Virus record (IMG/VR): IMGVR_UViG_3300032157_000014
Coordinates: 1 to 49,848 of that record
From: a virus
DNA: 49,848 nucleotides
Reading direction: 5' to 3' (one strand)
Part shown: piece after piece, positions 1 to 49,848 of the stretch
Layout: each line of letters opens with the position of its first letter
How positions within the stretch are numbered: the first letter of the stretch is position 1
Program-made: the position numbers and the translations under genes
The notes under the pieces: model-generated
Told to the model about the DNA's origin: nothing
Seen by the model: the letters and a program-made list of their open reading frames with translations, nothing else
The model's database searches: none

Positions 1-127
1 GGCGTCCTGGCGCAGCCCTGGGACGATCTTCGAGGCCACGCCTGTCTTGTTCTTCCCCATGTCGACCAGCTGCAGCTCGGGGACCTCGATGCCGGCGGCC
101 TGGTACAGCTTGCCGGTGAGGACCTCG
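1..127. repeat. Terminal direct repeat, copy 1 (matches 49722..49848); circular-closure overlap
   Basis: ggcgtcctggcgcagccctgggacgatcttcgagg...ccggtgaggacctcg occurs at both window ends. The reading frame of the flanking minus-strand ORF is continuous across the junction. Confidence 0.9.
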
Positions 128-1782
128 TTCCGCGCGGCGTCGACGCTGGCCGGGGTCTTGATGTACCACTCCTCGCCGGTGCCCTTGTTCCGGTAGGTGC
201 CCCCCGGGTTGCTGCCGCGCTGCGCGCCGACCAGGTCGAAGTCGGCGATCCGGAACTCGCCCGCGGCCGCGGCCTTCTTCGCCGCCTCCTGCTTCGCGAG
301 CTCGAGCTTGGCGAGGAACGCTTCCTTCTCGGCCGGCGCGATCTTCTCGAGCGCCTGGACGGCCGCCGGCGGCGGCTCCTTGCCGGCGAGCGCCGCCTTC
401 TTGTACTTGGAGAGCTGATCGCTGATCAGCTTCTTCGCCTTGATCACCGCGGCGTCGGCCAGGACCTGGTCCAGCTGGGCCGTAGGCTCGAGCGCCTTCA
501 GTTTGCCGGCCGCCTTCAGCTTTTTCAGCGCCTGGAACTCGTGCCCCTTCGCCGCGGCCGCGATCGCGTCGAGCTTGTCCTGGGCCGCCTTCTGCTTGGC
601 GATCTCGGCCGCCTTGGCCAGCGCCGCGGCCTTCTTCGCCGCCAGCGCCTCAGCCGCGGCTTTCGCCGCCTCGCTGGCCTCGTCGATCGCAGTGACGCGC
701 TTCATCACCACGCTGAGCGGCGTGCGGATCATGCCGCCGCTCGTGATCTTGCCGCGCTGGAAGAGCTCCATCTTCCCCTTGCCGAGCACTCCCTTCTGCC
801 GCTCGGGCGACAGCCGCTTCAGCGCATCGAGTGAGGTTTCTTTGCCAGCCTTGTCGGCGTCCGAGATCTCGTCTTCGAACGCGATCACCACGAAGGAAAG
901 CGTGTTCGGGTGCGCGGGCCAGGGCGTCTTCTCGCGCGTCGGATAGACGCCGGGCCCGAGGCCGTAGAGGTTCTGCGTGCTGAGGAGATCGCAGATGTCC
1001 GGCTCGGGGTGCGCCGGTGAGAGCAGGTAACGCCAGCCGGCGAAGCCTCGCGTCTGCGCCGCGCCCTTCATGTAGGCCTCGCCGTGCGCGCGGTTGATCT
1101 CGGTGCGGAAGAGCCGCATCGCATTGTCCATCGGCGTGCCCGGGCCCTTGAGCAGCGCCTCGCCGGTCTTCTTCGCGAGCTCGTCGGCCGCGGCCGCGCC
1201 GATCTTGTCGCGCAGCTCCTGCGGCACCGGGAGGCTCTTGCCCATGAGATCCGCGGCCGCCCTGGACGCGCTGTGTCCCTGGATTACCGCCTGCTGGATC
1301 CTGGAGGCGATCAGGTCCTTGGCGTGCTGGTCGATGCGCCAGATGCGATCGGCGAGCTGCAGGCCGTCCGCAGCGATGAACGTGCGCACGAACTGCAGCG
1401 CCTCGTCTGCGATCGCCATGCCGGCCTCGGTGGTGATCACCGCCTGCGAGGTGAGGCTGCCGGTGAGCGGCCGCACGCCGAGGTTCGCCGCCTGCACCAG
1501 GCCTCCCTGCAGGATCACGTTCTTGGCCTCGGCCAGCTGGTCCAGCACGGCGTTGACCTGGTCCAGCGCGTTCTTCATCTCCTGCAGCGCGAGGTTGCCG
1601 TCCGGGCCCGCGGCGGTGGCGATCCTGGCCGAGATCTCGGCCGCCGCCTGCTTGTAGACGCGCTCGAGGCTCGCCAGGCCCTCCTTGTCGAGCTGGGCGA
1701 CGTCCTTGTGCGCGGCGAACGTCGCCCGCCGGATCCCGGCCTGCAGGGCGGTGCGCGCCGGCTCGGCGAGCTGGATAGTCAT
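1..1782 (-). CDS. MuF-domain polyvalent head protein, N-terminal (5') part; the ORF runs off the left edge and continues 49721->47646 (about 1,285 aa in total)
   Basis: Hand translation from ATG 1780-1782, which forms an ATGA overlap with the upstream stop: MTIQLAEPARTALQAGIRRATFAAHKDVAQLDKE.... It contains ...PGTPMDNAMRLFRTEINRAHGEAYMKGA..., the Phage_Mu_F / SPP1 gp7 signature. An Ala/Lys/Glu-rich linker follows, then ...GSNPGGTYRNKGTGEEWYIKTPASVDAARNEVLTGKLYQAAGIEVPELQLVDMGKNK, running in frame to position 1. There is no stop in this frame, which explains its absence from the ORF track. Confidence 0.8.
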   Translation of the reverse strand, partial: MTIQLAEPARTALQAGIRRATFAAHKDVAQLDKEGLASLERVYKQAAAEISARIATAAGPDGNLALQEMKNALDQVNAVLDQLAEAKNVILQGGLVQAANLGVRPLTGSLTSQAVITTEAGMAIADEALQFVRTFIAADGLQLADRIWRIDQHAKDLIASRIQQAVIQGHSASRAAADLMGKSLPVPQELRDKIGAAAADELAKKTGEALLKGPGTPMDNAMRLFRTEINRAHGEAYMKGAAQTRGFAGWRYLLSPAHPEPDICDLLSTQNLYGLGPGVYPTREKTPWPAHPNTLSFVVIAFEDEISDADKAGKETSLDALKRLSPERQKGVLGKGKMELFQRGKITSGGMIRTPLSVVMKRVTAIDEASEAAKAAAEALAAKKAAALAKAAEIAKQKAAQDKLDAIAAAAKGHEFQALKKLKAAGKLKALEPTAQLDQVLADAAVIKAKKLISDQLSKYKKAALAGKEPPPAAVQALEKIAPAEKEAFLAKLELAKQEAAKKAAAAGEFRIADFDLVGAQRGSNPGGTYRNKGTGEEWYIKTPASVDAARNEVLTGKLYQAAGIEVPELQLVDMGKNKTGVASKIVPGLRQDA

Positions 1783-2168
1783 CAGGGGAAATCTGGCAGC
1801 GGCACGGTCTGTCCGGAGAGCTTGTGCGTCGAATCGCTGCAGAACTCGATGCGGCCACCGCGGACGAAAGAATGGCAGATCGAGCAGCCGAATCCGGAAG
1901 GTTCCCGGCCGGCAGCGACTTCTGCTGCGTCATAGGTACACCAGCACTCGTCGACGCCCGGCTTGAAATGCCCTGCGTAGTGTCCGGACCGGATGAGAAT
2001 GCTCGGAGAAAAGGTCGGGCTGTCGACGTTGCCGTCCCAGATCCAGCCCTTGTCGCCGGCGCCTGTCTGTCCACGAACTGCAATGCCATGGGCTTCCTCA
2101 CAGCCTGGACACCAGAACGCCAGCTGGCCGCCCTCGATCGTCCGCATCAACCTACCGAGTGCAGCCAT
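1782..2168 (-). CDS. Small Cys-rich Zn-ribbon protein (DUF6527-like), 128 aa
   Basis: This is the C-terminal, normal-composition part of track ORF 1782..3401: MAALGRLMRTIEGGQLAFWCPGCEEAHGIAV...WIWDGNVDSPTFSPSILIR...CSICHSFV. There are ATGA overlaps with the portal stop (2168) and with the MuF start (1782). Confidence 0.65.
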   Translation of the reverse strand: MAALGRLMRTIEGGQLAFWCPGCEEAHGIAVRGQTGAGDKGWIWDGNVDSPTFSPSILIRSGHYAGHFKPGVDECWCTYDAAEVAAGREPSGFGCSICHSFVRGGRIEFCSDSTHKLSGQTVPLPDFP

Positions 2169-3556
2169 CACTTGTTCTTGATCGACGTCGCGCTCTCGCC
2201 CTTGCGCGCGTTGCCTGGCGTAATGCTCACCTTGCCGGCGCCGCCCGCGGGAGTGATCGCCATGGGATCCGGATACGGATCCACGTTCTCGCGCTCCCAC
2301 TCCTGGCGCTGGCGCACGTAGGTCGCGTTGTCGCCCATCGCTTCGAACAGCATCCCGGCCGGGTATCCCAGCGCCTGCATCTTGAGCGCGAGGTCGGCGG
2401 TCTGATTCTTCGTCTCTGTCCGCCGCTCGGCGAACTCGATGCAGAAGTCCTCCGCGTCCGGGTTGATGCCCTTGAGCAGCAGCTGGAAGCGAAAGATCGC
2501 CTCGTAGGCGTAAGCCAGCGTGTCCTGGATCTCGTCGATCGAGTCGTAGTAGTCGCGCTTCATGTCCTCGAGGATGTCGCGCGCCATGTCCTCGGTGAAC
2601 CCCATGAGCCCCTTCGGAGTGCCGGATCCGGAGAAGAAGCAGTCGACCAGGTAGGCGATGTCCTTGATGTGGTCCAGGTTCGCGTCGCCGCTGACCGCGG
2701 TGACGCCGCCCTTCTTGTTCGAGTAGAAGTCGGTGGTGATCTCGTTCTGATCCTTCTCGACCTCGGCGCGGTAGGTGTCGAGCTGTTCCTTGGTCGCACC
2801 CTCGAGGATGTGGCTGAACCGAAGCGGCGCGCGCGTGCGCCGGCGGATCACCAGGTCCTGATCGGTCATTTTCAGCTTCTGCCAGCAGCTGCGGTTCGAA
2901 TCCAGGAACGGCCGGCCGAGCGATCCCAGGTCGTCGAAGTTGTCGGGGTCGAACCGGCAGACAAAGAGCTTCCACAGCGGGAACGCCGCTCGCTCGGCGC
3001 CCGTCATCACGTCGATCTGCAGGTAGGCGCGCTGAATGTCGTTGAAGCGTCCGCCCGGGTTCGTGTTCGGCTTGATCGTCTCGGAGGGCATCCGCACGGC
3101 GGCGAGGATGTCCGGTGCGCCGGAGCTCGGATTGTCCAGGACGATCTGCAGGGGCAGGTTGCCTTCCATCGCCAGGCCCTTCGCATCGCTCTTCAGCTTC
3201 TCGATGCGATTGAGCTGCAGCCGGCGGCCGAATTCGCGCCAGAGCTGCGCGACCTTCTCGTTCTCCTGGGCCTGCTTCAGGACCAGGCCGCCCTTCACGG
3301 TGTCGCGCGCGATCCTCTTGTGGATCTGCTTGACGCGGCCGTCTTCCTTGTCCATCTGCCGCACGTCGAGGATCGACTGGCGAAGCTCGGGATCCACCCA
3401 CATGAGGTCATACATCGCCTTGAGCTCGTTCTCAGGCGTGGTCCTGACGCCCTTTTCATCCGACTGCACCGGCTTCTCGTTCGGCAGCCAGGAGGCGGCG
3501 TTTGGGAACTTCCCGCGCAGGAAGGTGAAGGTGCTCTCGAGCAGGTTCATTCGCAT
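2168..3556 (-). CDS. Portal protein
   Basis: 462-aa ORF of normal composition. It lies between the large terminase and the MuF-domain gene, the canonical TerL-portal-MuF order. Confidence 0.7.
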   Translation of the reverse strand: MRMNLLESTFTFLRGKFPNAASWLPNEKPVQSDEKGVRTTPENELKAMYDLMWVDPELRQSILDVRQMDKEDGRVKQIHKRIARDTVKGGLVLKQAQENEKVAQLWREFGRRLQLNRIEKLKSDAKGLAMEGNLPLQIVLDNPSSGAPDILAAVRMPSETIKPNTNPGGRFNDIQRAYLQIDVMTGAERAAFPLWKLFVCRFDPDNFDDLGSLGRPFLDSNRSCWQKLKMTDQDLVIRRRTRAPLRFSHILEGATKEQLDTYRAEVEKDQNEITTDFYSNKKGGVTAVSGDANLDHIKDIAYLVDCFFSGSGTPKGLMGFTEDMARDILEDMKRDYYDSIDEIQDTLAYAYEAIFRFQLLLKGINPDAEDFCIEFAERRTETKNQTADLALKMQALGYPAGMLFEAMGDNATYVRQRQEWERENVDPYPDPMAITPAGGAGKVSITPGNARKGESATSIKNK

Positions 3557-3720
3557 TTCTCCTTGAGATCGAGGCGCACGATCGCGCGCCAGCCCGGGAC
3601 CATGCCGAGATCGAACAGCGCTCGGAAATGGTCCTGCTTTTCCGGAAACAGTTTCTTGAACAGCGCCCGGCGTTCCTGGGCGACGCCCGGATCGTCTTCC
3701 ACGGGGTGGCCGGAGATCAT
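3547..3720 (-). CDS. Hypothetical small protein (57 aa)
   Basis: Tail of shadow ORF 3547..4308: MISGHPVEDDPGVAQERRALFKKLFPEKQDHFRALFDLGMVPGWRAIVRLDLKEKCE. ATGA overlap with the TerL stop at 3717. Confidence 0.5.
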   Translation of the reverse strand: MISGHPVEDDPGVAQERRALFKKLFPEKQDHFRALFDLGMVPGWRAIVRLDLKEKCE

Positions 3721-5369
3721 GCCGCCGCCCTCGCCGGCAGCCGCGGCGCGACGCCGAGCAGCTGCTCCCTCGTCTGAGTGCGGTGGCTGATCACGGTCGG
3801 GATATCGAGCACCCCGCGCGTCACCAGGGCCCACACGGCCGCCATAGCGGCGTCGAAGCCGTCGTCGCCGAGCGTGGTGTTCGCCATCTTGTAGCTCGCG
3901 TAGCTGACCTTCGTGGCCTCGGCGCGGATGTTGTTCAGCTGTCGGATGAAGAGCGTCCAGGCTGACGCGTCCGGATCCAGGCCTGCGAGGGACGGCGGTA
4001 CCAGCAGGACTTTGCGGCCGGTGTCGGCCTTCAGCGCGTCGGCGCCGTCGTCGATGAAGGGGATCGCGGCCTGGGCGTTGTGGAAGATGGACCGCAGCGC
4101 GCTCGCCATGCTGTGCTTCGTCATGCCTTCGAAGCGGATCGGCGCGAAGGCCCACTCCTGCCAGGTGGTCGCGGTGCTCTGGCCCTCGCCGATCGTGCGC
4201 CGGTCGATCTGCGTGAGCCCGCGGGCGAAGAGCTTGTCGTTGACGCTGGTGAGCAGGCCGATGCCGTAGGCGTCGCCGATCGCGTAGTCGGGGTTGAAGT
4301 ACTCCCACAGCCCGACCAGGTCCGCCTCGATGATCTTCTCGTCCGTCCCGGCCGGCCAGTAGCGCACGTAGGCGAAGAACGTGAAGCCGCCGATCTGCTC
4401 AGCGACCACCAGGCAGGACTTCGAGGCGTGCAGGCTCTCGCCGTGGCCGAGGTGGTCGTAGCCGAACGAGAGCAGCCCGCGCTTCTTGTACTTGACTCCC
4501 GGCAGTGGGCCAGCCGCCGCGAGGCCTGCCTTGAGGCCCACCGCCATCGCCAGGCGTATATACCGCTCCCAGATGTGATTCTGCGAGCTCACGTTCCTGC
4601 AGAGGAACTGGCGTATGTACTCGCCCTCGGGCAGCTGCGCGCGCATGTCGAGCATGAAGGCCTCGTTGATGATGCCGAGCTCGATGCCCAGGTACACGTT
4701 CACCGTGGGCAGCAGGTGATACTGCCCGGAGTCGATCATGTGCTGCAGGGTGTCGGCGCCCTTGAAGACGCCGGTGATCCGGATCTGCGGCTTGAAGCTC
4801 GCGTCCCGCCGCACCCCCAGGCGCCGCGCCGAGCCGAGCATGGGCAGGAAGCGCGAGAGCAGCCGTTCCGCCGGCATGTCGTCGATCTCCTCGATCGACG
4901 CGTAGCTGAGCGAGTCGCCGTCGATCTGCGACATGATCCCGTAGGCCTGCGCCTTGGAGCCGTTGTAGAACTGGTAGCGCGTGTCGGTGAGCTGCTCGCG
5001 GCCGCTCTTCCAGTTCATGAAGGCCCGCAGCATCGGCGATCGCCGGATCGCATCGAGGTGGTAGTTCAGGTTCGTCTGCGCCTGCTGCTGCCGCGGCGCG
5101 ACGATCCCGACCTCCTGGTGCGCCGTCGTCGCGTTGAATTCCAGCGCGTGCAGCTCCTTCACCGCGGTCTTGCCCGTCCGCCTGCAGGAGACGTCGACCG
5201 TGTTGGGGTTGCGGTCCATCTCGATCATCTTCAGGACCTGCACCGGATCCAGCTCTACGTTGTGCACGTGCTTGTGCCAGAGGAGGTGATCCCCCAGGTA
5301 GCGGCCGATCTCGGCCTCGGCGCGGTGCGCGACCCGGGCCCGCTCGGTCCTGGAGACGCGGCTGCTCAC
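3717..5369 (-). CDS. Terminase large subunit
   Basis: 550 aa. Walker A-like VSCRRTGKTAV and Walker B-like SYASIEEIDD, with a nuclease-sized C-terminal half. Located just upstream of the portal gene. Confidence 0.8.
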   Translation of the reverse strand: MSSRVSRTERARVAHRAEAEIGRYLGDHLLWHKHVHNVELDPVQVLKMIEMDRNPNTVDVSCRRTGKTAVKELHALEFNATTAHQEVGIVAPRQQQAQTNLNYHLDAIRRSPMLRAFMNWKSGREQLTDTRYQFYNGSKAQAYGIMSQIDGDSLSYASIEEIDDMPAERLLSRFLPMLGSARRLGVRRDASFKPQIRITGVFKGADTLQHMIDSGQYHLLPTVNVYLGIELGIINEAFMLDMRAQLPEGEYIRQFLCRNVSSQNHIWERYIRLAMAVGLKAGLAAAGPLPGVKYKKRGLLSFGYDHLGHGESLHASKSCLVVAEQIGGFTFFAYVRYWPAGTDEKIIEADLVGLWEYFNPDYAIGDAYGIGLLTSVNDKLFARGLTQIDRRTIGEGQSTATTWQEWAFAPIRFEGMTKHSMASALRSIFHNAQAAIPFIDDGADALKADTGRKVLLVPPSLAGLDPDASAWTLFIRQLNNIRAEATKVSYASYKMANTTLGDDGFDAAMAAVWALVTRGVLDIPTVISHRTQTREQLLGVAPRLPARAAA

Positions 5370-6370
5370 GTCTTCGCCGGCGGCGTGGGCTCATGCATGC
5401 CGGTCGCCTTGTTGTACTCGAGGAGCACCGGATCCTGATCGGTCTGCTGCTTCGCCCGGTCCATCCTGCCGGCGAGGCCATCCATCACGCCCAGGACGCG
5501 ATTCTGGAACGCGGTGAGGTCCTCCTTCGGCGCTGCGCGGCCGCTCAGCTGGCCCAGGTCCTCGTCCTGGGACTCGGCCTGCTTCGCCGTCATGCCCATG
5601 TCGCCCAAGGACAGGTTTGCCGACTTGATCAGCTCGCCCAGCGGCTTCAGCAACGGGTGAGCGGTGATCTCCATGATCGGCTTGACCTCGCCGCTCGCCT
5701 CATCGAGGACCTCCGCCAGGTGGAATCCGCCGTCCTTGTCCGAGTACCAGCATGGCGCCGAGATCTTCACGCCATCGGCGATCACCTGCTGCAGGATCAT
5801 CTGCAGGACCGAGAAGATCGCCGCGTGCGTGCCGGCGTAGATCGGCATCAGGTGGCGCGGATCCTTCTGGTCAAACGCCGCGTGGTGCAGCATGAAGTGC
5901 TCGGTACGCTTCACGCAGGCCGGCTGCGCCGCGCACCAGCCGCGGTTCACGTCGCAGGTCGAACAGAACGTGTAGCCGTCTGGCTTGGACGGGAAGTAGG
6001 TCGCGACCTGGGCGCTCATGCCGTGCTGCATGGCGTTGAACCTGGTGCGCCTGGCTTCTTCCTCGGTCGGGTGGCCCTTGAGGTTCTCGGCCGCGGCGGC
6101 CTTGCCCTCCGCCGTCGTTGGGCCCGTGGCATTCACCCAGGCCTTGAACAGCGCGCGCTCGAACGGCGCCTGGACGCACTGCGCTTTGCAGTGCGGGCAG
6201 GCCCCGCTGTATCGCCAGGGATGGTGCGGCTGCTCGGGATCGTCCTCTACCCGCGCCGGCGCCGCTTTGAACGTGAACGGGCGTTTCTTCTTCCCGCCTT
6301 CCTCGTCCAGGCAGTGCGCGCAGACAAAAGTAATCTCGCCGAGGGGACGCGAGCGGTCGAGTTTCGGCAC
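5366..6370 (-). CDS. Putative terminase small subunit / Cys-rich DNA-binding protein
   Basis: 334 aa with a GTG start. Contains CAHC...CPHC and CSTC...C motifs. Sits immediately upstream of TerL with an ATGA overlap. The function is assigned from position only. Confidence 0.4.
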   Translation of the reverse strand: MPKLDRSRPLGEITFVCAHCLDEEGGKKKRPFTFKAAPARVEDDPEQPHHPWRYSGACPHCKAQCVQAPFERALFKAWVNATGPTTAEGKAAAAENLKGHPTEEEARRTRFNAMQHGMSAQVATYFPSKPDGYTFCSTCDVNRGWCAAQPACVKRTEHFMLHHAAFDQKDPRHLMPIYAGTHAAIFSVLQMILQQVIADGVKISAPCWYSDKDGGFHLAEVLDEASGEVKPIMEITAHPLLKPLGELIKSANLSLGDMGMTAKQAESQDEDLGQLSGRAAPKEDLTAFQNRVLGVMDGLAGRMDRAKQQTDQDPVLLEYNKATGMHEPTPPAKT

Positions 6371-6390
6371 CCTCGCATTCTCGGGGCCGC

Positions 6391-6416
6391 CGTCAAGACG
6401 AAACTAGGGGGGAAAA
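6391..6416 (-). promoter_or_regulatory. Conserved 26-nt intergenic motif, copy 1 (cgtcaagacgaaactaggggggaaaa)
   Basis: Identical 26-mer at 47272..47297. Both copies lie 4-6 nt after a minus-strand stop codon and before the next late gene. The minus-strand reading is TTTTCCCCCCTAGTTTCGTCTTGACG. Confidence 0.5.
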
Positions 6417-6419
6417 CCG

Positions 6420-6764
6420 TCAGCGCCGGCGCCGCGGCGGCCGCTTAGCGTTGGCGTGCTGCCAGCAGTTCATCTCGCACCACACCGTCGAATAGACCTT
6501 GCGCCGGTCCGGATCCGGGACCGCCGCCTTGAAGTTGTCGTAGTTGATCGCCATCGCATGCTCGAGCAGCGCGTCCGCGACCGCCTTCCTGGGCAGCTCG
6601 GCGCGGAAGAGGTAGTCCGCGGCCGGCGTCCGCTTCACCTTCACCGCCAGGTGCGGGAAGGCCCGCTCGATATCGCCGGCCAGCCGCGCCCTCACCAGGA
6701 GGGTGTCACGCTTGTCCCGATGGGCTACGATGGACAGGAAGGCCTCCCGCAGGTAGATCCACAT
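6420..6764 (-). CDS. Hypothetical protein (114 aa), first gene of the late/packaging block
   Basis: Normal composition: MWIYLREAFLSIVAHRDKRDTLLVRARLAGDIERAF.... Basic C-terminus. Its ATG shares one base with the stop of the recombinase-remnant frame. Confidence 0.6.
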   Translation of the reverse strand: MWIYLREAFLSIVAHRDKRDTLLVRARLAGDIERAFPHLAVKVKRTPAADYLFRAELPRKAVADALLEHAMAINYDNFKAAVPDPDRRKVYSTVWCEMNCWQHANAKRPPRRRR

Positions 6765-6844
6765 CAGGCGGCCCTCCGCCAGTACGCCTCTGGCAGCGCG
6801 ATTTGGAGCTGAACGGTTCTAAGGTTGCCCAGGTCAGGGAGCCA
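6764..6844 (-). pseudogene. Orphan 3'-end remnant of a serine-recombinase gene (diverged copy of 7603..7683)
   Basis: Minus-strand translation is WLPDLGNLRTVQLQIALPEAYWRRAA*, against the intact gene's C-terminus WLPELGNLRTVRLEVDLPEDYWRRAA*. About 70 of 81 nt are identical, and homology ends abruptly at 6845. Confidence 0.75.
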
Positions 6845-6924
6845 CAAAAAATTCCGAAATAAGAACAGTGGCTTACAAAAGTCGCAAAATTTCATCGTTC
6901 ACATCTCTTTGAGTTGCAGTAGCT

Positions 6925-6950
6925 TTTGGTTCGAGTCCAGTTCGGGCTCA
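6925..6950 (+). other. tRNA 3'-end-like fragment (T-arm plus acceptor 3' strand); not an intact tRNA
   Basis: tttGGTTCGAGTCCagttcgggctca contains the canonical GGTTCGAGTCC T-stem/T-loop block. No complementary 5' acceptor strand is found about 70 nt upstream. Confidence 0.45.
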
Positions 6951-6954
6951 ATCA

Positions 6955-7194
6955 ATGGCACGCACCTCGAAAAAGCACAAGACAGCTTCCAAGCCGAAAA
7001 CGCGCATCGGCATTGGCACGCGTCGCATCCTCGTTATGAAGGTGGTCGAGCTCGGTGTGCCAGATCCGAAACGGGTCGCGCGTGCGTTTGTCGAGATTTT
7101 CAGGCCCGAAATCGAGAAGTGGCGTTACAGGTTTCACAATAAGAAAGCCGAAGCGAAGGCTCGGAAAAATCGCCGCAGAAAGCGCTCTACATAG
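6955..7194 (+). CDS. Basic small protein (79 aa) sharing a FRPEIE motif with the early 65-aa ORF at 25103..25300
   Basis: MARTSKKHKTASKPK...VPDPKRVARAFVEIFRPEIEKWRYRF...RKNRRRKRST, compared with ...VPGGFARDFCQIFRPEIESRF... in the 25103..25300 product. Confidence 0.5.
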   Translation: MARTSKKHKTASKPKTRIGIGTRRILVMKVVELGVPDPKRVARAFVEIFRPEIEKWRYRFHNKKAEAKARKNRRRKRST

Positions 7195-7263
7195 CGCCGT
7201 TGCTGGACACCGACCACAAGTGTCAACTATAAAGTCAACTAATACACGTTAGGCTCGTTACCC

Positions 7264-7587
7264 GTGGGATCCGTCGATCTTCGCTTTCTACCGCTGACGC
7301 TTTTGGCGATTTGTAGCGCATGGGTCGCGCCCGTTATTCTTGCTTGGGCCGTTGGGCTCGTTTTTCTCCCTGCCCGGCGGCGATATGCAATGTTTGTTCT
7401 GCGTTACGGCCTACTCGGTGGCGTTTTGGGCTTGTTGCTACTCGTGGTGCTTATGCACGCGTTTGGAACCTCTGGGGTGACTCCGGCGGGCCTTGCTTGG
7501 CTATTTTTCTTTGCTATGGGGTTCGGCTTTGTTGGCGTCGTAGTCGCGATTGTCGGGCTGTTCTCACGATGGCAAGCTGAACGTTAG
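7264..7587 (+). CDS. Integral membrane protein (107 aa, about 3-4 TM segments)
   Basis: GTG start. Hydrophobic stretches LTLLAICSAWVAPVILAWAVGLVFL, LLGGVLGLLLLVVLMHAF and LAWLFFFAMGFGFVGVVVAIVGLF. Confidence 0.55.
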   Translation: MGSVDLRFLPLTLLAICSAWVAPVILAWAVGLVFLPARRRYAMFVLRYGLLGGVLGLLLLVVLMHAFGTSGVTPAGLAWLFFFAMGFGFVGVVVAIVGLFSRWQAER

Positions 7588-7602
7588 AGGCTCGAGTCCC
7601 GT

Positions 7603-7683
7603 TCAGGCGGCCCTCCGCCAGTAGTCCTCTGGCAGATCAACTTCGAGCCGAACGGTTCTAAGGTTGCCCAGTTCGGGGAGCCA
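7603..7683. repeat. 81-bp direct repeat copy B (functional 3' end of the serine recombinase)
   Basis: Aligns with 6764..6844: tcaggcggccctccgccagta..cctctggcag......gaacggttctaaggttgcccag...agcca. Confidence 0.8.
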
Positions 7684-9273
7684 ACTCGTAGAGCTGCGAA
7701 CCACCTGCAGCGGCCGCGCGTCGACGAGGCGCGAAGGGTTGTAGTGGATCGTCGCTCCAGCGTCTTCGAGAACCACGCGCTCGATAAACGTCCCGAGGAA
7801 CTCGCGCACCTTCTTCGGATCTCCGCACTCGATCGACTCTTTTACAAATCCTTCCACCTGGGCAAGCGTCGCTTCGTCCAGGCAGGCTTGGGGCGCCGGC
7901 ATCGCTTCCAGCTCAGAGAGACTCTCCTCGAGCTGCTTGACTTGGGCGTTGAGTTCGCGCAGCCGCACCGTCAGATCTCCCAGGTTCGGCGCCCCGCGGC
8001 CGTGCTCTTCCAGGACGTCGAACACGTTCCGGCGCCGCCGCTCGGCGTCTCGCAGATCGTTGACGAGGGCGACTCGCCGCGTCGCCCGATCACGTACCCA
8101 GGACCCGCTGAGCTCGTGCATCTGCCTGGTGATGTCGGCTATTCGCTCCCTGGTCAGGATCCGCTCTTTGATCGGCGTCATCAACCAGGCGTCGAGGTTG
8201 TCGGCGGGGATCATCCTGCTGGCGCACCCGGATCCGCGGTTCGACCCGCCGCAGTTGTAGTAGCTGTACGTCTTTCGCTTCCTGCCGGTACCCGTCTGGA
8301 TCACGAGGCACTTGTTGCACGCGCCACACCGCAGCAGTCCGGTGAACAGGTGGGTGCTCAGGGCATGGCCATTCCCCTCGACGGGAGCGCGGCCAGCGAT
8401 GAGTTTCTGTACTGACATGAAATTCTCCTCAGAAATGATCGGCGCGTGGCTCAGTGTCCGGATCCAGTCTGCTTCCGGGCGCTCTTCACGTGTCGCGTGG
8501 TCGGTGCGGTTGAAGGTGGTGTAGCCGCAGTACGTCCAGTTGCGAAGTAGATTCAGGATCGTGTTCTTCGTCCACGTGGCCCCCCGCCGGCGCAGGCCTG
8601 CGCGATTGAGGCGGACAGCTATGTTTTTCACCCCGGATCCGGCGAGGGAGCGCGCGAAGATGTCCCGCACGATCATGGCCTCCGCTTCCACTATCGCGAG
8701 CCGCCGGCGCTTGCCGACAGGCACCGACTCGTAGCCGAACGGCACGCGGCCGCCGTTGAAGAAGCCGTCGCGCGCATTCTTCAGCAGCGATCGCCGCGTG
8801 TCCTTGCTGACCGTCCGGCTGTACTGCTCGTCCATCATCTCGAACATCTTCTCGAGCAGCCAGCCCTCGTCGGTGCCCGTGTTTATGTTCTGCGAGACGT
8901 AGATCATTTCGGTGCCACCGCGGCGCAGGTTGTGCTTCGTCCAGGCGGCGACCGCGCTGCTGCGGCTGAAGCGGGCCGTGTTCCAGAGGATGAAGTAGTC
9001 GATGTCGGCGATCCCGCAGTAGTCGACGGCCTCGTCGAACACGTCTCGCTTGACCTTGCGGCCGGAGACGCCTTCCTCCGTGAAGATCTTCACCACCGTC
9101 GCGCTGAGTTCCTCGGCCTTCCGCCTGCAGGCCTCGATCTGGCCGTCGATCGGGAGCTCCTCCTCGGCCTGGCCAGCCGTGCTGACGCGCGCGAGGATGA
9201 TCGCCTTTTTCACCGCGGCCACTCTACGATCTCCCGCCGAGCCGGTATATGTGACGTCGGGAGACTTTCTCAC
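7603..9273 (-). CDS. Large serine recombinase (integrase)
   Basis: Resolvase-type N-terminus KKAIILARVSTAGQ containing the catalytic Ser. Recombinase domain, Zn-ribbon LLRCGACNKCL...YYNCGG, and a C-terminal coiled coil. The true start may be the GTG at 9222, just after the upstream stop at 9224. Confidence 0.85.
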   Translation of the reverse strand: MRKSPDVTYTGSAGDRRVAAVKKAIILARVSTAGQAEEELPIDGQIEACRRKAEELSATVVKIFTEEGVSGRKVKRDVFDEAVDYCGIADIDYFILWNTARFSRSSAVAAWTKHNLRRGGTEMIYVSQNINTGTDEGWLLEKMFEMMDEQYSRTVSKDTRRSLLKNARDGFFNGGRVPFGYESVPVGKRRRLAIVEAEAMIVRDIFARSLAGSGVKNIAVRLNRAGLRRRGATWTKNTILNLLRNWTYCGYTTFNRTDHATREERPEADWIRTLSHAPIISEENFMSVQKLIAGRAPVEGNGHALSTHLFTGLLRCGACNKCLVIQTGTGRKRKTYSYYNCGGSNRGSGCASRMIPADNLDAWLMTPIKERILTRERIADITRQMHELSGSWVRDRATRRVALVNDLRDAERRRRNVFDVLEEHGRGAPNLGDLTVRLRELNAQVKQLEESLSELEAMPAPQACLDEATLAQVEGFVKESIECGDPKKVREFLGTFIERVVLEDAGATIHYNPSRLVDARPLQVVRSSTSWLPELGNLRTVRLEVDLPEDYWRRAA

Positions 9274-9721
9274 CTAACTCTGCCTTCATCCGCTCAAGGA
9301 TCTCGGTCACGCTCTTGCCCTCGGCCATGAGCGACTCGATGAACCGATTGCGCTGGAAGCGCAGATACGAGCGGTAGGAGCGCATCCGCACCTCGAGATC
9401 TCCCTTGTCCGTGCGGCACGCTGGATCCTGGTCGTAGATGCGCCACGCGAGCATGAAGTTGTCGAAGCCGATCGCCTCCGCCACGAGCAGCTGAGTGCGC
9501 GACAGCCCCATGCGCGCGAGTTCGTCGAGGCGCGAATCGCGATCGGCGGCGACGCGCAAATGCGACGTAGGAGTAGAGCGACCATCTTGGTACCCACCCC
9601 CCCCTGGAGCCAGGCCGGCCGGCGCCTGCCGACCCCCCAGGCCAGGCGCCAGGATCTCCGCGGCGGCCGATCGAGGCACAGCTCCAGGTGTCGAGTTGCG
9701 CTTTTGAGCCGGTGACGGCAT
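9224..9721 (-). CDS. HTH protein upstream of the serine recombinase (possible regulator or directionality factor); start uncertain
   Basis: The C-terminal half has normal composition: ...LDELARMGLSRTQLLVAEAIGFDNFML...AEGKSVTEILERMKAELGEKVSRRHIYRL, a resolvase/Psq-like HTH. The N-terminal 60 aa are low-complexity, so an alternative start is the Met at 9511. Confidence 0.4.
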   Translation of the reverse strand: MPSPAQKRNSTPGAVPRSAAAEILAPGLGGRQAPAGLAPGGGGYQDGRSTPTSHLRVAADRDSRLDELARMGLSRTQLLVAEAIGFDNFMLAWRIYDQDPACRTDKGDLEVRMRSYRSYLRFQRNRFIESLMAEGKSVTEILERMKAELGEKVSRRHIYRLGGRS

Positions 9722-9967
9722 CAGCTATCCCCCTGATTCCACTGGTGCGACATGCGCTTTCCCGAGGAGTGCGCACGTCGGGGCCGCCAGCTCGCAGGCT
9801 GAGTTAGGCCGTTCTCGAGCTGCGCTGTGGACCAGGGGCGTGCGCACCCCTCGGCGTCTGATTCCACTAGAGAAACTGTTTGTGTTCTGGCACCCTTTAT
9901 ATGCGTTGTGTCGGGCTGCAGCGATCCGGACGCGTCGATGGCTGGTGTCATGGCGATCGGGATCTCG

Positions 9968-11008
9968 CTACGCGGGGGAAGTCGGCTTGGAGGACTGCAG
10001 GCGCTTGAGCAGCTCGGTGACTGGCGTGCTCATCTTGGCGAGCGGATTTGCCCTGTCGACATCACGCACCAGCTTGCGAATGGCGACGCTGGTGTAGATC
10101 TCGGTGCTCTTCGGATCCTTGTGCCCCATGAGCTCCTGCGTCGAGCGTAGGTGGACGTCCGACTCGGTGAGCTCAGCGCCGTAAAGGTGACGCGCTGCGT
10201 GCGGGTGCAGCTGGTCGATCGGGATCCCGGCGCGGCGGCCGTACTTCCCCACCAGGTCGTTGATCGCGCGTCGATCGAGACGCCGGCGCTCGCCGCGGTA
10301 CTCTGATTTCTGCACGTTCCTATTCATCAGGCTGACGAAAAGAACGTGATCGCCACCGCTGATCTCCGTGTCGATTTCCTTCAGCGCGGGATGCTCGAGG
10401 TACACGCGCAGCATCAGATCCGCTTCCTGGGGAACCGGCACCATCCGCTCGCGATCGCCCTTCTCGATGACCTTGATGAAGATCCTCGGTCGACCTTCAA
10501 CCTTGTCCTCGATCAACGAGGATCTGTTCAGCCGCACCACGGCACTCACGCGCACACCGCAGCCGACCAGGATGGAAAGAATCGACGCGTCGCGCACACC
10601 CTCGAAGGTGTTCAGATCCGGCGCCCAGATCAGTTTTTCCGCGCTGGCCAGGCGCATCACGTGCGGCAGCCTGCGGCCGGTGCGCGGATGCTCGAGCAGC
10701 TCCGCCGGCGACGCGTCGACGTACTTCATCATCACCATCCAGCGGCCGAATTCCTTCACCGCTGACACCTGCGGCCTGCGCCCGCTGGGCGTGAGGCCTC
10801 GCTTGATCAGCCAGGGCCCGCTGAATGCCACCAGGTCCTCGAGCGTCGCGTCGCGCGGATCCCGGCCGTCCAGGAACTCGAGGAGGCGCTCGAGCGCCAG
10901 GCGGTAATTGCCGATCGTGCTCTTCGAGCGATTCTTGTTCGCGGCCTTGTAGCTCAGGAACGCAGTGACGAGCTCGACGCGGTTCATCGCGGGCTCCCCA
11001 ATCTGCAT
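9968..11008 (-). CDS. Tyrosine recombinase, XerC/XerD-like
   Basis: N-terminal SAM-like core-binding region (TIGNYRLALERLLEFL). Catalytic-domain motifs VRVSAVVRL, HPHAARHLYG and LMGHKDPKSTEIYT. An alternative start is the Met at 10987. Confidence 0.8.
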   Translation of the reverse strand: MQIGEPAMNRVELVTAFLSYKAANKNRSKSTIGNYRLALERLLEFLDGRDPRDATLEDLVAFSGPWLIKRGLTPSGRRPQVSAVKEFGRWMVMMKYVDASPAELLEHPRTGRRLPHVMRLASAEKLIWAPDLNTFEGVRDASILSILVGCGVRVSAVVRLNRSSLIEDKVEGRPRIFIKVIEKGDRERMVPVPQEADLMLRVYLEHPALKEIDTEISGGDHVLFVSLMNRNVQKSEYRGERRRLDRRAINDLVGKYGRRAGIPIDQLHPHAARHLYGAELTESDVHLRSTQELMGHKDPKSTEIYTSVAIRKLVRDVDRANPLAKMSTPVTELLKRLQSSKPTSPA

Positions 11009-11059
11009 TCAGCGGGTGCAGATTTGAAAGAATTGCAGGGGGGTAGCGCATTTCCCGGA

Positions 11060-11455
11060 TGCAACCCGTGGATCGAGCACGCGATCGCAGGCAAGTGCCT
11101 GTCTCCCCTCTCAAAACCCGCCCACGGATATCCACGGATCGACCCGTGGATGGCCCCCGAACCCGTGGTTACAAATGCGGCCTGCTGCTCAGACCCGTGG
11201 ATGCGCGATCCGTGCGATTCCCCCTTCTTCTTCTTCTTTTCTTCTTTCAAGAGAGAGAGATAGGTAAAGGGGCGCGGCTGGAGGCCGAAAACCGGACCCG
11301 TGGAGAAAAGAGGCCGACCCGTGGATTTAGTAGGCCGATCCGTGGAAATACGGATACAACCTGTGGGGGCCACTGCCTCCGCGATCAATGGGTTAGGATA
11401 GGAATGACCTATCAACCACGGCTCAGGAGAAATGCCTACACCAACCCGTGCGGCG
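11060..11455. promoter_or_regulatory. Iteron array (ACCCGTGGAT-type repeats); candidate replication origin or recombinase arm-site cluster
   Basis: At least 6 near-perfect (A)CCCGTGGA(T) copies at about 11064, 11142, 11161, 11193, 11296 and 11317. Variants occur at 11338, 11358 and 11444, and CCACGGAT copies at 11122 and 11132. Three copies are spaced 21 bp apart (11296/11317/11338, each preceded by ggccga). Confidence 0.6.
11220..11270. repeat. Polypyrimidine/polypurine tract inside the iteron array (possible DNA-unwinding or H-DNA element)
   Basis: ccccttcttcttcttcttttcttctttcaagagagagagataggtaaagggg. This is a pure-pyrimidine run followed by a purine-rich run, with CCCC/GGGG ends. Confidence 0.5.
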
Positions 11456-11570
11456 AAAAGGTGGGCCGGCGCCCCATTGGCGCGGAAACGACAGCGCCGG
11501 GCCCTGCCCCTCCAAGTGCAGGGCGGTCGCGACAGCGTTTTATTCGAGGGGGGTACGGGGGGAACGAGCA

Positions 11571-14426
11571 TCAGGACGAACCACCGCCAGGGCGAGGCGG
11601 GTACTGCGGCTGGCCGGCCGCGACCGTCTCCGGGATCGCATCCGTTGGCCCGACAGCGAAGAGGCCGAACTCGCGCATCTTTGCGATCGACAGCGCGCAG
11701 AGGTGAGACACGCGTCGGCCCTGGTCGTTGAAGTCCGCACCGATCGTGCGCTCCACTTCGTCGCCCAGGATGACGCCGGCGGCGCGCAGCTGCTGCTTGT
11801 AGACGCGATCGCTCTTGATCGGCATGTTCTGCCAGGACTCGCGCAGCGAATTGGTGTGCTTCAGGTGGGCAATGACATGCGCCGGCCGCACGAGCAAGCA
11901 TTGCTCGCCGTCGATCGTGTCCCAGGTGTACGGCATGCGGAAGTTGCGCATCGCGATTTCACTCAGCAGGATCTCCGTGATCCACACCCAGGGCTCGCGC
12001 GTGGCTTTCGTCTCGCCAATGTGCGAGTTCATTTCCGCCTGCAGGTCCTTGAGGAAGCCGCCGGTGCCGACGTCGATGCCGGCGAACTCGCAGAGCAGCT
12101 CCCAGGCGATGCGCAGCGCGGCGTAGTTGCCCGCCATGCGCGAGGCGCCGGCGTCGGTGGCCAGCGCCATCGAGATCTTCAGCTGCTGGTCCTTGCAAGC
12201 CTGGTATCGCTCGAGCACCTGCCGACGGGACAGCGTGGTGATGAATTCCAGCCATTGGCGAATGGGGAAGCGCGGCAGGTCCTCGGGGATTGGCGCGCCC
12301 ATCTTCGATTTGCCGTGCACGTCGACGAATTGCGATCGCACCAGCTTGCCGACGAGGCTCTGCACCGGGACGTCCTCGCCGGCGAGCAGTACAGGCGCGC
12401 TGACGAGGAACTCTTTCATGTCAGCGCCCCGCTGGGTCATCGTGTACTGGTAGGCCTCCTGCAGCATGCGCACCGCGTAGTCGATGATTTCCTGCTTGCG
12501 GGCGGAGATCTCCTCCCATCCCACCGGGTGCGAGGTGTGCGCGAGCGAGGTGAGGATCCGGAACGGCGTCTGGATGGATTCGCCCGAGAGCATGATCATC
12601 GCGATCGCGCGCTCGAGGCGCTTGACGAAGGTTGACTTGCCCGAGCCCTTGGGTGCCTGCATCTCCATGTGCGGCCAAAAGCCGAGCAGCGCCTTCAGGT
12701 GCGCGCCCAGGGCCCATACCAGGACCAGGGTGCCGGCGTTCTCCTTCATCGTGTCCTGGAACGCCCTGATCACGCGCTCGGCCTCGTGGATCCGGCCGGA
12801 AGGGAACGTCAAGCGCCAATACGGGCACTGCTGGCGAGGGTCGATGAAGTAGCAGTTGGGGCCTTCGTTCACCACCAGGCGGCCGTCGCGCCATGCCACG
12901 CCGACGAAGTTGATCGCGTTGCGCGCGCCCAGGTGCGCCGTGCGCTCGAGGATGTTCACCATGCGCAGGAACGGGATCGGGCCGAAGACCGGGCCGAACT
13001 TCTTCCAGTTGTCGATGTTGTGCAGCTTCTCGTCCTCGATCACGCGCCGGAGCAGCTTCGCGCCGTGCCGCGGCGCCTGCACCGACACCGAGAACATGAC
13101 GTTGGGCTGCGCGTCCGGATCTCCGGTCATGGTCGACGTCGGGCTGGCGATCGTCACCCTCGAGAGGGATGCGATGCGGAACCCGGCCAGGTCCGAGTAC
13201 TCGAGCTTGGTGGTCTTCTCGCCTGAGTCGCCGTCGTTGACCTCGACCTCCTTCACCTTGCTGGTGAAGTCCGGCCGCACGCGGTAGCTCCAGTAGCGGC
13301 TATCGTCCTGCCAGGGCAGGTAGACGCGGATCTTGCGCTTGGGAGCGTCGTCAGGGTCCTTGCGCTCGCCGCTCGGCGGCCGGCCGGGGATCAGCCAGGG
13401 CTCGAGCTTCTGCAGCGCGCCGCGCTGCTTCATGGGATCGCGCTCCTTCTGGACCATTTCGTTCAGGTCCTTCCAGGGCCAGTCCAGCTGGTCGACGAGG
13501 AGAGCCGAGATATCGAGCTCGGTGAGCAGCTCGTGCGCGCGCCAGGCCGCGCGCGCGCCCGGGCAGATCCCGGCCAGCTGGTGGCCAGGAGGGAAAGGCG
13601 GATCGTTCGAAAAGCACAGTATCACCTGCTTGCCCATGAGCAGCCGCCAGTTCATGTGCTCGACGGTGGCCGTGCCCCGCACAGCGATCGCCGCGGTGTA
13701 CGCCAGCTCGGCCGCCTCGACGCTCAGCGCGTCGATCGCGCCCTCGACCACGTAGATCGTGTTCGCCTTGTCGAAGCGCTCCCAATCGGAACACCACGGG
13801 TATCCCGTCTTCTCGCCGTGCGACATCGTCTTCGTGCCGCCGTTGAGGGCCGGATCCAGGTAGCGCAGATCCACCGCCACCGGGTGGCCAGGATTGCGGC
13901 CGCGCACGATGAAGGCGGCCGCGGGCCCGCCGTAGCCGAACTCGCCGGACTTCACCTTGGAGCTGGTCCAGGTGTTCCAGCCGATCGTTCCCTTGGCGAT
14001 GCCACGCCGCACGATCGCCTCGGGGATCTTGCGCTCGTCGACGAGGTAGCTGAGCGCCTCCTCGGGCTTGTCCAGGCACCGCTCCGCGATGTACTCGGCG
14101 CGGCTCTTCTCGCGGTGTTCCTGCTTCGGCGCGTCCATTGGCACCCCGAGGTACGCATGCAGCCGCCGCAGCGCCGCCTTGAAGTCGCAGCCCTCCACGT
14201 ACATCACGAAGTCGACGCAGCTGCCGCTCTCGCCCTTGCCGCCGGCGTGGTCCTTGAACGCCCATTCGTGCTTGCTGTTCTTGTAGATCGACAGCGATGG
14301 GTTCTTGTCCGGCCGGCCGGGCGCGTGCCACAGCGTGCTGCCTGCCGGGCCTTTCGCCTTTTTCAGTCCGAGCCATTCCGCGAGCTGCGGGAGATCTATT
14401 CTTCTTTTTAGTTCTTCGATGTCCAT
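11571..14426 (-). CDS. Bifunctional DNA primase / P-loop helicase (TOPRIM plus DUF927/D5-type NTPase)
   Basis: 951 aa. The N-terminal region is primase Zn-finger-like (HAPGRPDKNPSLSIY...ESGSCVDFVMYVEG). TOPRIM motif IYVVEGAIDALS. Walker A motif QAPKGSGKST in the C-terminal half. Confidence 0.8.
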   Translation of the reverse strand: MDIEELKRRIDLPQLAEWLGLKKAKGPAGSTLWHAPGRPDKNPSLSIYKNSKHEWAFKDHAGGKGESGSCVDFVMYVEGCDFKAALRRLHAYLGVPMDAPKQEHREKSRAEYIAERCLDKPEEALSYLVDERKIPEAIVRRGIAKGTIGWNTWTSSKVKSGEFGYGGPAAAFIVRGRNPGHPVAVDLRYLDPALNGGTKTMSHGEKTGYPWCSDWERFDKANTIYVVEGAIDALSVEAAELAYTAAIAVRGTATVEHMNWRLLMGKQVILCFSNDPPFPPGHQLAGICPGARAAWRAHELLTELDISALLVDQLDWPWKDLNEMVQKERDPMKQRGALQKLEPWLIPGRPPSGERKDPDDAPKRKIRVYLPWQDDSRYWSYRVRPDFTSKVKEVEVNDGDSGEKTTKLEYSDLAGFRIASLSRVTIASPTSTMTGDPDAQPNVMFSVSVQAPRHGAKLLRRVIEDEKLHNIDNWKKFGPVFGPIPFLRMVNILERTAHLGARNAINFVGVAWRDGRLVVNEGPNCYFIDPRQQCPYWRLTFPSGRIHEAERVIRAFQDTMKENAGTLVLVWALGAHLKALLGFWPHMEMQAPKGSGKSTFVKRLERAIAMIMLSGESIQTPFRILTSLAHTSHPVGWEEISARKQEIIDYAVRMLQEAYQYTMTQRGADMKEFLVSAPVLLAGEDVPVQSLVGKLVRSQFVDVHGKSKMGAPIPEDLPRFPIRQWLEFITTLSRRQVLERYQACKDQQLKISMALATDAGASRMAGNYAALRIAWELLCEFAGIDVGTGGFLKDLQAEMNSHIGETKATREPWVWITEILLSEIAMRNFRMPYTWDTIDGEQCLLVRPAHVIAHLKHTNSLRESWQNMPIKSDRVYKQQLRAAGVILGDEVERTIGADFNDQGRRVSHLCALSIAKMREFGLFAVGPTDAIPETVAAGQPQYPPRPGGGSS

Positions 14427-14562
14427 GTGACCTGTTCGCGTTGGTGCCAGCGCCTCGGCGGGGGAAACCGGGGGAAGGGAAAACGAACCCCGAATTCGAA
14501 ACCGATCGCTGGCTGCCGGGATAACACCGCTCCCCCTCTATCCGGCTATAGGGGACAGCCCA

Positions 14563-14838
14563 CTACTCGTCCAAGAGATTCCGTTGATCCTTTTGCCTCC
14601 TCGCGTCCTTCTTCTCGAGCTTCTCGTGCACCGCGGCGATCGCGTCGTCCACCGCCTTGCGGTGATCGTTCACCGCGGCCTGCGTCACTCGCCTCGAGGT
14701 GAGCCGCCGATAGGCGGCGTACACCAGCGCCTGCAGGTGCTTCGGCACCATCCGCCAGTGCGACACACACATCGCATGGTGGCGCGGGCAGGCCGCGCTG
14801 CAGCTTTTGATCGGGCACTTGTGCGTCTCAATCGCCAT
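14563..14838 (-). CDS. Small Cys/His-rich (Zn-binding-like) protein, 91 aa
   Basis: MAIETHKCPIKSCSAACPRHHAMCVSHWRMVPKHL.... Normal composition. Confidence 0.55.
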   Translation of the reverse strand: MAIETHKCPIKSCSAACPRHHAMCVSHWRMVPKHLQALVYAAYRRLTSRRVTQAAVNDHRKAVDDAIAAVHEKLEKKDARRQKDQRNLLDE

Positions 14839-15163
14839 GGCCGTGCGGCTCCGGCATCGACAGGCGCAGCGGCCGCCACTTGCCGCCGGCGATCTGCCAC
14901 TCGTAGGATGGGTACGCGCCCGGCTCGACCTGGTCGAACCCCATCGACATCGCCACGTAAATCGTCACGCCGTGCGCGTCGCAGCGCTTGGCAGCGAAGA
15001 TGATGCAGTGCCCCATGATCTCCATCACCTGGTCGGGGAAATGCATCATCACTGCGTCGGTGATTGCGAAGCGCCCCATCCGGCCGCGCAGTTGCTCCGA
15101 CGTTACGAACTCGGCGCGGCGCAGGCGCTCCATGCCCGGGAAATGGATGATCTTTGCGGTCAC
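14828..15163 (-). CDS. Hypothetical protein (about 111 aa)
   Basis: Frame of track ORF 14828..15190. The GTG at 15161-15163 forms a GTGA overlap with the upstream stop at 15160. An alternative start is 15190. Confidence 0.5.
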   Translation of the reverse strand: MTAKIIHFPGMERLRRAEFVTSEQLRGRMGRFAITDAVMMHFPDQVMEIMGHCIIFAAKRCDAHGVTIYVAMSMGFDQVEPGAYPSYEWQIAGGKWRPLRLSMPEPHGHGD

Positions 15164-15426
15164 GCCGGCCCTACTGGAATGCCGAACCATTCCTTCAGTG
15201 GCTGCTTCGCGCTGATTGGCTCGGGGTGGCTCGGCGAGCGACTTGGCCGGAAGTCCCGTGCCACGAGGCCTGACTGCTTTAGCACGGTGTAGATCTTCGT
15301 TCGGTTGCGGCCAACGATCCGCGCGGTGAGCGTCACGTCTCCCCTTGCCGCCTTCAGGACCGCGGTGAGGTACTCGCGCTCGAGATCCTCGCGCACCTGG
15401 TCCAGTGTCTTGAACGGCAGCTGCAT
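15160..15426 (-). CDS. Fis-type HTH DNA-binding protein (88 aa)
   Basis: EREYLTAVLKAARGDVTLTARIVGRNRTKIYTVLKQSG matches the Fis/NtrC C-terminal HTH pattern. Confidence 0.6.
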   Translation of the reverse strand: MQLPFKTLDQVREDLEREYLTAVLKAARGDVTLTARIVGRNRTKIYTVLKQSGLVARDFRPSRSPSHPEPISAKQPLKEWFGIPVGPA

Positions 15427-15854
15427 CAGTTCACCTCGCTCGGCAGCAGGATCCGCCGGCGCTCAGGCGCCTCGCCGAAGGGCGCAGGCTCGGGGACGTC
15501 GTAGAGCGTCACGAAGCCGTGCAGCTCGCCCTCGAGGTTCAGGGAAGGGTTCAACAGCCAGACGCCAGCGCCGAGCCGCACGAGGCCGTAGGCCTCGAGC
15601 TCCGGGCCTTCCTTCACCACGGGCTCGCCAACGCGCCAGGGGATCGGCAGAGGCCGCCATGTCTCACCCAAGCACAGGAGCAGCTCGTCATTTGCATCCA
15701 TGCCACAGACCAAGTCGCCTGAAACGCGCCCCTTGTAAATGTCGTCTACCCATCGGAAGCACAGCTGACATACGGGCGTCGACGCGTCGCCAAATGCAAG
15801 CTCGGCTTGCTCGCACCATCTAGAGACCTCTCCGGCTCGACGCAGCAGGCTCAT
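15426..15854 (-). CDS. Hypothetical protein (142 aa)
   Basis: Normal composition, several Cys residues, tightly packed in the operon. Confidence 0.5.
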   Translation of the reverse strand: MSLLRRAGEVSRWCEQAELAFGDASTPVCQLCFRWVDDIYKGRVSGDLVCGMDANDELLLCLGETWRPLPIPWRVGEPVVKEGPELEAYGLVRLGAGVWLLNPSLNLEGELHGFVTLYDVPEPAPFGEAPERRRILLPSEVN

Positions 15855-15856
15855 GG

Positions 15857-16462
15857 CTAGTGCTGCTCCTTCTTCGGCGGCACCGGGCCTGCGGCCGCGG
15901 CGACGATGGCGTCAGCGTTCTGCTTGCCTGTGCCGATCACGACCGCGCCGCCGGGCACGGCGATCACGAGGCCAGGCGGAATGTCCGGCCCCTTCATGTT
16001 CGAGGCGCTGAACCGTGCGATCCACTCGTGCCTGAAATCCGTGTCCGGCGAGAGGCGCCCGGCGATGATCTCGTCGACGCAGGCGTCCATCTTGGCAACT
16101 GCTGCTTCGTCAGACTCAGCGATCCATTGCCCCACGAAGTTCGACGGCGAGAGAAATTTCGGGAAGTTGTCCAACGTCGGTGTATGGCTCGGGTCCAGCG
16201 CGAAGAGGATTACCTCGTGAGTCGCGCCTTGAAGACGGATAACAGCGGGCGGGAAACCTGCGATCGGGCGCAGATGAATCACCGCGATCACGTAGCTGTG
16301 CCACATTGGATGGGCCCAAGGCGCCTCGACAATCCAACCACCGAGCTCGCCGCCCACCTTTCCGTGCTTCCTTCTCAGGGCCGCAATGTCCAAGCGCCAC
16401 GCCTTGCCGTGTTCACCCTGCTTCGCCGGCGGCAGCGCCAGCCGCGGTGCCTCGTCCTTCAT
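15857..16462 (-). CDS. Hypothetical protein (201 aa)
   Basis: Normal composition. ATGA overlap with the upstream gene's stop at 16459. Confidence 0.55.
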   Translation of the reverse strand: MKDEAPRLALPPAKQGEHGKAWRLDIAALRRKHGKVGGELGGWIVEAPWAHPMWHSYVIAVIHLRPIAGFPPAVIRLQGATHEVILFALDPSHTPTLDNFPKFLSPSNFVGQWIAESDEAAVAKMDACVDEIIAGRLSPDTDFRHEWIARFSASNMKGPDIPPGLVIAVPGGAVVIGTGKQNADAIVAAAAGPVPPKKEQH

Positions 16463-17565
16463 GCGAGCCTCCCGTCATGCGTGCGGCCGTCCAGGCGCCT
16501 GCCGGCGAGCTTCTTGCCGGCGCGGAAGAACTCTTTGCCGTGCAGCGCGATCACCTGGTAGCCGCGGTTCGGGTTCATCTTCCCCGCGATATCGTCGTCG
16601 TCGACCTCGATCACCTTTCCGGGCGGCTCGGGGAGAACGTCCGTCTCGCACGGGTACCAAACGCCCCACTGCTTGAAGTGGAACGGCACGCCGGCCTCCG
16701 CGCAGTCGTCGCGCACCTTGCGGAACCAGTCCGGATCCGGGGCCCGGGCTCGAGCTCCGCTCTCGCCGCCGGCGATCACCCAATCCAGGCCGTGCGCACC
16801 GGCGAAGATCTCCCCGTCCGAGGCCTTCCTGGAGCCCGTCAGCGCGTCGTATTGGCCTCCGCGCAGGTTGCGCAGGTCCACGGCACCGATCGCCGGCTCG
16901 TAGCTCAGGAAGCGCTTGGCGGCCAGCGTGACCATCAGGATCGGGATCCGCTCGTCCGCACGCTTCTGGTCGCCCGCGGTCACGCCCAGGTGCACGTTCG
17001 GTAGCGGCCACTCCGGTGCGGGAAACTTGCCTAGCAGCCGCGGCTCGGCCGGCATGGCGTAGCGCGCGTACTCGAGGAGGAGCTCCACCCGGATCTCGCC
17101 GAAGCTGCGCTGATCCTGCCCCTTGTTCCAGACCTCTGCTGTCTTGTCGTCCAGCCAGGTCAGGAAGGCCTGCATCCTCTCCGGGTGCTTCGTCAGGACC
17201 TGGAAGGTGTGCTGCCGGCCGATCATCATCACGCACCAGGCCGCGGCGATGAACTCGAACGGCACCTTCGGGTGGAACAGGTCGGCCAGGTTGCAGACGA
17301 AGATCCGGCGTGCGCGCTTCCACTTGAGGGGCCAGCTCAGCCGCAGCGGGAGCGTGCGCACGATCCCGCTCCAGACCAGGTGCCCCTTCTCGGTCTTGTC
17401 GACCGTGCCGAAAAACGCCCGGTGAATCTTCGGGTTCGGGTTATGCGCCATGCGCCAGGAGTCCAGCAGCGCGTAGCAGTTGGTGCACTCGGGGCTCGCG
17501 AACTCGCAGCCGGCCACGATCGGCCAGCTGGCGTCGGTCCATTCGATCGGACTGTACTCAGCCAT
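16459..17565 (-). CDS. Phage Gp37/Gp68-family protein (DUF5131)
   Basis: MAEYSPIEWTDASWPIVAGCEFASPECTNCYA is the characteristic N-terminus of this family. The start is placed at the Met overlapping the stop of the upstream small ORF (ATGGCTGA). The track start at 17586 adds only 7 aa. Confidence 0.7.
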   Translation of the reverse strand: MAEYSPIEWTDASWPIVAGCEFASPECTNCYALLDSWRMAHNPNPKIHRAFFGTVDKTEKGHLVWSGIVRTLPLRLSWPLKWKRARRIFVCNLADLFHPKVPFEFIAAAWCVMMIGRQHTFQVLTKHPERMQAFLTWLDDKTAEVWNKGQDQRSFGEIRVELLLEYARYAMPAEPRLLGKFPAPEWPLPNVHLGVTAGDQKRADERIPILMVTLAAKRFLSYEPAIGAVDLRNLRGGQYDALTGSRKASDGEIFAGAHGLDWVIAGGESGARARAPDPDWFRKVRDDCAEAGVPFHFKQWGVWYPCETDVLPEPPGKVIEVDDDDIAGKMNPNRGYQVIALHGKEFFRAGKKLAGRRLDGRTHDGRLA

Positions 17566-17728
17566 GCGGACTCCGCAGGAAGTCAAAGGGAGACAGCAGC
17601 GCCGCGGCGACGAAGAATCCGCCGATCCATTCGACGACGAACCAGTAGCCCGCCGCGTCGATCAAGGCGAGCGCCGCTGTCATGGCGACCGTGCCAACGA
17701 CAGCGACGATGTTGGCGTTGCGGTTCAC
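17558..17728 (-). CDS. Small membrane protein (56 aa, GTG start); not in the ORF track
   Basis: Hand translation: VNRNANIVAVVGTVAMTAALALIDAAGYWFVVEWIGGFFVAAALLSPFDFLRSPHG*. GTGA overlap with the upstream stop at 17725, and its stop overlaps the DUF5131 ATG. Confidence 0.45.
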   Translation of the reverse strand: MNRNANIVAVVGTVAMTAALALIDAAGYWFVVEWIGGFFVAAALLSPFDFLRSPHG

Positions 17729-18099
17729 TCTGCCGCCGCTGGCATCGCGAGGCCGAGCTGCTTAACGCGATCAGCGCCGAGCGCATGCAGGCCTTCGCGC
17801 AGATCCCAAACGGCCACCGGCTGAACCTTGAGGCTCGCCGCCGTGAGCAGCGCCGTCGCCTCGTCGACGAAGCTGATCGCGTAGATCGCGCCGTTGCCGT
17901 AGAGCTTCGTCACCGCTGGAATTTCCGGCTTGCCGTCGCCCTGGGGAATTGGCGGCACGTCGACACGCACGAACTGGCAGCCGCCTAAGGAATGCTCTGA
18001 CAATTTCCCGGCGATGCGCTGGTGCCCGAAGATCTCAACGATCGCCCACAACGATTCCGGCTTTTTATCTTCCACTTTATCCTCCACGATTTCGAACAT
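17725..18099 (-). CDS. Hypothetical protein (124 aa)
   Basis: Real C-terminal part of shadow ORF 17725..18405: MFEIVEDKVEDKKPESLWAIVEIFGHQRIAGKLSE.... Its ATG abuts the upstream stop at 18099. Confidence 0.55.
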   Translation of the reverse strand: MFEIVEDKVEDKKPESLWAIVEIFGHQRIAGKLSEHSLGGCQFVRVDVPPIPQGDGKPEIPAVTKLYGNGAIYAISFVDEATALLTAASLKVQPVAVWDLREGLHALGADRVKQLGLAMPAAAE

Positions 18100-18380
18100 C
18101 AGGGTTTCCTCGACATCGGACTGACCAGCCGCGGAACGCCAGGCGCTCCGGCCGGCAGCGCCGGCGGCGTGACGTCCTTCTCCGGAATGAACCCAGTGCC
18201 AGGGATCGTGCCGCCGGTGGCCTTGATGAACGCGACCTCGACCTTCGCCGACTCCACGAGCACGCTCCCGACCTCCGCGATCGCCTTTGCCCGGTCGATC
18301 GGCATCGGATCGTCCTTGTCCTGCAGCGCCTCGAGCGTCGCGAACAGGTGGTTGCGCAGGTCCTCGATTTTGTTTTTCAT
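18099..18380 (-). CDS. Hypothetical protein (93 aa)
   Basis: MKNKIEDLRNHLFATLEALQDKDDPMPIDRAKAIAEVGSVLVESAKVEVAFIK.... ATGA overlap with the upstream stop at 18377. Confidence 0.55.
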   Translation of the reverse strand: MKNKIEDLRNHLFATLEALQDKDDPMPIDRAKAIAEVGSVLVESAKVEVAFIKATGGTIPGTGFIPEKDVTPPALPAGAPGVPRLVSPMSRKP

Positions 18381-19171
18381 CCCAATGCCCTCCGCTCTTT
18401 GACATTCCGCAGGATCTTGTTCTTCAGCACGATCGCCACCTGCAGATCCTTCGGCCACTGGTGCAGCCGGTTGCGGCTGAGGTTCTCGGCGAATGAGCAC
18501 AGACGCAGGTTGGCCAGGTCGAAATTGCGCTTGTTGCGGTCGATGAACTCCACGAAATGTTTCTTCGGGATCGGTCCGTTCGCACGCATCCAGACGAGGT
18601 CGTGAACGGCTATCCAGTTCACGGTGTAGGCGACGTTCGGAACGTCGGCCACCTTGACGTAGAGCACGCCCTCGATATCCCGCTCGGTGCCGACCGGCGC
18701 GTAGTGTTCCGCTGCCTTGCCGCTGCGCTCGCCCTTCTTGAACTGCGTCTCGCGCATGCGACCGGGCGCCCACCCTGGCGGCATCTTCTTGCCCTTGTTC
18801 TGCGGGATCTGCCCCTTCCTGAAGCCGCCGGCGTTGCCGCCCTTCATCTTTGCGGAAAGGAACTGCTTTGTTTTCTTGACCCCGAGGCGGCTGGCCTGGC
18901 CAATCACGCACTCGACGTCGCGCCCAAGATCCTTTGCCAGCTGCTCAGTCCGCTCGTTCGGGTACCGCGCGCGGAGGATCTCAATCTCCGCCGGCTTCCA
19001 GCGGACAAAGCGCAGCGCGGCCTTTCGATTGCCGGCTCGGCGAGCCGCCTTCACGATCGTCTCCGGCTTGACTGCGTAGAGCGCCGCCAGACGCGCCGTG
19101 TTCTTCGGCGTTCCGGTGAAGACGCGCGCGATCGCGCGCATCTGCGAAGGGGTTATCGGCTTGCCAGTCAC
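18377..19171 (-). CDS. HNH-like (HNH_3-type) endonuclease-domain protein with an N-terminal HTH-like region
   Basis: C-terminus ...VWMRANGPIPKKHFVEFIDRNKRNFDLANLRLCSFAENLSRN resembles the HNH_3 motif. Confidence 0.5.
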   Translation of the reverse strand: MTGKPITPSQMRAIARVFTGTPKNTARLAALYAVKPETIVKAARRAGNRKAALRFVRWKPAEIEILRARYPNERTEQLAKDLGRDVECVIGQASRLGVKKTKQFLSAKMKGGNAGGFRKGQIPQNKGKKMPPGWAPGRMRETQFKKGERSGKAAEHYAPVGTERDIEGVLYVKVADVPNVAYTVNWIAVHDLVWMRANGPIPKKHFVEFIDRNKRNFDLANLRLCSFAENLSRNRLHQWPKDLQVAIVLKNKILRNVKERRALG

Positions 19172-19584
19172 TCGTTGAAATGCGCGAACAGCAGGGTGGC
19201 GATCTTCTCGGTCTTCGCAGGCGTGAACACTGTCCGCTGCTCACCGTCGATCAGGACCAGGCGCGCGTCCGCGGTGAATGCGGCGATGAAATCTTCAACC
19301 GTGTCAGCCTTGAGCCGTTTGGCCGGCGACCGCTTCGCCTTGCCGCCCTTCGCCTTCTTCGCCTTTCTGGCCACGGGTGCGCTGTCGGCCTGCAGCTTCG
19401 TGATGTCCTGCCCGGGCAGATAGACGATCCCGTTGCGGTTGCCTTCGACCTTCACCTTGCCGGATTCCTTCAGCTTTCGTACCACCTGCGAAATGAACGC
19501 GCACTTCACCGCTTTGCCGAGCGGAGTCATGCGCGTCGGCCCGTTGTCCGTGAGGTGGACGATAGTTTTGTCTGCATGGCTCAT
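19168..19584 (-). CDS. Hypothetical DNA-binding-like protein with a Lys-rich linker (138 aa)
   Basis: MSHADKTIVHLTDNGPTRMTPLGKAVKCAFISQVVRKLKESGKVKVEG...ARKAKKAKGGKAKRSPAKR.... ATGA overlaps at both ends. Confidence 0.5.
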   Translation of the reverse strand: MSHADKTIVHLTDNGPTRMTPLGKAVKCAFISQVVRKLKESGKVKVEGNRNGIVYLPGQDITKLQADSAPVARKAKKAKGGKAKRSPAKRLKADTVEDFIAAFTADARLVLIDGEQRTVFTPAKTEKIATLLFAHFNE

Positions 19585-21341
19585 TGCGTTTTCTCCAGGA
19601 AGAGTTCCGGCCGCGCGATCACGTGGCCGGGTTTTGGGTAGTCGATGAAGCCGAGCGAGCGCAGCCGGCCGAGGTTGTTCTGATAGCCCGAGCTCGTGGG
19701 CGAGACGTCGCCCGCATCCGCTAGGTCCTCCTTGCTGATGCTGTCCGGGTAGATCTGGATCAGCGCCCTCAAGATCAGCCACAACGGACGGGGCAGCTTC
19801 GTCTCGAGGGCTCGGTGCAGGTCCTCGGTGCTCGGGGGCCGCTCGGGGGCCTGGGCGGCAGCGTGGCCGGCTTCGGTCAGGTGGACCATCCCGGGGCGCG
19901 GATAGTCGATCAGGCTCAGGGAGCGCAGCGCCCCGAGGTTGTTCTGGTACCCCGAACTGGACGGGCTCTGGTCGGCCAGGAGGGCCACCTGGGTCTTGTC
20001 GGCCGGGTCGGTCGGCCGGATCGTGGCCAGCCAGGCCAGGGCGTCCAGGATGCGCTGCATGGAGCCCGAAACGCGGGGGTCACCGGACGCCGGCCGGGCG
20101 GCCACGCGCGGCGCTGGCGGCCTTGGCGCGGCCGGGCCGCCGCTGTCCGTCCTTGTACGTAAAAAACGGACAGGGACGGACACGGTGCCGGGCTTGACTG
20201 CATTCAGCCAGGAGCTCCGGAACGCAGCTACGGGCCCCGCCACTGCCGTCTCGATCGCGGTGTCGATCCCGGCGAGCAGCCTGTCCAGGTGCGGCTTGAC
20301 GGCGTCGGAGCAGGCCTGGTAGCCCTCGCGGTAACCGACGCGTCGCTCTTGGTCCAGGACCGCCTCGGAGTGCCCGCCATCTGGGTGTTTTGCGCCCAGA
20401 TCTGCGTTGGTTCGACGCAGATCTGCGTTCTCCCGACGCAGCCGGGCGAGCTCGCCTTCTTCCGCCTCAGCCTGGGCCGGCAGGTCGGAGAGCTTGTCCA
20501 GGATCGCCTTGAGCTTCGCCGGCGGCGGCGACTGGCTCACCTTGCCGCCGTGCCCGGGCTCGAGGTGCGTGGTCTGGACCGCACCCATCTTGATCAGCGT
20601 CACCTGCTTGGAGATCGCTGGCCCGAACGCATAGAAGCCGCCCTCGTCGAGGGACCGCAGCGAATGCTGCTGCTCTCGGGTATTGAAGCCGAGCTCGTCG
20701 GCCGCGCGCTTCATGTCGACGTCGAGCGCCGATCGGCCGATCAGCTTGTTGTTGCACTCGGCCGCGGCGTCCTTGGAGAGCTTCGAGATCCGCTGCGTTG
20801 CGAGCGCCCCGCAGAATCCGCGCTTCCTGCCGCGTGTCATCAGGTCGATCACCGCGGCCGCGCTCTCGGCCTGGTCCTTCTCCGGGCAGAACTGGTGCGC
20901 CTCGTCGATGCAGACGAACAGCGGCCGCCACAGCGATCGCGGCGCCTCCATCAGCGCCTCGAGGAACGAGCGCACGAACTTCGCGCGATCGTGTTTCTTC
21001 ATTTCCGACAGGTCGATGATCACCGAGAACCCATGCTCGAGGATCCGCCTCGCCAGGAGAGGCGCGCTGCGCACGTCGACCTTGCAGTCGCCGCCGGCGC
21101 CGGCGCTGGCCAGCACGAAGGGGAACTTCTCGCGCAGGGTGAAGAATTCGCCGTCCAGGTCGATCACCACCAGCGGGACCAGGCCGAAGAGCTGCTCGAG
21201 CAGCCGGCGCAGCGCGTAGGATTTCCCGCCGCCGCTGTTCGCCTGGACCAGGAGCCGCGTGGTGAGCAGCCGTTCGACGTCCATCTGCACCGGCTTCCTG
21301 CCCCACTCGGCGCTGGTGCCGAGGTCGATGTGCTTGGTCAT
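19581..21341 (-). CDS. P-loop ATPase (HerA/FtsK/DUF87-like) fused to two tandem winged-helix-like repeats
   Basis: Walker A VQANSGGGKSY and Walker B LFVCIDEAHQF. A coiled-coil region follows. The C-terminus carries two similar units, ...SSSGYQNNLGALRSLSLIDYPRPGMVHLTEAG... and ...TSSGYQNNLGRLRSLGFIDYPKPGHVIARPELF. Confidence 0.6.
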   Translation of the reverse strand: MTKHIDLGTSAEWGRKPVQMDVERLLTTRLLVQANSGGGKSYALRRLLEQLFGLVPLVVIDLDGEFFTLREKFPFVLASAGAGGDCKVDVRSAPLLARRILEHGFSVIIDLSEMKKHDRAKFVRSFLEALMEAPRSLWRPLFVCIDEAHQFCPEKDQAESAAAVIDLMTRGRKRGFCGALATQRISKLSKDAAAECNNKLIGRSALDVDMKRAADELGFNTREQQHSLRSLDEGGFYAFGPAISKQVTLIKMGAVQTTHLEPGHGGKVSQSPPPAKLKAILDKLSDLPAQAEAEEGELARLRRENADLRRTNADLGAKHPDGGHSEAVLDQERRVGYREGYQACSDAVKPHLDRLLAGIDTAIETAVAGPVAAFRSSWLNAVKPGTVSVPVRFLRTRTDSGGPAAPRPPAPRVAARPASGDPRVSGSMQRILDALAWLATIRPTDPADKTQVALLADQSPSSSGYQNNLGALRSLSLIDYPRPGMVHLTEAGHAAAQAPERPPSTEDLHRALETKLPRPLWLILRALIQIYPDSISKEDLADAGDVSPTSSGYQNNLGRLRSLGFIDYPKPGHVIARPELFLEKTQ

Positions 21342-21697
21342 GCCGCCTCGGCCATGACCCGCTCGATTTCCTTGATCTCTGCCAGGGCGACGTCGCGCGA
21401 GATTGACCAGTCATCCGAGTGCCTGCTCGCGACGAAGCGGTCCTTGAACCGCTGGTAGACGGACAGCGCCCGCTCGTCGTCTCCGGTGGCGTGGGCGCAG
21501 ATCGCGAGCGCCAGCTGCGCCGGACCGCTGCCCCCGTAGCCCCACTCGAAGCCTGTCGGCGAGTGATTGCGCAGATCCAGGCGCGGGGCGAGTTCCTCCT
21601 CGCTCACGAGCTGGCCGCCTTCATCCGTAACCCGCACCGTGACTCGTGCGTCGTCATTGTTGGTGCGCTTGGCGCAGTACGCGATCTGATGTGTCAT
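21338..21697 (-). CDS. Hypothetical protein (DUF6166-like), 119 aa
   Basis: ...LRNHSPTGFEWGYGGSGPAQLALAICAHATGD... is a motif I associate with DUF6166. ATGA overlaps at both ends. Confidence 0.45.
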   Translation of the reverse strand: MTHQIAYCAKRTNNDDARVTVRVTDEGGQLVSEEELAPRLDLRNHSPTGFEWGYGGSGPAQLALAICAHATGDDERALSVYQRFKDRFVASRHSDDWSISRDVALAEIKEIERVMAEAA

Positions 21698-22176
21698 TCA
21701 GCAGCCCTCCGGTTGATGTCGTCGATCACCTTCTCGGGCGTCAGGCTGGCGAGCCAGCCGCCGTCCTTCGAGAATTCGGGCAGGCTCTCCCGCCTGATGA
21801 ACTCAAGCACCAGCCTCACGAGCTCGAGATCCGCCGGCAGCCCGTACCCGGAGAGCATCCGCGGGCCCGGATCCGGACGCACCGCGAGCTCGGGGTGCGC
21901 GGTGTTGTGCCGCCAGAGGAAGGCGAGGAAGTTGCCGCAGTCGGCCTCGGCGCCGGCGGCGAGCGGCATGGCGGCCGCGTGCGCGAGCATTGCCTGGTAC
22001 AGGTTCGGCATGTACTCAGGCCGCAGCCAGCGGCCGCGGCCCTGTGCGGCCTTCTCGCGGAATCGCTGGCGCATCGCGTGCGTGAAGCCGGTCAGCGTGG
22101 CCTCGAATTGCTGGCACTGGTCCTCGATCCATGCCGGCGTCGGCTCGGCGATATCGGTTTTCTTGTCGGTCGTCAT
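21694..22176 (-). CDS. Hypothetical protein (160 aa)
   Basis: Real part of track ORF 21694..22305, starting MTTDKKTDIAEPTPAWIEDQCQQFEATL.... Confidence 0.5.
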   Translation of the reverse strand: MTTDKKTDIAEPTPAWIEDQCQQFEATLTGFTHAMRQRFREKAAQGRGRWLRPEYMPNLYQAMLAHAAAMPLAAGAEADCGNFLAFLWRHNTAHPELAVRPDPGPRMLSGYGLPADLELVRLVLEFIRRESLPEFSKDGGWLASLTPEKVIDDINRRAAE

Positions 22177-22178
22177 GG

Positions 22179-22526
22179 TCACCACCCTATGTAGATCGCG
22201 CGAATCCAAAGCACCGTGAAGGCCAGAGCCACCAGCAGCACACCGCCCTTGCGGGAACGCCAGGCGTCGATCAGCCAGAACGGCTGCGCAGCGAGCGATA
22301 CGCACGCGCCCAGGAATCGCATCGAGGGATCGTCGTCGCTGTAGAGGTAAAGGCCCGTGAGCGTGAAGACGGCGATCGCCGCCTGCAGCAATCCCTCGAG
22401 CTGGAGCGGGGAGCGAGGCCTCGGTTCCCGCTGGTCACGGTTTCCGCGCAATCTCTCGGCCTCGCTCCCCGCATTGACAGGGATGAAACGCTCGAACGGA
22501 TTCACTCGCATCAGTCGATCCCTCAT
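22179..22526 (-). CDS. Membrane protein (115 aa)
   Basis: MRDRLMRVNPFERF...LLQAAIAVFTLTGLYLY...FLGACVSLAAQPFWLIDAW...GVLLVALAFTVLWIRAIYIGW. ATGA overlap with the upstream stop at 22523. Confidence 0.55.
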   Translation of the reverse strand: MRDRLMRVNPFERFIPVNAGSEAERLRGNRDQREPRPRSPLQLEGLLQAAIAVFTLTGLYLYSDDDPSMRFLGACVSLAAQPFWLIDAWRSRKGGVLLVALAFTVLWIRAIYIGW

Positions 22527-22831
22527 GGACGGAACTCCGTCTGGCCGCGGGCGAGCGCCCGCAGCACCTTTGCCGCGCGATCGGTTTTCGAGATCTCGGA
22601 TTTCAGGTACCGGCGCGCAGCGCGGCGGATCGGATACGGCTTGCTCTTCAAGAAGACCGGCCGCAGAGCGGGCCCGTTCGCGATCGGGATCTTCACGATC
22701 GAAATCGGTTCGCCCATAGCGACGGCGTGAAGGTACTTTCGGCCAGCGGCGAAGCCGAGCACCGTGCGGCCGCCGGCACCGCGCAGCGCGAGCGGCAGGA
22801 CAAAGGTGACTTCCACCGCGGCGGCTTTCAC
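22523..22831 (-). CDS. Hypothetical protein (102 aa)
   Basis: Track ORF of acceptable composition, with ATGA overlaps at both ends. Confidence 0.45.
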   Translation of the reverse strand: MKAAAVEVTFVLPLALRGAGGRTVLGFAAGRKYLHAVAMGEPISIVKIPIANGPALRPVFLKSKPYPIRRAARRYLKSEISKTDRAAKVLRALARGQTEFRP

Positions 22832-23046
22832 GAAACCCTCCGGATCGTGCAGCCGAAGTCCCGGCCGCCGAATCGCTCGCTTGCGCCCGGCGCGGCGGTC
22901 TTGAGCCAGTTGCAGATCGACGGATCGCGCTGGTTCGCATCGAGCAGCTCAGAGCGCGGGAAGGCCTCGCCCGGGTGATCCTCGTTGTCGAACTGCAGCG
23001 TGAAGTGCGGCTCGGCGGTGCTGTTGCTGGCCTCGACGAAGATCAT
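22828..23046 (-). CDS. Hypothetical protein (72 aa)
   Basis: MIFVEASNSTAEPHFTLQFDNEDHPGEAFPRSELLDANQRDPSICNWLK.... ATGA overlap with the upstream stop at 23043. Confidence 0.5.
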   Translation of the reverse strand: MIFVEASNSTAEPHFTLQFDNEDHPGEAFPRSELLDANQRDPSICNWLKTAAPGASERFGGRDFGCTIRRVS

Positions 23047-23756
23047 GCGGCGACCTTCTCGCGCGTCGCCGGCGCCGCCATCTGCAGCGGCCGCGTCCGC
23101 AGCTTGAAGTTCCAGCCTCCGAAGATATGCGCCGGCGTGTACCAAACCGCGCGCTGCTCGAGCGTGAGCGTGTTTCCGACCACGATCACCGCCGGCACGT
23201 GGAGCAGGCTCAGCTGCAGGTAGGCCATGTGCACGGCCTTCTCGTCGACGTCGACGGCGGTGACATGCAGCTGGCGCTGATAGTTGAAGCCTGCGGCCTT
23301 CATCGCTTTGCAGAATCCAATCACCATCGCCCCGCCGCCGACTGCCGGCTCCTGCAGCGTGATGAAGCCGCGATCGGCGATCGCCGCGCGCGTCTGCTTC
23401 TTGTCGAACACCATCGCCGCCATGAGGTCGCAGATGCAGTCGGGCGTGAAGAATTGGCCGTGCCACTTGCTGCCGAGGCCGAGCTCCATGTAGACCTGGC
23501 CGAGGACGTCGGCCGGCTCGAGCTCCATCGCCAGGACCAGCTCGCCCAGGATCCGCGGGAACTTCGCGGCCTCGTCCGGCTCGTAGCCCTTGATCACCTG
23601 CAGGTACCGGGCCTCGCGCTTCTCGCGCTGCGCCAGGTCGACCACGGCGAAGCTGATCGCCGCGAGCTCGAGGAAGTCCCGGAAGACGTCCCAGGTGTGG
23701 CGGCTGTAGCTGACGTCGCCGAACATCTTGAGGAGGTTCCTGGTGTGCGGATTCAT
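23043..23756 (-). CDS. N6-adenine-MTase-like SAM-binding protein lacking the (D/N)PP(F/Y) catalytic motif
   Basis: GQFFTPDCICDLMAAMV (motif X-like), LQEPAVGGGAMV (motif I-like) and VVGNTLTLE (the 'gdtL' position). The protein ends about 40 aa later with no NPPF/NPPY motif. The start is placed at the Met at 23756 (ATGA overlap); the track start is 23771. Confidence 0.5.
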   Translation of the reverse strand: MNPHTRNLLKMFGDVSYSRHTWDVFRDFLELAAISFAVVDLAQREKREARYLQVIKGYEPDEAAKFPRILGELVLAMELEPADVLGQVYMELGLGSKWHGQFFTPDCICDLMAAMVFDKKQTRAAIADRGFITLQEPAVGGGAMVIGFCKAMKAAGFNYQRQLHVTAVDVDEKAVHMAYLQLSLLHVPAVIVVGNTLTLEQRAVWYTPAHIFGGWNFKLRTRPLQMAAPATREKVAA

Positions 23757-24046
23757 GCCATCCGCTCGCACAGATTCGGCTGCATGCCTACGCGATCGAC
23801 ATCCTTCTCAATCCCGATCTTGGCGCTGCCGAAAACGTCAAACGCCGAGTTGTCGAACCACGGGGCGCAATACCTGGCGATGTCCACCCGCAGGCGAACA
23901 ACGTGAAGCTCGAGGGCCGCCTCGGCGTGGAAGAAACTGTTTCGGCCGGAGAACTCCGAGCGGTTCCAGAATTTCAGGCGCTCGAGCTCTTCCGTGTAGG
24001 TGCGCAGCGGCTGCTGCCAGACGTCGACGAATTCTTCGCCGTTCAC
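23753..24046 (-). CDS. Hypothetical protein (97 aa, GTG start)
   Basis: VNGEEFVDVWQQPLRTYTEELERLKFWNRSEFSGRNSFFHAEAALELHVV.... GTGA overlap with the recombinase stop at 24043. Confidence 0.5.
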   Translation of the reverse strand: MNGEEFVDVWQQPLRTYTEELERLKFWNRSEFSGRNSFFHAEAALELHVVRLRVDIARYCAPWFDNSAFDVFGSAKIGIEKDVDRVGMQPNLCERMA

Positions 24047-24750
24047 GCCTGCCCCCGCTCGTCGAAGGCCTTCCGCAGATCTTTCTTCCGCACCCGCCCG
24101 CCGCCGTCGAGCTCGGTGAGCTCGCGCTCGAGGTCTTCCTTGGTCACGCCGGCATATACCGCCGTCGACTTGCGATCCTTCTGTCCGAGTGCGGCCTGGA
24201 CCACGCCGAGCGGATCGGCCGACTTCGAATTCCGGTAGATGCGCATCGCCCGGGTGTGCCTGGCGTAGTGCGGCGATCCGTCCCGCACGCCAGCCTCCCT
24301 GCACCAGTACTTGATGCGCGCCTGGTAGCTGCGGATCGCGAGCGCGTTGCCTTCGCGGGATACCACCAGCGGGCCCTCCGGATCCTTGTAGCCGGCGAGC
24401 TCGCCGATGCGCAGCAGGTCCTTGAGCGCCGCTTCCACCGGCTGCGTCACCGGCACCTGGTGATCGAGCGCCTGGCCCTTGGCCGGCTGCTTGCGGATCT
24501 CCCCAGGCACGAACAGCCAGCGCTGCTTGAGCGCGGCGATCGCGTCAGCGCGCGTGAAGCGCGAGAACTCCCCGATCCGGAAGCCCGTCTTGACGAGCAA
24601 CAATAGCCACGCGGCATCGCGGCGCGCGGCAGGACTCGACCGGGAGCGGATGGTTCGGAAGAGCCTTGCCTCTTCCGCATCCGTCCAGTATTTCCTGAAC
24701 ACGTTGTCCATGCTTCTTTTCCCCCGTTGCTTCCACCGGCTGCGAGACAA
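24043..24750 (-). CDS. Small tyrosine recombinase (catalytic domain only, 235 aa)
   Basis: LLLVKTGFRIGEF (Arg I region), SPHYARHTRA (HxxR) and LGQKDRKSTAVYAG (the His/Tyr region). An alternative start is the Met at 24711. Confidence 0.7.
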   Translation of the reverse strand: MSRSRWKQRGKRSMDNVFRKYWTDAEEARLFRTIRSRSSPAARRDAAWLLLLVKTGFRIGEFSRFTRADAIAALKQRWLFVPGEIRKQPAKGQALDHQVPVTQPVEAALKDLLRIGELAGYKDPEGPLVVSREGNALAIRSYQARIKYWCREAGVRDGSPHYARHTRAMRIYRNSKSADPLGVVQAALGQKDRKSTAVYAGVTKEDLERELTELDGGGRVRKKDLRKAFDERGQA

Positions 24751-24821
24751 GTTCGTCGCGGATTGCGAGATACCCCTGCAGCCCCATGACGGCGAGCGCG
24801 ATCGCGCCCCCGATCAGCCAT

Positions 24822-25106
24822 TCACCGGCGCGCTTCATTGCCGCCTGCCGGTTTGTTTCCTTGTGCGTCCAGCCCCGCCGCCGTGCGCACCTTCGCCAGC
24901 AGCGTCTTCTCGCTGCGCGTCTTGCAGATCCGCATGCCGCGTCGGCTGTGGCCGTCGCGCCTGTAGAGCACGTAGGCCGGAACAAGCGTCTTGTTGCCCG
25001 TCTTGCGATCGCGCTTCTCGTCCTGGACGTCGATGTAGTAGAGCGTCGGGTGGTCCTTGCAGACCTGCCGCACTTCCCACAGCAGCTGATGCGGCAGCGG
25101 CTTCAC
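24822..25106 (-). CDS. Hypothetical protein (94 aa)
   Basis: MKPLPHQLLWEVRQVCKDHPTLYYIDVQDEKRDRKTGNKTLVPAYVLYRRDGH.... Confidence 0.5.
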   Translation of the reverse strand: MKPLPHQLLWEVRQVCKDHPTLYYIDVQDEKRDRKTGNKTLVPAYVLYRRDGHSRRGMRICKTRSEKTLLAKVRTAAGLDAQGNKPAGGNEARR

Positions 25107-25300
25107 TCGGAGGCCTTCGCCGGCGTGGCTGCCGGCGTGGTAAGGAAGCGCGATTCGATTTCGGGCCGGAAGATCTGGCAGAAGTCCCGGGCAAAGCCGC
25201 CGGGCACCTTGCCGGCGGGCAGCTGCTCGGTAACCTGCAGCGGCAGCCGCTGCGCGATCGTCTTGGCGTCAGCCACGCGCCAACCCCTTAACGCGCGCAT
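25103..25300 (-). CDS. Hypothetical small protein (65 aa or shorter) with a FRPEIE motif
   Basis: ...GKVPGGFARDFCQIFRPEIESRFLTT.... ATGA overlap with the downstream start. Its 5' end overlaps the upstream gene by 32 nt, so the real start may be internal. Confidence 0.4.
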   Translation of the reverse strand: MRALRGWRVADAKTIAQRLPLQVTEQLPAGKVPGGFARDFCQIFRPEIESRFLTTPAATPAKASE

Positions 25301-25793
25301 GCGCCTCGACGATCGCGCCGACCCATTCGAATACCTGCTTGTTCAGTTCGCCGAGCTCTCCGCGGTCGATCCGGCCGTCCTGCAGGCAATGGCGCAGGAG
25401 GTGGTGGTAGCTGCCGCCCTCCTCGTGCACCTTCGCCAAGAGCTCGAGCAGCGCTTCGTCGGAGCATTTGCTGAAATCGGGAACCGGGAAGGCCACGCAG
25501 TTCATGCCGCGCGCCTGGGCTTGCAGGTGTTCGATGCGGCCGGTCGCAAGGAAGATCAGCTGCATGTCCTGCACGGTCAGCTTGTGGTGCGGGGTGCCGT
25601 CGCCCTCGGCCAGCTTGTTGTAGAGGACCCCTGCCGACGTCCCGATCAGTTCAGCGACCTTGGGGATCCCCCCCTCGAATGCGTCGCAGATAGCCCGCGC
25701 GGCCGCGCGCGCATCGGCCGATGCCTGCATGTGTGAGGAAAAGCGATCGGCTAACTTTGCGTGAGCAGAGGGACGGCGCATGCTCTGGCTCAT
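25269..25793 (-). CDS. CII (CP76)-like phage regulatory protein
   Basis: ...VAELIGTSAGVLYNKLAEGDGTPHHKLTVQDMQLIFLATGRIEHLQAQARGMNCVAFPVP...GRIDRGELGELNKQV... resembles the Phage_CP76 pattern as I remember it. It is the second gene of the leftward early operon. Confidence 0.4.
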   Translation of the reverse strand: MSQSMRRPSAHAKLADRFSSHMQASADARAAARAICDAFEGGIPKVAELIGTSAGVLYNKLAEGDGTPHHKLTVQDMQLIFLATGRIEHLQAQARGMNCVAFPVPDFSKCSDEALLELLAKVHEEGGSYHHLLRHCLQDGRIDRGELGELNKQVFEWVGAIVEAHARVKGLARG

Positions 25794-25978
25794 TGCGACG
25801 CAGCCTTGGTGGCCGGTGTGAGGACCGGCTCAGCGTCGAGGCTCTTTACGAGGCGGAGGATTGTTTCGCTATTTCGGCTGCGACCGCTTTTTGTCGCGGC
25901 GGCGCTCAGGCGCTTGAGGAGCTGCTCCGGCAGCCGCAGGAGAACCTTTGGGTCTTTGCGAGTTGCGACGCGTTCCAC
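25790..25978 (-). CDS. Arc/MetJ-type ribbon-helix-helix protein (Cro-like position)
   Basis: GTG start. KVLLRLPEQLLKRLSAAATKSGRSRNSETILRLVKSL matches the Arc-family RHH pattern. It is the first gene leftward of the operator region. Confidence 0.65.
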   Translation of the reverse strand: MERVATRKDPKVLLRLPEQLLKRLSAAATKSGRSRNSETILRLVKSLDAEPVLTPATKAASQ

Positions 25979-25984
25979 TGGCGG

Positions 25985-26070
25985 CCTTCGGTGATATCAG
26001 AAGGCCGCATGATATTACCGTGATATCTCGCCTGTCAAATCACGCTGCAATAGACTGTGATATCACAATA
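25985..26070. promoter_or_regulatory. Divergent promoter/operator region with four (G)TGATAT(C) repeats
   Basis: gtgatatc at 25991, atgatatta at 26009, gtgatatc at 26020, and a perfect 12-bp palindrome tgtgatatcaca at 26056..26067. The region is A+T-richer and lies between the two divergent RHH genes. Confidence 0.65.
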
Positions 26071-26090
26071 AAAACAGGACTTAGGGACCA

Positions 26091-26426
26091 TTGAAACGTG
26101 ATCTCGGGGGATTACAGGGGGTTCAGGTGCCAGCTGAAACCAGAAAGTCTTCCAGAGTAGGACGTGAGGCCGCGAAGTTTCTGCTGCGATTGCCCACGGA
26201 GCTCCGAGAATACCTGCAGCGAGAGTCCAATCTAAACGGGCGCAGCTTCAATTCGGAGTGCCTAACCCGCCTCGAGGCGAGCCGCCACCCGCCGCGACGA
26301 GGCCGAGAAGCGCAGCAGCCTGGAGCGGATTACACTGCGCTCACGGAATCCGCCCGCTCGATGCTCGCGATCTTCAATCGCATGACGCCAGAAAAGCAGC
26401 TCGCGCTGATCTCGCTATTCAAATGA
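26091..26426 (+). CDS. Arc-type RHH protein (repressor-like position), 111 aa
   Basis: TTG start. KFLLRLPTELREYLQRESNLNGRSFNSECLTRLEAS is an RHH motif, followed by a C-terminal extension. Confidence 0.6.
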   Translation: MKRDLGGLQGVQVPAETRKSSRVGREAAKFLLRLPTELREYLQRESNLNGRSFNSECLTRLEASRHPPRRGREAQQPGADYTALTESARSMLAIFNRMTPEKQLALISLFK

Positions 26427-26839
26427 GCCGCGCGATCGGCAGCGTCCTCCTGCTGCTACTCACCGCCTGCGCCACTCCGGCCGGCCAGATCCCGAAGGAA
26501 GACTTCGCCTGGGAAACCGCGGAGCTGCCGATCGGGTACCAAGCCGGCTTCCGCAATCTGCGCCAGGCGTTCCAGACCTGCCCTGGATTTGTCGCCGAGG
26601 GCGATCTCTACACCGACCTCGGCGAAGGTCGCCTCACCGTCTACCTCGCTCAAGGGTTCCCGATGAGCGGCCGCACCGACTTTGTCGCTGGCAAAGTCGA
26701 GCTGCAGAAGAAAGACGATGCGCGGTCGGTGATCACGCTGGCCGTCCAGCACATTTACGACAAGCCCACCTTCGGCCCGCCCGGAAAGATGCGCGGGCAA
26801 TGGAAGCGGTGGGCGTCAGGGAATTTCGACTGCTCCTGA
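26423..26839 (+). CDS. Lipoprotein (138 aa) in the lysogeny operon
   Basis: MSRAIGSVLLLLLTAC contains a signal peptide and lipobox (LTAC). ATGA overlap with the RHH stop. Normal composition after the start. Confidence 0.65.
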   Translation: MSRAIGSVLLLLLTACATPAGQIPKEDFAWETAELPIGYQAGFRNLRQAFQTCPGFVAEGDLYTDLGEGRLTVYLAQGFPMSGRTDFVAGKVELQKKDDARSVITLAVQHIYDKPTFGPPGKMRGQWKRWASGNFDCS

Positions 26840-26848
26840 GCAGCACCG

Positions 26849-27103
26849 ATGCGCCCCGAGCAATGGACTCCCGGGCAGAAGGTGATCGTCGATCGCCTGC
26901 GCGCGCTGCTGCCGCAGCGGCCCTGGTGGCTGCTCGTCGCGACTCCGAAGGCGCGCTGCAGCCGTAACGGCCTCCTCATGGGACACGAGCACCGCAGCTG
27001 GCGCAGCCAGATGCCGCCATGCGACGAGAAATGCAAGTGCGTGGTGTGGGCTCTGACGAACCAGGAAGCGCGCGCGATTGCGGCGAAGCGCCGCGCTGCG
27101 TGA
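26849..27103 (+). CDS. Hypothetical protein (84 aa)
   Basis: Track ORF, last gene of the rightward operon. It converges on the minus-strand late operon, with the two stops 7 nt apart. Confidence 0.4.
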   Translation: MRPEQWTPGQKVIVDRLRALLPQRPWWLLVATPKARCSRNGLLMGHEHRSWRSQMPPCDEKCKCVVWALTNQEARAIAAKRRAA

Positions 27104-27110
27104 CCTTCCG

Positions 27111-27617
27111 CTAGGGCTCGTTGCTGCAGATCGGCTCGCCGCCGAGCGCGGCCACCACCTCGGCCGGCGTGGCGATCGACGGCAGCCGCCCGGCCGGCTT
27201 CCACCCGCACCTCAGCCAGATGTAGGCCGCCCAGGAGCTGCAGACGAGCTTCGAATCGTCTACGGTCGGCAGCGGAACGCCGAAGAGGATGTTGATCGCC
27301 AGGCGCCAGATGTCCAGCCAGTCGTAGCTGATCTTTCCGCGCAGCGTCACCAGGATGTCGTCGCGCACCTGCTTGCGGTCCACCGGGCAGCTGAAGACGT
27401 CGAACGGCGTCAGCTGGTACTGGCTGAGCGGAATGAGTACGTTCTTCGCGCCGTCCATCTCCGCCACCCACAGGCCCTCATCGAGCCAGAGCGCAATCGC
27501 GCAGTGCGTGTACTGCGATCTCGTGGCCCATCGGATCAGCCCGGGCCAGCCGCTGTGCTTGGAGCGGACGGCGATCAGATCGCCGTCGAGGACCAGCCGG
27601 CGGAGATCTTCGTACAT
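27111..27617 (-). CDS. Permuted papain-fold / NlpC-P60-superfamily peptidase (YiiX/C92-like), 168 aa
   Basis: MYEDLRRLVLDGDLIAVRSKHSGWPGLIRWATRSQYTHCAIAL...VAEMDGAKNV...SKLVCSSWAAYIW shows the GDL...H...CSS arrangement typical of permuted NlpC/P60 enzymes. It is the last gene of the late operon. Confidence 0.5.
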   Translation of the reverse strand: MYEDLRRLVLDGDLIAVRSKHSGWPGLIRWATRSQYTHCAIALWLDEGLWVAEMDGAKNVLIPLSQYQLTPFDVFSCPVDRKQVRDDILVTLRGKISYDWLDIWRLAINILFGVPLPTVDDSKLVCSSWAAYIWLRCGWKPAGRLPSIATPAEVVAALGGEPICSNEP

Positions 27618-28105
27618 CACTCGCCGAACACCGCCGGCCAGCCGCCGCTGAAGTCGTAGGACGCCGGATCCTCGGCCTCTTCCATCGCCGCCTTGTGCGC
27701 CTCGGCCGCGGCAAAGATCGCGATGTCGCTCGCCGCGGCCGCGCCGAAGATCTGCTGCGCGAGCTGCGGCGTCATGAGGATGAAGGTGCCGTCCATCGTC
27801 TTCCAGTGCGTGTTCGCCGGGATGTTGTTCCCCAGGAGCACCAGGCCGATCTGCTGCACGCGCGAAATGGCGTCGGAGTGGAACCACTTGCCGGCGGCCT
27901 GGTACCCGCCCTGCAGCGTGCGGCGCTCGCGCTCGGCCTTGATCTTCTCCCAGGCCTCGGCGCGCGCGCCGGCGGCGTTCTGCACCCACGCCTCGCCGTT
28001 CCACTCGTGCAGTAGCGACGGCCGCTGCGGGACCTCGATATCGAGGGGATGCTCGCGATTACCTTCGTAGTAGCTGCCGTCCGGCCGGATCCAGAAGGAG
28101 CGCAT
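27617..28105 (-). CDS. DUF4376-like tail-fibre-associated protein (162 aa)
   Basis: MRSFWIRPDGSYYEG...AWEKIKAERERRTLQGGYQAAGKWFHSDAISRVQQIGLVLLG.... The start is chosen at the Met forming a TGATG overlap with the fibre stop. The track start is 28141. Confidence 0.5.
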   Translation of the reverse strand: MRSFWIRPDGSYYEGNREHPLDIEVPQRPSLLHEWNGEAWVQNAAGARAEAWEKIKAERERRTLQGGYQAAGKWFHSDAISRVQQIGLVLLGNNIPANTHWKTMDGTFILMTPQLAQQIFGAAAASDIAIFAAAEAHKAAMEEAEDPASYDFSGGWPAVFGE

Positions 28106-30267
28106 CACCATCCCCTTTCCAGGCTGCAGCCGTACCGCCACTTCGCCGCCGTGAGGGTGACGGCGTTGACGGGTGTTGTCCTGTCTGGCACGCCGCCGAT
28201 ACCGGTGGTGCCGACCAGGGCGCGCAGGATGTTTCGGTCGCTAGTCGTGTAGACGCCGTTCGTCACGCCATTTGTATTGATGGAGTCATAGATGCGATCA
28301 CCGGGCCGGAACGAGTTGTCCGGCGACTTGCATTCGAGCCACGGGCGGACGCGTGCGGGCTTCACGCCCAAGTTGTGCGTCAGGGAGTAGCCGGTGCCGG
28401 TCGCGATGGTTTCCTGCGTGACGATCGCCTGTCCCCGCACCGCGTAGCTGCGCGTCGCCGTGACCGCGCTGCCGTTGGTGTCCTGCTCTCCCACGAACAG
28501 CCGGTTACGCGCCGTCAGGGTCGGGTTCGTGCCGGCCGACGCGCTCGCCGCGGTGACCTCGTACATCGTCTTCGCCGGGATTGCGTAGAAGTGCACGGGC
28601 TGGCTGGCCACCGTGAAGGCCGCAGCGGCCGGCGTTTCCGTCCCTGTGACCGTGGCGGCACGGATGAAGCGGAAGCCGTCGATCCAGCCGTTCAAGTGAT
28701 TGCTGGACACCACGGCGCCGATCCGAGGCGCCAGGCCGCCGCAGATCCGCGTCGACGACGAGAGCGTGTAGTCCTGGGTTTCCGCCGCGCCGTTGTTCGA
28801 CAGGTAGACACGGTACGTGCCCCCCAGCGCGTCGAACACCATGCGGATCTTGTACCAGACGCCGGTGGACCAGGATGTCGAGGATCCGGCGCCGCCGTTC
28901 ACGAGATCGTGCGACGAGCCGTTGCTGGACAGGTAGGTCAGTAGGCGCAGCGTGCCGGCGTTGTTGTTGATCGCGACCTGCGCGCCGAAAGCGCTGGAGT
29001 TGCTGAACGCGAAGATCGCCTGCGAGTTCCCCGCGGTGGGCAGCGTGTTCCAGCGGACCCAGCAGGAGATCTCCCAGGATCCATCTCCGAGCGAGACGAT
29101 CTCCGAGTTCGTGAGGTAGTCGCCGGTGCCATCGAGGAGCAGAGACGAGGTGCCGAACTTGAACTGCGCCGTGTCGATCTGAGCGTTCCCCACGGCCGTC
29201 CATGTGTTCCCGAAATCGTCGATCATCGTGGTGCTGGCATCCGCGCCCTCGAAGTTCAGCAGCGCGGCCTGGGTGCGGTCGAACGCGTATCCGTACTGAG
29301 GAGGGATCAGGCAATTTGCCCAGGTGACCGAGGTGGTGCTGACGTAGTCGGCGTAGATGTAGTTCGTGTTGCTCGCGACCAAGGATCCCTGATTGCTCGC
29401 GTCGGCGCTGATGGTTGCCGAGTAGTCGATGGTACCGGCGGCGAAATCCAGCACGGCGGCGGTCGGGCTCGCGTCGACGTTGAAGTTCAGGGCGGCGCCC
29501 GCGGCGAGGAGCGCGCTGTAGCCGTTCGAATCCAGCGCGCAGCTGCGCACCGATTGCGGCACCGGCACGATCACCGTCTGGTTTACGAGCTGGGCGAGGA
29601 TCGACTGCTCGATCGTCTTGCTCTCTTCGCCCTGGTGGCTCTCGGTGGGTAGCGCGGCCCATGTGCCCGCAGTGGTCTGCGTGTCCAGCGTTACGGCGAT
29701 CAGCCGGCCGGGCTTGTTGGAGAGGATCTCGTCGGCGTACATCACCGTCGAAGAATCCGCGGTGTTGCTCATGGCGGTGGTGGAGAAGAGCCCGGTGCGG
29801 CCCATGTAGGAGCCCGCCACCGCTACCTTTGGCGTGCTCGCATCCTTCTCGAGCAGGTACCAATAGAGAAGGCCCGCAACCCCGTCGCTGTGTCCGAGCG
29901 TCGCGCCAGAGCTCACCGCCAGCGCCACGTTGGCCGCGAGCTTGCGCAGATTGAAGCCTGCGTCGTCGAGGGACGAGGAGCGTTGCGATACGAACGCCTG
30001 GTTGTCGGCGCTCAAGTCGTCGCCCGCCTTGTCCTTGAGGGTCATGGTGAGCGCGCCGGCGTTCACGGCGAACGTGGGCTTCAGGTTGTAGAACCCCTTG
30101 GGATCCAGGATCCCGAAAGCCGCGAAGGCGGCGTCCCTCGCGCCCGTGGCGCCGAGCAGGCCCACTGCAGCCGCGCGAAAGTCGCGCAGCGCCTGCTTGA
30201 ACATGCCCTGGTTGAAACCCGGCGATTCGCCGTCGAGATCGTCTTCATCGGGAAATGCGGTGGCCAT
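28105..30267 (-). CDS. Tail fibre / receptor-binding protein with a LamG (concanavalin-A-like lectin) domain
   Basis: 720 aa, rich in Ser/Thr/Gly/Ala. SSLLLDGTGDYLTNSEIVSLGDGSWEISCWVRW...AIFAFS...WYKIRMVFD...YRVYLSNNG is the Laminin_G_3 pattern. Located downstream of the J-like gene. Confidence 0.65.
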   Translation of the reverse strand: MATAFPDEDDLDGESPGFNQGMFKQALRDFRAAAVGLLGATGARDAAFAAFGILDPKGFYNLKPTFAVNAGALTMTLKDKAGDDLSADNQAFVSQRSSSLDDAGFNLRKLAANVALAVSSGATLGHSDGVAGLLYWYLLEKDASTPKVAVAGSYMGRTGLFSTTAMSNTADSSTVMYADEILSNKPGRLIAVTLDTQTTAGTWAALPTESHQGEESKTIEQSILAQLVNQTVIVPVPQSVRSCALDSNGYSALLAAGAALNFNVDASPTAAVLDFAAGTIDYSATISADASNQGSLVASNTNYIYADYVSTTSVTWANCLIPPQYGYAFDRTQAALLNFEGADASTTMIDDFGNTWTAVGNAQIDTAQFKFGTSSLLLDGTGDYLTNSEIVSLGDGSWEISCWVRWNTLPTAGNSQAIFAFSNSSAFGAQVAINNNAGTLRLLTYLSSNGSSHDLVNGGAGSSTSWSTGVWYKIRMVFDALGGTYRVYLSNNGAAETQDYTLSSSTRICGGLAPRIGAVVSSNHLNGWIDGFRFIRAATVTGTETPAAAAFTVASQPVHFYAIPAKTMYEVTAASASAGTNPTLTARNRLFVGEQDTNGSAVTATRSYAVRGQAIVTQETIATGTGYSLTHNLGVKPARVRPWLECKSPDNSFRPGDRIYDSINTNGVTNGVYTTSDRNILRALVGTTGIGGVPDRTTPVNAVTLTAAKWRYGCSLERGW

Positions 30268-30278
30268 TCTCTTTCTCC

Positions 30279-33200
30279 TTAGTAGCCTTTGATTCGGGCG
30301 TCGACGAGGCCGTCGACGAAGCTGCTCGCGCCGTCAATGCAGCGCGTGAGCGGGCCAAACTCGGTGTCCTTGTCCAGGATAAGGACGCCGACCGCATCGC
30401 CGCCGTCCGCCTGCAGGGTGAGCTGCACGTTCTTGATCACGTTGAAGGTCTTCGTGATCGGCAGACGCGTGCCGGCCGCGTCGATCTCGATGTCGTCGAG
30501 CTCCTCCACGATGTCCGGTGCATCGACCACGAGCTTCAGCTCCGTGATCGCACCCTGGACCTGGCCCTGGCCGGTGATGAAGCGGAACTCGTAGGGCTGA
30601 TGCGTGACCACGATCGAGCCCGGCCACACAGACCAGCCTGGTGCCGGCGAATAGAACGGGGCTTCGTCGTCGTCGGAGTAGAACGCGTCGCTGTCGTCGT
30701 CGGAAAACATCGGCGCCGGGCCCGACTGGCGATATTCGATGTAGACGGGCGAACCCTCGATCGCGGAGACGATCGTCAGCGTGGATCCGGAGAGCGGCTC
30801 CGACGGCACGATTTCGCCGGTGGTGTAGACCATCTCGGTGTAATCGGTGCCGTGGTAGAACGTGTCGCCGTCGCTCGTGGCGTAGAACGGCGCGCTGTCC
30901 GAGGGCCGGTAGAGGCCGTCCGTCTCGTCCGCCACCAGGTCGCCACCGGCGACGGCGCCGCCCTCGATCGTGCCCGGGAAGCCCTCGGCCTGCAGGTCGA
31001 ACTCCTCGAGCACGTTCGCGATCGCGGCGTCGCCCAGGTCGGTGACGATCACTGCCGCGTCCGTTGATTCCAGGTAGGCCGCGTCGACCGGCTTGATCAT
31101 GAACGTGAGCGGGCCCGAGGGCCGGGACTCCGGCCGCCAGGGAGAGGCCGTCAGCAGACCATCATGCAGCGGCGCCGCGTCCTCCCAGGTCCTGCGATCG
31201 CCATAGTGGAAGCGGATGCGGTAGCCGATGACATCCACCGCGTTTGCGAATACCCATTTGAGGAGATCGCCGTCGACCGTGAAGATCAGCACCGGATCCG
31301 GCCGCGCCGCGGCCGCGAAGTTGAGCGTCCTAGAGGCAGTGACAACCTCGAACTGGCCGAGCCGCTTCAGGCTGGACCAGGCGGTGACTTCGACCACCAC
31401 CGCCGCCAAGTCGGGCGCGGTGAACGTGAAGCTGCGGCCGCGCGTTTCCCCTCTCGGTTCCAGCGGCCCGCCGTTGATCGACACTCGGACCTCGGCCGAG
31501 GCGTAGTCGCCGCCCGTGTCCCAGCTTGCCGTGCACTTGACCAGGTACCCCGTGCCGGCGCGCACGCCGTCCTCGGTGAGCTCGAGGTTCGAGATCTCCA
31601 CCGAACCGAAGACCTGCGTGGGCGCGGTGTACTGGTAAGGCGCGTCCTCCGAGGCGTAGAACTCGGGCAGCTCGTCGACCGCGGTGATCTCGACCGTATC
31701 GTGCGACACAGGCTTCCAGCCGGCGATCTTCACCTTCTTGCCGGGCGTGCTGGCGTGCCCGAAGAGCCACTTGTAGTCGTAGACGGGATGCTCCGGATCG
31801 GCGCCAGGATCGAAGTCGAGCGCTTCGGTCAGGGTCAGCTCGTCGGTATCGCCGAAGCCGGCGACAACGTCGTAGGTGGCGAAGTGCTGGTCTGGCCTGA
31901 CGATCGTGACGAAGCTGCCGGCGGCCGCGAGCGGCACCTTGCGCGAGAGCTTGAGCACGGTGCTGCTCGAGCCCTCGATCAGCCGGCCGGAGTAGTCCGC
32001 GCTCGCCAGGTCATGCGCGAGCTTGGCCACGTTGCCGCGCTGCGCCGGCATGCCCTCCCAATCGGTCTGCCACTTGTAGGTTTTCGCGCGCAGGACCTGC
32101 TGCGCGGCGTAGAGGTTCACGGCCTTTCCGGCCATCGCCTTTCTCACGCAGCCGAAGAGTTCCACCGATCGGCTGCGCACCGGCTCGGTCGCGCCGCCGA
32201 CGAGCTGGCGCACCGTATCGCGCTGCCAGTCGAGGTCGACGTTGATGAACGAGAGCACGATCTCGTCGGCCAGGTCCCCGGTCTGATACACGATCTCGAA
32301 GGTGTCGCGCTTGATGTTCGACATGGAGAAGACGCCCACCACAGGCTGGTCGGGCGCGTCCCAGACCACCTCGAGCCTTCCACTGCCACGTGACACCGTG
32401 CCGCGGCCGCACAGCGCGATCGCGTTCAGCATCTCGAACACCGAGATCTGCTGGTCAAAGACGGCGTCGAACGTAAGGCTCTTGGCGGTGCACCAGGCGC
32501 CGAAGAGTTTCAGGTTCTCAAGGCCGATCCGCTCGTCCGGGATCATGCCGCCCCATACCCGGCGCGAGCCGACACGCTTGCCGCGCGCGGCGTCGAGCAC
32601 CCACCAGGCCGGGTTCGACGTCTCCGCGACCACCCAGGAGGACCCGTTCCAGGTTTCGCAGCGCCCCGAGGCCATGGCGCTGAACTGATCGACCACGCCG
32701 TTGATCTGCCCGGAGGCCTTGATCTTGAGCCCGACGCGCTTGCGGCCCGTGTAGTCCGCGGTGTCTGGCTGGTACGTCCGGAGCTGCGACCAGCTGAGGT
32801 CCGAGACTTCAGTGTCGAGCGTTTCGTCCGCGCTGGTGCGCCGGACCCGGATCTCGTACTGGCCCTCCGTGACCGTGATCTTGTACATCTTGCGCACCGG
32901 CGCGCGCCGGCCGTTGGAGATCGTGATCTGGCTCGAGCCGGCCCAGAAGGGAAGCCAGGGCGCGCTGCCCACGAGCCGGTACTCGGCCTCGATGTTGCGC
33001 GAGATCTCGACGATCGAGCCGTCCGTGGTGCTGATGCCGTACTGCTGGCCGACAATCTCGATCGCGAGGGCCGTGGCATTGGGGCTCGAGGTGCGCTGGA
33101 TCCAGCCCGCGGCCGCAGTGAGCGCGGCACCCTGCTGGCTGTCTACGTTGCCGTGGACCAGCGTGATCTTGCCGTCCTCGCCGGACTCCTGCAGGGTCAC

Positions 33201-33959
33201 GCCCTGGTACTTGGAGATCGACGTCGCGCCGATCTTGAATTCGGAAAGGATGACGTCGTTGTAGCCGAAGTCGAAGACCATGTAGAGGTACTGGTCCTCC
33301 CCCTGGAATTCGGTGAACGGGCGTCCGCCGAGATCCGGGAAAACGCGATGCTTGCCGCAGATCTTCATCAGCGGCTCGAAGGGCCGCATCCGGTTCGAGC
33401 CACCCGTGAGCGCGTAGGTCGGCGATTCCGCCGGGCCGGCGAGGCGCCCCTGCGCCTGGGAGATGTTCGGCTTGGGCGGCGGGAAGAGCGAATTGATCAC
33501 CAGGCCACCGGCGAAGCTGATCACGCCGCCGAGAATCGTCGCGGCCGATATGCCGAGGATCGTGGTGCCTGCGATTCCCAGGGCACCTGCAGCCAGGGCA
33601 CCCAGCGCTGGAGCGACGAACATCAGGCCGATCTGCAGCACCGTCGCGATCGGATTTTTCTTTCCGCCACCGCCACCGCGCACCAGCACTGTGAGATTGA
33701 CGAGGGTGCCGTGCTTGGGCCGGACGTGCGGCCAGAGCTCGCGCGGCACGCGGTGGCCGTCAATCGTGCACAGCACCGGGCGCCGGCCGATCTTCCTGGC
33801 AATGCCGCTGCGCTCGAGGTACTGCGCGATCGTCTCGCCGGGGGTGAACAAGGCGTAGATAAGCTCGCGATCGCGCGCGGGATCGAGCGGGTGCGGCGAG
33901 TACGCCAGCACCGGATCGCGCCCCGGGACCAGGATCCGGGAGGAGTCGCTCAGGTCCAT
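30279..33959 (-). CDS. Host-specificity (lambda J-like) tail-tip protein with an N-terminal tail-assembly-protein-I-like segment
   Basis: 1,226 aa. The N-terminus ...TLVNLTVLVRGGGGGKKNPIATVLQIGLMFVAPALGALAAG... is gpI-like: a Gly/Lys run followed by a hydrophobic segment. The J-like core contains ...ETSNPAWWVLDAARGKR.... It follows the K-like gene. Confidence 0.75.
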   Translation of the reverse strand: MDLSDSSRILVPGRDPVLAYSPHPLDPARDRELIYALFTPGETIAQYLERSGIARKIGRRPVLCTIDGHRVPRELWPHVRPKHGTLVNLTVLVRGGGGGKKNPIATVLQIGLMFVAPALGALAAGALGIAGTTILGISAATILGGVISFAGGLVINSLFPPPKPNISQAQGRLAGPAESPTYALTGGSNRMRPFEPLMKICGKHRVFPDLGGRPFTEFQGEDQYLYMVFDFGYNDVILSEFKIGATSISKYQGVTLQESGEDGKITLVHGNVDSQQGAALTAAAGWIQRTSSPNATALAIEIVGQQYGISTTDGSIVEISRNIEAEYRLVGSAPWLPFWAGSSQITISNGRRAPVRKMYKITVTEGQYEIRVRRTSADETLDTEVSDLSWSQLRTYQPDTADYTGRKRVGLKIKASGQINGVVDQFSAMASGRCETWNGSSWVVAETSNPAWWVLDAARGKRVGSRRVWGGMIPDERIGLENLKLFGAWCTAKSLTFDAVFDQQISVFEMLNAIALCGRGTVSRGSGRLEVVWDAPDQPVVGVFSMSNIKRDTFEIVYQTGDLADEIVLSFINVDLDWQRDTVRQLVGGATEPVRSRSVELFGCVRKAMAGKAVNLYAAQQVLRAKTYKWQTDWEGMPAQRGNVAKLAHDLASADYSGRLIEGSSSTVLKLSRKVPLAAAGSFVTIVRPDQHFATYDVVAGFGDTDELTLTEALDFDPGADPEHPVYDYKWLFGHASTPGKKVKIAGWKPVSHDTVEITAVDELPEFYASEDAPYQYTAPTQVFGSVEISNLELTEDGVRAGTGYLVKCTASWDTGGDYASAEVRVSINGGPLEPRGETRGRSFTFTAPDLAAVVVEVTAWSSLKRLGQFEVVTASRTLNFAAAARPDPVLIFTVDGDLLKWVFANAVDVIGYRIRFHYGDRRTWEDAAPLHDGLLTASPWRPESRPSGPLTFMIKPVDAAYLESTDAAVIVTDLGDAAIANVLEEFDLQAEGFPGTIEGGAVAGGDLVADETDGLYRPSDSAPFYATSDGDTFYHGTDYTEMVYTTGEIVPSEPLSGSTLTIVSAIEGSPVYIEYRQSGPAPMFSDDDSDAFYSDDDEAPFYSPAPGWSVWPGSIVVTHQPYEFRFITGQGQVQGAITELKLVVDAPDIVEELDDIEIDAAGTRLPITKTFNVIKNVQLTLQADGGDAVGVLILDKDTEFGPLTRCIDGASSFVDGLVDARIKGY

Positions 33960-34357
33960 CGGTAGAAGCCTTCGACGCGGTAACCTTGGCCGGCGAGATC
34001 TCGCAGCCGCGTAACCACCACCTGGCCCATGCGCTCGGCGGCGTGCAGCACCCAGGCCTCGGCGACCATCACGCAGTAGATGCCGGCGTGCATCACCCGG
34101 GAGCCGCTATACATCATCACCAGATCGCCCTCCCGCGGATCCGCGACAGGCTGCGCCAGGCACTTCAGCCCATCTTCCACCTGCGCCGCCATGGCGCGCA
34201 GACGCGCAGCGCCTTCCTTGCCTGCGTACCAGCGCTCGCTGGGAATCGCGACCTCGCGGCCGAACACCTCGCGCTGGACCATGCGCGCGAGCTCGCCGCA
34301 GTCGAACTCCACCTCGACGAACGGCCGACCGACATAGCGCTCGCTCCAGTGCTGCAT
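33950..34357 (-). CDS. NlpC/P60-domain tail protein (lambda K-like position)
   Basis: FDCGELARMVQREVFG (the Cys region) and GDLVMMYSGSRVMHAGIY (the His region). Confidence 0.65.
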   Translation of the reverse strand: MQHWSERYVGRPFVEVEFDCGELARMVQREVFGREVAIPSERWYAGKEGAARLRAMAAQVEDGLKCLAQPVADPREGDLVMMYSGSRVMHAGIYCVMVAEAWVLHAAERMGQVVVTRLRDLAGQGYRVEGFYRWT

Positions 34358-34830
34358 CAGAAGATCCCCGGCTGGACGTCGGGACGCTGCGTGACCGCCA
34401 GCGCAGGCAGGGAGAGCGTGTCCTCGTAGCCGAGCTCGCCGTAGACGAAGGCGCCGTCGCGCCGCACGTTGAGGAGATCCAGCGTGGCGTCGAACTCCAG
34501 GACGTCAGGCGTATCGCGCATCACCTGCATGATTCGAACCTGCGAGCCGCGCCCGCCCTGCGAGGCCTCGAGCCAGGCCGTGAGCTCGCCGCCGACGTTG
34601 TCCATGCGCACCGGCGCGCGCGGCATCTGGTTTTCGATGTCGTCTGGCAGCGCGATCTCGAAGGCGAACGCGAGATAGGTTTCGCCGTTGGAAATGATGT
34701 TTTCGACGTCGCGCACCACGCGGATCGGCACCTCGAGCTGCGCGTGCAGGATCTCAAGCAGGTAGACCGGCTCCTCGCCCGAGGTCGACCCGGTCCGTTC
34801 CTTGAAGTGGTTGGTGTAGGCCTTAGACAT
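34357..34830 (-). CDS. Minor tail protein (DUF1833 / lambda L-like position)
   Basis: EPVYLLEILHAQLEVPIRVVRDVENIISNGETYLAFAFEIALPDD...VRMDNVGGEL matches the DUF1833 pattern as I remember it. Confidence 0.55.
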   Translation of the reverse strand: MSKAYTNHFKERTGSTSGEEPVYLLEILHAQLEVPIRVVRDVENIISNGETYLAFAFEIALPDDIENQMPRAPVRMDNVGGELTAWLEASQGGRGSQVRIMQVMRDTPDVLEFDATLDLLNVRRDGAFVYGELGYEDTLSLPALAVTQRPDVQPGIF

Positions 34831-35176
34831 AGGTTTCGATCTCGCACCCGAGCACCCACCGATCGAGCCCCTTCCGTTTCGGCCGCAGGCTGATCTGGCC
34901 GCCCACGATGCGCGCCGACTTCTCCACGCTGTCGTAGGGATCGGTCCAGTCGAACCAGTCGGCGCCGCGGTTGATGGTGTCGTTGAACCAGGTCATGAAC
35001 GCGTCCTTGTCGGCCTTGGACGTGATCAGGTACTGCACCGGCCGCTTGACCAGGACCTTCGACGCGGTCTTCGTCTGCTTGACGAAGAGATCCTCCATCT
35101 CGGTGCGGCGCACCGCCGGCGACACGTTCTCCTGGAAGCCGTCGAAGAGCAGGACCAGCGCGGCCGGGAATGCCAT
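34823..35176 (-). CDS. Minor tail protein (lambda M-like position)
   Basis: 117 aa, immediately downstream of the tape-measure gene. Assigned from position only. Confidence 0.45.
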   Translation of the reverse strand: MAFPAALVLLFDGFQENVSPAVRRTEMEDLFVKQTKTASKVLVKRPVQYLITSKADKDAFMTWFNDTINRGADWFDWTDPYDSVEKSARIVGGQISLRPKRKGLDRWVLGCEIETYV

Positions 35177-37404
35177 CAGCTCACCGGGCCCGAGGCCTGT
35201 TTCATCGCGTCGCGGATCGGCCCGCCGCGCTGCAGGTCACGCAGGACCACGCCGATCACGTACCCCTCACCGTCGAACTTCGGCGCGCGCTGCTCGGCTT
35301 GTACCGGCATGCTCGACTGGTTGATCACCTGGATCGTGACGCTCGGCGCGCGGCTGCCGAGCGCCCGCATCTGCCCGGGCGTGAGCACGCTTTCGTCCTG
35401 CCGGATGATCGCCGGCATTTCGCCGGGCCCGATTCCGCTGTGGAAGCGAGGCGCGCGCTCGTAGTAGGCCGGGTGCACATAGCGCGGGACGCCGAACTCA
35501 CCGGGACCGCGGCCGGAATGGTAGGGGACCGAGCTGACGCCTCCAGGAATGACATCCGGGCTGCCGCCGCCCAGGATCCCGTCGAGCGCCTTGGTGCCGG
35601 CGCTCAGCCACGGATCCATGAGGCGCTTCTTGATCTGGATCGCGACGAGCTCCTCCACGAAGCTGCGGGCCGCGGCGCCGAGCGACTCGAAACTGACTTT
35701 GCCGTCGAGAGCGGCTTTCGCGAGCGTCCGGCTCGTGTCGCGCCCCCAGCCCTCGATCGCGTTCTTGAGCCCGTCGAAGGCCTCGGTGCCGGCGCCGGCG
35801 AGCTTCTTGTAGCTATCCTCGACCTTGTCCAGGGCTCGGACCTCGGCCGCGGCAAACTCGTCGGCCGACAGCACGCCGGCCTCCCGCATCTCGACCAGGC
35901 GCTTGAGCGTGCTGAGGTAGGCCTCCCAGGGATCCAGCGACTCACGCATCGCCTGAGCCTCGCGCTCGAGCGCCTTGTGGTGATCGGTGGCGGCCTTCTC
36001 GAGGGCCTGCTGCTGCTCTTCCTGCAGCTTCTGGATGTGCAGCGCGCGGGTCGACTCGTCGTTGAGCGCCTTCTGCGCGTCGACTGCTTTGGCCAGGGAC
36101 AGCGCCTTTTCCTTGTTCTCTTCCGAGTACGTCTTGGTGCCATCGGTGATCTGGCGCTGCACCTTGTCGTAGGTCGTCGCCTCGTGCTTGAGTGCATCCA
36201 GCTGGTTCTGCAGCTGGATGACGAGCGACTCGCCGGTGTCAGACGGGCCGCGGCCCTTCTTCTCCTTGGCGTCCTTGACGATCGAGTCCGGCGCCGCGGT
36301 CCTGCCGGATCCGCTCGGCACCTCGCTGTAGCCGGTCGGGTTGTTGATCGCGAGGTTCGCGGCCAGCCGGTTGCGCTCGCGCTCGAACATATCAATCTCG
36401 CCCTGCAGGGAGCGGATATCGCCCCTCACGTTCTGCCCGCCTTCGAGCTTGCGCTGCAGGACGCCCATGCGCTCCTGCCGGCGCTTGAGCTGCAGGTTCA
36501 CGTTGTCGAGCTCCTGCTTGTCGCTGCCGACGCCGGCGAGTTCCAGTCCGGCCTGACGCAGCCCCTCGAGCACGGTATGCAGCAGCCCGCCTTCGTTGCG
36601 CGCCGCGCGCATGCGCTCGGTGACGCGCGCGAGGTTTTCGACCACGCCGACCGCGAGGGCCTGGCCCAGCCCCTGGGCGCTCAGCGACAGGACCTTGATG
36701 TCGTCGTTGAACTGCTTCGCCAGCTGGGAGGTTTCGGTGGAGATCTTCAGGCCAAGCCTCTCGGCCTCGTTGCGCACCTTCTGGATCTCGGTGCTGGACT
36801 GCGTGAGCCAGGGAAGCAGGTCGTCGGCCAGGCCCTTGCCGAACACCTTGGCGGCCGTGGCGGCACGGCCGGCGCCGCGCTCCATGCCGGCGAAACGATC
36901 GTGCAGATCGTTCATCACGTCGTCGACGGCGCGCAGCTTGCCAGTGCCGTCCTGATACTCGACCCCCAGCGCCTTGAAGAGCGCGATCGCCTCCCGGCTG
37001 CCGGAGTTCGCCGCGAGCATCTTGATCGACAGCTGCTGGTACCCCTGCGCCACCTTCTCGATCGTGGTGTTGCCAAGCTCGGCCTCGAGCCGCATGACCG
37101 ACATCTGCTCGGTGGTCATGTCGTAGCGCTCGGCCAAGGTGCCGAGGTTGTCCGCCGCTTCGAGGTAGGCCTTCGCGGCCATCACCTGGATCGCCGCATA
37201 CCCGGCGACGGCGGTGCCGGCGGCCGCGGCCGCCAGGGCCACGCCGCCCATCGCCACCGCCATGAGCTGCTGCCCCTTGGCGGCCTCCGCGGCGAGCTGG
37301 TTGAGATCCTTGATCTCGTCCTTGGCGTCGCCGGCGGCCTGCTTGAACCCGCCCGGGCCGTCGATCCGGCCCTTGATGTCAATTCGAATGTCTTTGTCGC
37401 TCAT
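35176..37404 (-). CDS. Tail tape-measure protein
   Basis: 742 aa. N-terminal hydrophobic Ala/Gly segment, long helical regions rich in Ala, Glu, Lys and Gln, and a position after the G/GT chaperones. Confidence 0.8.
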   Translation of the reverse strand: MSDKDIRIDIKGRIDGPGGFKQAAGDAKDEIKDLNQLAAEAAKGQQLMAVAMGGVALAAAAAGTAVAGYAAIQVMAAKAYLEAADNLGTLAERYDMTTEQMSVMRLEAELGNTTIEKVAQGYQQLSIKMLAANSGSREAIALFKALGVEYQDGTGKLRAVDDVMNDLHDRFAGMERGAGRAATAAKVFGKGLADDLLPWLTQSSTEIQKVRNEAERLGLKISTETSQLAKQFNDDIKVLSLSAQGLGQALAVGVVENLARVTERMRAARNEGGLLHTVLEGLRQAGLELAGVGSDKQELDNVNLQLKRRQERMGVLQRKLEGGQNVRGDIRSLQGEIDMFERERNRLAANLAINNPTGYSEVPSGSGRTAAPDSIVKDAKEKKGRGPSDTGESLVIQLQNQLDALKHEATTYDKVQRQITDGTKTYSEENKEKALSLAKAVDAQKALNDESTRALHIQKLQEEQQQALEKAATDHHKALEREAQAMRESLDPWEAYLSTLKRLVEMREAGVLSADEFAAAEVRALDKVEDSYKKLAGAGTEAFDGLKNAIEGWGRDTSRTLAKAALDGKVSFESLGAAARSFVEELVAIQIKKRLMDPWLSAGTKALDGILGGGSPDVIPGGVSSVPYHSGRGPGEFGVPRYVHPAYYERAPRFHSGIGPGEMPAIIRQDESVLTPGQMRALGSRAPSVTIQVINQSSMPVQAEQRAPKFDGEGYVIGVVLRDLQRGGPIRDAMKQASGPVS

Positions 37405-37699
37405 CGCCGTCGATCTCCAGCCACGTCTCCTCGATCGCGCCGATCAGGATCAGCGTGCGTTCGGTGTCCCAGCCCCGCTCGCGCGCGATCGCGAGCAGCG
37501 GCCCAAGATCCAGGCCGGCGCGGCCACCGAATGAATGGCGCCACTGCGTCGAGGTGCGAACGAACAAGGTCCATACGGGCTCTTCCCAATCAAGCTGCGG
37601 CGGCCAGTCGGCCGGATCCACCGTCTTGCCGGCCTTCCTAACGCTTTCGATGTACTCCCACCCGAGGAGGCGTTCCCAGCTCGCCCGGGCTTTCAGTCT
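37379..37699 (-). CDS. Tail assembly chaperone T-part (-1 frame extension of the G-like ORF; GT fusion about 225 aa)
   Basis: The -1 frame is open from the slippery site: ...RLKARASWERLLGWEYIESVRKAGKTVDPADWPPQLDWEEPVWTLF.... This merges with track ORF 37379..37621. There is no convincing independent RBS or start. Confidence 0.65.
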   Translation of the reverse strand, partial: RLKARASWERLLGWEYIESVRKAGKTVDPADWPPQLDWEEPVWTLFVRTSTQWRHSFGGRAGLDLGPLLAIARERGWDTERTLILIGAIEETWLEIDGDERQRHSN

Positions 37700-38055
37700 T
37701 TTTTTGCTGCGTCGAGCTCCTGTTCGCGATAGTGCTCGATCGAGCGCGCCTCACGGATGATCCACGGCATGATCGTGCTGCAGTGGTTGCGCGCGAATTC
37801 GTCGACAGTCGTTTCGTTGCAGACCGTCTCGACGTCGCCTTCGCCGACACCGGACCAGCCCTTGATGCACTCCTTGGCCACCAGCCGGGCGAAGAGCACG
37901 GCGTTGACGTTGCCGTACATATCGGAGCATTCCCGCGTGAGCTCCTGGTCCCGCTCGCCTGCGAGCGGCGCGATCGTGAACTTGGCGCCGCTGTTCGGGT
38001 GCGTGCGCTCGAGCGCCTCCTTCAGTGGCTTGATGGAGAGCTTGAATTTCGCCAT
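37693..38055 (-). CDS. Tail assembly chaperone (lambda G-like), 120 aa
   Basis: MAKFKLSIKPLKEALERTHPNSGAKFTIAPLAGERDQELTRE.... Lies between the major tail and tape-measure genes and ends at the slippery site. Confidence 0.65.
   Translation of the reverse strand: MAKFKLSIKPLKEALERTHPNSGAKFTIAPLAGERDQELTRECSDMYGNVNAVLFARLVAKECIKGWSGVGEGDVETVCNETTVDEFARNHCSTIMPWIIREARSIEHYREQELDAAKKD
37698..37705 (-). promoter_or_regulatory. Programmed -1 ribosomal frameshift slippery site A_AAA_AAA(G)
   Basis: The minus strand reads GCA GCA AAA AAA GAC TGA. Seven A residues end 4 nt before the G-ORF stop, and the frames differ by exactly -1 (coordinates mod 3 are 1 versus 2). Confidence 0.7.
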
Positions 38056-38056
38056 G

Positions 38057-39274
38057 TCAGTACGCCGTGACGTCGTTGACCAGGACGATGATCGGGCTGT
38101 AGGCCGAGCGGTGCGCGCGCCAGGTGGTCGTTGCGCGCAAGCCGGAGCGGCCTTCCTTTGCCGGCGCCTTCTCCACGAGCTCGACGTTCCAGTAGTCCTG
38201 CGTGAGCTTGAACGTGTTCGATCCATTGACGGCCGCAGACACGAGGCGCAGCCGGGTGCTGGTGCCGGCGCGCGCCAGGGCGTAGGCGTCGCCGCCGTTG
38301 AAGAGCGACGTGATCTCGCCGCCCATGGTGAGCTCGCCGTTGTCGATGAACCCCGGCCCCTCCAACTCGTCGCCCGTCATCAGAGGATCGAGGTTGTTGC
38401 CGAACCTCCAGTTGCCGGCGATGACAGTTCCGAGGCCGGTGGTGCCGTCCGAGATTCCTCCCTTGCCGCTGCAGGCGCGAACTGCGGTATAGGCCGTCGC
38501 ACTGCCGTCGAAGGCGGAAGACGGCACGGGGTCTACTTCGTAGCCGGCGACGATGTCCAGGGAGATGTTCTGCTCGTTGCCCAGGATGTCGCCGCCGATG
38601 TTGTTCACCTTGCAGCCGAGATAGCGGTAGTACTTCGAGATGTCCGAGTGCTGCATCTCGAGGAGCGCGCTCGGCCGCAGCGTGGTGTTGATCGGGAAAA
38701 CGTGCGCCTTCAGGCTGCCGGACACGGCGATGTTGGCATCGTTCTGGTTGCCACCCGGAAGCAGCGCCGGGATCACGGTGACTGTGATGCTCTTGCCGCC
38801 GCCGTTCGATTCCAGAGTGAAGACCCCGCCGCCGCTGACGTCGACCGGCGTGCCGGCGGATCCGCTTGCCACCGCCCAGGCGAGCGTGCTTCCCGCGCTC
38901 GCGAAGGTGAGCGTGCCGTTGCCGGTCGTCGCATCCGAGGACGCGTAGTGGATGGTGACGCCGGTGACGTTGGTAGGCTGCACCGTGACCGCCTTGCCGA
39001 CCGTCGCTGCGCCCAGCGCGTTCTTCAGCCAGAAGCCGATGGTGCGCAGGTCGAAGATCGACGAGATCGGCCCGTCGACTGTCGGGTCGCCCTGGTCCGT
39101 CTTCTCGCGCAGCGCGGACTGGTTGATCGTGTTGTTCTCCTGCCGGTTGGCCTTGCGCTCTACGCCGAAGCTCGTGAAAGGCAGCACGGTGGCGCCGGGC
39201 GTGGGGGCGGTGCGGAAGGTGACTTCGCTCTGGCCGATCAGCTTGCCGAGCGCGTTGCGGGCGGGGGCGGTCAT
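38057..39274 (-). CDS. Major tail (tube) protein, 405 aa
   Basis: Beta-rich composition (Thr/Ser/Gly/Val) and a position immediately upstream of the G/GT chaperones. Confidence 0.55.
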   Translation of the reverse strand: MTAPARNALGKLIGQSEVTFRTAPTPGATVLPFTSFGVERKANRQENNTINQSALREKTDQGDPTVDGPISSIFDLRTIGFWLKNALGAATVGKAVTVQPTNVTGVTIHYASSDATTGNGTLTFASAGSTLAWAVASGSAGTPVDVSGGGVFTLESNGGGKSITVTVIPALLPGGNQNDANIAVSGSLKAHVFPINTTLRPSALLEMQHSDISKYYRYLGCKVNNIGGDILGNEQNISLDIVAGYEVDPVPSSAFDGSATAYTAVRACSGKGGISDGTTGLGTVIAGNWRFGNNLDPLMTGDELEGPGFIDNGELTMGGEITSLFNGGDAYALARAGTSTRLRLVSAAVNGSNTFKLTQDYWNVELVEKAPAKEGRSGLRATTTWRAHRSAYSPIIVLVNDVTAY

Positions 39275-39277
39275 GGT

Positions 39278-39505
39278 CTACTCCTTGGAAAAATCGGCCG
39301 CCGGCGAAGCCTGCGGGGTGGGTTTGAAATCGAAATGGCCGAAGTCGGCGCGCTTCTGCATGGCGGCCCACTCGGCGTCCGTGACCGGCTGCGAGTCGCC
39401 CTGGCGCCACACCCTGCCGGCGAAGTGAACCTCTGGCGGTCCCTGGTGGTAGGCGACGCGCGAGGGCTGCGGCGCGGCCGCGGCGGCTTTCTTTTTCGTG
39501 TCCAT
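39278..39505 (-). CDS. Hypothetical protein (75 aa)
   Basis: MDTKKKAAAAAPQPSRVAYHQGPPEVHFAGRVWRQGDSQPVTDAEWAAMQKRADFGHFDF.... TGATG overlap with the upstream stop. Confidence 0.45.
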   Translation of the reverse strand: MDTKKKAAAAAPQPSRVAYHQGPPEVHFAGRVWRQGDSQPVTDAEWAAMQKRADFGHFDFKPTPQASPAADFSKE

Positions 39506-39765
39506 CAGGCTGCCTCCAGGTTGTCTTTGAGCACCGCGTTCATCTCCGAGAGGTCGATCTTGATGTTCTGGCGATCGAGCTCTGCCTTGCACAGCGTGAA
39601 GCCAAGCCGGTACTTGTCGCGCAGCGCGTACTGTTTCGACAGATCCTTGCGCAGGCGCCAGACCTCGTGCCCGAGGACCGCGGTGATGATGATGAGCAGG
39701 CCAATGACGCCGCCTTTCTCAATCACACCCGCGAGCTGGGGGAGCGATGCAATGAAGTCGGCCAT
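39505..39765 (-). CDS. Single-TM protein (86 aa), holin/antiholin-like or lysis accessory
   Basis: MADFIASLPQLAGVIEKGGVIGLLIIITAVLGHEVWRLRK... has one TM segment followed by a charged helical tail. Confidence 0.45.
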   Translation of the reverse strand: MADFIASLPQLAGVIEKGGVIGLLIIITAVLGHEVWRLRKDLSKQYALRDKYRLGFTLCKAELDRQNIKIDLSEMNAVLKDNLEAA

Positions 39766-40052
39766 AAGACGGTTTGATAGACCAGTCGGAAGATCATGAG
39801 CAGGACCGCCAGGTGCTCGAGGAGCAGCCCGATCGCGAAGATCTCCCAGGCGCCCCACAGCCCGAGCTCCGGCCAGATCCGGCCGACCAGGGCGACGGCG
39901 TAGGCGGCGCTGGCGATCGACATGGCCAGGATCAGACCGAACACAGAGAGCTTCTGCATCCAGCACGGCGCGCGCCGGTAAAGCGCGACGACGCCGGCAA
40001 GGGCGAACAGGTGGACTACGAACAGCGTGATCGACCAGGAAATGGAGTTCAT
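39723..40052 (-). CDS. Holin candidate (109 aa, 3-4 TM)
   Basis: ITLFVVHLFALAGVVALY, LSVFGLILAMSIASAAYAVALVG and AWEIFAIGLLLEHLAVLLMIF. ATGA overlap with the i-spanin stop. Confidence 0.55.
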   Translation of the reverse strand: MNSISWSITLFVVHLFALAGVVALYRRAPCWMQKLSVFGLILAMSIASAAYAVALVGRIWPELGLWGAWEIFAIGLLLEHLAVLLMIFRLVYQTVLWPTSLHRSPSSRV

Positions 40053-40651
40053 GGAATCCCCGCGTTGATGGTCTTGCGGTCCTCCTCGGCTATCGCGAGG
40101 CAGGTGGTGAGGCGCTTCCCGTAGGCGTTGCCTTTGACGGCGATTCCCACAAGAGATTTTTCAACTCCTGGAGCAAGTCGGTAACAGGTTCGGCCGCCAC
40201 TTCCGCCGGCACCGGCTGCAGCCGCGGGCCCGGCACCTGCTGTCCCGACTGCGCTGGGGCAGGCGACAGTTTGAATGACTCCTTCGCGCAGGACGAGAGC
40301 GCCAGAATCGAGATCACCAAGCAAGCGATCGCCAGCATCTTTGTCACGGGCTCTCTCCTTTTTCAGTTCATCTGCCAGGTCGTTGATCCGCTTCGCCGAG
40401 GCCTGCTCGAGATCCCGGTAGGCCTTGTTCAGTCGGATGATCTCGGCGCGCGCGGCGGCGAGCGCTTCGTTGTCGCGCGCCTTGTAGGCGGCATCGCATT
40501 CGTCCTTGCCAGACTTCTTGATCGCGGCATCGCGCTGCTCGATGTAGCTGGTGACGGCGTAGACCACGCCAGCGATCGCCGTGACCAGGAGCGCGGCCGC
40601 GACGAGCATCCCGATGATCTCGAGGGCCGAGTAGCCGCGTTCGCGCCGCAT
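40049..40651 (-). CDS. i-spanin (Rz-like)
   Basis: N-terminal TM segment (ALEIIGMLVAAALLVTAIAGVVYAV) followed by a charged coiled coil. It contains an embedded lipoprotein ORF in another frame. Confidence 0.7.
   Translation of the reverse strand: MRRERGYSALEIIGMLVAAALLVTAIAGVVYAVTSYIEQRDAAIKKSGKDECDAAYKARDNEALAAARAEIIRLNKAYRDLEQASAKRINDLADELKKERARDKDAGDRLLGDLDSGALVLREGVIQTVACPSAVGTAGAGPAAAAGAGGSGGRTCYRLAPGVEKSLVGIAVKGNAYGKRLTTCLAIAEEDRKTINAGIP
40090..40347 (-). CDS. o-spanin (Rz1-like), fully embedded in the i-spanin gene
   Basis: MTKMLAIACLVISILALSSC carries a lipobox (LSSC). The mature part is Pro-rich (SPAPAQSGQQVPGPRLQPVPAE). Confidence 0.7.
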   Translation of the reverse strand: MTKMLAIACLVISILALSSCAKESFKLSPAPAQSGQQVPGPRLQPVPAEVAAEPVTDLLQELKNLLWESPSKATPTGSASPPASR

Positions 40652-40652
40652 C

Positions 40653-41021
40653 TCAGGATTCCTTTCCGAGAACGGTGCTCATATCGCCTTCGTCGCGCAC
40701 GCAGGCGGTGGCGAGCGCCGCGGCGAAGGCCTGCGGCCTGGTGCCTCTGGCGATCTCGCGGATCGCGGCGTCGAGGATCAGCCTGCCCAGGCGCGTCGCC
40801 TCGTCGGTCTGATACGTGAAGACGTCCTGCAGGGCTCCCTCGATCTGCTTGCGCGACACCTTCTGCTTGACGAGAGAAGCGGTGAGGAGCGCGAGCGTGG
40901 TGAACGCCTGGCAATCGGAGATCGACATCGCCTTGGGTTGCGGCTGCCGCTCCTTCGCCTGGGCGGCCGCCGGCGCCGGCATGGCCAGGGCGATCGCGGC
41001 GGCGAGGACCAGGATCCTCAT
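40653..41021 (-). CDS. Secreted protein (122 aa, signal peptide) within the lysis cassette
   Basis: MRILVLAAAIALAMPAPAAAQA. ATGA overlap with the endolysin stop at 41018. Confidence 0.55.
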   Translation of the reverse strand: MRILVLAAAIALAMPAPAAAQAKERQPQPKAMSISDCQAFTTLALLTASLVKQKVSRKQIEGALQDVFTYQTDEATRLGRLILDAAIREIARGTRPQAFAAALATACVRDEGDMSTVLGKES

Positions 41022-41530
41022 ACGGGCCTCCGGATCGGCGGCTCGCCGTGGAAGGGCTGCATGCCGGCGGCGCGCCAGGCCTTCACGTCGAAGCCCGGAC
41101 AGATCTTGATCCACTCGGTTCGGTCGATCACGCCGTCGCCGTTCAGGTCAGGCGAGTAGTCACGGTGCCCGAGAATGTCGGCGGACGGATAGCGCGCCGC
41201 CAGCAGGTCGACCAGACCGGCCAGGCTGGTCCATTGCTCCTTCGAGAAGCGGTCGGTGCCGATCATGCAGATCCCGATCGAGCTCGCGTTCTGGCCCTGC
41301 ACGTGCGCGCCGATCTCGTCTTCGTGGCGGCCGGTGACCGTGACCCCGTCCAGGTGGATCACGTGGTGGTAGCCGATGTGCTTCAGCGTCGGATTGAAGC
41401 GCTCCCGCCAGTAGTCGCTGCGATTGAAGCCGCGATCGCCGTGCATGCGGTCGATGTCTTCCCGCGTGACATGCTGGAAGTTCGGCGTCGCCGCGCAGTG
41501 GATGATGATGTGCTTGATCGCGCGGTTCAC
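41018..41530 (-). CDS. Endolysin: N-acetylmuramoyl-L-alanine amidase (Amidase_2 / T7-lysozyme-like)
   Basis: GTG start with a GTGA overlap. IKHIIIHCAATPN, GYHHVIHLDG, GAHVQGQNASSIGICMIG and ILGHRDY...CPGFDV. Confidence 0.8.
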   Translation of the reverse strand: MNRAIKHIIIHCAATPNFQHVTREDIDRMHGDRGFNRSDYWRERFNPTLKHIGYHHVIHLDGVTVTGRHEDEIGAHVQGQNASSIGICMIGTDRFSKEQWTSLAGLVDLLAARYPSADILGHRDYSPDLNGDGVIDRTEWIKICPGFDVKAWRAAGMQPFHGEPPIRRPV

Positions 41531-41952
41531 GGGATATACGCCAGGTCGGCCAGGATCCAGCCGTAGGGTTCCTCGAGCTGCTGGCTTTGCGTCCAGCTCA
41601 CGAGCTCGAGCAGGCACAGGGATTCGGGCAGTGCGCGGAGGAACGCCTTGATCTCCTCGATCATGGTGAACTCCGCCTCCTCGATCGCGACGCCGGCGGC
41701 GGCCTTGTCCTTGTTCTCGGGCAGCTGGATCTGGCCGACCAGCTTGATGTGCTGCCGTCCGTCCTGCGCGACGTACTGCGAGACGTTGGTGAAGTCGCCT
41801 TCGCCGCCTGAGTAGATCGTGTAGACGCCGGCGAGCAGGTCCGCCTTCGGGAGCAGGTTGAAGTCGACCAGGCTGCGGCGCACCTTGCGCGTCGGGTACG
41901 CCGAGGCGAGCGCCGCGGCGATCGCCGCCATGCGGGTGCCGAGGTCGCTCAT
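41527..41952 (-). CDS. Head-tail joining / tail-completion protein (assigned by position), 141 aa
   Basis: Normal composition, last of three small genes after the capsid block. Confidence 0.4.
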   Translation of the reverse strand: MSDLGTRMAAIAAALASAYPTRKVRRSLVDFNLLPKADLLAGVYTIYSGGEGDFTNVSQYVAQDGRQHIKLVGQIQLPENKDKAAAGVAIEEAEFTMIEEIKAFLRALPESLCLLELVSWTQSQQLEEPYGWILADLAYIP

Positions 41953-42509
41953 GCCTTGACTCCGAAGACTTCGGCGACGCCGGCGGCCGCGCCGGCATGC
42001 ACCAGGTCGAAAAGACGCGAGCGCTTGCGTTCCAGGGCAGGCGCCGCGAAAGGGTGCGGTTTCGTACCGTGCTTCCGGATCCAGATCGCCAGCCCCCAGG
42101 CGCGATCGCGGATCTGGCGCATCAGCGAGCGCCGAGCCGGGCTGCCAGCCTTCGCGCTCTTGAACGTGATGCGCGCGCGCTGCTTCACGTAGTCCATCAA
42201 CTTCACCGGGTTCGGCATGTAGGACGGCCGGCCGGCCACCGGGCCCGTGCCTTCCTCAACCATGCGCGCGTAGTCGGTGCCGGTGCGGACCTGCCAGTGC
42301 ATCGGGCCCATGTGCAGGGCGCGGATCGAGTTCGCCAGGATGCTCCGTGCCATCGACTTGTTCTCGGCGAGAATCAACTTCTCTTCGCGCGCGACTTCCT
42401 CCGCCCCGCGGTGCAGGTGCGCGTCGACGTGGCGCGTCATTACCTCGGGCGCCTTCGCGAAGGCCGCGGCCGCCTGGTCGCTGTTGACGGTGATCTTCTG
42501 CTCAATCAT
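41949..42509 (-). CDS. Head-tail connector protein (HK97 gp10-like), 186 aa
   Basis: MIEQKITVNSDQAAAAFAKAPEVMTRHVDAHLHRGAEEVAREEK...RTGTDYARMVEEGTGP.... ATGA overlaps at both ends. Confidence 0.45.
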   Translation of the reverse strand: MIEQKITVNSDQAAAAFAKAPEVMTRHVDAHLHRGAEEVAREEKLILAENKSMARSILANSIRALHMGPMHWQVRTGTDYARMVEEGTGPVAGRPSYMPNPVKLMDYVKQRARITFKSAKAGSPARRSLMRQIRDRAWGLAIWIRKHGTKPHPFAAPALERKRSRLFDLVHAGAAAGVAEVFGVKA

Positions 42510-43132
42510 GCGGCGTTGAACTCTTCGATCAGCTTTTCGTAAACGTGCGACGGCATGCCGTTGCGCGGCATGCTGGTGAGGCCGTCGCGCAGCTGCACAG
42601 GCTTGGCGATGCCGCGGAACATGAGCTCCCTCATGGCCTCGGCCTGGCCGCGGAGGAGCAGCAGGCCTCGTTCGGCGGCGAGGATCGTGGTGTTTGCAGC
42701 CGTGGTGTCGACCACGTGGCCGGCGAAGTAGTAGAAGCGGTACTCGGATCCGAGCGCCGAGATCTGCGCCGCAGTCGGCGGAGGATCCAGGTGGAGCTTC
42801 CGAACCCCACTCTCTTCGACGAGGCGAACGGCCGGAAGACGCCCGGGATATGTCGGTTCCCAGGGCTTCGGCGAAGCGATCGGGGCGACGCCCCAAAGGC
42901 TGGACTTGAAAGCGACGTAGCTGGCCGGCGCGTCATAGCCGGCCTGGTCCGCGACCAGGGTGAGGGATCCGACCAGGGTGCGCCCGCGCTTGCGGCCGAA
43001 ATCCAGCGCCGCGGCGTTGAGGTGGCGCTTGTAGTCCGCATCGGAGGCGGCCGTGAAGAATTGGCTGGAGTCCTGCAGGGAGGCCTTCAGGTCCGCAACC
43101 AGCTCGGCCTGGCTCATGTCCCCCGCTGCCAT
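42506..43132 (-). CDS. Head-completion/adaptor protein (assigned by position), 208 aa
   Basis: Track ORF of normal composition, between the repeat protein and the gp10-like gene. Confidence 0.4.
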   Translation of the reverse strand: MAAGDMSQAELVADLKASLQDSSQFFTAASDADYKRHLNAAALDFGRKRGRTLVGSLTLVADQAGYDAPASYVAFKSSLWGVAPIASPKPWEPTYPGRLPAVRLVEESGVRKLHLDPPPTAAQISALGSEYRFYYFAGHVVDTTAANTTILAAERGLLLLRGQAEAMRELMFRGIAKPVQLRDGLTSMPRNGMPSHVYEKLIEEFNAA

Positions 43133-43141
43133 GGGCCGGCG

Positions 43142-43993
43142 CTACTGCGCGCCTCCGGAACGCTGCTTGAGCTCCTCGGCGATCGCCGCGAGCAGGCTCT
43201 TGCGCGGCCCGCCGAAGCCCAGGACCGGGTCGCGTTTCTTCTCGAGCTCCTCGAGCTGGGTGAGGTCGGCGTCCGAGAGCGTGCTGAAATGCTCCCGGAC
43301 GTCGCCCACCTTCTTCTTCAGGATCTCGGCCAGCTCGGCCGTGCGCTTCGCAGCGTCGGCTTCCGTATCGTTGCCGCCACCGCCTTCCAGCGTGTCGTTG
43401 CTCCCGGCCCCGTCCAGGGTGTCGTTGCCGGTCGCGCCGTCCAGGGTGTCGTCGGTGCCGGCCCCGGCGAGCGTGTCGTTGCCGACCGCGCCGGCCTGCG
43501 TGTCGCTGGGAGCCGCGCCGGCCTGCGTGTCGTTGCCAGCTGCTCCGGCGTTGGCCTTCGCCTCTCGAGCCGCCCAATCGCGGGCGAGCGCTTCGGCAGC
43601 CGCCTTTTCCGATGCCAATTCCTCCTCCGACAGGCCGGCCCGCCGGATCTTCTCGGCAGCGATCACCCCGAGGAGGTCCTTGCGAGGCTTCGCTGCGGCC
43701 GATTCCAGCTCCTCGATGAGGTTCAGGTCGTCGGTGGACGGGTACGGCAGCTTGACCGCCATCTCTTCCTGCGGCAGCGCCAGGAGGGCCGCCAGGAAGG
43801 CGCGGCGCTCGGTCGCGGGGTCTGCCGCCACCAGGATCTCGACCGGCTCCTCGGGGCGCAGGTAGGCCGGCACATCGTGCCAGTTGAAGGTGCGCGACTC
43901 GCCGGGCATGACGTAGTTGGCGCCCACGGAGATCGGCGTCTTCCCGTTCTCGTTGTTGATCGTGATCGGCTTGTGATCGCGGCTTTTTTCCAT
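43142..43993 (-). CDS. Virion-module protein with RTX-like GGxGNDTLx nonapeptide repeats (possible head decoration protein)
   Basis: 283 aa. The central region reads AGNDTQAGAAPSDTQAGAVGNDTLAGAGTDDTLDGATGNDTLDGAGSNDTLEGGGGNDT. The gene is immediately downstream of the capsid gene and its terminator. Confidence 0.55.
   Translation of the reverse strand: MEKSRDHKPITINNENGKTPISVGANYVMPGESRTFNWHDVPAYLRPEEPVEILVAADPATERRAFLAALLALPQEEMAVKLPYPSTDDLNLIEELESAAAKPRKDLLGVIAAEKIRRAGLSEEELASEKAAAEALARDWAAREAKANAGAAGNDTQAGAAPSDTQAGAVGNDTLAGAGTDDTLDGATGNDTLDGAGSNDTLEGGGGNDTEADAAKRTAELAEILKKKVGDVREHFSTLSDADLTQLEELEKKRDPVLGFGGPRKSLLAAIAEELKQRSGGAQ
43364..43552. repeat. Approximately 27-bp tandem coding repeats (about 7 units)
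   Basis: ccgtccagggtgtcgttgcc-type units repeat with a 27-nt period. They encode the nonapeptide repeats. Confidence 0.7.
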
Positions 43994-44010
43994 GCGGACC
44001 TCGTTACGGT

Positions 44011-44048
44011 TGAAAATCGCCCGGGCGGCTTTTGCGGCCGCCCGGGCG
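44011..44048 (-). terminator. Rho-independent terminator or attenuator after the capsid gene
   Basis: Perfect 12-bp GC stem cgcccgggcggc / gccgcccgggcg (44018-44029 and 44037-44048) with a 7-nt loop. On the minus-strand RNA it is followed by AUUUUC. Confidence 0.65.
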
Positions 44049-44074
44049 CCCTCTCGTCACTCCCCAGGGACGCC

Positions 44075-46729
44075 TTACGGCGCCGGCCGGGCGATCCGTG
44101 CAGCGGCGCTGTAGAGGACCATCGAGGTCAAGCCCGCCTTCAGCTGCGTCGGCGTGTGGACCACGATGAACTGGTCGCCGTAGGCTTCCTTCTTGCCCGT
44201 GAAGCGCCCGTTGCTGTCCTTCTGGTTCTCGAGCTGGTTCAGCATCCAGCCCTTCATCATGCGGAAGCGGACCGTGCCGCGTTCGCCGATGACGATCCGC
44301 TTGTCGCCGGCCTGCAGGCCCGGCGCGAAGGAGCGGTACGTCGGGACGTCCTTGATGCGGCCGACGTTGCCGTCCGCCCCGAGATCCGTCCCGGTGCGCT
44401 TGAAGTTCGCGCCGAACTGACGGGCCTGGGCGATCAGGTCGCGCACCACGCCCGACATCGTCGCGAGGGAGGCCACGTGCTGCCGGTCCTCCACCACCGT
44501 CCGGCGCTGGCCGAAGTTGTTGAGGAAGGTGTCCCACTTCTGATCCGTCTCCAGCTCGCCCTCGTCCATGTCGAACTTCTTGACGTTGGTGGTGTAGCTG
44601 TAGCTGATCGTGTAGGCCGTGCCGTCCGCCGGCGTCTGGATCGCGCCCGCCTGGTTCACGAGGTAGATCTCGCCCAGGTTCTTGTCGAGGACGTAGTAGG
44701 TGCCGGAGGCCTGCGAGCCGGTGCCGTCGTATTCCTCGCGCGCCACCGAGTTGTAGGTCACCGTGATCGGGTTCACCGTCGACCCGACTTGCGAGCCAGC
44801 CAGGTCGTAGACCTTGCGCGGCGTGACCACCGGCCACTGCGCGAGCACGAACACCTTGTTGGTGCCGTTCGACTGCGGCTCGAGGTCCTCGGCGACCACC
44901 GCGGTCGCGGCGTATTCGTCGGAGGCGTTCAGGTGCTCGTTGTAGATCACCTGCTCGGTGTCCTCGCCGATGATCCGGACCGCGTTGGCCGCGTTCTCGG
45001 CGACGATGTCGAAGTTCAGCTGCCCGTTGCCGACCAGGTAGCGGAGTTCATCCGACACCTCGAAGGCGATCTTCTGCGGGATCGGCCGGGCGTCTTCCGA
45101 CGTCTGGATCACGCCAGCGCGCGAGATCGCCTGCCCCTGGTACTTGCGCGTGCCTGAGCGTCCGGCAGCGGTCGTGTCGCGGTAGCTGTACGGGATCTGC
45201 ATCACCGCGGCGAAGATGTGCGTGCCGACATCGCACAGCGGCAGGCCGGTGAGTTGATACAGCGACTCGCGCAGCACCGTGCGCTCGAAACTCGCCGGAA
45301 TCGCGACATCGGCGACGACGCCGTCGCCGCCGGAGAGCTTCATCGCCTGGTACTCCCTGTGCAGCCGGTGGGCGTTCGCCTTGTCGAACTGCGCCAGGGC
45401 CTCTTCCACCAGCGCCTTGTTGACGCCGATCTCACGGCCCTCGGAGAGGCGATAGCGCTTCTCGGGCGACATCCTGGTGTAGAGCCGCTTGTCGACCTGC
45501 TCCTGCAGCGCCTTGATCTCGTTCGAGGCTTCGACGGTGATGATCGGCGATCCCTCGACGTGGTAGCCCAGGCCGGCCAGCTGGCGCGCGGCCACGAGCT
45601 TGTTGCCCGACGCGATCTGCGTCGCGGCCAGGCGCTTGACGACGTCTTCGGTCGTGTCGGCGGTGACCAGGTCCTCGACCGCGAGGATCAGCTCCTTGCG
45701 GTCCTCTTCGGGGATGCCGGTGACGGCGTTGATCGTGTCGGCGAGCAGCTTGCGCCGCGCCGTGGTCGTTTCGGCGAGTTGCTTTGCCGCTTCGCCCCGG
45801 GCCTTTTCGGTGGCCTCCAGGAGCTTCTTGACGCCGGCCTCGTCCAGGCCAGCGGTGCCCATGCTGAGGTTCAGCACGATCGGCCCGTTCGGGTTGGCGA
45901 CGAGCGCCTCGGCGAGCTGCTTGCCGGCGCCTTCGAAGCCGGCGATGACGCCTTCTGCGACCGCCTTGTCGGTGATCTTGGCCAGTGCCGTCTCGGCCTG
46001 GGCGCTGAGCAGCTTGACGTTCGCTTCGCTCAACTTATGGGTGTCGGAGAGCGTCTTCACGAGACGCGCGATCAGTTCTTTCCACATGGCATGTACCTCT
46101 TGAAGTAGATGGGATTGCAGATCCGGGTGGATCAGCGTGGGCGGCGCGTCGTCGGACTGCGCCAGCTTGATGCGGGACGGATCCACCGGATCGAGCCCCT
46201 TGATAACGGGTCGATTGGTCAGCCCGGCGCCGAGGAGCGTGGTGCCGTGCTTCTGTCGGTGTTCGTTGTCCTGGAAATTCTCGTGATAGTCGGCGGAGAA
46301 GTACCGAAAGCCACGGTTCACCACCGCATCCGCGCCGAAGGGCGTCCACTCCAGGAGCGCCCTCAGCTTGCCGTCTTTCACCTGGAGCTTCACCACCTTC
46401 GCCGCAGCGCCGTCATCCGGCTTGTGCGCGACGTCGATGAAGATGTCCTGGCCATACGCCTTCTTTTCGAAGTTCTCGACGATCTGGAGCAGCATGTGCT
46501 GCGTGATCTCGAAGTTGCCGTACCGCGGGTCCCAGAATTTCCCCGTCCGGGTAATCGTTTCCCACGTCTGACTGCCCGCTTCCACGGACAGATTCTTCAG
46601 TTCAGAGACAAACCTCCGCACCCCGTCCGGGGGCGGTGCTTCCAGCTGGATGCGCCGCGGCGCCTCCGCCAGGGCCGCGGTAGCGGCCATGGCGGTGCAG
46701 ACAGCCAGGGCGAGGTGCGTGCGGCGCAT
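44075..46729 (-). CDS. Mu-I-like prohead protease/scaffold fused to the major capsid protein (single 884-aa ORF)
   Basis: Real part of track ORF 44075..47239, starting MRRTHLALAV.... The N-terminus ...GKFWDPRYGNFEITQHMLLQIVENFEKKAYGQDIFIDVAHKPDDGAAAKVVKLQVKDGKLRALLEWTPFGADAVVNRGFRYFSADY fits the Mu-like prophage protein I pattern. A helical scaffold-like middle is followed by a C-terminal domain of roughly 350-400 aa, the size of a capsid protein. Confidence 0.6.
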   Translation of the reverse strand: MRRTHLALAVCTAMAATAALAEAPRRIQLEAPPPDGVRRFVSELKNLSVEAGSQTWETITRTGKFWDPRYGNFEITQHMLLQIVENFEKKAYGQDIFIDVAHKPDDGAAAKVVKLQVKDGKLRALLEWTPFGADAVVNRGFRYFSADYHENFQDNEHRQKHGTTLLGAGLTNRPVIKGLDPVDPSRIKLAQSDDAPPTLIHPDLQSHLLQEVHAMWKELIARLVKTLSDTHKLSEANVKLLSAQAETALAKITDKAVAEGVIAGFEGAGKQLAEALVANPNGPIVLNLSMGTAGLDEAGVKKLLEATEKARGEAAKQLAETTTARRKLLADTINAVTGIPEEDRKELILAVEDLVTADTTEDVVKRLAATQIASGNKLVAARQLAGLGYHVEGSPIITVEASNEIKALQEQVDKRLYTRMSPEKRYRLSEGREIGVNKALVEEALAQFDKANAHRLHREYQAMKLSGGDGVVADVAIPASFERTVLRESLYQLTGLPLCDVGTHIFAAVMQIPYSYRDTTAAGRSGTRKYQGQAISRAGVIQTSEDARPIPQKIAFEVSDELRYLVGNGQLNFDIVAENAANAVRIIGEDTEQVIYNEHLNASDEYAATAVVAEDLEPQSNGTNKVFVLAQWPVVTPRKVYDLAGSQVGSTVNPITVTYNSVAREEYDGTGSQASGTYYVLDKNLGEIYLVNQAGAIQTPADGTAYTISYSYTTNVKKFDMDEGELETDQKWDTFLNNFGQRRTVVEDRQHVASLATMSGVVRDLIAQARQFGANFKRTGTDLGADGNVGRIKDVPTYRSFAPGLQAGDKRIVIGERGTVRFRMMKGWMLNQLENQKDSNGRFTGKKEAYGDQFIVVHTPTQLKAGLTSMVLYSAAARIARPAP

Positions 46730-46734
46730 CAGGA

Positions 46735-47208
46735 TCAGGTGAAGTCGCCGCAGGCCAGCGCCGAGACGTTGGCGCCGGTGGTGACCTTCCATGCGCCGGC
46801 GAGGCTGACCAGGCCGAGCTCGATCGTGAACGCGGTCAGGTTGCCCACGGAGCTCGCGCCCCCGGTGAAGATCGTGATCGCGGATCCGCCGCCGTCCTTG
46901 ATCTGGATTACGCCCGGCGACGTGGTCGCGGGGACGATGATCAGGCGGTCCAGGTAGTCGCCGGCAGCGCCGGTCGCGCCCAGCACCTGGTCGGTCTGGC
47001 CGGCCGCGACCGTCTCGTACTCGCCGATCTTCTTGACCGCGATCGCGGGCTGGTCGGTGGCCATCGTGACCGGAAGCGAGGCCGCCTTCGCCGCGGCGCC
47101 GAGCTGGTCGCTCGCGAAGCAGATGCTGATCGACGCCGCCTTCGTCAGAACGCCTTTGACAAGTGCGTCCCAGACGCCGGTGACCGTGTTTTTGATGTGC
47201 AGTTTCAT
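46735..47208 (-). CDS. Hypothetical beta-rich virion-module protein (157 aa)
   Basis: MKLHIKNTVTGVWDALVKGVLTKAASISICF...VIQIKDGGGSAITIFTGGASSVGNLTAFTIELG.... Confidence 0.55.
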   Translation of the reverse strand: MKLHIKNTVTGVWDALVKGVLTKAASISICFASDQLGAAAKAASLPVTMATDQPAIAVKKIGEYETVAAGQTDQVLGATGAAGDYLDRLIIVPATTSPGVIQIKDGGGSAITIFTGGASSVGNLTAFTIELGLVSLAGAWKVTTGANVSALACGDFT

Positions 47209-47271
47209 CTTGACTCCCGAAGTCGGTATGCGAGCGCACAGACGCCCACGCAGACCGGAGATTCCGGATTA

Positions 47272-47297
47272 CGTCAAGACGAAACTAGGGGGGAAAA
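47272..47297 (-). promoter_or_regulatory. Conserved 26-nt intergenic motif, copy 2
   Basis: Identical to 6391..6416. It lies 6 nt after the TAG of 47303..47659 and about 64 nt before the ATG at 47208. Confidence 0.5.
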
Positions 47298-47302
47298 ATG
47301 TC

Positions 47303-47659
47303 CTACTCGGCGAAGCCGGTGAGGTCCAGCGACAGGATCTCGCGCCAGCAGGCCTGACGATCGAACGGCTTGCCTTCCTCGCTCGCCCGCCATTGGAGCC
47401 ATGCGTTGTAGTCGGCGAACAATTGCTCTCCCTCGAACGCAATCCTGACCTTCGAATTTCCGATCGCCCACCCGTCCTCCGTTTCGTGGGCGAAGCCCTT
47501 GACGTAGTGGAAGGGATTCGACGTCGCGGTCGGCCACCCGAGATCGGCAAAGATCATCCCATTGCCAAGGCGAAAGAGTTCCGCAACCGGGCGCGCACCG
47601 CCCTCGTCAGTCTCAATGACGATCGGAATGCCTAGATTCGGGGCATCACACAGATCCAC
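47303..47659 (-). CDS. Small acidic protein (118 aa) immediately downstream of the MuF polyvalent gene; candidate immunity or partner protein
   Basis: MDLCDAPNLGIPIVIETDEGGARPVAELFRLGNGMIFADLGWP.... Its start overlaps the last 14 nt of the polyvalent ORF. Confidence 0.55.
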   Translation of the reverse strand: MDLCDAPNLGIPIVIETDEGGARPVAELFRLGNGMIFADLGWPTATSNPFHYVKGFAHETEDGWAIGNSKVRIAFEGEQLFADYNAWLQWRASEEGKPFDRQACWREILSLDLTGFAE

Positions 47660-49848
47660 GGATTTTGATCACGTCCTCGAGCTTGCGGCCGTCCGGCCAC
47701 GAGGTGTAGCCGTGCTTTTTGAATACCTCGAGCAGCCGCTGATAGTCGCCGGAGTCGACGATTATATGCTCGAGGTCGTCGAAGATTGAGAGGCCGTTCT
47801 TGAGGATCGTTTCGTTCGAACGCGACCGCACGGCCGCGCGCCATTCCTCGATGCCGGTCTTCCGGTGGCGCATGACATGGCCTTCGGTGACGCGGCCGAA
47901 GTTGTCGCCGTCGTAGCTGATCGCGTCCAGACGCGCCACCAGCCGCGGCTTCCACACGAACCCGGGCTCGCCGCCGGCGCTCTTGCGGCCGCGCAGCCTG
48001 GTGAAGAGGTAGCTCGCGCCGCCGGTGTCGAGATCCGCGGTCGGCGACATGCCGCCGAGCGGCAGGCCGCGGCGCAGCTTGTCGACCGTCGGCGCGAGCT
48101 GCCCGCCCGAGTTCAGGATCGACTCGATCGAGGTGATCATGCTGCCCTGCGTGATCCGGTGGTGCAGCACGTAGTCTTTCTGGAAGCGCTCCCACTCCTT
48201 GCCCTGCAGATCCGGCCGGAAAAGATGCCGGCGCCCCTGGCCGAAGGCCTGGTAGATGCCGTCCGGCTTGTACGCCGGCGAGTTCTCGATATCCACGCCC
48301 GTCTTCTCGGTGAGCCAGGCTTTCATCGCGTCGACGCGCTCCTGCTGTGCTGCCTTGCCGGCGGCGGCTTCCAGGAAGTCGGCGAACCCGTCGCGCCGGT
48401 GGTAGGCGATCTGCCGCAGGTACAGCTCCTCCCGATCGAGCGTGGCGGCGCGCTGCGCGTTCACGCCGATCGAGCCGATCGCGTCGAAGAGCTTGCGCGC
48501 GTCGGTCACCTCGCCGCCGGCGACCTGGATCTGCACCTGGTTGCGCAGCGCGAAGGGAATGTCCGATGCATCCGGCCAGTACCGGACGCGCGCGCCGTTG
48601 ATCTCGGTTTCGTAGAAGTAGCCGGTGGAGTAGTTGGTTTCCTTCGTCTCGGTGGCGAAGCCGCGCTCGATTCGCTTTCGCTCGAAGGCGCCGTCGCGCC
48701 GCTGGAATGCGATCGCACCAGGCTGCGGCTTTGGCGGCGGTGGCGTGTAGCGCTTGAGCAAATCTCCGCTGGGCGCCTTCCACGTCGCGACCTTGCCGAC
48801 ATTGCCCTTGATCGCCGCCTCGAGCGCCTTCAGCCAGGGATCGTAGTGGTCGAAGAACTTCGCGGCGTAGGCCGATTTTTCCGCGACCATGCCTTTGTTG
48901 ATCTTCGTCAGTGCCGCGCGCGCCGACACCACGCGCTCGAGGTCCTTGTCGCGGATCTTCTCGCCTTTGCCCGCGAGCGTTGCCAGGCCCTTGATCGCCT
49001 CGACGATCTTGTCATGCACGCCGGCATCGTCGAATTTCACGTTGGCGCCGGAGGCCTGCAGGATCCTGCCCAGCTTCCCGGAGGCCTCGCCGGTGACCTT
49101 GAACTGTCCGACTGTGCGCGCGCTGCCGTCCGAGGCCTTCTCGAGCCAGACAAGCACGCTGTGGTCCTCGATCTCGCCCTTGTCGCTCGGGATCATGTAC
49201 CCGTTGAGCCGGCTCTCCCGGATCAGCTTGTGCTCGGCCGCGGTGATCCGCGCAGCTGAGTCCGCCGGCGCCGGCACTGGCGCCTCGCTCGGCTTCACGC
49301 GCTTCAGGATGTCCTGCTTCCGTGCGATCAGGGTATCGGCCAGGGCCTCATTCTCGCGCGCGTCCAGGGGCCCGTGCTGCTTGACCAGGCGGCGGATCTC
49401 CTCATCGTCCAGGGCCTGCAGGCGCGCGGCGGAGGCCTCGAGCTGGGCCGGGGTGATCCGCTTGAAGACGGCGGCCGTCTGCGGGTTGTTGGAGGCATTG
49501 CGCATGCTCTCGAGCTCCTGGACGCTCGGGCCCCACTGCGCGCCCTTGAGGCTGCCCTGGGCCCGGTAGCGCAGGCCTCCGCCGGTGTCCACCCGGAACG
49601 CCCGACCTTCCCGGATGAGGAGGTTGTCGAAGCTGGCGCCGGCGACGTCCCAATTCGCCAGCCAGGCGTCGATCGCGAAGCCGTCGACAGCCCCAGGCAC
49701 CTTGCCGGCGCGCAGCGCGGCGGCGTCCTGGCGCAGCCCTGGGACGATCTTCGAGGCCACGCCTGTCTTGTTCTTCCCCATGTCGACCAGCTGCAGCTCG
49801 GGGACCTCGATGCCGGCGGCCTGGTACAGCTTGCCGGTGAGGACCTCG
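47646..49848 (-). CDS. MuF-domain polyvalent head protein, C-terminal (3') part
   Basis: Track ORF 47646..49781 (711 aa), whose Met is internal. The frame stays open upstream to the window end and matches positions 1..127 and onward. It contains DGFAIDAWLANWDVAGASFDNLLIREGRAFRVDTGGGL and a long C-terminal region I could not assign. Confidence 0.8.
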   Translation of the reverse strand, partial: EVLTGKLYQAAGIEVPELQLVDMGKNKTGVASKIVPGLRQDAAALRAGKVPGAVDGFAIDAWLANWDVAGASFDNLLIREGRAFRVDTGGGLRYRAQGSLKGAQWGPSVQELESMRNASNNPQTAAVFKRITPAQLEASAARLQALDDEEIRRLVKQHGPLDARENEALADTLIARKQDILKRVKPSEAPVPAPADSAARITAAEHKLIRESRLNGYMIPSDKGEIEDHSVLVWLEKASDGSARTVGQFKVTGEASGKLGRILQASGANVKFDDAGVHDKIVEAIKGLATLAGKGEKIRDKDLERVVSARAALTKINKGMVAEKSAYAAKFFDHYDPWLKALEAAIKGNVGKVATWKAPSGDLLKRYTPPPPKPQPGAIAFQRRDGAFERKRIERGFATETKETNYSTGYFYETEINGARVRYWPDASDIPFALRNQVQIQVAGGEVTDARKLFDAIGSIGVNAQRAATLDREELYLRQIAYHRRDGFADFLEAAAGKAAQQERVDAMKAWLTEKTGVDIENSPAYKPDGIYQAFGQGRRHLFRPDLQGKEWERFQKDYVLHHRITQGSMITSIESILNSGGQLAPTVDKLRRGLPLGGMSPTADLDTGGASYLFTRLRGRKSAGGEPGFVWKPRLVARLDAISYDGDNFGRVTEGHVMRHRKTGIEEWRAAVRSRSNETILKNGLSIFDDLEHIIVDSGDYQRLLEVFKKHGYTSWPDGRKLEDVIKIRGSV
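49722..49848. repeat. Terminal direct repeat, copy 2
   Basis: Matches 1..127. Confidence 0.9.

Follow-up and report, generated by a model that had tools for sequence, protein, structure and literature searches.

The question raised by this locus is why the last codons of a large serine recombinase (LSR) gene are present twice in a phage genome, in reading frame, with a segment of distinct composition between the two copies (Table 1). The window, i.e., the whole stretch of 49,848 nucleotides that was analyzed, is probably the circular genome of a temperate phage, and its LSR would integrate into the 3' end of tRNA-Asn.

The repeat and the island that it encloses

A repeat search found one direct repeat, of 81 nt and 88% identity. 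Direct comparison of the two copies gave 71/81 matches with sharp ends and flanks without similarity on either side, which agrees with the approximately 70/81 identities that the preliminary description had aligned by hand. The chance of at least 71/81 matches is about 2e-24, and the longest exact stretch common to both copies is 22 nt. As that description had stated, both copies remain in frame and finish at the same stop; on the minus strand they read WLPDLGNLRTVQLQIALPEAYWRRAA in copy 2 and WLPELGNLRTVRLEVDLPEDYWRRAA in copy 1, and the TGA of the orphan copy (6764-6766) overlaps the ATG of the 114-aa ORF. Ten positions differ between the copies, and all of them fall in codons that vary within the family (6) or are synonymous (1), with no change to a conserved residue. 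This pattern seems to fit two once-functional tails and not decay in place.

Table 1. Features of the locus, in coordinates of the window.
Feature	Position	Strand	Description
LSR (integrase)	7603..9222	-	539 aa from GTG at 9222; last 26 codons in repeat copy 1
Site 1, complete attP-type	7654..7702	-	GGTTCGCAG-N10-TGGCTCCCCG-N11-CTTAGAACC; dyad center near 7678
Repeat copy 1	7603..7683	-	Predicted P' arm and LSR tail in use (WLPELGNLRTVRLEVDLPEDYWRRAA, stop); probably entered with the island
Island	6845..7602	+	Low-GC element without a recombinase gene, oriented in the tRNA sense
Multi-TM ORF	7264..7587	+	Orphan cargo gene; 107 aa from GTG, 65 aa from ATG at 7390
p79, small basic protein	6955..7194	+	79 aa; family also in LSR-less tRNA-Asn elements and in LSR phages
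tRNA-Asn 3' half relic (T arm and acceptor strand)	6927..6946	+	TGGTTCGAGTCCAGTTCGGG; 8 nt before the p79 ATG
Island arm beside the site 2 core	6845..6885	+	23-nt spacer, then weak hairpin GTGGCTTAC-AAAA-GTCGC (computed fold)
Site 2 core and P' arm	6815..6844	-	TGGCTCCCTGACCTGGGCAACCTTAGAACC; no P arm, hence attL-type
Repeat copy 2	6764..6844	-	Probably the phage's original P' arm and orphaned LSR tail; stop overlaps the ATG of the 114-aa gene
114-aa gene	6420..6764	-	First gene downstream of the presumed ancestral attP
Native p79 paralogue	25103..25300	-	65 aa; FARDFCQIFRPEIE; directly downstream of a CII-like gene

The island between the copies, previously put at about 760 bp, measures 758 bp. 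Its GC content is 0.529 vs 0.658 for the genome, the lowest of 982 windows of the same size, and it is foreign in composition. It contains what had been reported on the strand opposite to the LSR gene, namely a basic 79-aa ORF (p79), a multi-TM 107-aa ORF, and a tRNA fragment. These 2 ORFs are its only ones and neither has a recombinase domain. The tRNA fragment agrees at 19/20 positions with real tRNA-Asn genes in their 3' half; neither ARAGORN nor Rfam, the latter with gathering as well as permissive thresholds, detected a tRNA in the window or an RNA family in the region, and a degenerate but complete second tRNA-Asn gene at 6865-6952 was unsupported beyond this 3' relic. A BLAST search of the island alone found no DNA match in phage and plasmid collections, and the whole LSR region gave in these collections an unrelated match of 170 nt only. 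Among 5.8 billion proteins p79 matched only itself, and its predicted structure is of low confidence (pLDDT 66, pTM 0.29); the TM protein gave self-matches only among 1.84 billion representatives, and neither protein belongs to a Pfam or PHROG family.

A chimeric assembly, or a tandem duplication that arose locally and then diverged and took up an insertion, could produce repeats that are direct and close together as these are. However, Logan contig SRR9694912 (1148 bp), an independent assembly covering both copies and the island, is identical to positions 6736-7883 of the window and thus across both junctions, and the short longest exact match, the sparing of conserved codons, and the foreign composition of the island also speak against such an origin, which we regard as highly improbable. 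The target-site duplication of a transposon was rejected as well: the repeat is 81 bp long at 88% identity with differences confined to variable codons, and the island has neither a transposase nor terminal inverted repeats.

A predicted attachment site inside the integrase gene

The region 7603-9273 encodes Resolvase, Recombinase, and Zn_ribbon_recom domains (Pfam E-values 1e-22, 2e-22, and 9e-10, respectively), and the LSR matches the PHROG integrase family and is identical to P0031. We compared tails and att sites using about 120 LSR homologues. In the LSR gene of Propionivibrio, the last 42 nt are antisense tRNA-Asn(GTT), with a TGG codon as the complement of the CCA end. Such a tRNA-encoded tail (...LGSNQGPAD, then stop) was found in 37 integrated relatives, and an RRAA-type tail (...LRT...LP.RF.RRAA, then stop) in about 46 non-integrated ones. 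Both tails occur on one metagenome contig, and in 6 proviruses with the tRNA tail the far end reads from a host terminator into TGGCTCCCCG and then into an orphan RRAA-type tail, which corresponds to attL. Of the excised-form tails, 72/78 end in -AA, and all 26 integrated-form tails end in -D. The two tail classes correlate with the integration state, and with attP inside the ORF the C-terminus of the prophage protein differs. From these comparisons, the attP crossover of this LSR family is predicted to fall within the LSR gene's own 3' end.

The repeat starts exactly at TGG, a Trp codon complementary to the CCA with which tRNA-Asn ends; from there to the LSR stop codon, we assign it as the predicted P' arm of the phage attP. 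Since it starts at TGG and is such an arm, its two copies would be the att arms of two elements, the phage and a captured one. They are not one duplication that later diverged, as the preliminary description had called them, and its rejection of a fresh target-site duplication holds.

Site 1 agrees with a consensus drawn from 52 distinct attP sites in this family (GGTTCnnAG-N10-TGGCTCCCCG-N11-CTnnGAACC). This consensus is an imperfect dyad with its best center in the invariant core, 5 nt after the T of TGG. The outer motifs GGTTCnnAG and CTnnGAACC are 16-24 bp from the center in P and P' and 11-19 bp from it in the tRNA arm; accordingly, in the tRNA arm of the 37 integrated relatives TCGAACC ends 5 nt nearer to the center than in P'. 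The B (left) arm has no clear motif, and real B arms consist of a spacer and a terminator. The 6 proviruses have P-core-tRNA at one end and host terminator-core-P' at the other, i.e., hybrid attL/attR sites.

Site 2 (6815-6870) is in direct orientation with site 1 and has the core and the P' arm in common with it. Its right arm is as in site 1, its left arm is like DNA found downstream of a tRNA gene, and the same architecture occurs at the far ends of integrated relatives. By its sequence site 2 is therefore classed as attL-like, and the adjoining island arm as B-arm-like, built as the DNA downstream of a tRNA gene appears to be; no trace of an integrase gene was detected in this arm. A second P'-only site lacking a P arm was found in none of the other viral contigs whose locus was examined. 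A second T-arm-like motif at 7589-7609 was discarded: it is not conserved in the chromosomal elements L190 and L254 described below and is partly explained by conserved tail codons. The LSR is the predicted catalyst at these sites, and a conserved tyrosine recombinase (9968-11008) encoded in the same module may also take part.

Relatives of the island and a probable route of capture

The closest relative of the phage, L010, has an LSR that is 78% identical and no island, and its junction GCCGCCTGATGTGG couples the LSR gene to the next one. That gene, of 111 aa and directly after the LSR, is 52% identical to the 114-aa gene; homologues of the 114-aa protein sit in diverse phage contexts and are informative only for L010. 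The ancestral coupling of the recombinase gene to the 114-aa gene, proposed earlier from the window, is thereby borne out, and the island is not universally conserved. The tail in use is nearer to the L010 tail than the orphan is (65 vs 61 of 81 nt; 21 vs 18 of 26 aa, with the translations compared by hand). This could mean that the tail in use is the native one, and we counted it against capture. Exact look-up of a hypothetical island-less LSR, with the body joined to the orphan tail, gave no match.

In a pattern scan of bacterial genomes, the matches listed were filtered by script and included many that were due to chance or to other subfamilies. Within the scope of the matches listed, only 3 element examples are known. 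L190 is an element of 1.5 kb with a TehB gene, flanked on one side by an attL-type P' site and on the other by a complete tRNA-Asn gene. L254, of 3.4 kb, lies in Collimonas, and its tRNA-proximal site is a 46-nt tRNA-Asn 3' fragment and not a whole gene. Each of these two encodes a p79-family protein in the same orientation, approximately 95 nt from the tRNA-proximal core, and in each the P' arm holds the position equivalent to repeat copy 1. L254 further has in common with the island the tRNA relic immediately ahead of the p79 homologue's ATG and the arm sequence, with about 16/19 identical positions at equal distance from CCA (manual count); the L254 counterpart of the island-arm hairpin is a strong terminator. 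L275 is a decayed prophage that retains a P arm and a truncated LSR gene; the core-proximal arm of the island is not LSR-derived. A family profile built without p79 gave p79 a score of 36 bits, the top score among 500 shuffles being 6 bits, within a family whose similarity is modest (16-36 bits), and p79-family alignment scans of viral and metagenome contigs found only the known contig L125. Judged by the small basic protein family, the tRNA-Asn 3' relic, and the flanking sites, the island appears to resemble these LSR-less tRNA-Asn elements. No chromosomal copy of this island and no island-minus variant of this phage were found. We counted both absences against capture, together with the orphan status of the island ORFs, the few element examples, the modest p79 similarity, and the fact that L254 ends at a tRNA fragment.

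A related phage or prophage might instead have donated the island as a moron together with its own LSR 3' end. This would take homologous recombination in the LSR gene plus an illegitimate join immediately ahead of the recipient's tail, with no part for the att site. Phage mosaicism is common, p79 has paralogues in phages, and tails that are 88% identical could support homologous exchange, but the illegitimate join would then need to hit the TGG/CCA boundary of the att core exactly. In addition, the site 2 arm has the build of a flank downstream of a tRNA and agrees with the Collimonas element at equal core distance, homologous elements adjoin tRNA-Asn and have flanking sites of the same type, and the other related phage loci examined have no such island and no P'-only second site. 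We consider this route improbable. Recombination with a related phage by ordinary homology, one of the two origins offered in the preliminary description, is likewise not favored, because the att core marks the exact limit of the homology and the island arm of site 2 resembles tRNA-downstream DNA and not phage DNA. The other origin offered, a small element using the recombinase 3' end as its insertion point, came close: there does seem to be a small element, and what the 3' end provides is an att site.

The reading that we favor, and hold to be probable with considerable room for doubt, is the site-specific capture at the att core of an LSR-less element resembling a CIME, most likely by accretion followed by excision through the outer site. 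The 81-bp repeat would be present twice because this small element joined the phage at the att core, bringing the island and one P' arm. We infer the following order of events. The element would have been located beside tRNA-Asn, bounded by an attL-type site (host arm, core, and P'1) and the tRNA. An ancestral phage whose attP was P-core-P'2, followed by the 114-aa gene, would then have integrated into the tRNA-proximal site and later excised via the outer attL rather than its own. The resulting circle would read LSR/P, core, P'1, island, core, P'2, 114-aa gene, so that the LSR would now end in a tail supplied by the element (its last 26 aa), and the phage's own tail would be orphaned but would keep its coupling to the 114-aa gene. 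We infer the origin of each copy from this coupling and from the architecture of the elements. The pathway would need recombination between attP and a site that has the element's arm on its left; since B arms in nature show no conservation, this is plausible.

The final topology would be identical if the LSR had inserted a small circle (arm, core, and P'1) straight into the phage attP without a chromosomal tandem. Such an insertion would also agree with the element family and with a junction placed exactly at the core; however, both partner sites would bear P'-type right arms, and serine integrases are reported to be limited to attP x attB and attL x attR recombination (PMC3783163). No circular form of the element was seen, and we regard direct insertion as unlikely, if slightly less so than donation as a moron.

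Under capture by accretion, canonical LSR rules would bar recombination of the attL-type site 2 with site 1, and the island would therefore be stable in the phage. After the next integration, a prophage excising via site 2 could leave the island in the new host, and the three-site structure thus predicts how the cargo is dropped there. Capture would be a concrete and site-specific way for a temperate phage to acquire cargo beside attP, with clean junctions and no loss of phage genes. The attP, attB, attL, and attR sites of the tRNA-Asn serine integrases of Proteobacteria, a large and apparently undescribed group, were defined here from sequence; their half-site geometry agrees with the structural model, and such sites are useful for mining integrase tools. 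A broader reading, which we hold to be doubtful, combines an integrase tail that senses its own state with dedicated tRNA-Asn hitchhikers. If it is true, integration exchanges the ...RRAA tail, possibly a ClpX-type degron, for the tRNA-encoded ...GPAD tail, and through this exchange the integrase has a built-in sensor of whether the phage is integrated or excised. On this reading, the small tRNA-Asn elements would bear a working P' arm and integrase tail that keep the carrier phage viable, the conserved p79-family protein would be their mobilization or directionality factor, and the window would be the phage-borne transit stage of a hitchhiker. The integration-driven switch of the integrase C-terminus is in itself a testable idea.

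Comparison with known systems

The classical account of cargo genes beside att sites is that of the lambda transducing phages, lambda gal and lambda bio, in which DNA beside the prophage att enters the phage genome next to attP. Those phages come from illegitimate excision, at the cost of phage genes at the opposite end, whereas here both junctions are at att cores and apparently nothing was lost.

In the mycobacteriophage BPs, attP is located in an ORF and the viral form of the protein bears an ssrA-like degradation tag (PMC4557955). The phage studied here is similar in having attP inside an ORF and phage and prophage protein forms that differ at the C-terminus, but the switched protein is the integrase, an LSR, whereas BPs switches its repressor and uses a tyrosine recombinase as integrase. 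The Listeria A118/LI integrase uses dyad att sites of about 50 bp in which the outer (zinc-ribbon) motifs of attP are at 16-24 bp, and in serine integrases the attB half-site motif is shifted 5 bp inward (PMC3783163). The sites described here have the same approximately 50-bp dyad, 16-24 bp motifs, and 5-bp inward shift in the tRNA arm; unlike those of A118/LI, the right half of attB is the T arm of tRNA-Asn and attP overlaps the last codons of its own integrase gene. A literature search found no description of a serine integrase targeting tRNA-Asn. Islands that target tRNA genes bring a replacement 3' end for the target gene and displace the original end to their far side (PMC12884075). The interrupted gene is likewise kept intact here and its original end displaced to the far side of the element, but the gene restored is a phage integrase gene, and the element that restores it encodes no integrase.

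The nearest precedent is the CIME/ICE accretion-mobilization of ICESt1/ICESt3 in Streptococcus thermophilus, reviewed in PMC5704250 (citing Pavlovic 2004 and Bellanger 2011). A CIME keeps its att sites without an integrase; an autonomous element enters one att site, and excision through the outer sites moves both (PMC5704250). As in CIME/ICE accretion, the island has no integration or excision gene and three att-type sites occur in direct orientation, and, like CIMEs, its relatives lie on chromosomes between attL and the target gene (L190 and L254, a small sample). CIMEs are decayed ICEs or IMEs, whereas the arm of the island has no trace of an integrase gene and p79 has phage paralogues. Unlike in ICESt1/ICESt3, the vehicle is a phage, the enzyme an LSR, and the target tRNA-Asn, and, unlike in CIME/ICE accretion, the captured element would provide a coding 3' end for the integrase gene of the vehicle itself. 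The capture of a CIME-like element is a known process, and the form of it proposed here would be new.

An imperfect repeat and the island between its copies

The window is circular, its contig ends overlapping by 127 bp; its GC content is approximately 66%, and it encodes phage head genes and two recombinases. A computed repeat search found one long direct repeat, with 88% identity between the tail in use by the large serine recombinase (LSR) gene (copy 1) and an orphan tail (copy 2). The hand alignment of this duplication survived recomputation: 71 of the 81 positions match, the likeness breaks off sharply at either end, and the chance probability of such a match is approximately 2e-24. As the preliminary description had it, the two copies keep the reading frame (minus strand) up to a shared ending, ...YWRRAA*, the TGA of the orphan copy shares bases with the ATG of a 114-aa ORF, and the 758 bp between the copies (the island) are poor in GC (0.529, the minimum over 982 windows; genome, 0.658). 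A 1148-bp contig of the SRR9694912 Logan assembly is identical to positions 6736-7883, so the structure is not an artefact of a single assembler. The 10 differences between the copies fall in 7 codons, 1 synonymous and 6 family-variable; no conserved residue is hit and the final 21 nt are identical. This pattern fits constraint on each of the 2 tails, possibly with some gene conversion between them. Duplication in place or assembly error is very improbable given the independent assembly, the foreign composition of the island, and this substitution pattern.

Features of the window bearing on the repeat and the island
Feature	Position	Strand	Description
Recombinase	7603-9222	-	large serine recombinase (LSR)
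Copy 1	7603-7683	-	LSR tail in use
Copy 2	6764-6844	-	orphan tail
Site 1	7654-7702		complete attP: left (P) arm, core, right (P') arm
Site 2, core and P' arm	6815-6844		as site 1 save one C-to-T change three bases off centre
tRNA fragment	6927-6946		tRNA-Asn relic
p79	6955-7194	+	small basic 79-aa island protein
GGCTCGAGTCCCGTTCAGG	7589-7609	+	second T-arm-like motif
165-aa ORF	9224-9721	-	no known family
Tyrosine recombinase	9968-11008	-	XerC-like
p79 paralogue	25103-25300	-	native, 65 aa
Activator gene	25269-25793		CII-like

An ancestral coupling of the LSR gene to the 114-aa gene had been proposed, and it is borne out by the closest relative, L010 (LSR 78% identical), in which the LSR stop shares bases with the ATG of a gene for 111 aa. 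This protein and the 114-aa protein have 52% identity, and the junction, GCCGCCTGATGTGG, is that found at the orphan copy. The island is not conserved in all relatives, being absent from L010.

Recombinase tails, att sites, and tRNA-Asn

Approximately 120 LSR homologues (41-78% identity) were obtained by protein search. All share ...HS..NWLP(D/E), followed by either a type A tail of approximately 25-26 residues (...L(R/G)T......LP.RF.RRAA*) or a type B tail (LGSNQGP(A/T)D*). The type B tail on one Propionivibrio chromosome is read antisense through a tRNA-Asn(GTT) gene, its TGG (Trp) codon complementing the CCA end of the tRNA and its TAA stop part of the anticodon loop. Typing of 80 viral-contig loci and 3 others assigned approximately 46 to type A, mostly internal to phage-size contigs, and 37 to type B, of which 20 break off precisely with the LSR stop codon; the remainder continue into the tRNA gene. 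At the far end of 6 type B proviruses, the host terminator hairpin is followed by TGGCTCCCCG and an orphan type A tail with its stop. Both tails were found on the same LSR 3' end in one 42-kb metagenome contig (IMGVR_UViG_3300048592_001399; loci L034 and L106), the tRNA-encoded tail at one end and the RRAA-type tail at the other; here the assembly appears to have caught the integrated and excised forms together. The tail classes, the far-end orphan tails, and the contig with both tails indicate, at the sequence level, that integration occurs within the last LSR codons, the type A tail being swapped for the tRNA-encoded one and left at the other prophage end.

The consensus of 52 distinct attP sequences reads GGTTCatAG, 10 nt, TGGCTCCCCG, 11 nt, CTgcGAACC. 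The outer 9-mers are mutual reverse complements, and the best dyad centre lies 5 nt past the T of TGG, which places both 16-24 bp away from it. After integration, the T arm of the tRNA forms the right arm, with GCTCGAACC at 11-19 bp. With A118-type integrase, the zinc-ribbon motif shifts 5 bp inward from the attP to the attB half-site (PMC3783163), and the same shift is seen in the tRNA arm of this LSR family. The dyad geometry and the half-site shift support the LSR, rather than the neighbouring tyrosine recombinase, as the enzyme that would act at these sites.

The tyrosine recombinase gene lies directly upstream of the 165-aa ORF and the LSR gene, translation of the 165-aa ORF is coupled to that of the LSR (start GTG 9222), and this 3-gene module is kept in L001, L010, L011, and L012. 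In some hosts the tRNA-Asn genes form tandem arrays of 2-5 copies (L033 6537-6830; L275 4523-5070; L049, L055, L056), the outermost of which holds the prophage; such arrays offer several adjacent attB sites, so tandem integrations would be favoured. Many Acidobacteriota and other MAGs (L192, L197, L204, L209, L237, L252, L260, L263, L269, L273, L280, L283, L289, L303, and others) have a P'-like site of a different kind, TGGCTCCCCGAGCTGTACGATTTGCGAACC, which has tails such as WLPELYDLRTFRF... but lacks a P arm; in L283 it occurs 3 times inside 3.5 kb. These sites probably represent a further subfamily within this integrase system, with possible tandem relics among them.

The left arm of site 2 shows no relation to the P arm. 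Read in the tRNA sense, it runs from CCA through a 23-nt spacer to a weak hairpin and is thus built like the natural B (left) arms at attL sites, where a short spacer precedes the terminator of the tRNA. This construction identifies site 2, by its sequence, as attL-type. The TGG at the left edge of the repeat marks where the tRNA mimic ends and is no arbitrary breakpoint. The related phage contigs surveyed, covering roughly 80 LSR loci plus the listed part of 95 P'-pattern matches in viral contigs, contained no further P' site lacking a P arm within a phage genome, terminal-repeat cases aside.

Chromosomal relatives of the island

The 2 island ORFs have no homologues in large databases, and the island DNA alone gave no match in phage or plasmid collections. 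A scan of bacterial genomes for the P' pattern returned, among the matches listed, several attL-type sites separated from a tRNA-Asn site by just 1.5-3.6 kb devoid of any LSR gene. One, in a gammaproteobacterial MAG (L190), comprises terminator, core, P', TehB gene, small basic gene, terminator-like arm, and complete tRNA-Asn gene; another, in Collimonas rhizosphaerae (L254), is a 3.4-kb low-GC element of the same layout beside a 46-nt tRNA-Asn 3' fragment. The small basic gene of each element matches that of p79 in orientation and position, approximately 95 nt from the tRNA-proximal core, and encodes the motif (A/E)(F/I)FVQ(I/L)FRK.IEK, whose p79 counterpart is ARAFVEIFRPEIEK. The score of p79 was 16 bits against a profile of L190 and L254 only and 36 bits against a 4-sequence profile excluding p79 (best of 500 shuffles, 6 bits), and pairwise BLASTP gave 6e-10 for L190 versus L254 and 4e-9 for p79 versus the phage copy in L125. 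The predicted family relationship of p79 with the L190 and L254 proteins holds up. The tRNA fragment noted earlier in the island proved 19/20 identical to real tRNA-Asn 3' halves. The same relic directly precedes the ATG of the small gene in L254 (21/23 identity, z = 8.6), and the core-adjacent arms of the window and L254, at equal distance from CCA, are approximately 16/19 identical (manual count). The shared small gene, tRNA relic, arm, and flanking sites indicate that the island belongs to a small family, based on 3 examples, of LSR-less, tRNA-Asn-associated elements that have sites of this LSR family at their ends. In an ordinary exchange with another phage, part homologous and part illegitimate, the breakpoint would have to hit the TGG/CCA boundary exactly, and the tRNA-flank-like arm and the chromosomal relatives would be left unaccounted for; we consider such an exchange quite unlikely.

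The native p79 paralogue lies directly downstream of the CII-like activator gene, and a third family copy (L125 5519-5710) sits in a 2-gene cassette between head genes; p79-family genes look mobile. The 8000-bp locus L275 holds a decayed prophage of the same family, with terminase-like fragments and an attL-type site 2.9 kb from the tRNA-Asn array; its truncated LSR keeps the P arm, whereas the arm of the LSR-less elements is not LSR-derived. The GGCTCGAGTCCCGTTCAGG motif overlaps the LSR stop codon and matches the tRNA relic at 15/20 positions; it is absent at the equivalent place in L190 and L254 and is accounted for in part by conserved tail codons.

Proposed element capture and comparison with known systems

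The order in the window is P, core, P'1 (in copy 1), element, arm, core, P'2 (in copy 2), 114-aa gene, the product expected if a phage (P, core, P'2) and an element (arm, core, P'1) recombined at the core. From the coupling to the 114-aa gene and the L010 layout we infer that copy 2 is the original arm of the phage, and the P' position in L190 and L254 points to the element as the source of copy 1. The tail in use is slightly nearer to that of L010 (65/81 nt versus 61/81 for the orphan), which pulls against the orphan being native. Insertion of an element circle straight into attP would give a product identical to the observed topology; however, 2 P'-arm sites would have to pair, which serine integrases are reported not to do (PMC3783163), and this route is possible but unlikely.

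While the family-level anatomy of the att system is well supported, the capture pathway is one that we infer, in 2 steps that would obey serine-integrase pairing rules. First, attP of the phage would recombine with a B-like site, the one that a resident element has on its tRNA side (natural B arms show no conservation); excision would then follow between the outer attL of the element and the phage attR. The pairing rules predict no recombination between site 1 (P-type) and site 2 (L-type). The next integration, followed by prophage excision through site 2, would leave the element beside the tRNA-Asn of a new host, the state found in L190.

Excised-form tails end in -AA in 72 of 78 cases and integrated-form tails in -D in 26 of 26, at a TAA complementary to part of the tRNA-Asn anticodon loop (window 7603-7683; loci L011 and L013-L092; proteins P0031-P0150). 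Hypothetically, integration may alter how stable or how active the integrase itself is; the two endings are reminiscent of phage BPs and its ssrA-like tag (PMC4557955). The underlying ideas, namely C-terminal switching upon integration, replacement 3' ends, cis-mobilisation, and accretion, are each already known. Our literature search found no described serine integrase family that has tRNA-Asn as its target and attP within its own 3' end, and no described phage whose integrase C-terminus comes from a captured element. Accretion and cis-mobilisation have been described for cis-mobilisable elements (CIMEs) and ICEs (PMC5704250); the scheme proposed here is the same, with a phage as the vehicle.

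Follow-up and report, generated by a model that had tools for sequence, protein, structure and literature searches.

The window analysed here, the whole 49,848-nucleotide IMG/VR record IMGVR_UViG_3300032157_000014, represents a temperate siphovirus genome that is circular and complete: a 49,721-bp circle is followed by an assembly overlap of 127 bp, and an ORF of 1,285 aa spans the circle junction. The data as a whole are best explained, and in our estimate are likely to be explained, by a circular temperate phage with three intact site-specific recombinases, of which a large serine recombinase (LSR) is the integrase and two tyrosine recombinases are accessory. The predicted target of the LSR is the 3′ end of tRNA-Asn, and its attP lies within the last 27 codons of the LSR's own ORF. 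The phage belongs to a widespread lineage whose hosts are mostly betaproteobacterial (Burkholderiales and related).

Three recombinase genes in a circular phage genome

Pfam and whole-record scans identified exactly three recombinase genes, all on the minus strand, at positions 7603–9273, 9968–11008 and 24043–24750, as in a preliminary description of this DNA that had listed three recombinases of two mechanistic classes. The listed ORFs are slightly longer than the likely genes, the true starts of all three lying a little inside them (Table 1). That description had also raised the loss of catalytic residues and the decay of two of the genes as grounds for doubt; the residues are retained on alignment in all three enzymes, which are predicted to be catalytically active, and the three genes, all intact, are conserved together across a large lineage of phages.

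Table 1. Features of the recombinase loci and their surroundings (positions in the window).
Feature	Positions	Strand	Description
Diverged (88%) copy of core, P′ arm and LSR tail	6764..6844	-	81-nt direct repeat with 7603–7683
Insert between the two core/P′ copies	6845..7602	+	758 bp, low GC (53%); from composition and translations
P′ arm and coding sequence of the viral-form LSR tail	7603..7674	-	ELGNLRTVRLEVDLPEDYWRRAA; would leave the ORF upon integration
LSR	7603..9222	-	539 aa from GTG 9222, ORF open to 9273; Pfam Resolvase, Recombinase, Zn_ribbon_recom
attP	7654..7702	-	49-bp dyad, GGTTC-N14-TGGCTCCCC-N16-GAACC
Helical HTH-like partner protein	9224..9721	-	165 aa; between Xer-like gene and LSR; homologues in 39 loci
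Non-coding control region	9722..9967	-	between Xer-like gene and partner gene
Xer-like tyrosine recombinase	9968..10987	-	339 aa, ORF open to 11008; Pfam Phage_int_SAM_1, Phage_integrase
Iteron array and polypurine tract	11062..11352		(G)ACCCGTGGA(T), at least 6 direct and 2 inverted copies
Primase	11571..14426	-	951 aa, multidomain, CHC2 zinc finger and Toprim (Pfam); phrog_5629, 1195 bits
Catalytic-domain-only tyrosine recombinase	24043..24711	-	222 aa, ORF open to 24750; Pfam Phage_integrase only
CII-like activator	25269..25793	-	phrog_101

The large serine recombinase and its attachment site

The likely GTG start of the LSR is located immediately past the stop of the upstream ORF. The protein matches the integrase family phrog_95 (314 bits), aligns to SprA of SPbeta (residues 146–471), and contains an N-terminal resolvase domain (PF00239, E 1e-21) and a C-terminal half with PF07508 and PF13408, where Cys299, 302, 324 and 333 are conserved in a 20-sequence alignment. 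The catalytic R12, S14 and Q18, found in an RVS..Q motif, are invariant in a 4-sequence alignment; among the 20 sequences, R12 and S14 never vary and Q18 is kept in at least 90%. The gene is positioned at the prophage edge in L013, G003, G004, G006 and G092.

The attP core, TGGCTCCCC at 7675–7683, corresponds to codons W514-L515-P516 of the LSR. This 9-bp sequence, which contains the dyad centre, is the reverse complement of the 3′ end of tRNA-Asn(GUU), and the outer arms (GGTTC...GAACC) look like a tRNA T-arm. In a pair of near-identical genomes, one free (L057) and one integrated (L059), the breakpoint is exactly at TGGCTCCCC, and in all of about 40 loci the core is present and continues into either the P′ arm or the tRNA-Asn body. 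Integrated forms, which the preliminary description had suggested seeking in host assemblies, were found as prophages, including a 43.4-kb prophage in genome G092 with a 14-bp sequence, ATCTGGCTCCCCGA, common to both junctions. Wherever the flanks of a prophage copy can be read (at least 25 copies), the host junction is at the LSR attP. The left arm is located at -19 in free and integrated sites alike, whereas the right-arm motif is located at +17 in 18 of 18 free sites and at +12 in 21 of 25 integrated sites as scored with the script's motif, the remaining four reading GAACG at +12. The P and P′ arms co-vary, and the host-side B arm is unrelated from host to host. A relative with a flipped LSR cassette (G159) has a tRNA-His target with identical arm geometry, and in provirus G001 the sequence past the core is not tRNA-like. 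In serine integrases, the zinc-ribbon (ZD) motif is shifted by 5 bp between attP and attB (PMC3783163), which the 5-bp arm shift between these free and integrated sites matches. The LSR is assigned as the phage integrase because free and integrated genomes diverge at the core, and because of both G092 junctions, the arm geometry and the tRNA target; its recombination with the tRNA gene would restore the tRNA.

Serine integrases require 2 bp of core identity, cross over at the central dinucleotide and need a directionality factor for excision. The attP/attB identity of 9–18 bp is more than this requirement, the genome has no recognisable recombination directionality factor (RDF), the Xer-like gene stays in close linkage with the partner–LSR pair, and tRNA 3′ ends are the classical sites of tyrosine integrases (PMC9262239). 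These observations would suit excision of the prophage by the Xer-like enzyme, alone or with the small tyrosine recombinase, at the 9–14-bp attL/attR repeat, in place of the missing RDF. We regard such excision as unlikely: the long core identity is accounted for because the tRNA 3′ end must be rebuilt, conserved inverted arms are absent close to the core, where only the GGTTC/GAACC pair, 25 bp apart, is found, the B arm is not shared between hosts, and the Xer-like gene and the LSR are located at opposite prophage ends in G159.

A second copy of the core and P′ arm lies beside the LSR gene, beginning exactly at the core-like TGGCTCCCT, and from its sequence looks like an attL-type scar (X-O′-P′). 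The insert separating the two copies has plus-strand ORFs at 6955–7194 (basic, 79 aa) and 7264–7587 (membrane-like, 107 aa), and a homologue of this insert was found in none of the related loci.

Exchange of the integrase tail upon integration

Among free-form LSR tails, that of the window included, 17 of 18 have a conserved LP.RF motif followed by a terminal -AA or -ANA, and prophage-form tails end in ...DLGSNQGPAD, translated from the tRNA-Asn antisense. Integration would therefore exchange the conserved 23-residue tail (...LP.RF.(K/R)(K/R)AA) for a 10-residue tail from the tRNA antisense. The conserved basic -AA tail of the free-phage integrase, possibly a ClpXP-type degron or a directionality element, has the form of an ssrA-like degradation tag. 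On a bolder reading, tentative and on balance doubtful, the integrase gene would be a state sensor: the stability or directionality of the integrase would differ between free phage and prophage, and this difference could replace or supplement a classical RDF. On the same reading, the Xer-like and catalytic-domain-only enzymes could form a heteromeric, XerC/XerD-like pair acting on the phage replicon.

The Xer-like tyrosine recombinase and the adjacent origin

The likely ATG start of the Xer-like gene agrees with the database gene call. XerD (1a0p) is its best structural and sequence match, to which the residues R-K-H-R-H-Y align; among 27 relatives, R146, K176, R266, H289 and Y298 never vary and H263 almost never does, and the protein family comprises more than 400 clusters at 90% identity. 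An assignment as the XerC/XerD chromosome-dimer resolvase equivalog was rejected, since the scores are far under both cut-offs (158.8 bits against 329.6 for TIGR02225 XerD; 156.1 bits against 335 for TIGR02224 XerC). The SAM-like domain begins at about residue 8–15, and the catalytic domain of the small tyrosine recombinase at about residue 8; arm-binding Pfam domains (lambda-type, heterobivalent) are absent from both enzymes, and a lambda-type integrase was rejected for each, as neither has an N-terminal arm-type DNA-binding domain.

The iteron-rich region reported next to the Xer-like gene was recovered by repeat search. Across loci, and in phage KS5 as well, its motif class tracks the primase family and does not track the tyrosine recombinase: G001, L034, L037 and L038 have the closest Xer-like proteins, yet different iterons and a divergent primase, and KS5 has similar iterons and an unrelated integrase. 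Because the iteron sequence follows the primase family, the array is probably the replication origin and not a target of the Xer-like enzyme. The preliminary description had suggested separate roles for the enzymes, and one of them, the LSR, can be assigned as the integrase; a reading of the iteron region as a Xer or dif-like target found no support. The primase is about 54% identical to those of P2-like Burkholderia and Ralstonia phages. The ATPase near the Xer-like gene is HerA/DUF87-like, and no FtsK-type partner for the Xer-like enzyme was found.

In the lineage loci, the Xer-like gene always lies just after the primase and origin, the exception being Microcystis phage yong1, in which the cassette is placed elsewhere. 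A second integrase, with its own attP in the adjacent iteron region and an alternative chromosomal site, would fit the annotated integrase that P2-like KS5 has at the same position, after a primase and a non-coding region, as well as the inverted repeat pairs upstream of the gene, such as ATCCACGG-N6-CCGTGGAT at 11130–11151. It is nevertheless very unlikely, because none of the at least 25 prophage copies with readable flanks has a border beside the Xer-like gene, the enzyme has no arm-binding domain, and the iteron class goes with the primase family; the alternative att-site usage suggested earlier is disfavoured by the same prophage borders. On these comparisons, the Xer-like protein appears to be a conserved accessory enzyme and not an integrase.

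We suppose that, like P1 Cre or F ResD, the Xer-like enzyme would serve the replicating circle by resolving multimers or by cyclisation. Multimer resolution of the replicating circle by the tyrosine enzymes is our leading, if weak, guess. No target site for either tyrosine recombinase, neither a dif-like 28-bp nor a lox-like site, was found, and for this reason the roles suggested for them rest on analogy.

Between the Xer-like gene and the LSR, the HTH protein reported to precede the LSR proved to be a conserved, helical and HTH-like protein without a Pfam family match; NCBIfam and PDB fold searches likewise gave no match. Residues 61–165 of its AF2 model are all helical, with pLDDT above 90. 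A non-coding stretch of roughly 150–350 nt is found at the position of the control region in 22 loci, 15 of which contain the motif AACGG(G/C)CTAA, present in the window as the variant AACGGCCTAA, and paired AAAGCG.A..TC repeats are located around the start of the partner gene.

The small tyrosine recombinase

A minimal tyrosine recombinase had been described in the early operon, and the gene is indeed part of an early module that extends from CII to the primase. CII is found 0.4–1 kb upstream of it in every relative (15 IMG/VR loci, yong1 and L139). Its neighbour, described as a truncated MTase-like gene, encodes a 242-aa protein with a partial N6_Mtase match. A family alignment places the catalytic residues at R45, K74, H148, R151 and Y186, with Gln177 replacing the second His; position 177 is His in most relatives. 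The AF2 model (pLDDT 87) shows a Xer-like catalytic fold. Comprising about 100 clusters at 50% identity, nearly all of about 190–240 aa, the family is, judging by these sequences, a real catalytic-domain-only family. The small enzyme may cooperate with the Xer-like enzyme.

Its size (about 200 aa) and its lack of a core-binding domain recall FimB/FimE, and one or both tyrosine recombinases might be DNA invertases in the manner of FimB/FimE or shufflon Rci, inverting a short regulatory or host-range segment at sites which, being as short as 9 bp, would escape repeat searches. Such a role is very improbable: high-identity inverted repeats are absent near either gene and genome-wide, no NCBIfam invertase matches the small enzyme and the matches of the Xer-like enzyme are weak (E about 1e-5), and in all relatives the surroundings of both genes are collinear. 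For the inversion switch envisaged in the preliminary description, the repeat search of the whole genome gave no convincing inverted repeats.

Conservation of the three recombinases

The same three genes in the same order are found in yong1, in IMG/VR proviruses and in Burkholderiales-order genomes; the yong1 homologues have about 40% amino-acid identity (40–42%). The trio is present in proviruses G001, G003, G004 and G006 and in MAG G002. Among 401 Burkholderiales-order genomes, the LSR and the Xer-like enzyme are found in the same five, of which four also have the small tyrosine recombinase. The order primase, Xer-like gene, partner, LSR is repeated in dozens of metagenome contigs, and synteny is retained across hosts of 38–67% GC. 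The intact proviruses and genomes that were examined in full each appear from sequence to encode three active site-specific recombinases, and the only broken copies found are those of the decayed provirus G007 (estimated 53% complete), in which all three genes are broken. The small tyrosine recombinase is seen without the other two in the available parts of genomes G048 and G270 and of phage contig L139/L142, and the trio may therefore not be obligatory.

That the extra recombinases are decaying or neutral passengers of module shuffling that now lack a function, as the mosaic modules, the displaced yong1 cassette and cargo at module borders (L025 has an HNH gene there, L055 an ArdC-like gene, and the window its 758-bp insert) might suggest, is extremely improbable given the catalytic residues conserved in 27 Xer-like and 14 small relatives at 41–80% identity, the synteny across hosts of such different GC content, and the occurrence of broken copies only together, in one incomplete provirus.

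Comparison with known systems

The LSR has the domain order of the A118/LI, phiC31, Bxb1 and SPbeta (SprA) integrases, namely resolvase, recombinase and zinc ribbon, and likewise a dyad-armed attP of about 50 bp and a gene at the prophage edge. Unlike those systems, its attP lies inside its own coding sequence and its target is a tRNA 3′ end (Asn; His in one relative) with T-arm-like arms; it is only 26–27% identical to the nearest named phage integrases. In serine integrases, attB is about 10 bp shorter, with the arm motif 5 bp nearer the centre (PMC3783163), and the LSR agrees with this. For the serine integrases of mycobacteriophages, tRNA genes are reported not to serve as targets (PMC9262239).

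The closest parallel to the tail exchange is the integration-dependent immunity of mycobacteriophages BPs and Brujita, in which attP is located at the 3′ end within an ORF of the phage and integration, directed to a tRNA gene, removes an ssrA-like -AA C-terminal tag from the repressor, the integrase also being tagged (Broussard et al., 2013; PMC9262239). Both systems share an attP in the 3′ end of an ORF, a tRNA target and the loss of an -AA-ending tail; in BPs and Brujita, it is a repressor that is truncated, the integrase is a tyrosine enzyme and the common core measures about 35 bp, whereas in the window the serine integrase itself would be remodelled.

Phage P1, with Cre/loxP and Cin, also carries both recombinase classes for separate jobs, as proposed here. 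P1 Cre, a two-domain enzyme without an arm-binding domain that serves a circular replicon in cyclisation and dimer resolution, is a model for the Xer-like enzyme. P1 differs in having a small invertase as its serine enzyme and in not integrating, whereas the window phage has a third enzyme and no lox-like site was found in it. XerC/XerD share with the Xer-like enzyme the SAM-like core-binding domain and a catalytic domain with R-K-H-R-H-Y, but the latter is phage-encoded, scores 159 against 330 bits, and has neither a dif-like 28-bp site nor an FtsK-type partner that could be found. F ResD/rfsF adjoins a replication origin, as does the Xer-like gene of the window.

In the collections searched, yong1 (vB_MaeS-yong1, MT855965.1) is the only cultured phage with homologues of all three recombinases, and it also has the partner gene, the primase family and CCGTGGA-type iterons. 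Unlike in the window, its Xer-like–partner–LSR cassette does not follow the primase; it is flanked by the tail/lysis genes on one side and by the immunity region on the other. The yong1 core is TGGCGTCCC, and the record labels the recombinase genes merely XerD or Pin-like.

Implications for the phage lineage

With attP inside the integrase ORF, the enzymes made by virus and prophage would inherently differ; to our knowledge, the attP-in-ORF principle has so far been known only for a system of tyrosine integrase and repressor. Serine integrases are major genome-engineering tools, to which this LSR clade, apparently reading the conserved T-arm and acceptor end of tRNAs and with two tRNA targets seen (Asn and His), would add compact, sequence-predictable sites. 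Automatic labels such as XerD or Pin-like invertase mask the real integrase in this lineage, and the linkage of the three recombinases in a common environmental phage lineage makes the roles of the two tyrosine recombinases testable.

The phage genome and its three recombinase genes

The two ends of the IMG/VR record overlap by 127 bp, so the genome is read as a circle of 49,721 bp, and the overlap junction is crossed by an ORF of 1,285 aa. The GC content of the window is ~65%, and the minus strand holds nearly all of the genes. PHROG and Pfam matches to a terminase, a portal, a Mu-like head protease, a tape measure, a lambda J-like tail tip, a CII-like activator and a CHC2/Toprim primase describe a temperate siphovirus, in which the primase shares ~54% identity with its counterparts in P2-like Burkholderia and Ralstonia phages. 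No tRNA or Rfam elements were found within the window, and megablast of the region against phage and plasmid collections returned no matches.

The presence of three recombinases, as claimed in the preliminary description, was borne out by Pfam and whole-record scans, which identified exactly three recombinase genes at the positions listed in the table, each with its catalytic nucleophile. The large serine recombinase (LSR) likely starts at a GTG at 9222, which abuts the stop codon of the upstream ORF and gives a protein of 539 aa; the Xer-like tyrosine recombinase, which likely starts at an ATG at 10987, keeps the Arg, Lys, His-x-x-Arg, His and Tyr residues in an alignment with Escherichia coli XerD. 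The small tyrosine recombinase (small Tyr) retains R45, K74, H148, R151 and Y186, with Gln177 at the position of the second His, which is His in most relatives, and its AlphaFold model (pLDDT 87) matches the catalytic domains of Xer, Cre and lambda Int. A role in a defence system was rejected, as PADLOC returned no match for any of the three recombinases. Elsewhere in the window, positions 16459-17586 encode a 375-aa DUF5131 protein (phrog_2045) with matches to two candidate defence families of PADLOC, PDC-M41B (E 1e-52) and PDC-M30B (E 1e-46).

Positions of the recombinase genes and associated features in the window
Feature	Position	Size	Description
LSR	7603-9273 (ORF)	556 aa	resolvase, recombinase and zinc-ribbon domains
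attP	7654-7702	49 bp	core at 7675-7683
Non-coding control region	9722-9967		between the Xer-like and partner genes; equivalent stretch in 22 loci
Xer-like	9968-11008 (ORF)	346 aa	end-to-end alignment with E. coli XerD
Iteron array	11062-11352		direct and inverted repeats
Small Tyr	24043-24750 (ORF)	222 aa (database gene call)	catalytic domain only

The LSR as integrase, with attP inside its own gene

Comparison of related loci argues that the LSR is the integrase and that its own gene contains attP. In a MAG contig (L013), the LSR is directly followed by host genes, which are tyrB-, uvrB- and RNase E-like right from the N-termini of their products, and in proviruses from isolate genomes the LSR is located at the very end of the record. 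In a free form of the phage (L057), the LSR is followed by a 334-aa protein, the terminase and the portal, and an integrated counterpart within a 549-kb contig (L059) is 97.5% identical to it up to AAGTGGCTCCCC, where the two diverge. The 9-mer TGGCTCCCC, which codes for W-L-P of the LSR, is the reverse complement of the 3′-end of tRNA-Asn(GUU), and ARAGORN identified this tRNA adjoining the LSR in L013, L059 and a third contig, L137. This att core occurs at the same position in ~40 loci, followed by either the phage P′ arm or the body of the tRNA. Both junctions of a 43.4-kb prophage were found in the genome G092, with ATCTGGCTCCCCGA at each end and a host-side B arm consisting of a T-rich, terminator-like flank.

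The motif GGT(T/G)C is positioned 19 nt before the core in free and integrated sites alike, and G(A/C)ACC begins 17 nt after the core in all 18 of the 18 free sites and 12 nt after it in 21 of the 25 integrated sites, the remaining four having GAACG at +12; the phage arms co-vary palindromically (e.g. GGTTCCCAGTAAG with CTTACTGGGAAC). The attP of serine integrases is a dyad of ~50 bp, and the outer motif is 5 bp nearer the centre in attB (PMC3783163). The att site of the LSR has this same anatomy, which differs from that of a tyrosine-recombinase core, with arms 6-8 bp apart. For mycobacteriophages, tRNA genes are said not to serve as sites of serine integrases (PMC9262239). The literature searched contained no account of tRNA genes as targets of serine integrases, or of a serine integrase with attP in its own ORF, which is not proof of absence. 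A clade of serine integrases that targets tRNA genes via an attP inside its own ORF appears to be new here.

In a relative (G159, contig C6; L127 and L143), the LSR-attP cassette has been flipped, so that its orientation is opposite to that of the remaining phage genome and it diverges from the 334-aa gene, and the prophage resides in tRNA-His instead of tRNA-Asn, with GGTTC at -19, the core TGGGGTGGC, GAACC at +12 and, in attL, P′ at +17. Since the flipped cassette keeps its geometry in tRNA-His, the LSR and attP constitute an autonomous cassette that reads the T-arm region of a tRNA. The Xer-like gene and its neighbor, a 165-aa partner gene, are located in G159 at the prophage end opposite to the LSR. 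The stretch that separates the flipped LSR from the divergent 334-aa gene (L127:1351-1504) contains a GGTTC-N28-GAACC dyad without a core, which may be a relic of an ancestral attP position. In the remnant prophage L030, a P4-type tyrosine integrase gene (Arm-DNA-bind_3 and Phage_integrase; 11693-13033) is found just past the occupied tRNA-Asn, so that one tRNA site is common to two tandem integrative elements.

A duplicated att core

An 81-nt segment that starts with the core and runs up to the LSR stop codon, taking in the P′ arm as well as the tail of the LSR, is duplicated directly at 6764-6844 with 88% identity, and the repeats together span 6764-7683. The start of this copy coincides exactly with a core-like TGGCTCCCT, and its end has a TGATG overlap with the start of a 114-aa gene. 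The 758-bp insert between the copies has a GC content of 53% and contains two plus-strand ORFs, for a basic 79-aa protein and a membrane-like 107-aa protein, neither of which has a counterpart in any relative. The second core is preceded by a T-rich flank similar to the B arm of the host in G092, and the duplicated region therefore reads P-O-P′-[insert]-O′-P′, an attL-like scar, which may have originated by an old aberrant excision or by site-specific capture.

Exchange of the integrase C-terminus by integration

The crossover is located 24 codons before the LSR stop codon. The C-terminus of the free-phage LSR consists of WLP followed by (E/D)L..LRT..L....LP.RF.(K/R)(K/R)AA, with a final -AA or -ANA in 17 of the 18 free-form tails (the window and 17 loci), and that of the prophage LSR is WLPDLGSNQGPAD, which is encoded by the tRNA antisense up to a TAA in the anticodon-loop. 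Integration swaps the conserved free-form end for one encoded by the tRNA antisense strand. The final residues lie outside the 49-bp site, so that they are conserved at the protein level. A C-terminal -AA behind basic residues is similar to ClpX recognition tags. The closest precedent is the integration-dependent immunity of mycobacteriophages, in which the gene affected is that of the repressor: it contains attP, and its product loses an ssrA-like tag upon integration (PMC9262239). We infer that the LSR tail could control stability or directionality. An exchange of the integrase tail by integration itself is new here.

Partner protein and control regions

The 165-aa partner encoded between the Xer-like gene and the LSR has a confidently folded helical domain; for this protein, a fold search gave no PDB match at E <1 and no Pfam, NCBIfam or PADLOC family was found. 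The conserved control region ahead of it contains the motif AACGG(G/C)CTAA(AACAG) in 15 of the 22 loci, and two copies of AAAGCG(T/C)A(A/T)(T/C)TC, the first ~45 nt ahead of the partner ORF and the second within its initial codons, look like an operator pair. A short distance ahead of the likely Xer-like start is a palindrome, AATCTGCA-N9-TGCAGATT (11000-11024), which is replaced by a related ATCTGCCCCTGGGGA motif in relatives and may be a translational or transcriptional operator. The junction between the Xer-like and partner genes is a hot spot for accessory genes, an HNH endonuclease being inserted there in L025 (8100-9559) and an ArdC-like anti-restriction/metallopeptidase protein in L055 (3397-4335).

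The two tyrosine recombinases and the iteron array

The separate roles that had been proposed for the three enzymes are supported in part: the LSR can be assigned as the integrase, and no target site was found for either tyrosine enzyme. For the Xer-like enzyme, the analogy with Cre or ResD suggests that it serves the replicating circle, because of its fixed place directly behind the primase and origin and its simple two-domain build; such a role is possible, although the balance is against it. Heteromeric pairing of small Tyr with the Xer-like protein is also possible. The alternative use of att sites finds no support, as a prophage border adjoins the Xer-like gene in none of at least 25 integrated copies; an arm-binding domain is absent from both tyrosine enzymes. 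Inversion or switching is likewise disfavored, since the inverted repeats that might mark invertible segments comprised only low-identity, GC-rich chance pairs, none of them convincing. In NCBIfam, the Xer-like protein is nearest to XerD and XerC, far below both cut-offs. A 586-aa ATPase considered as an FtsK-like partner was rejected, as it is HerA/DUF87-like and has no FtsK domain match.

The iteron array beside the Xer-like gene contains at least six direct and two inverted copies of (G)ACCCGTGGA(T), three of them phased at 21 bp, together with a polypurine tract. Across loci, the iteron class tracks the primase: CCACGG-type iterons accompany window-family primases (the window, L040, L044, L045, L050 and phage yong1), and TGCACC-type iterons accompany a divergent 1,055-aa primase in the provirus G001 and in L034, L037 and L038, which carry the Xer-like proteins nearest to that of the window. 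The P2-like phage KS5 has GCCACGGGT-type repeats behind its 54%-identical primase and an unrelated integrase. The proximity of the Xer-like gene to an iteron-rich region noted previously therefore holds as a location and fails as a Xer target; the array is probably a replication origin, newly described here, rather than a Xer site.

Members of the small Tyr family form ~100 clusters at 50% identity, nearly all of 190-240 aa. Small Tyr alone as a query gave no matches among viral contigs, and its relatives were found by an alignment-based scan. The gene is always situated between the CII-like gene and the primase, 0.4-1 kb downstream of the former, and it occurs without the other two recombinases in the 25 kb seen of one related phage contig (L139/L142), which ties it to the early/replication module and not to the LSR.

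Conservation of the trio

The Microcystis phage vB_MaeS-yong1 has all three homologues, at 40-42% identity, and a small ORF that separates its Xer-like gene from its LSR, and all three genes are found in the IMG/VR provirus G001 and in three proviruses from isolate genomes (G003, G004 and G006); in a further provirus, estimated to be 53% complete (G007), all three are broken. The record of yong1 (L004, MT855965.1) labels the LSR as "DNA invertase Pin-like" and both tyrosine enzymes as "XerD". This phage has a GC content of 66.7% and shares the primase, the iterons and the three recombinases with a lineage otherwise known from betaproteobacterial genomes; the Microcystis genome is low in GC, and Microcystis as the stated host looks doubtful.

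A metagenome scan returned 80 loci. The gene order primase, Xer-like, 165-aa partner, LSR is nearly always kept among those that have upstream DNA and an LSR identity of at least 35%. The few loci without a Xer-like gene (L030-32 and L041) proved to be rearranged remnants, in which the partner gene has head genes or an IS as its neighbor. Close LSR homologues occur in five of 401 genomes of the order Burkholderiales, the Xer-like gene in the same five and small Tyr in four of them. At 90% identity, the Xer-like family comprises >400 clusters, and most of those with a name come from Gallionella, Sulfuricella, Sideroxyarcus and Rhodocyclales MAGs. The catalytic residues are kept in 27 Xer-like and 14 small Tyr sequences of 41-80% identity. 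Conservation of the trio across a lineage is new here, and the three recombinases together are a signature of that lineage rather than a peculiarity of a single genome.
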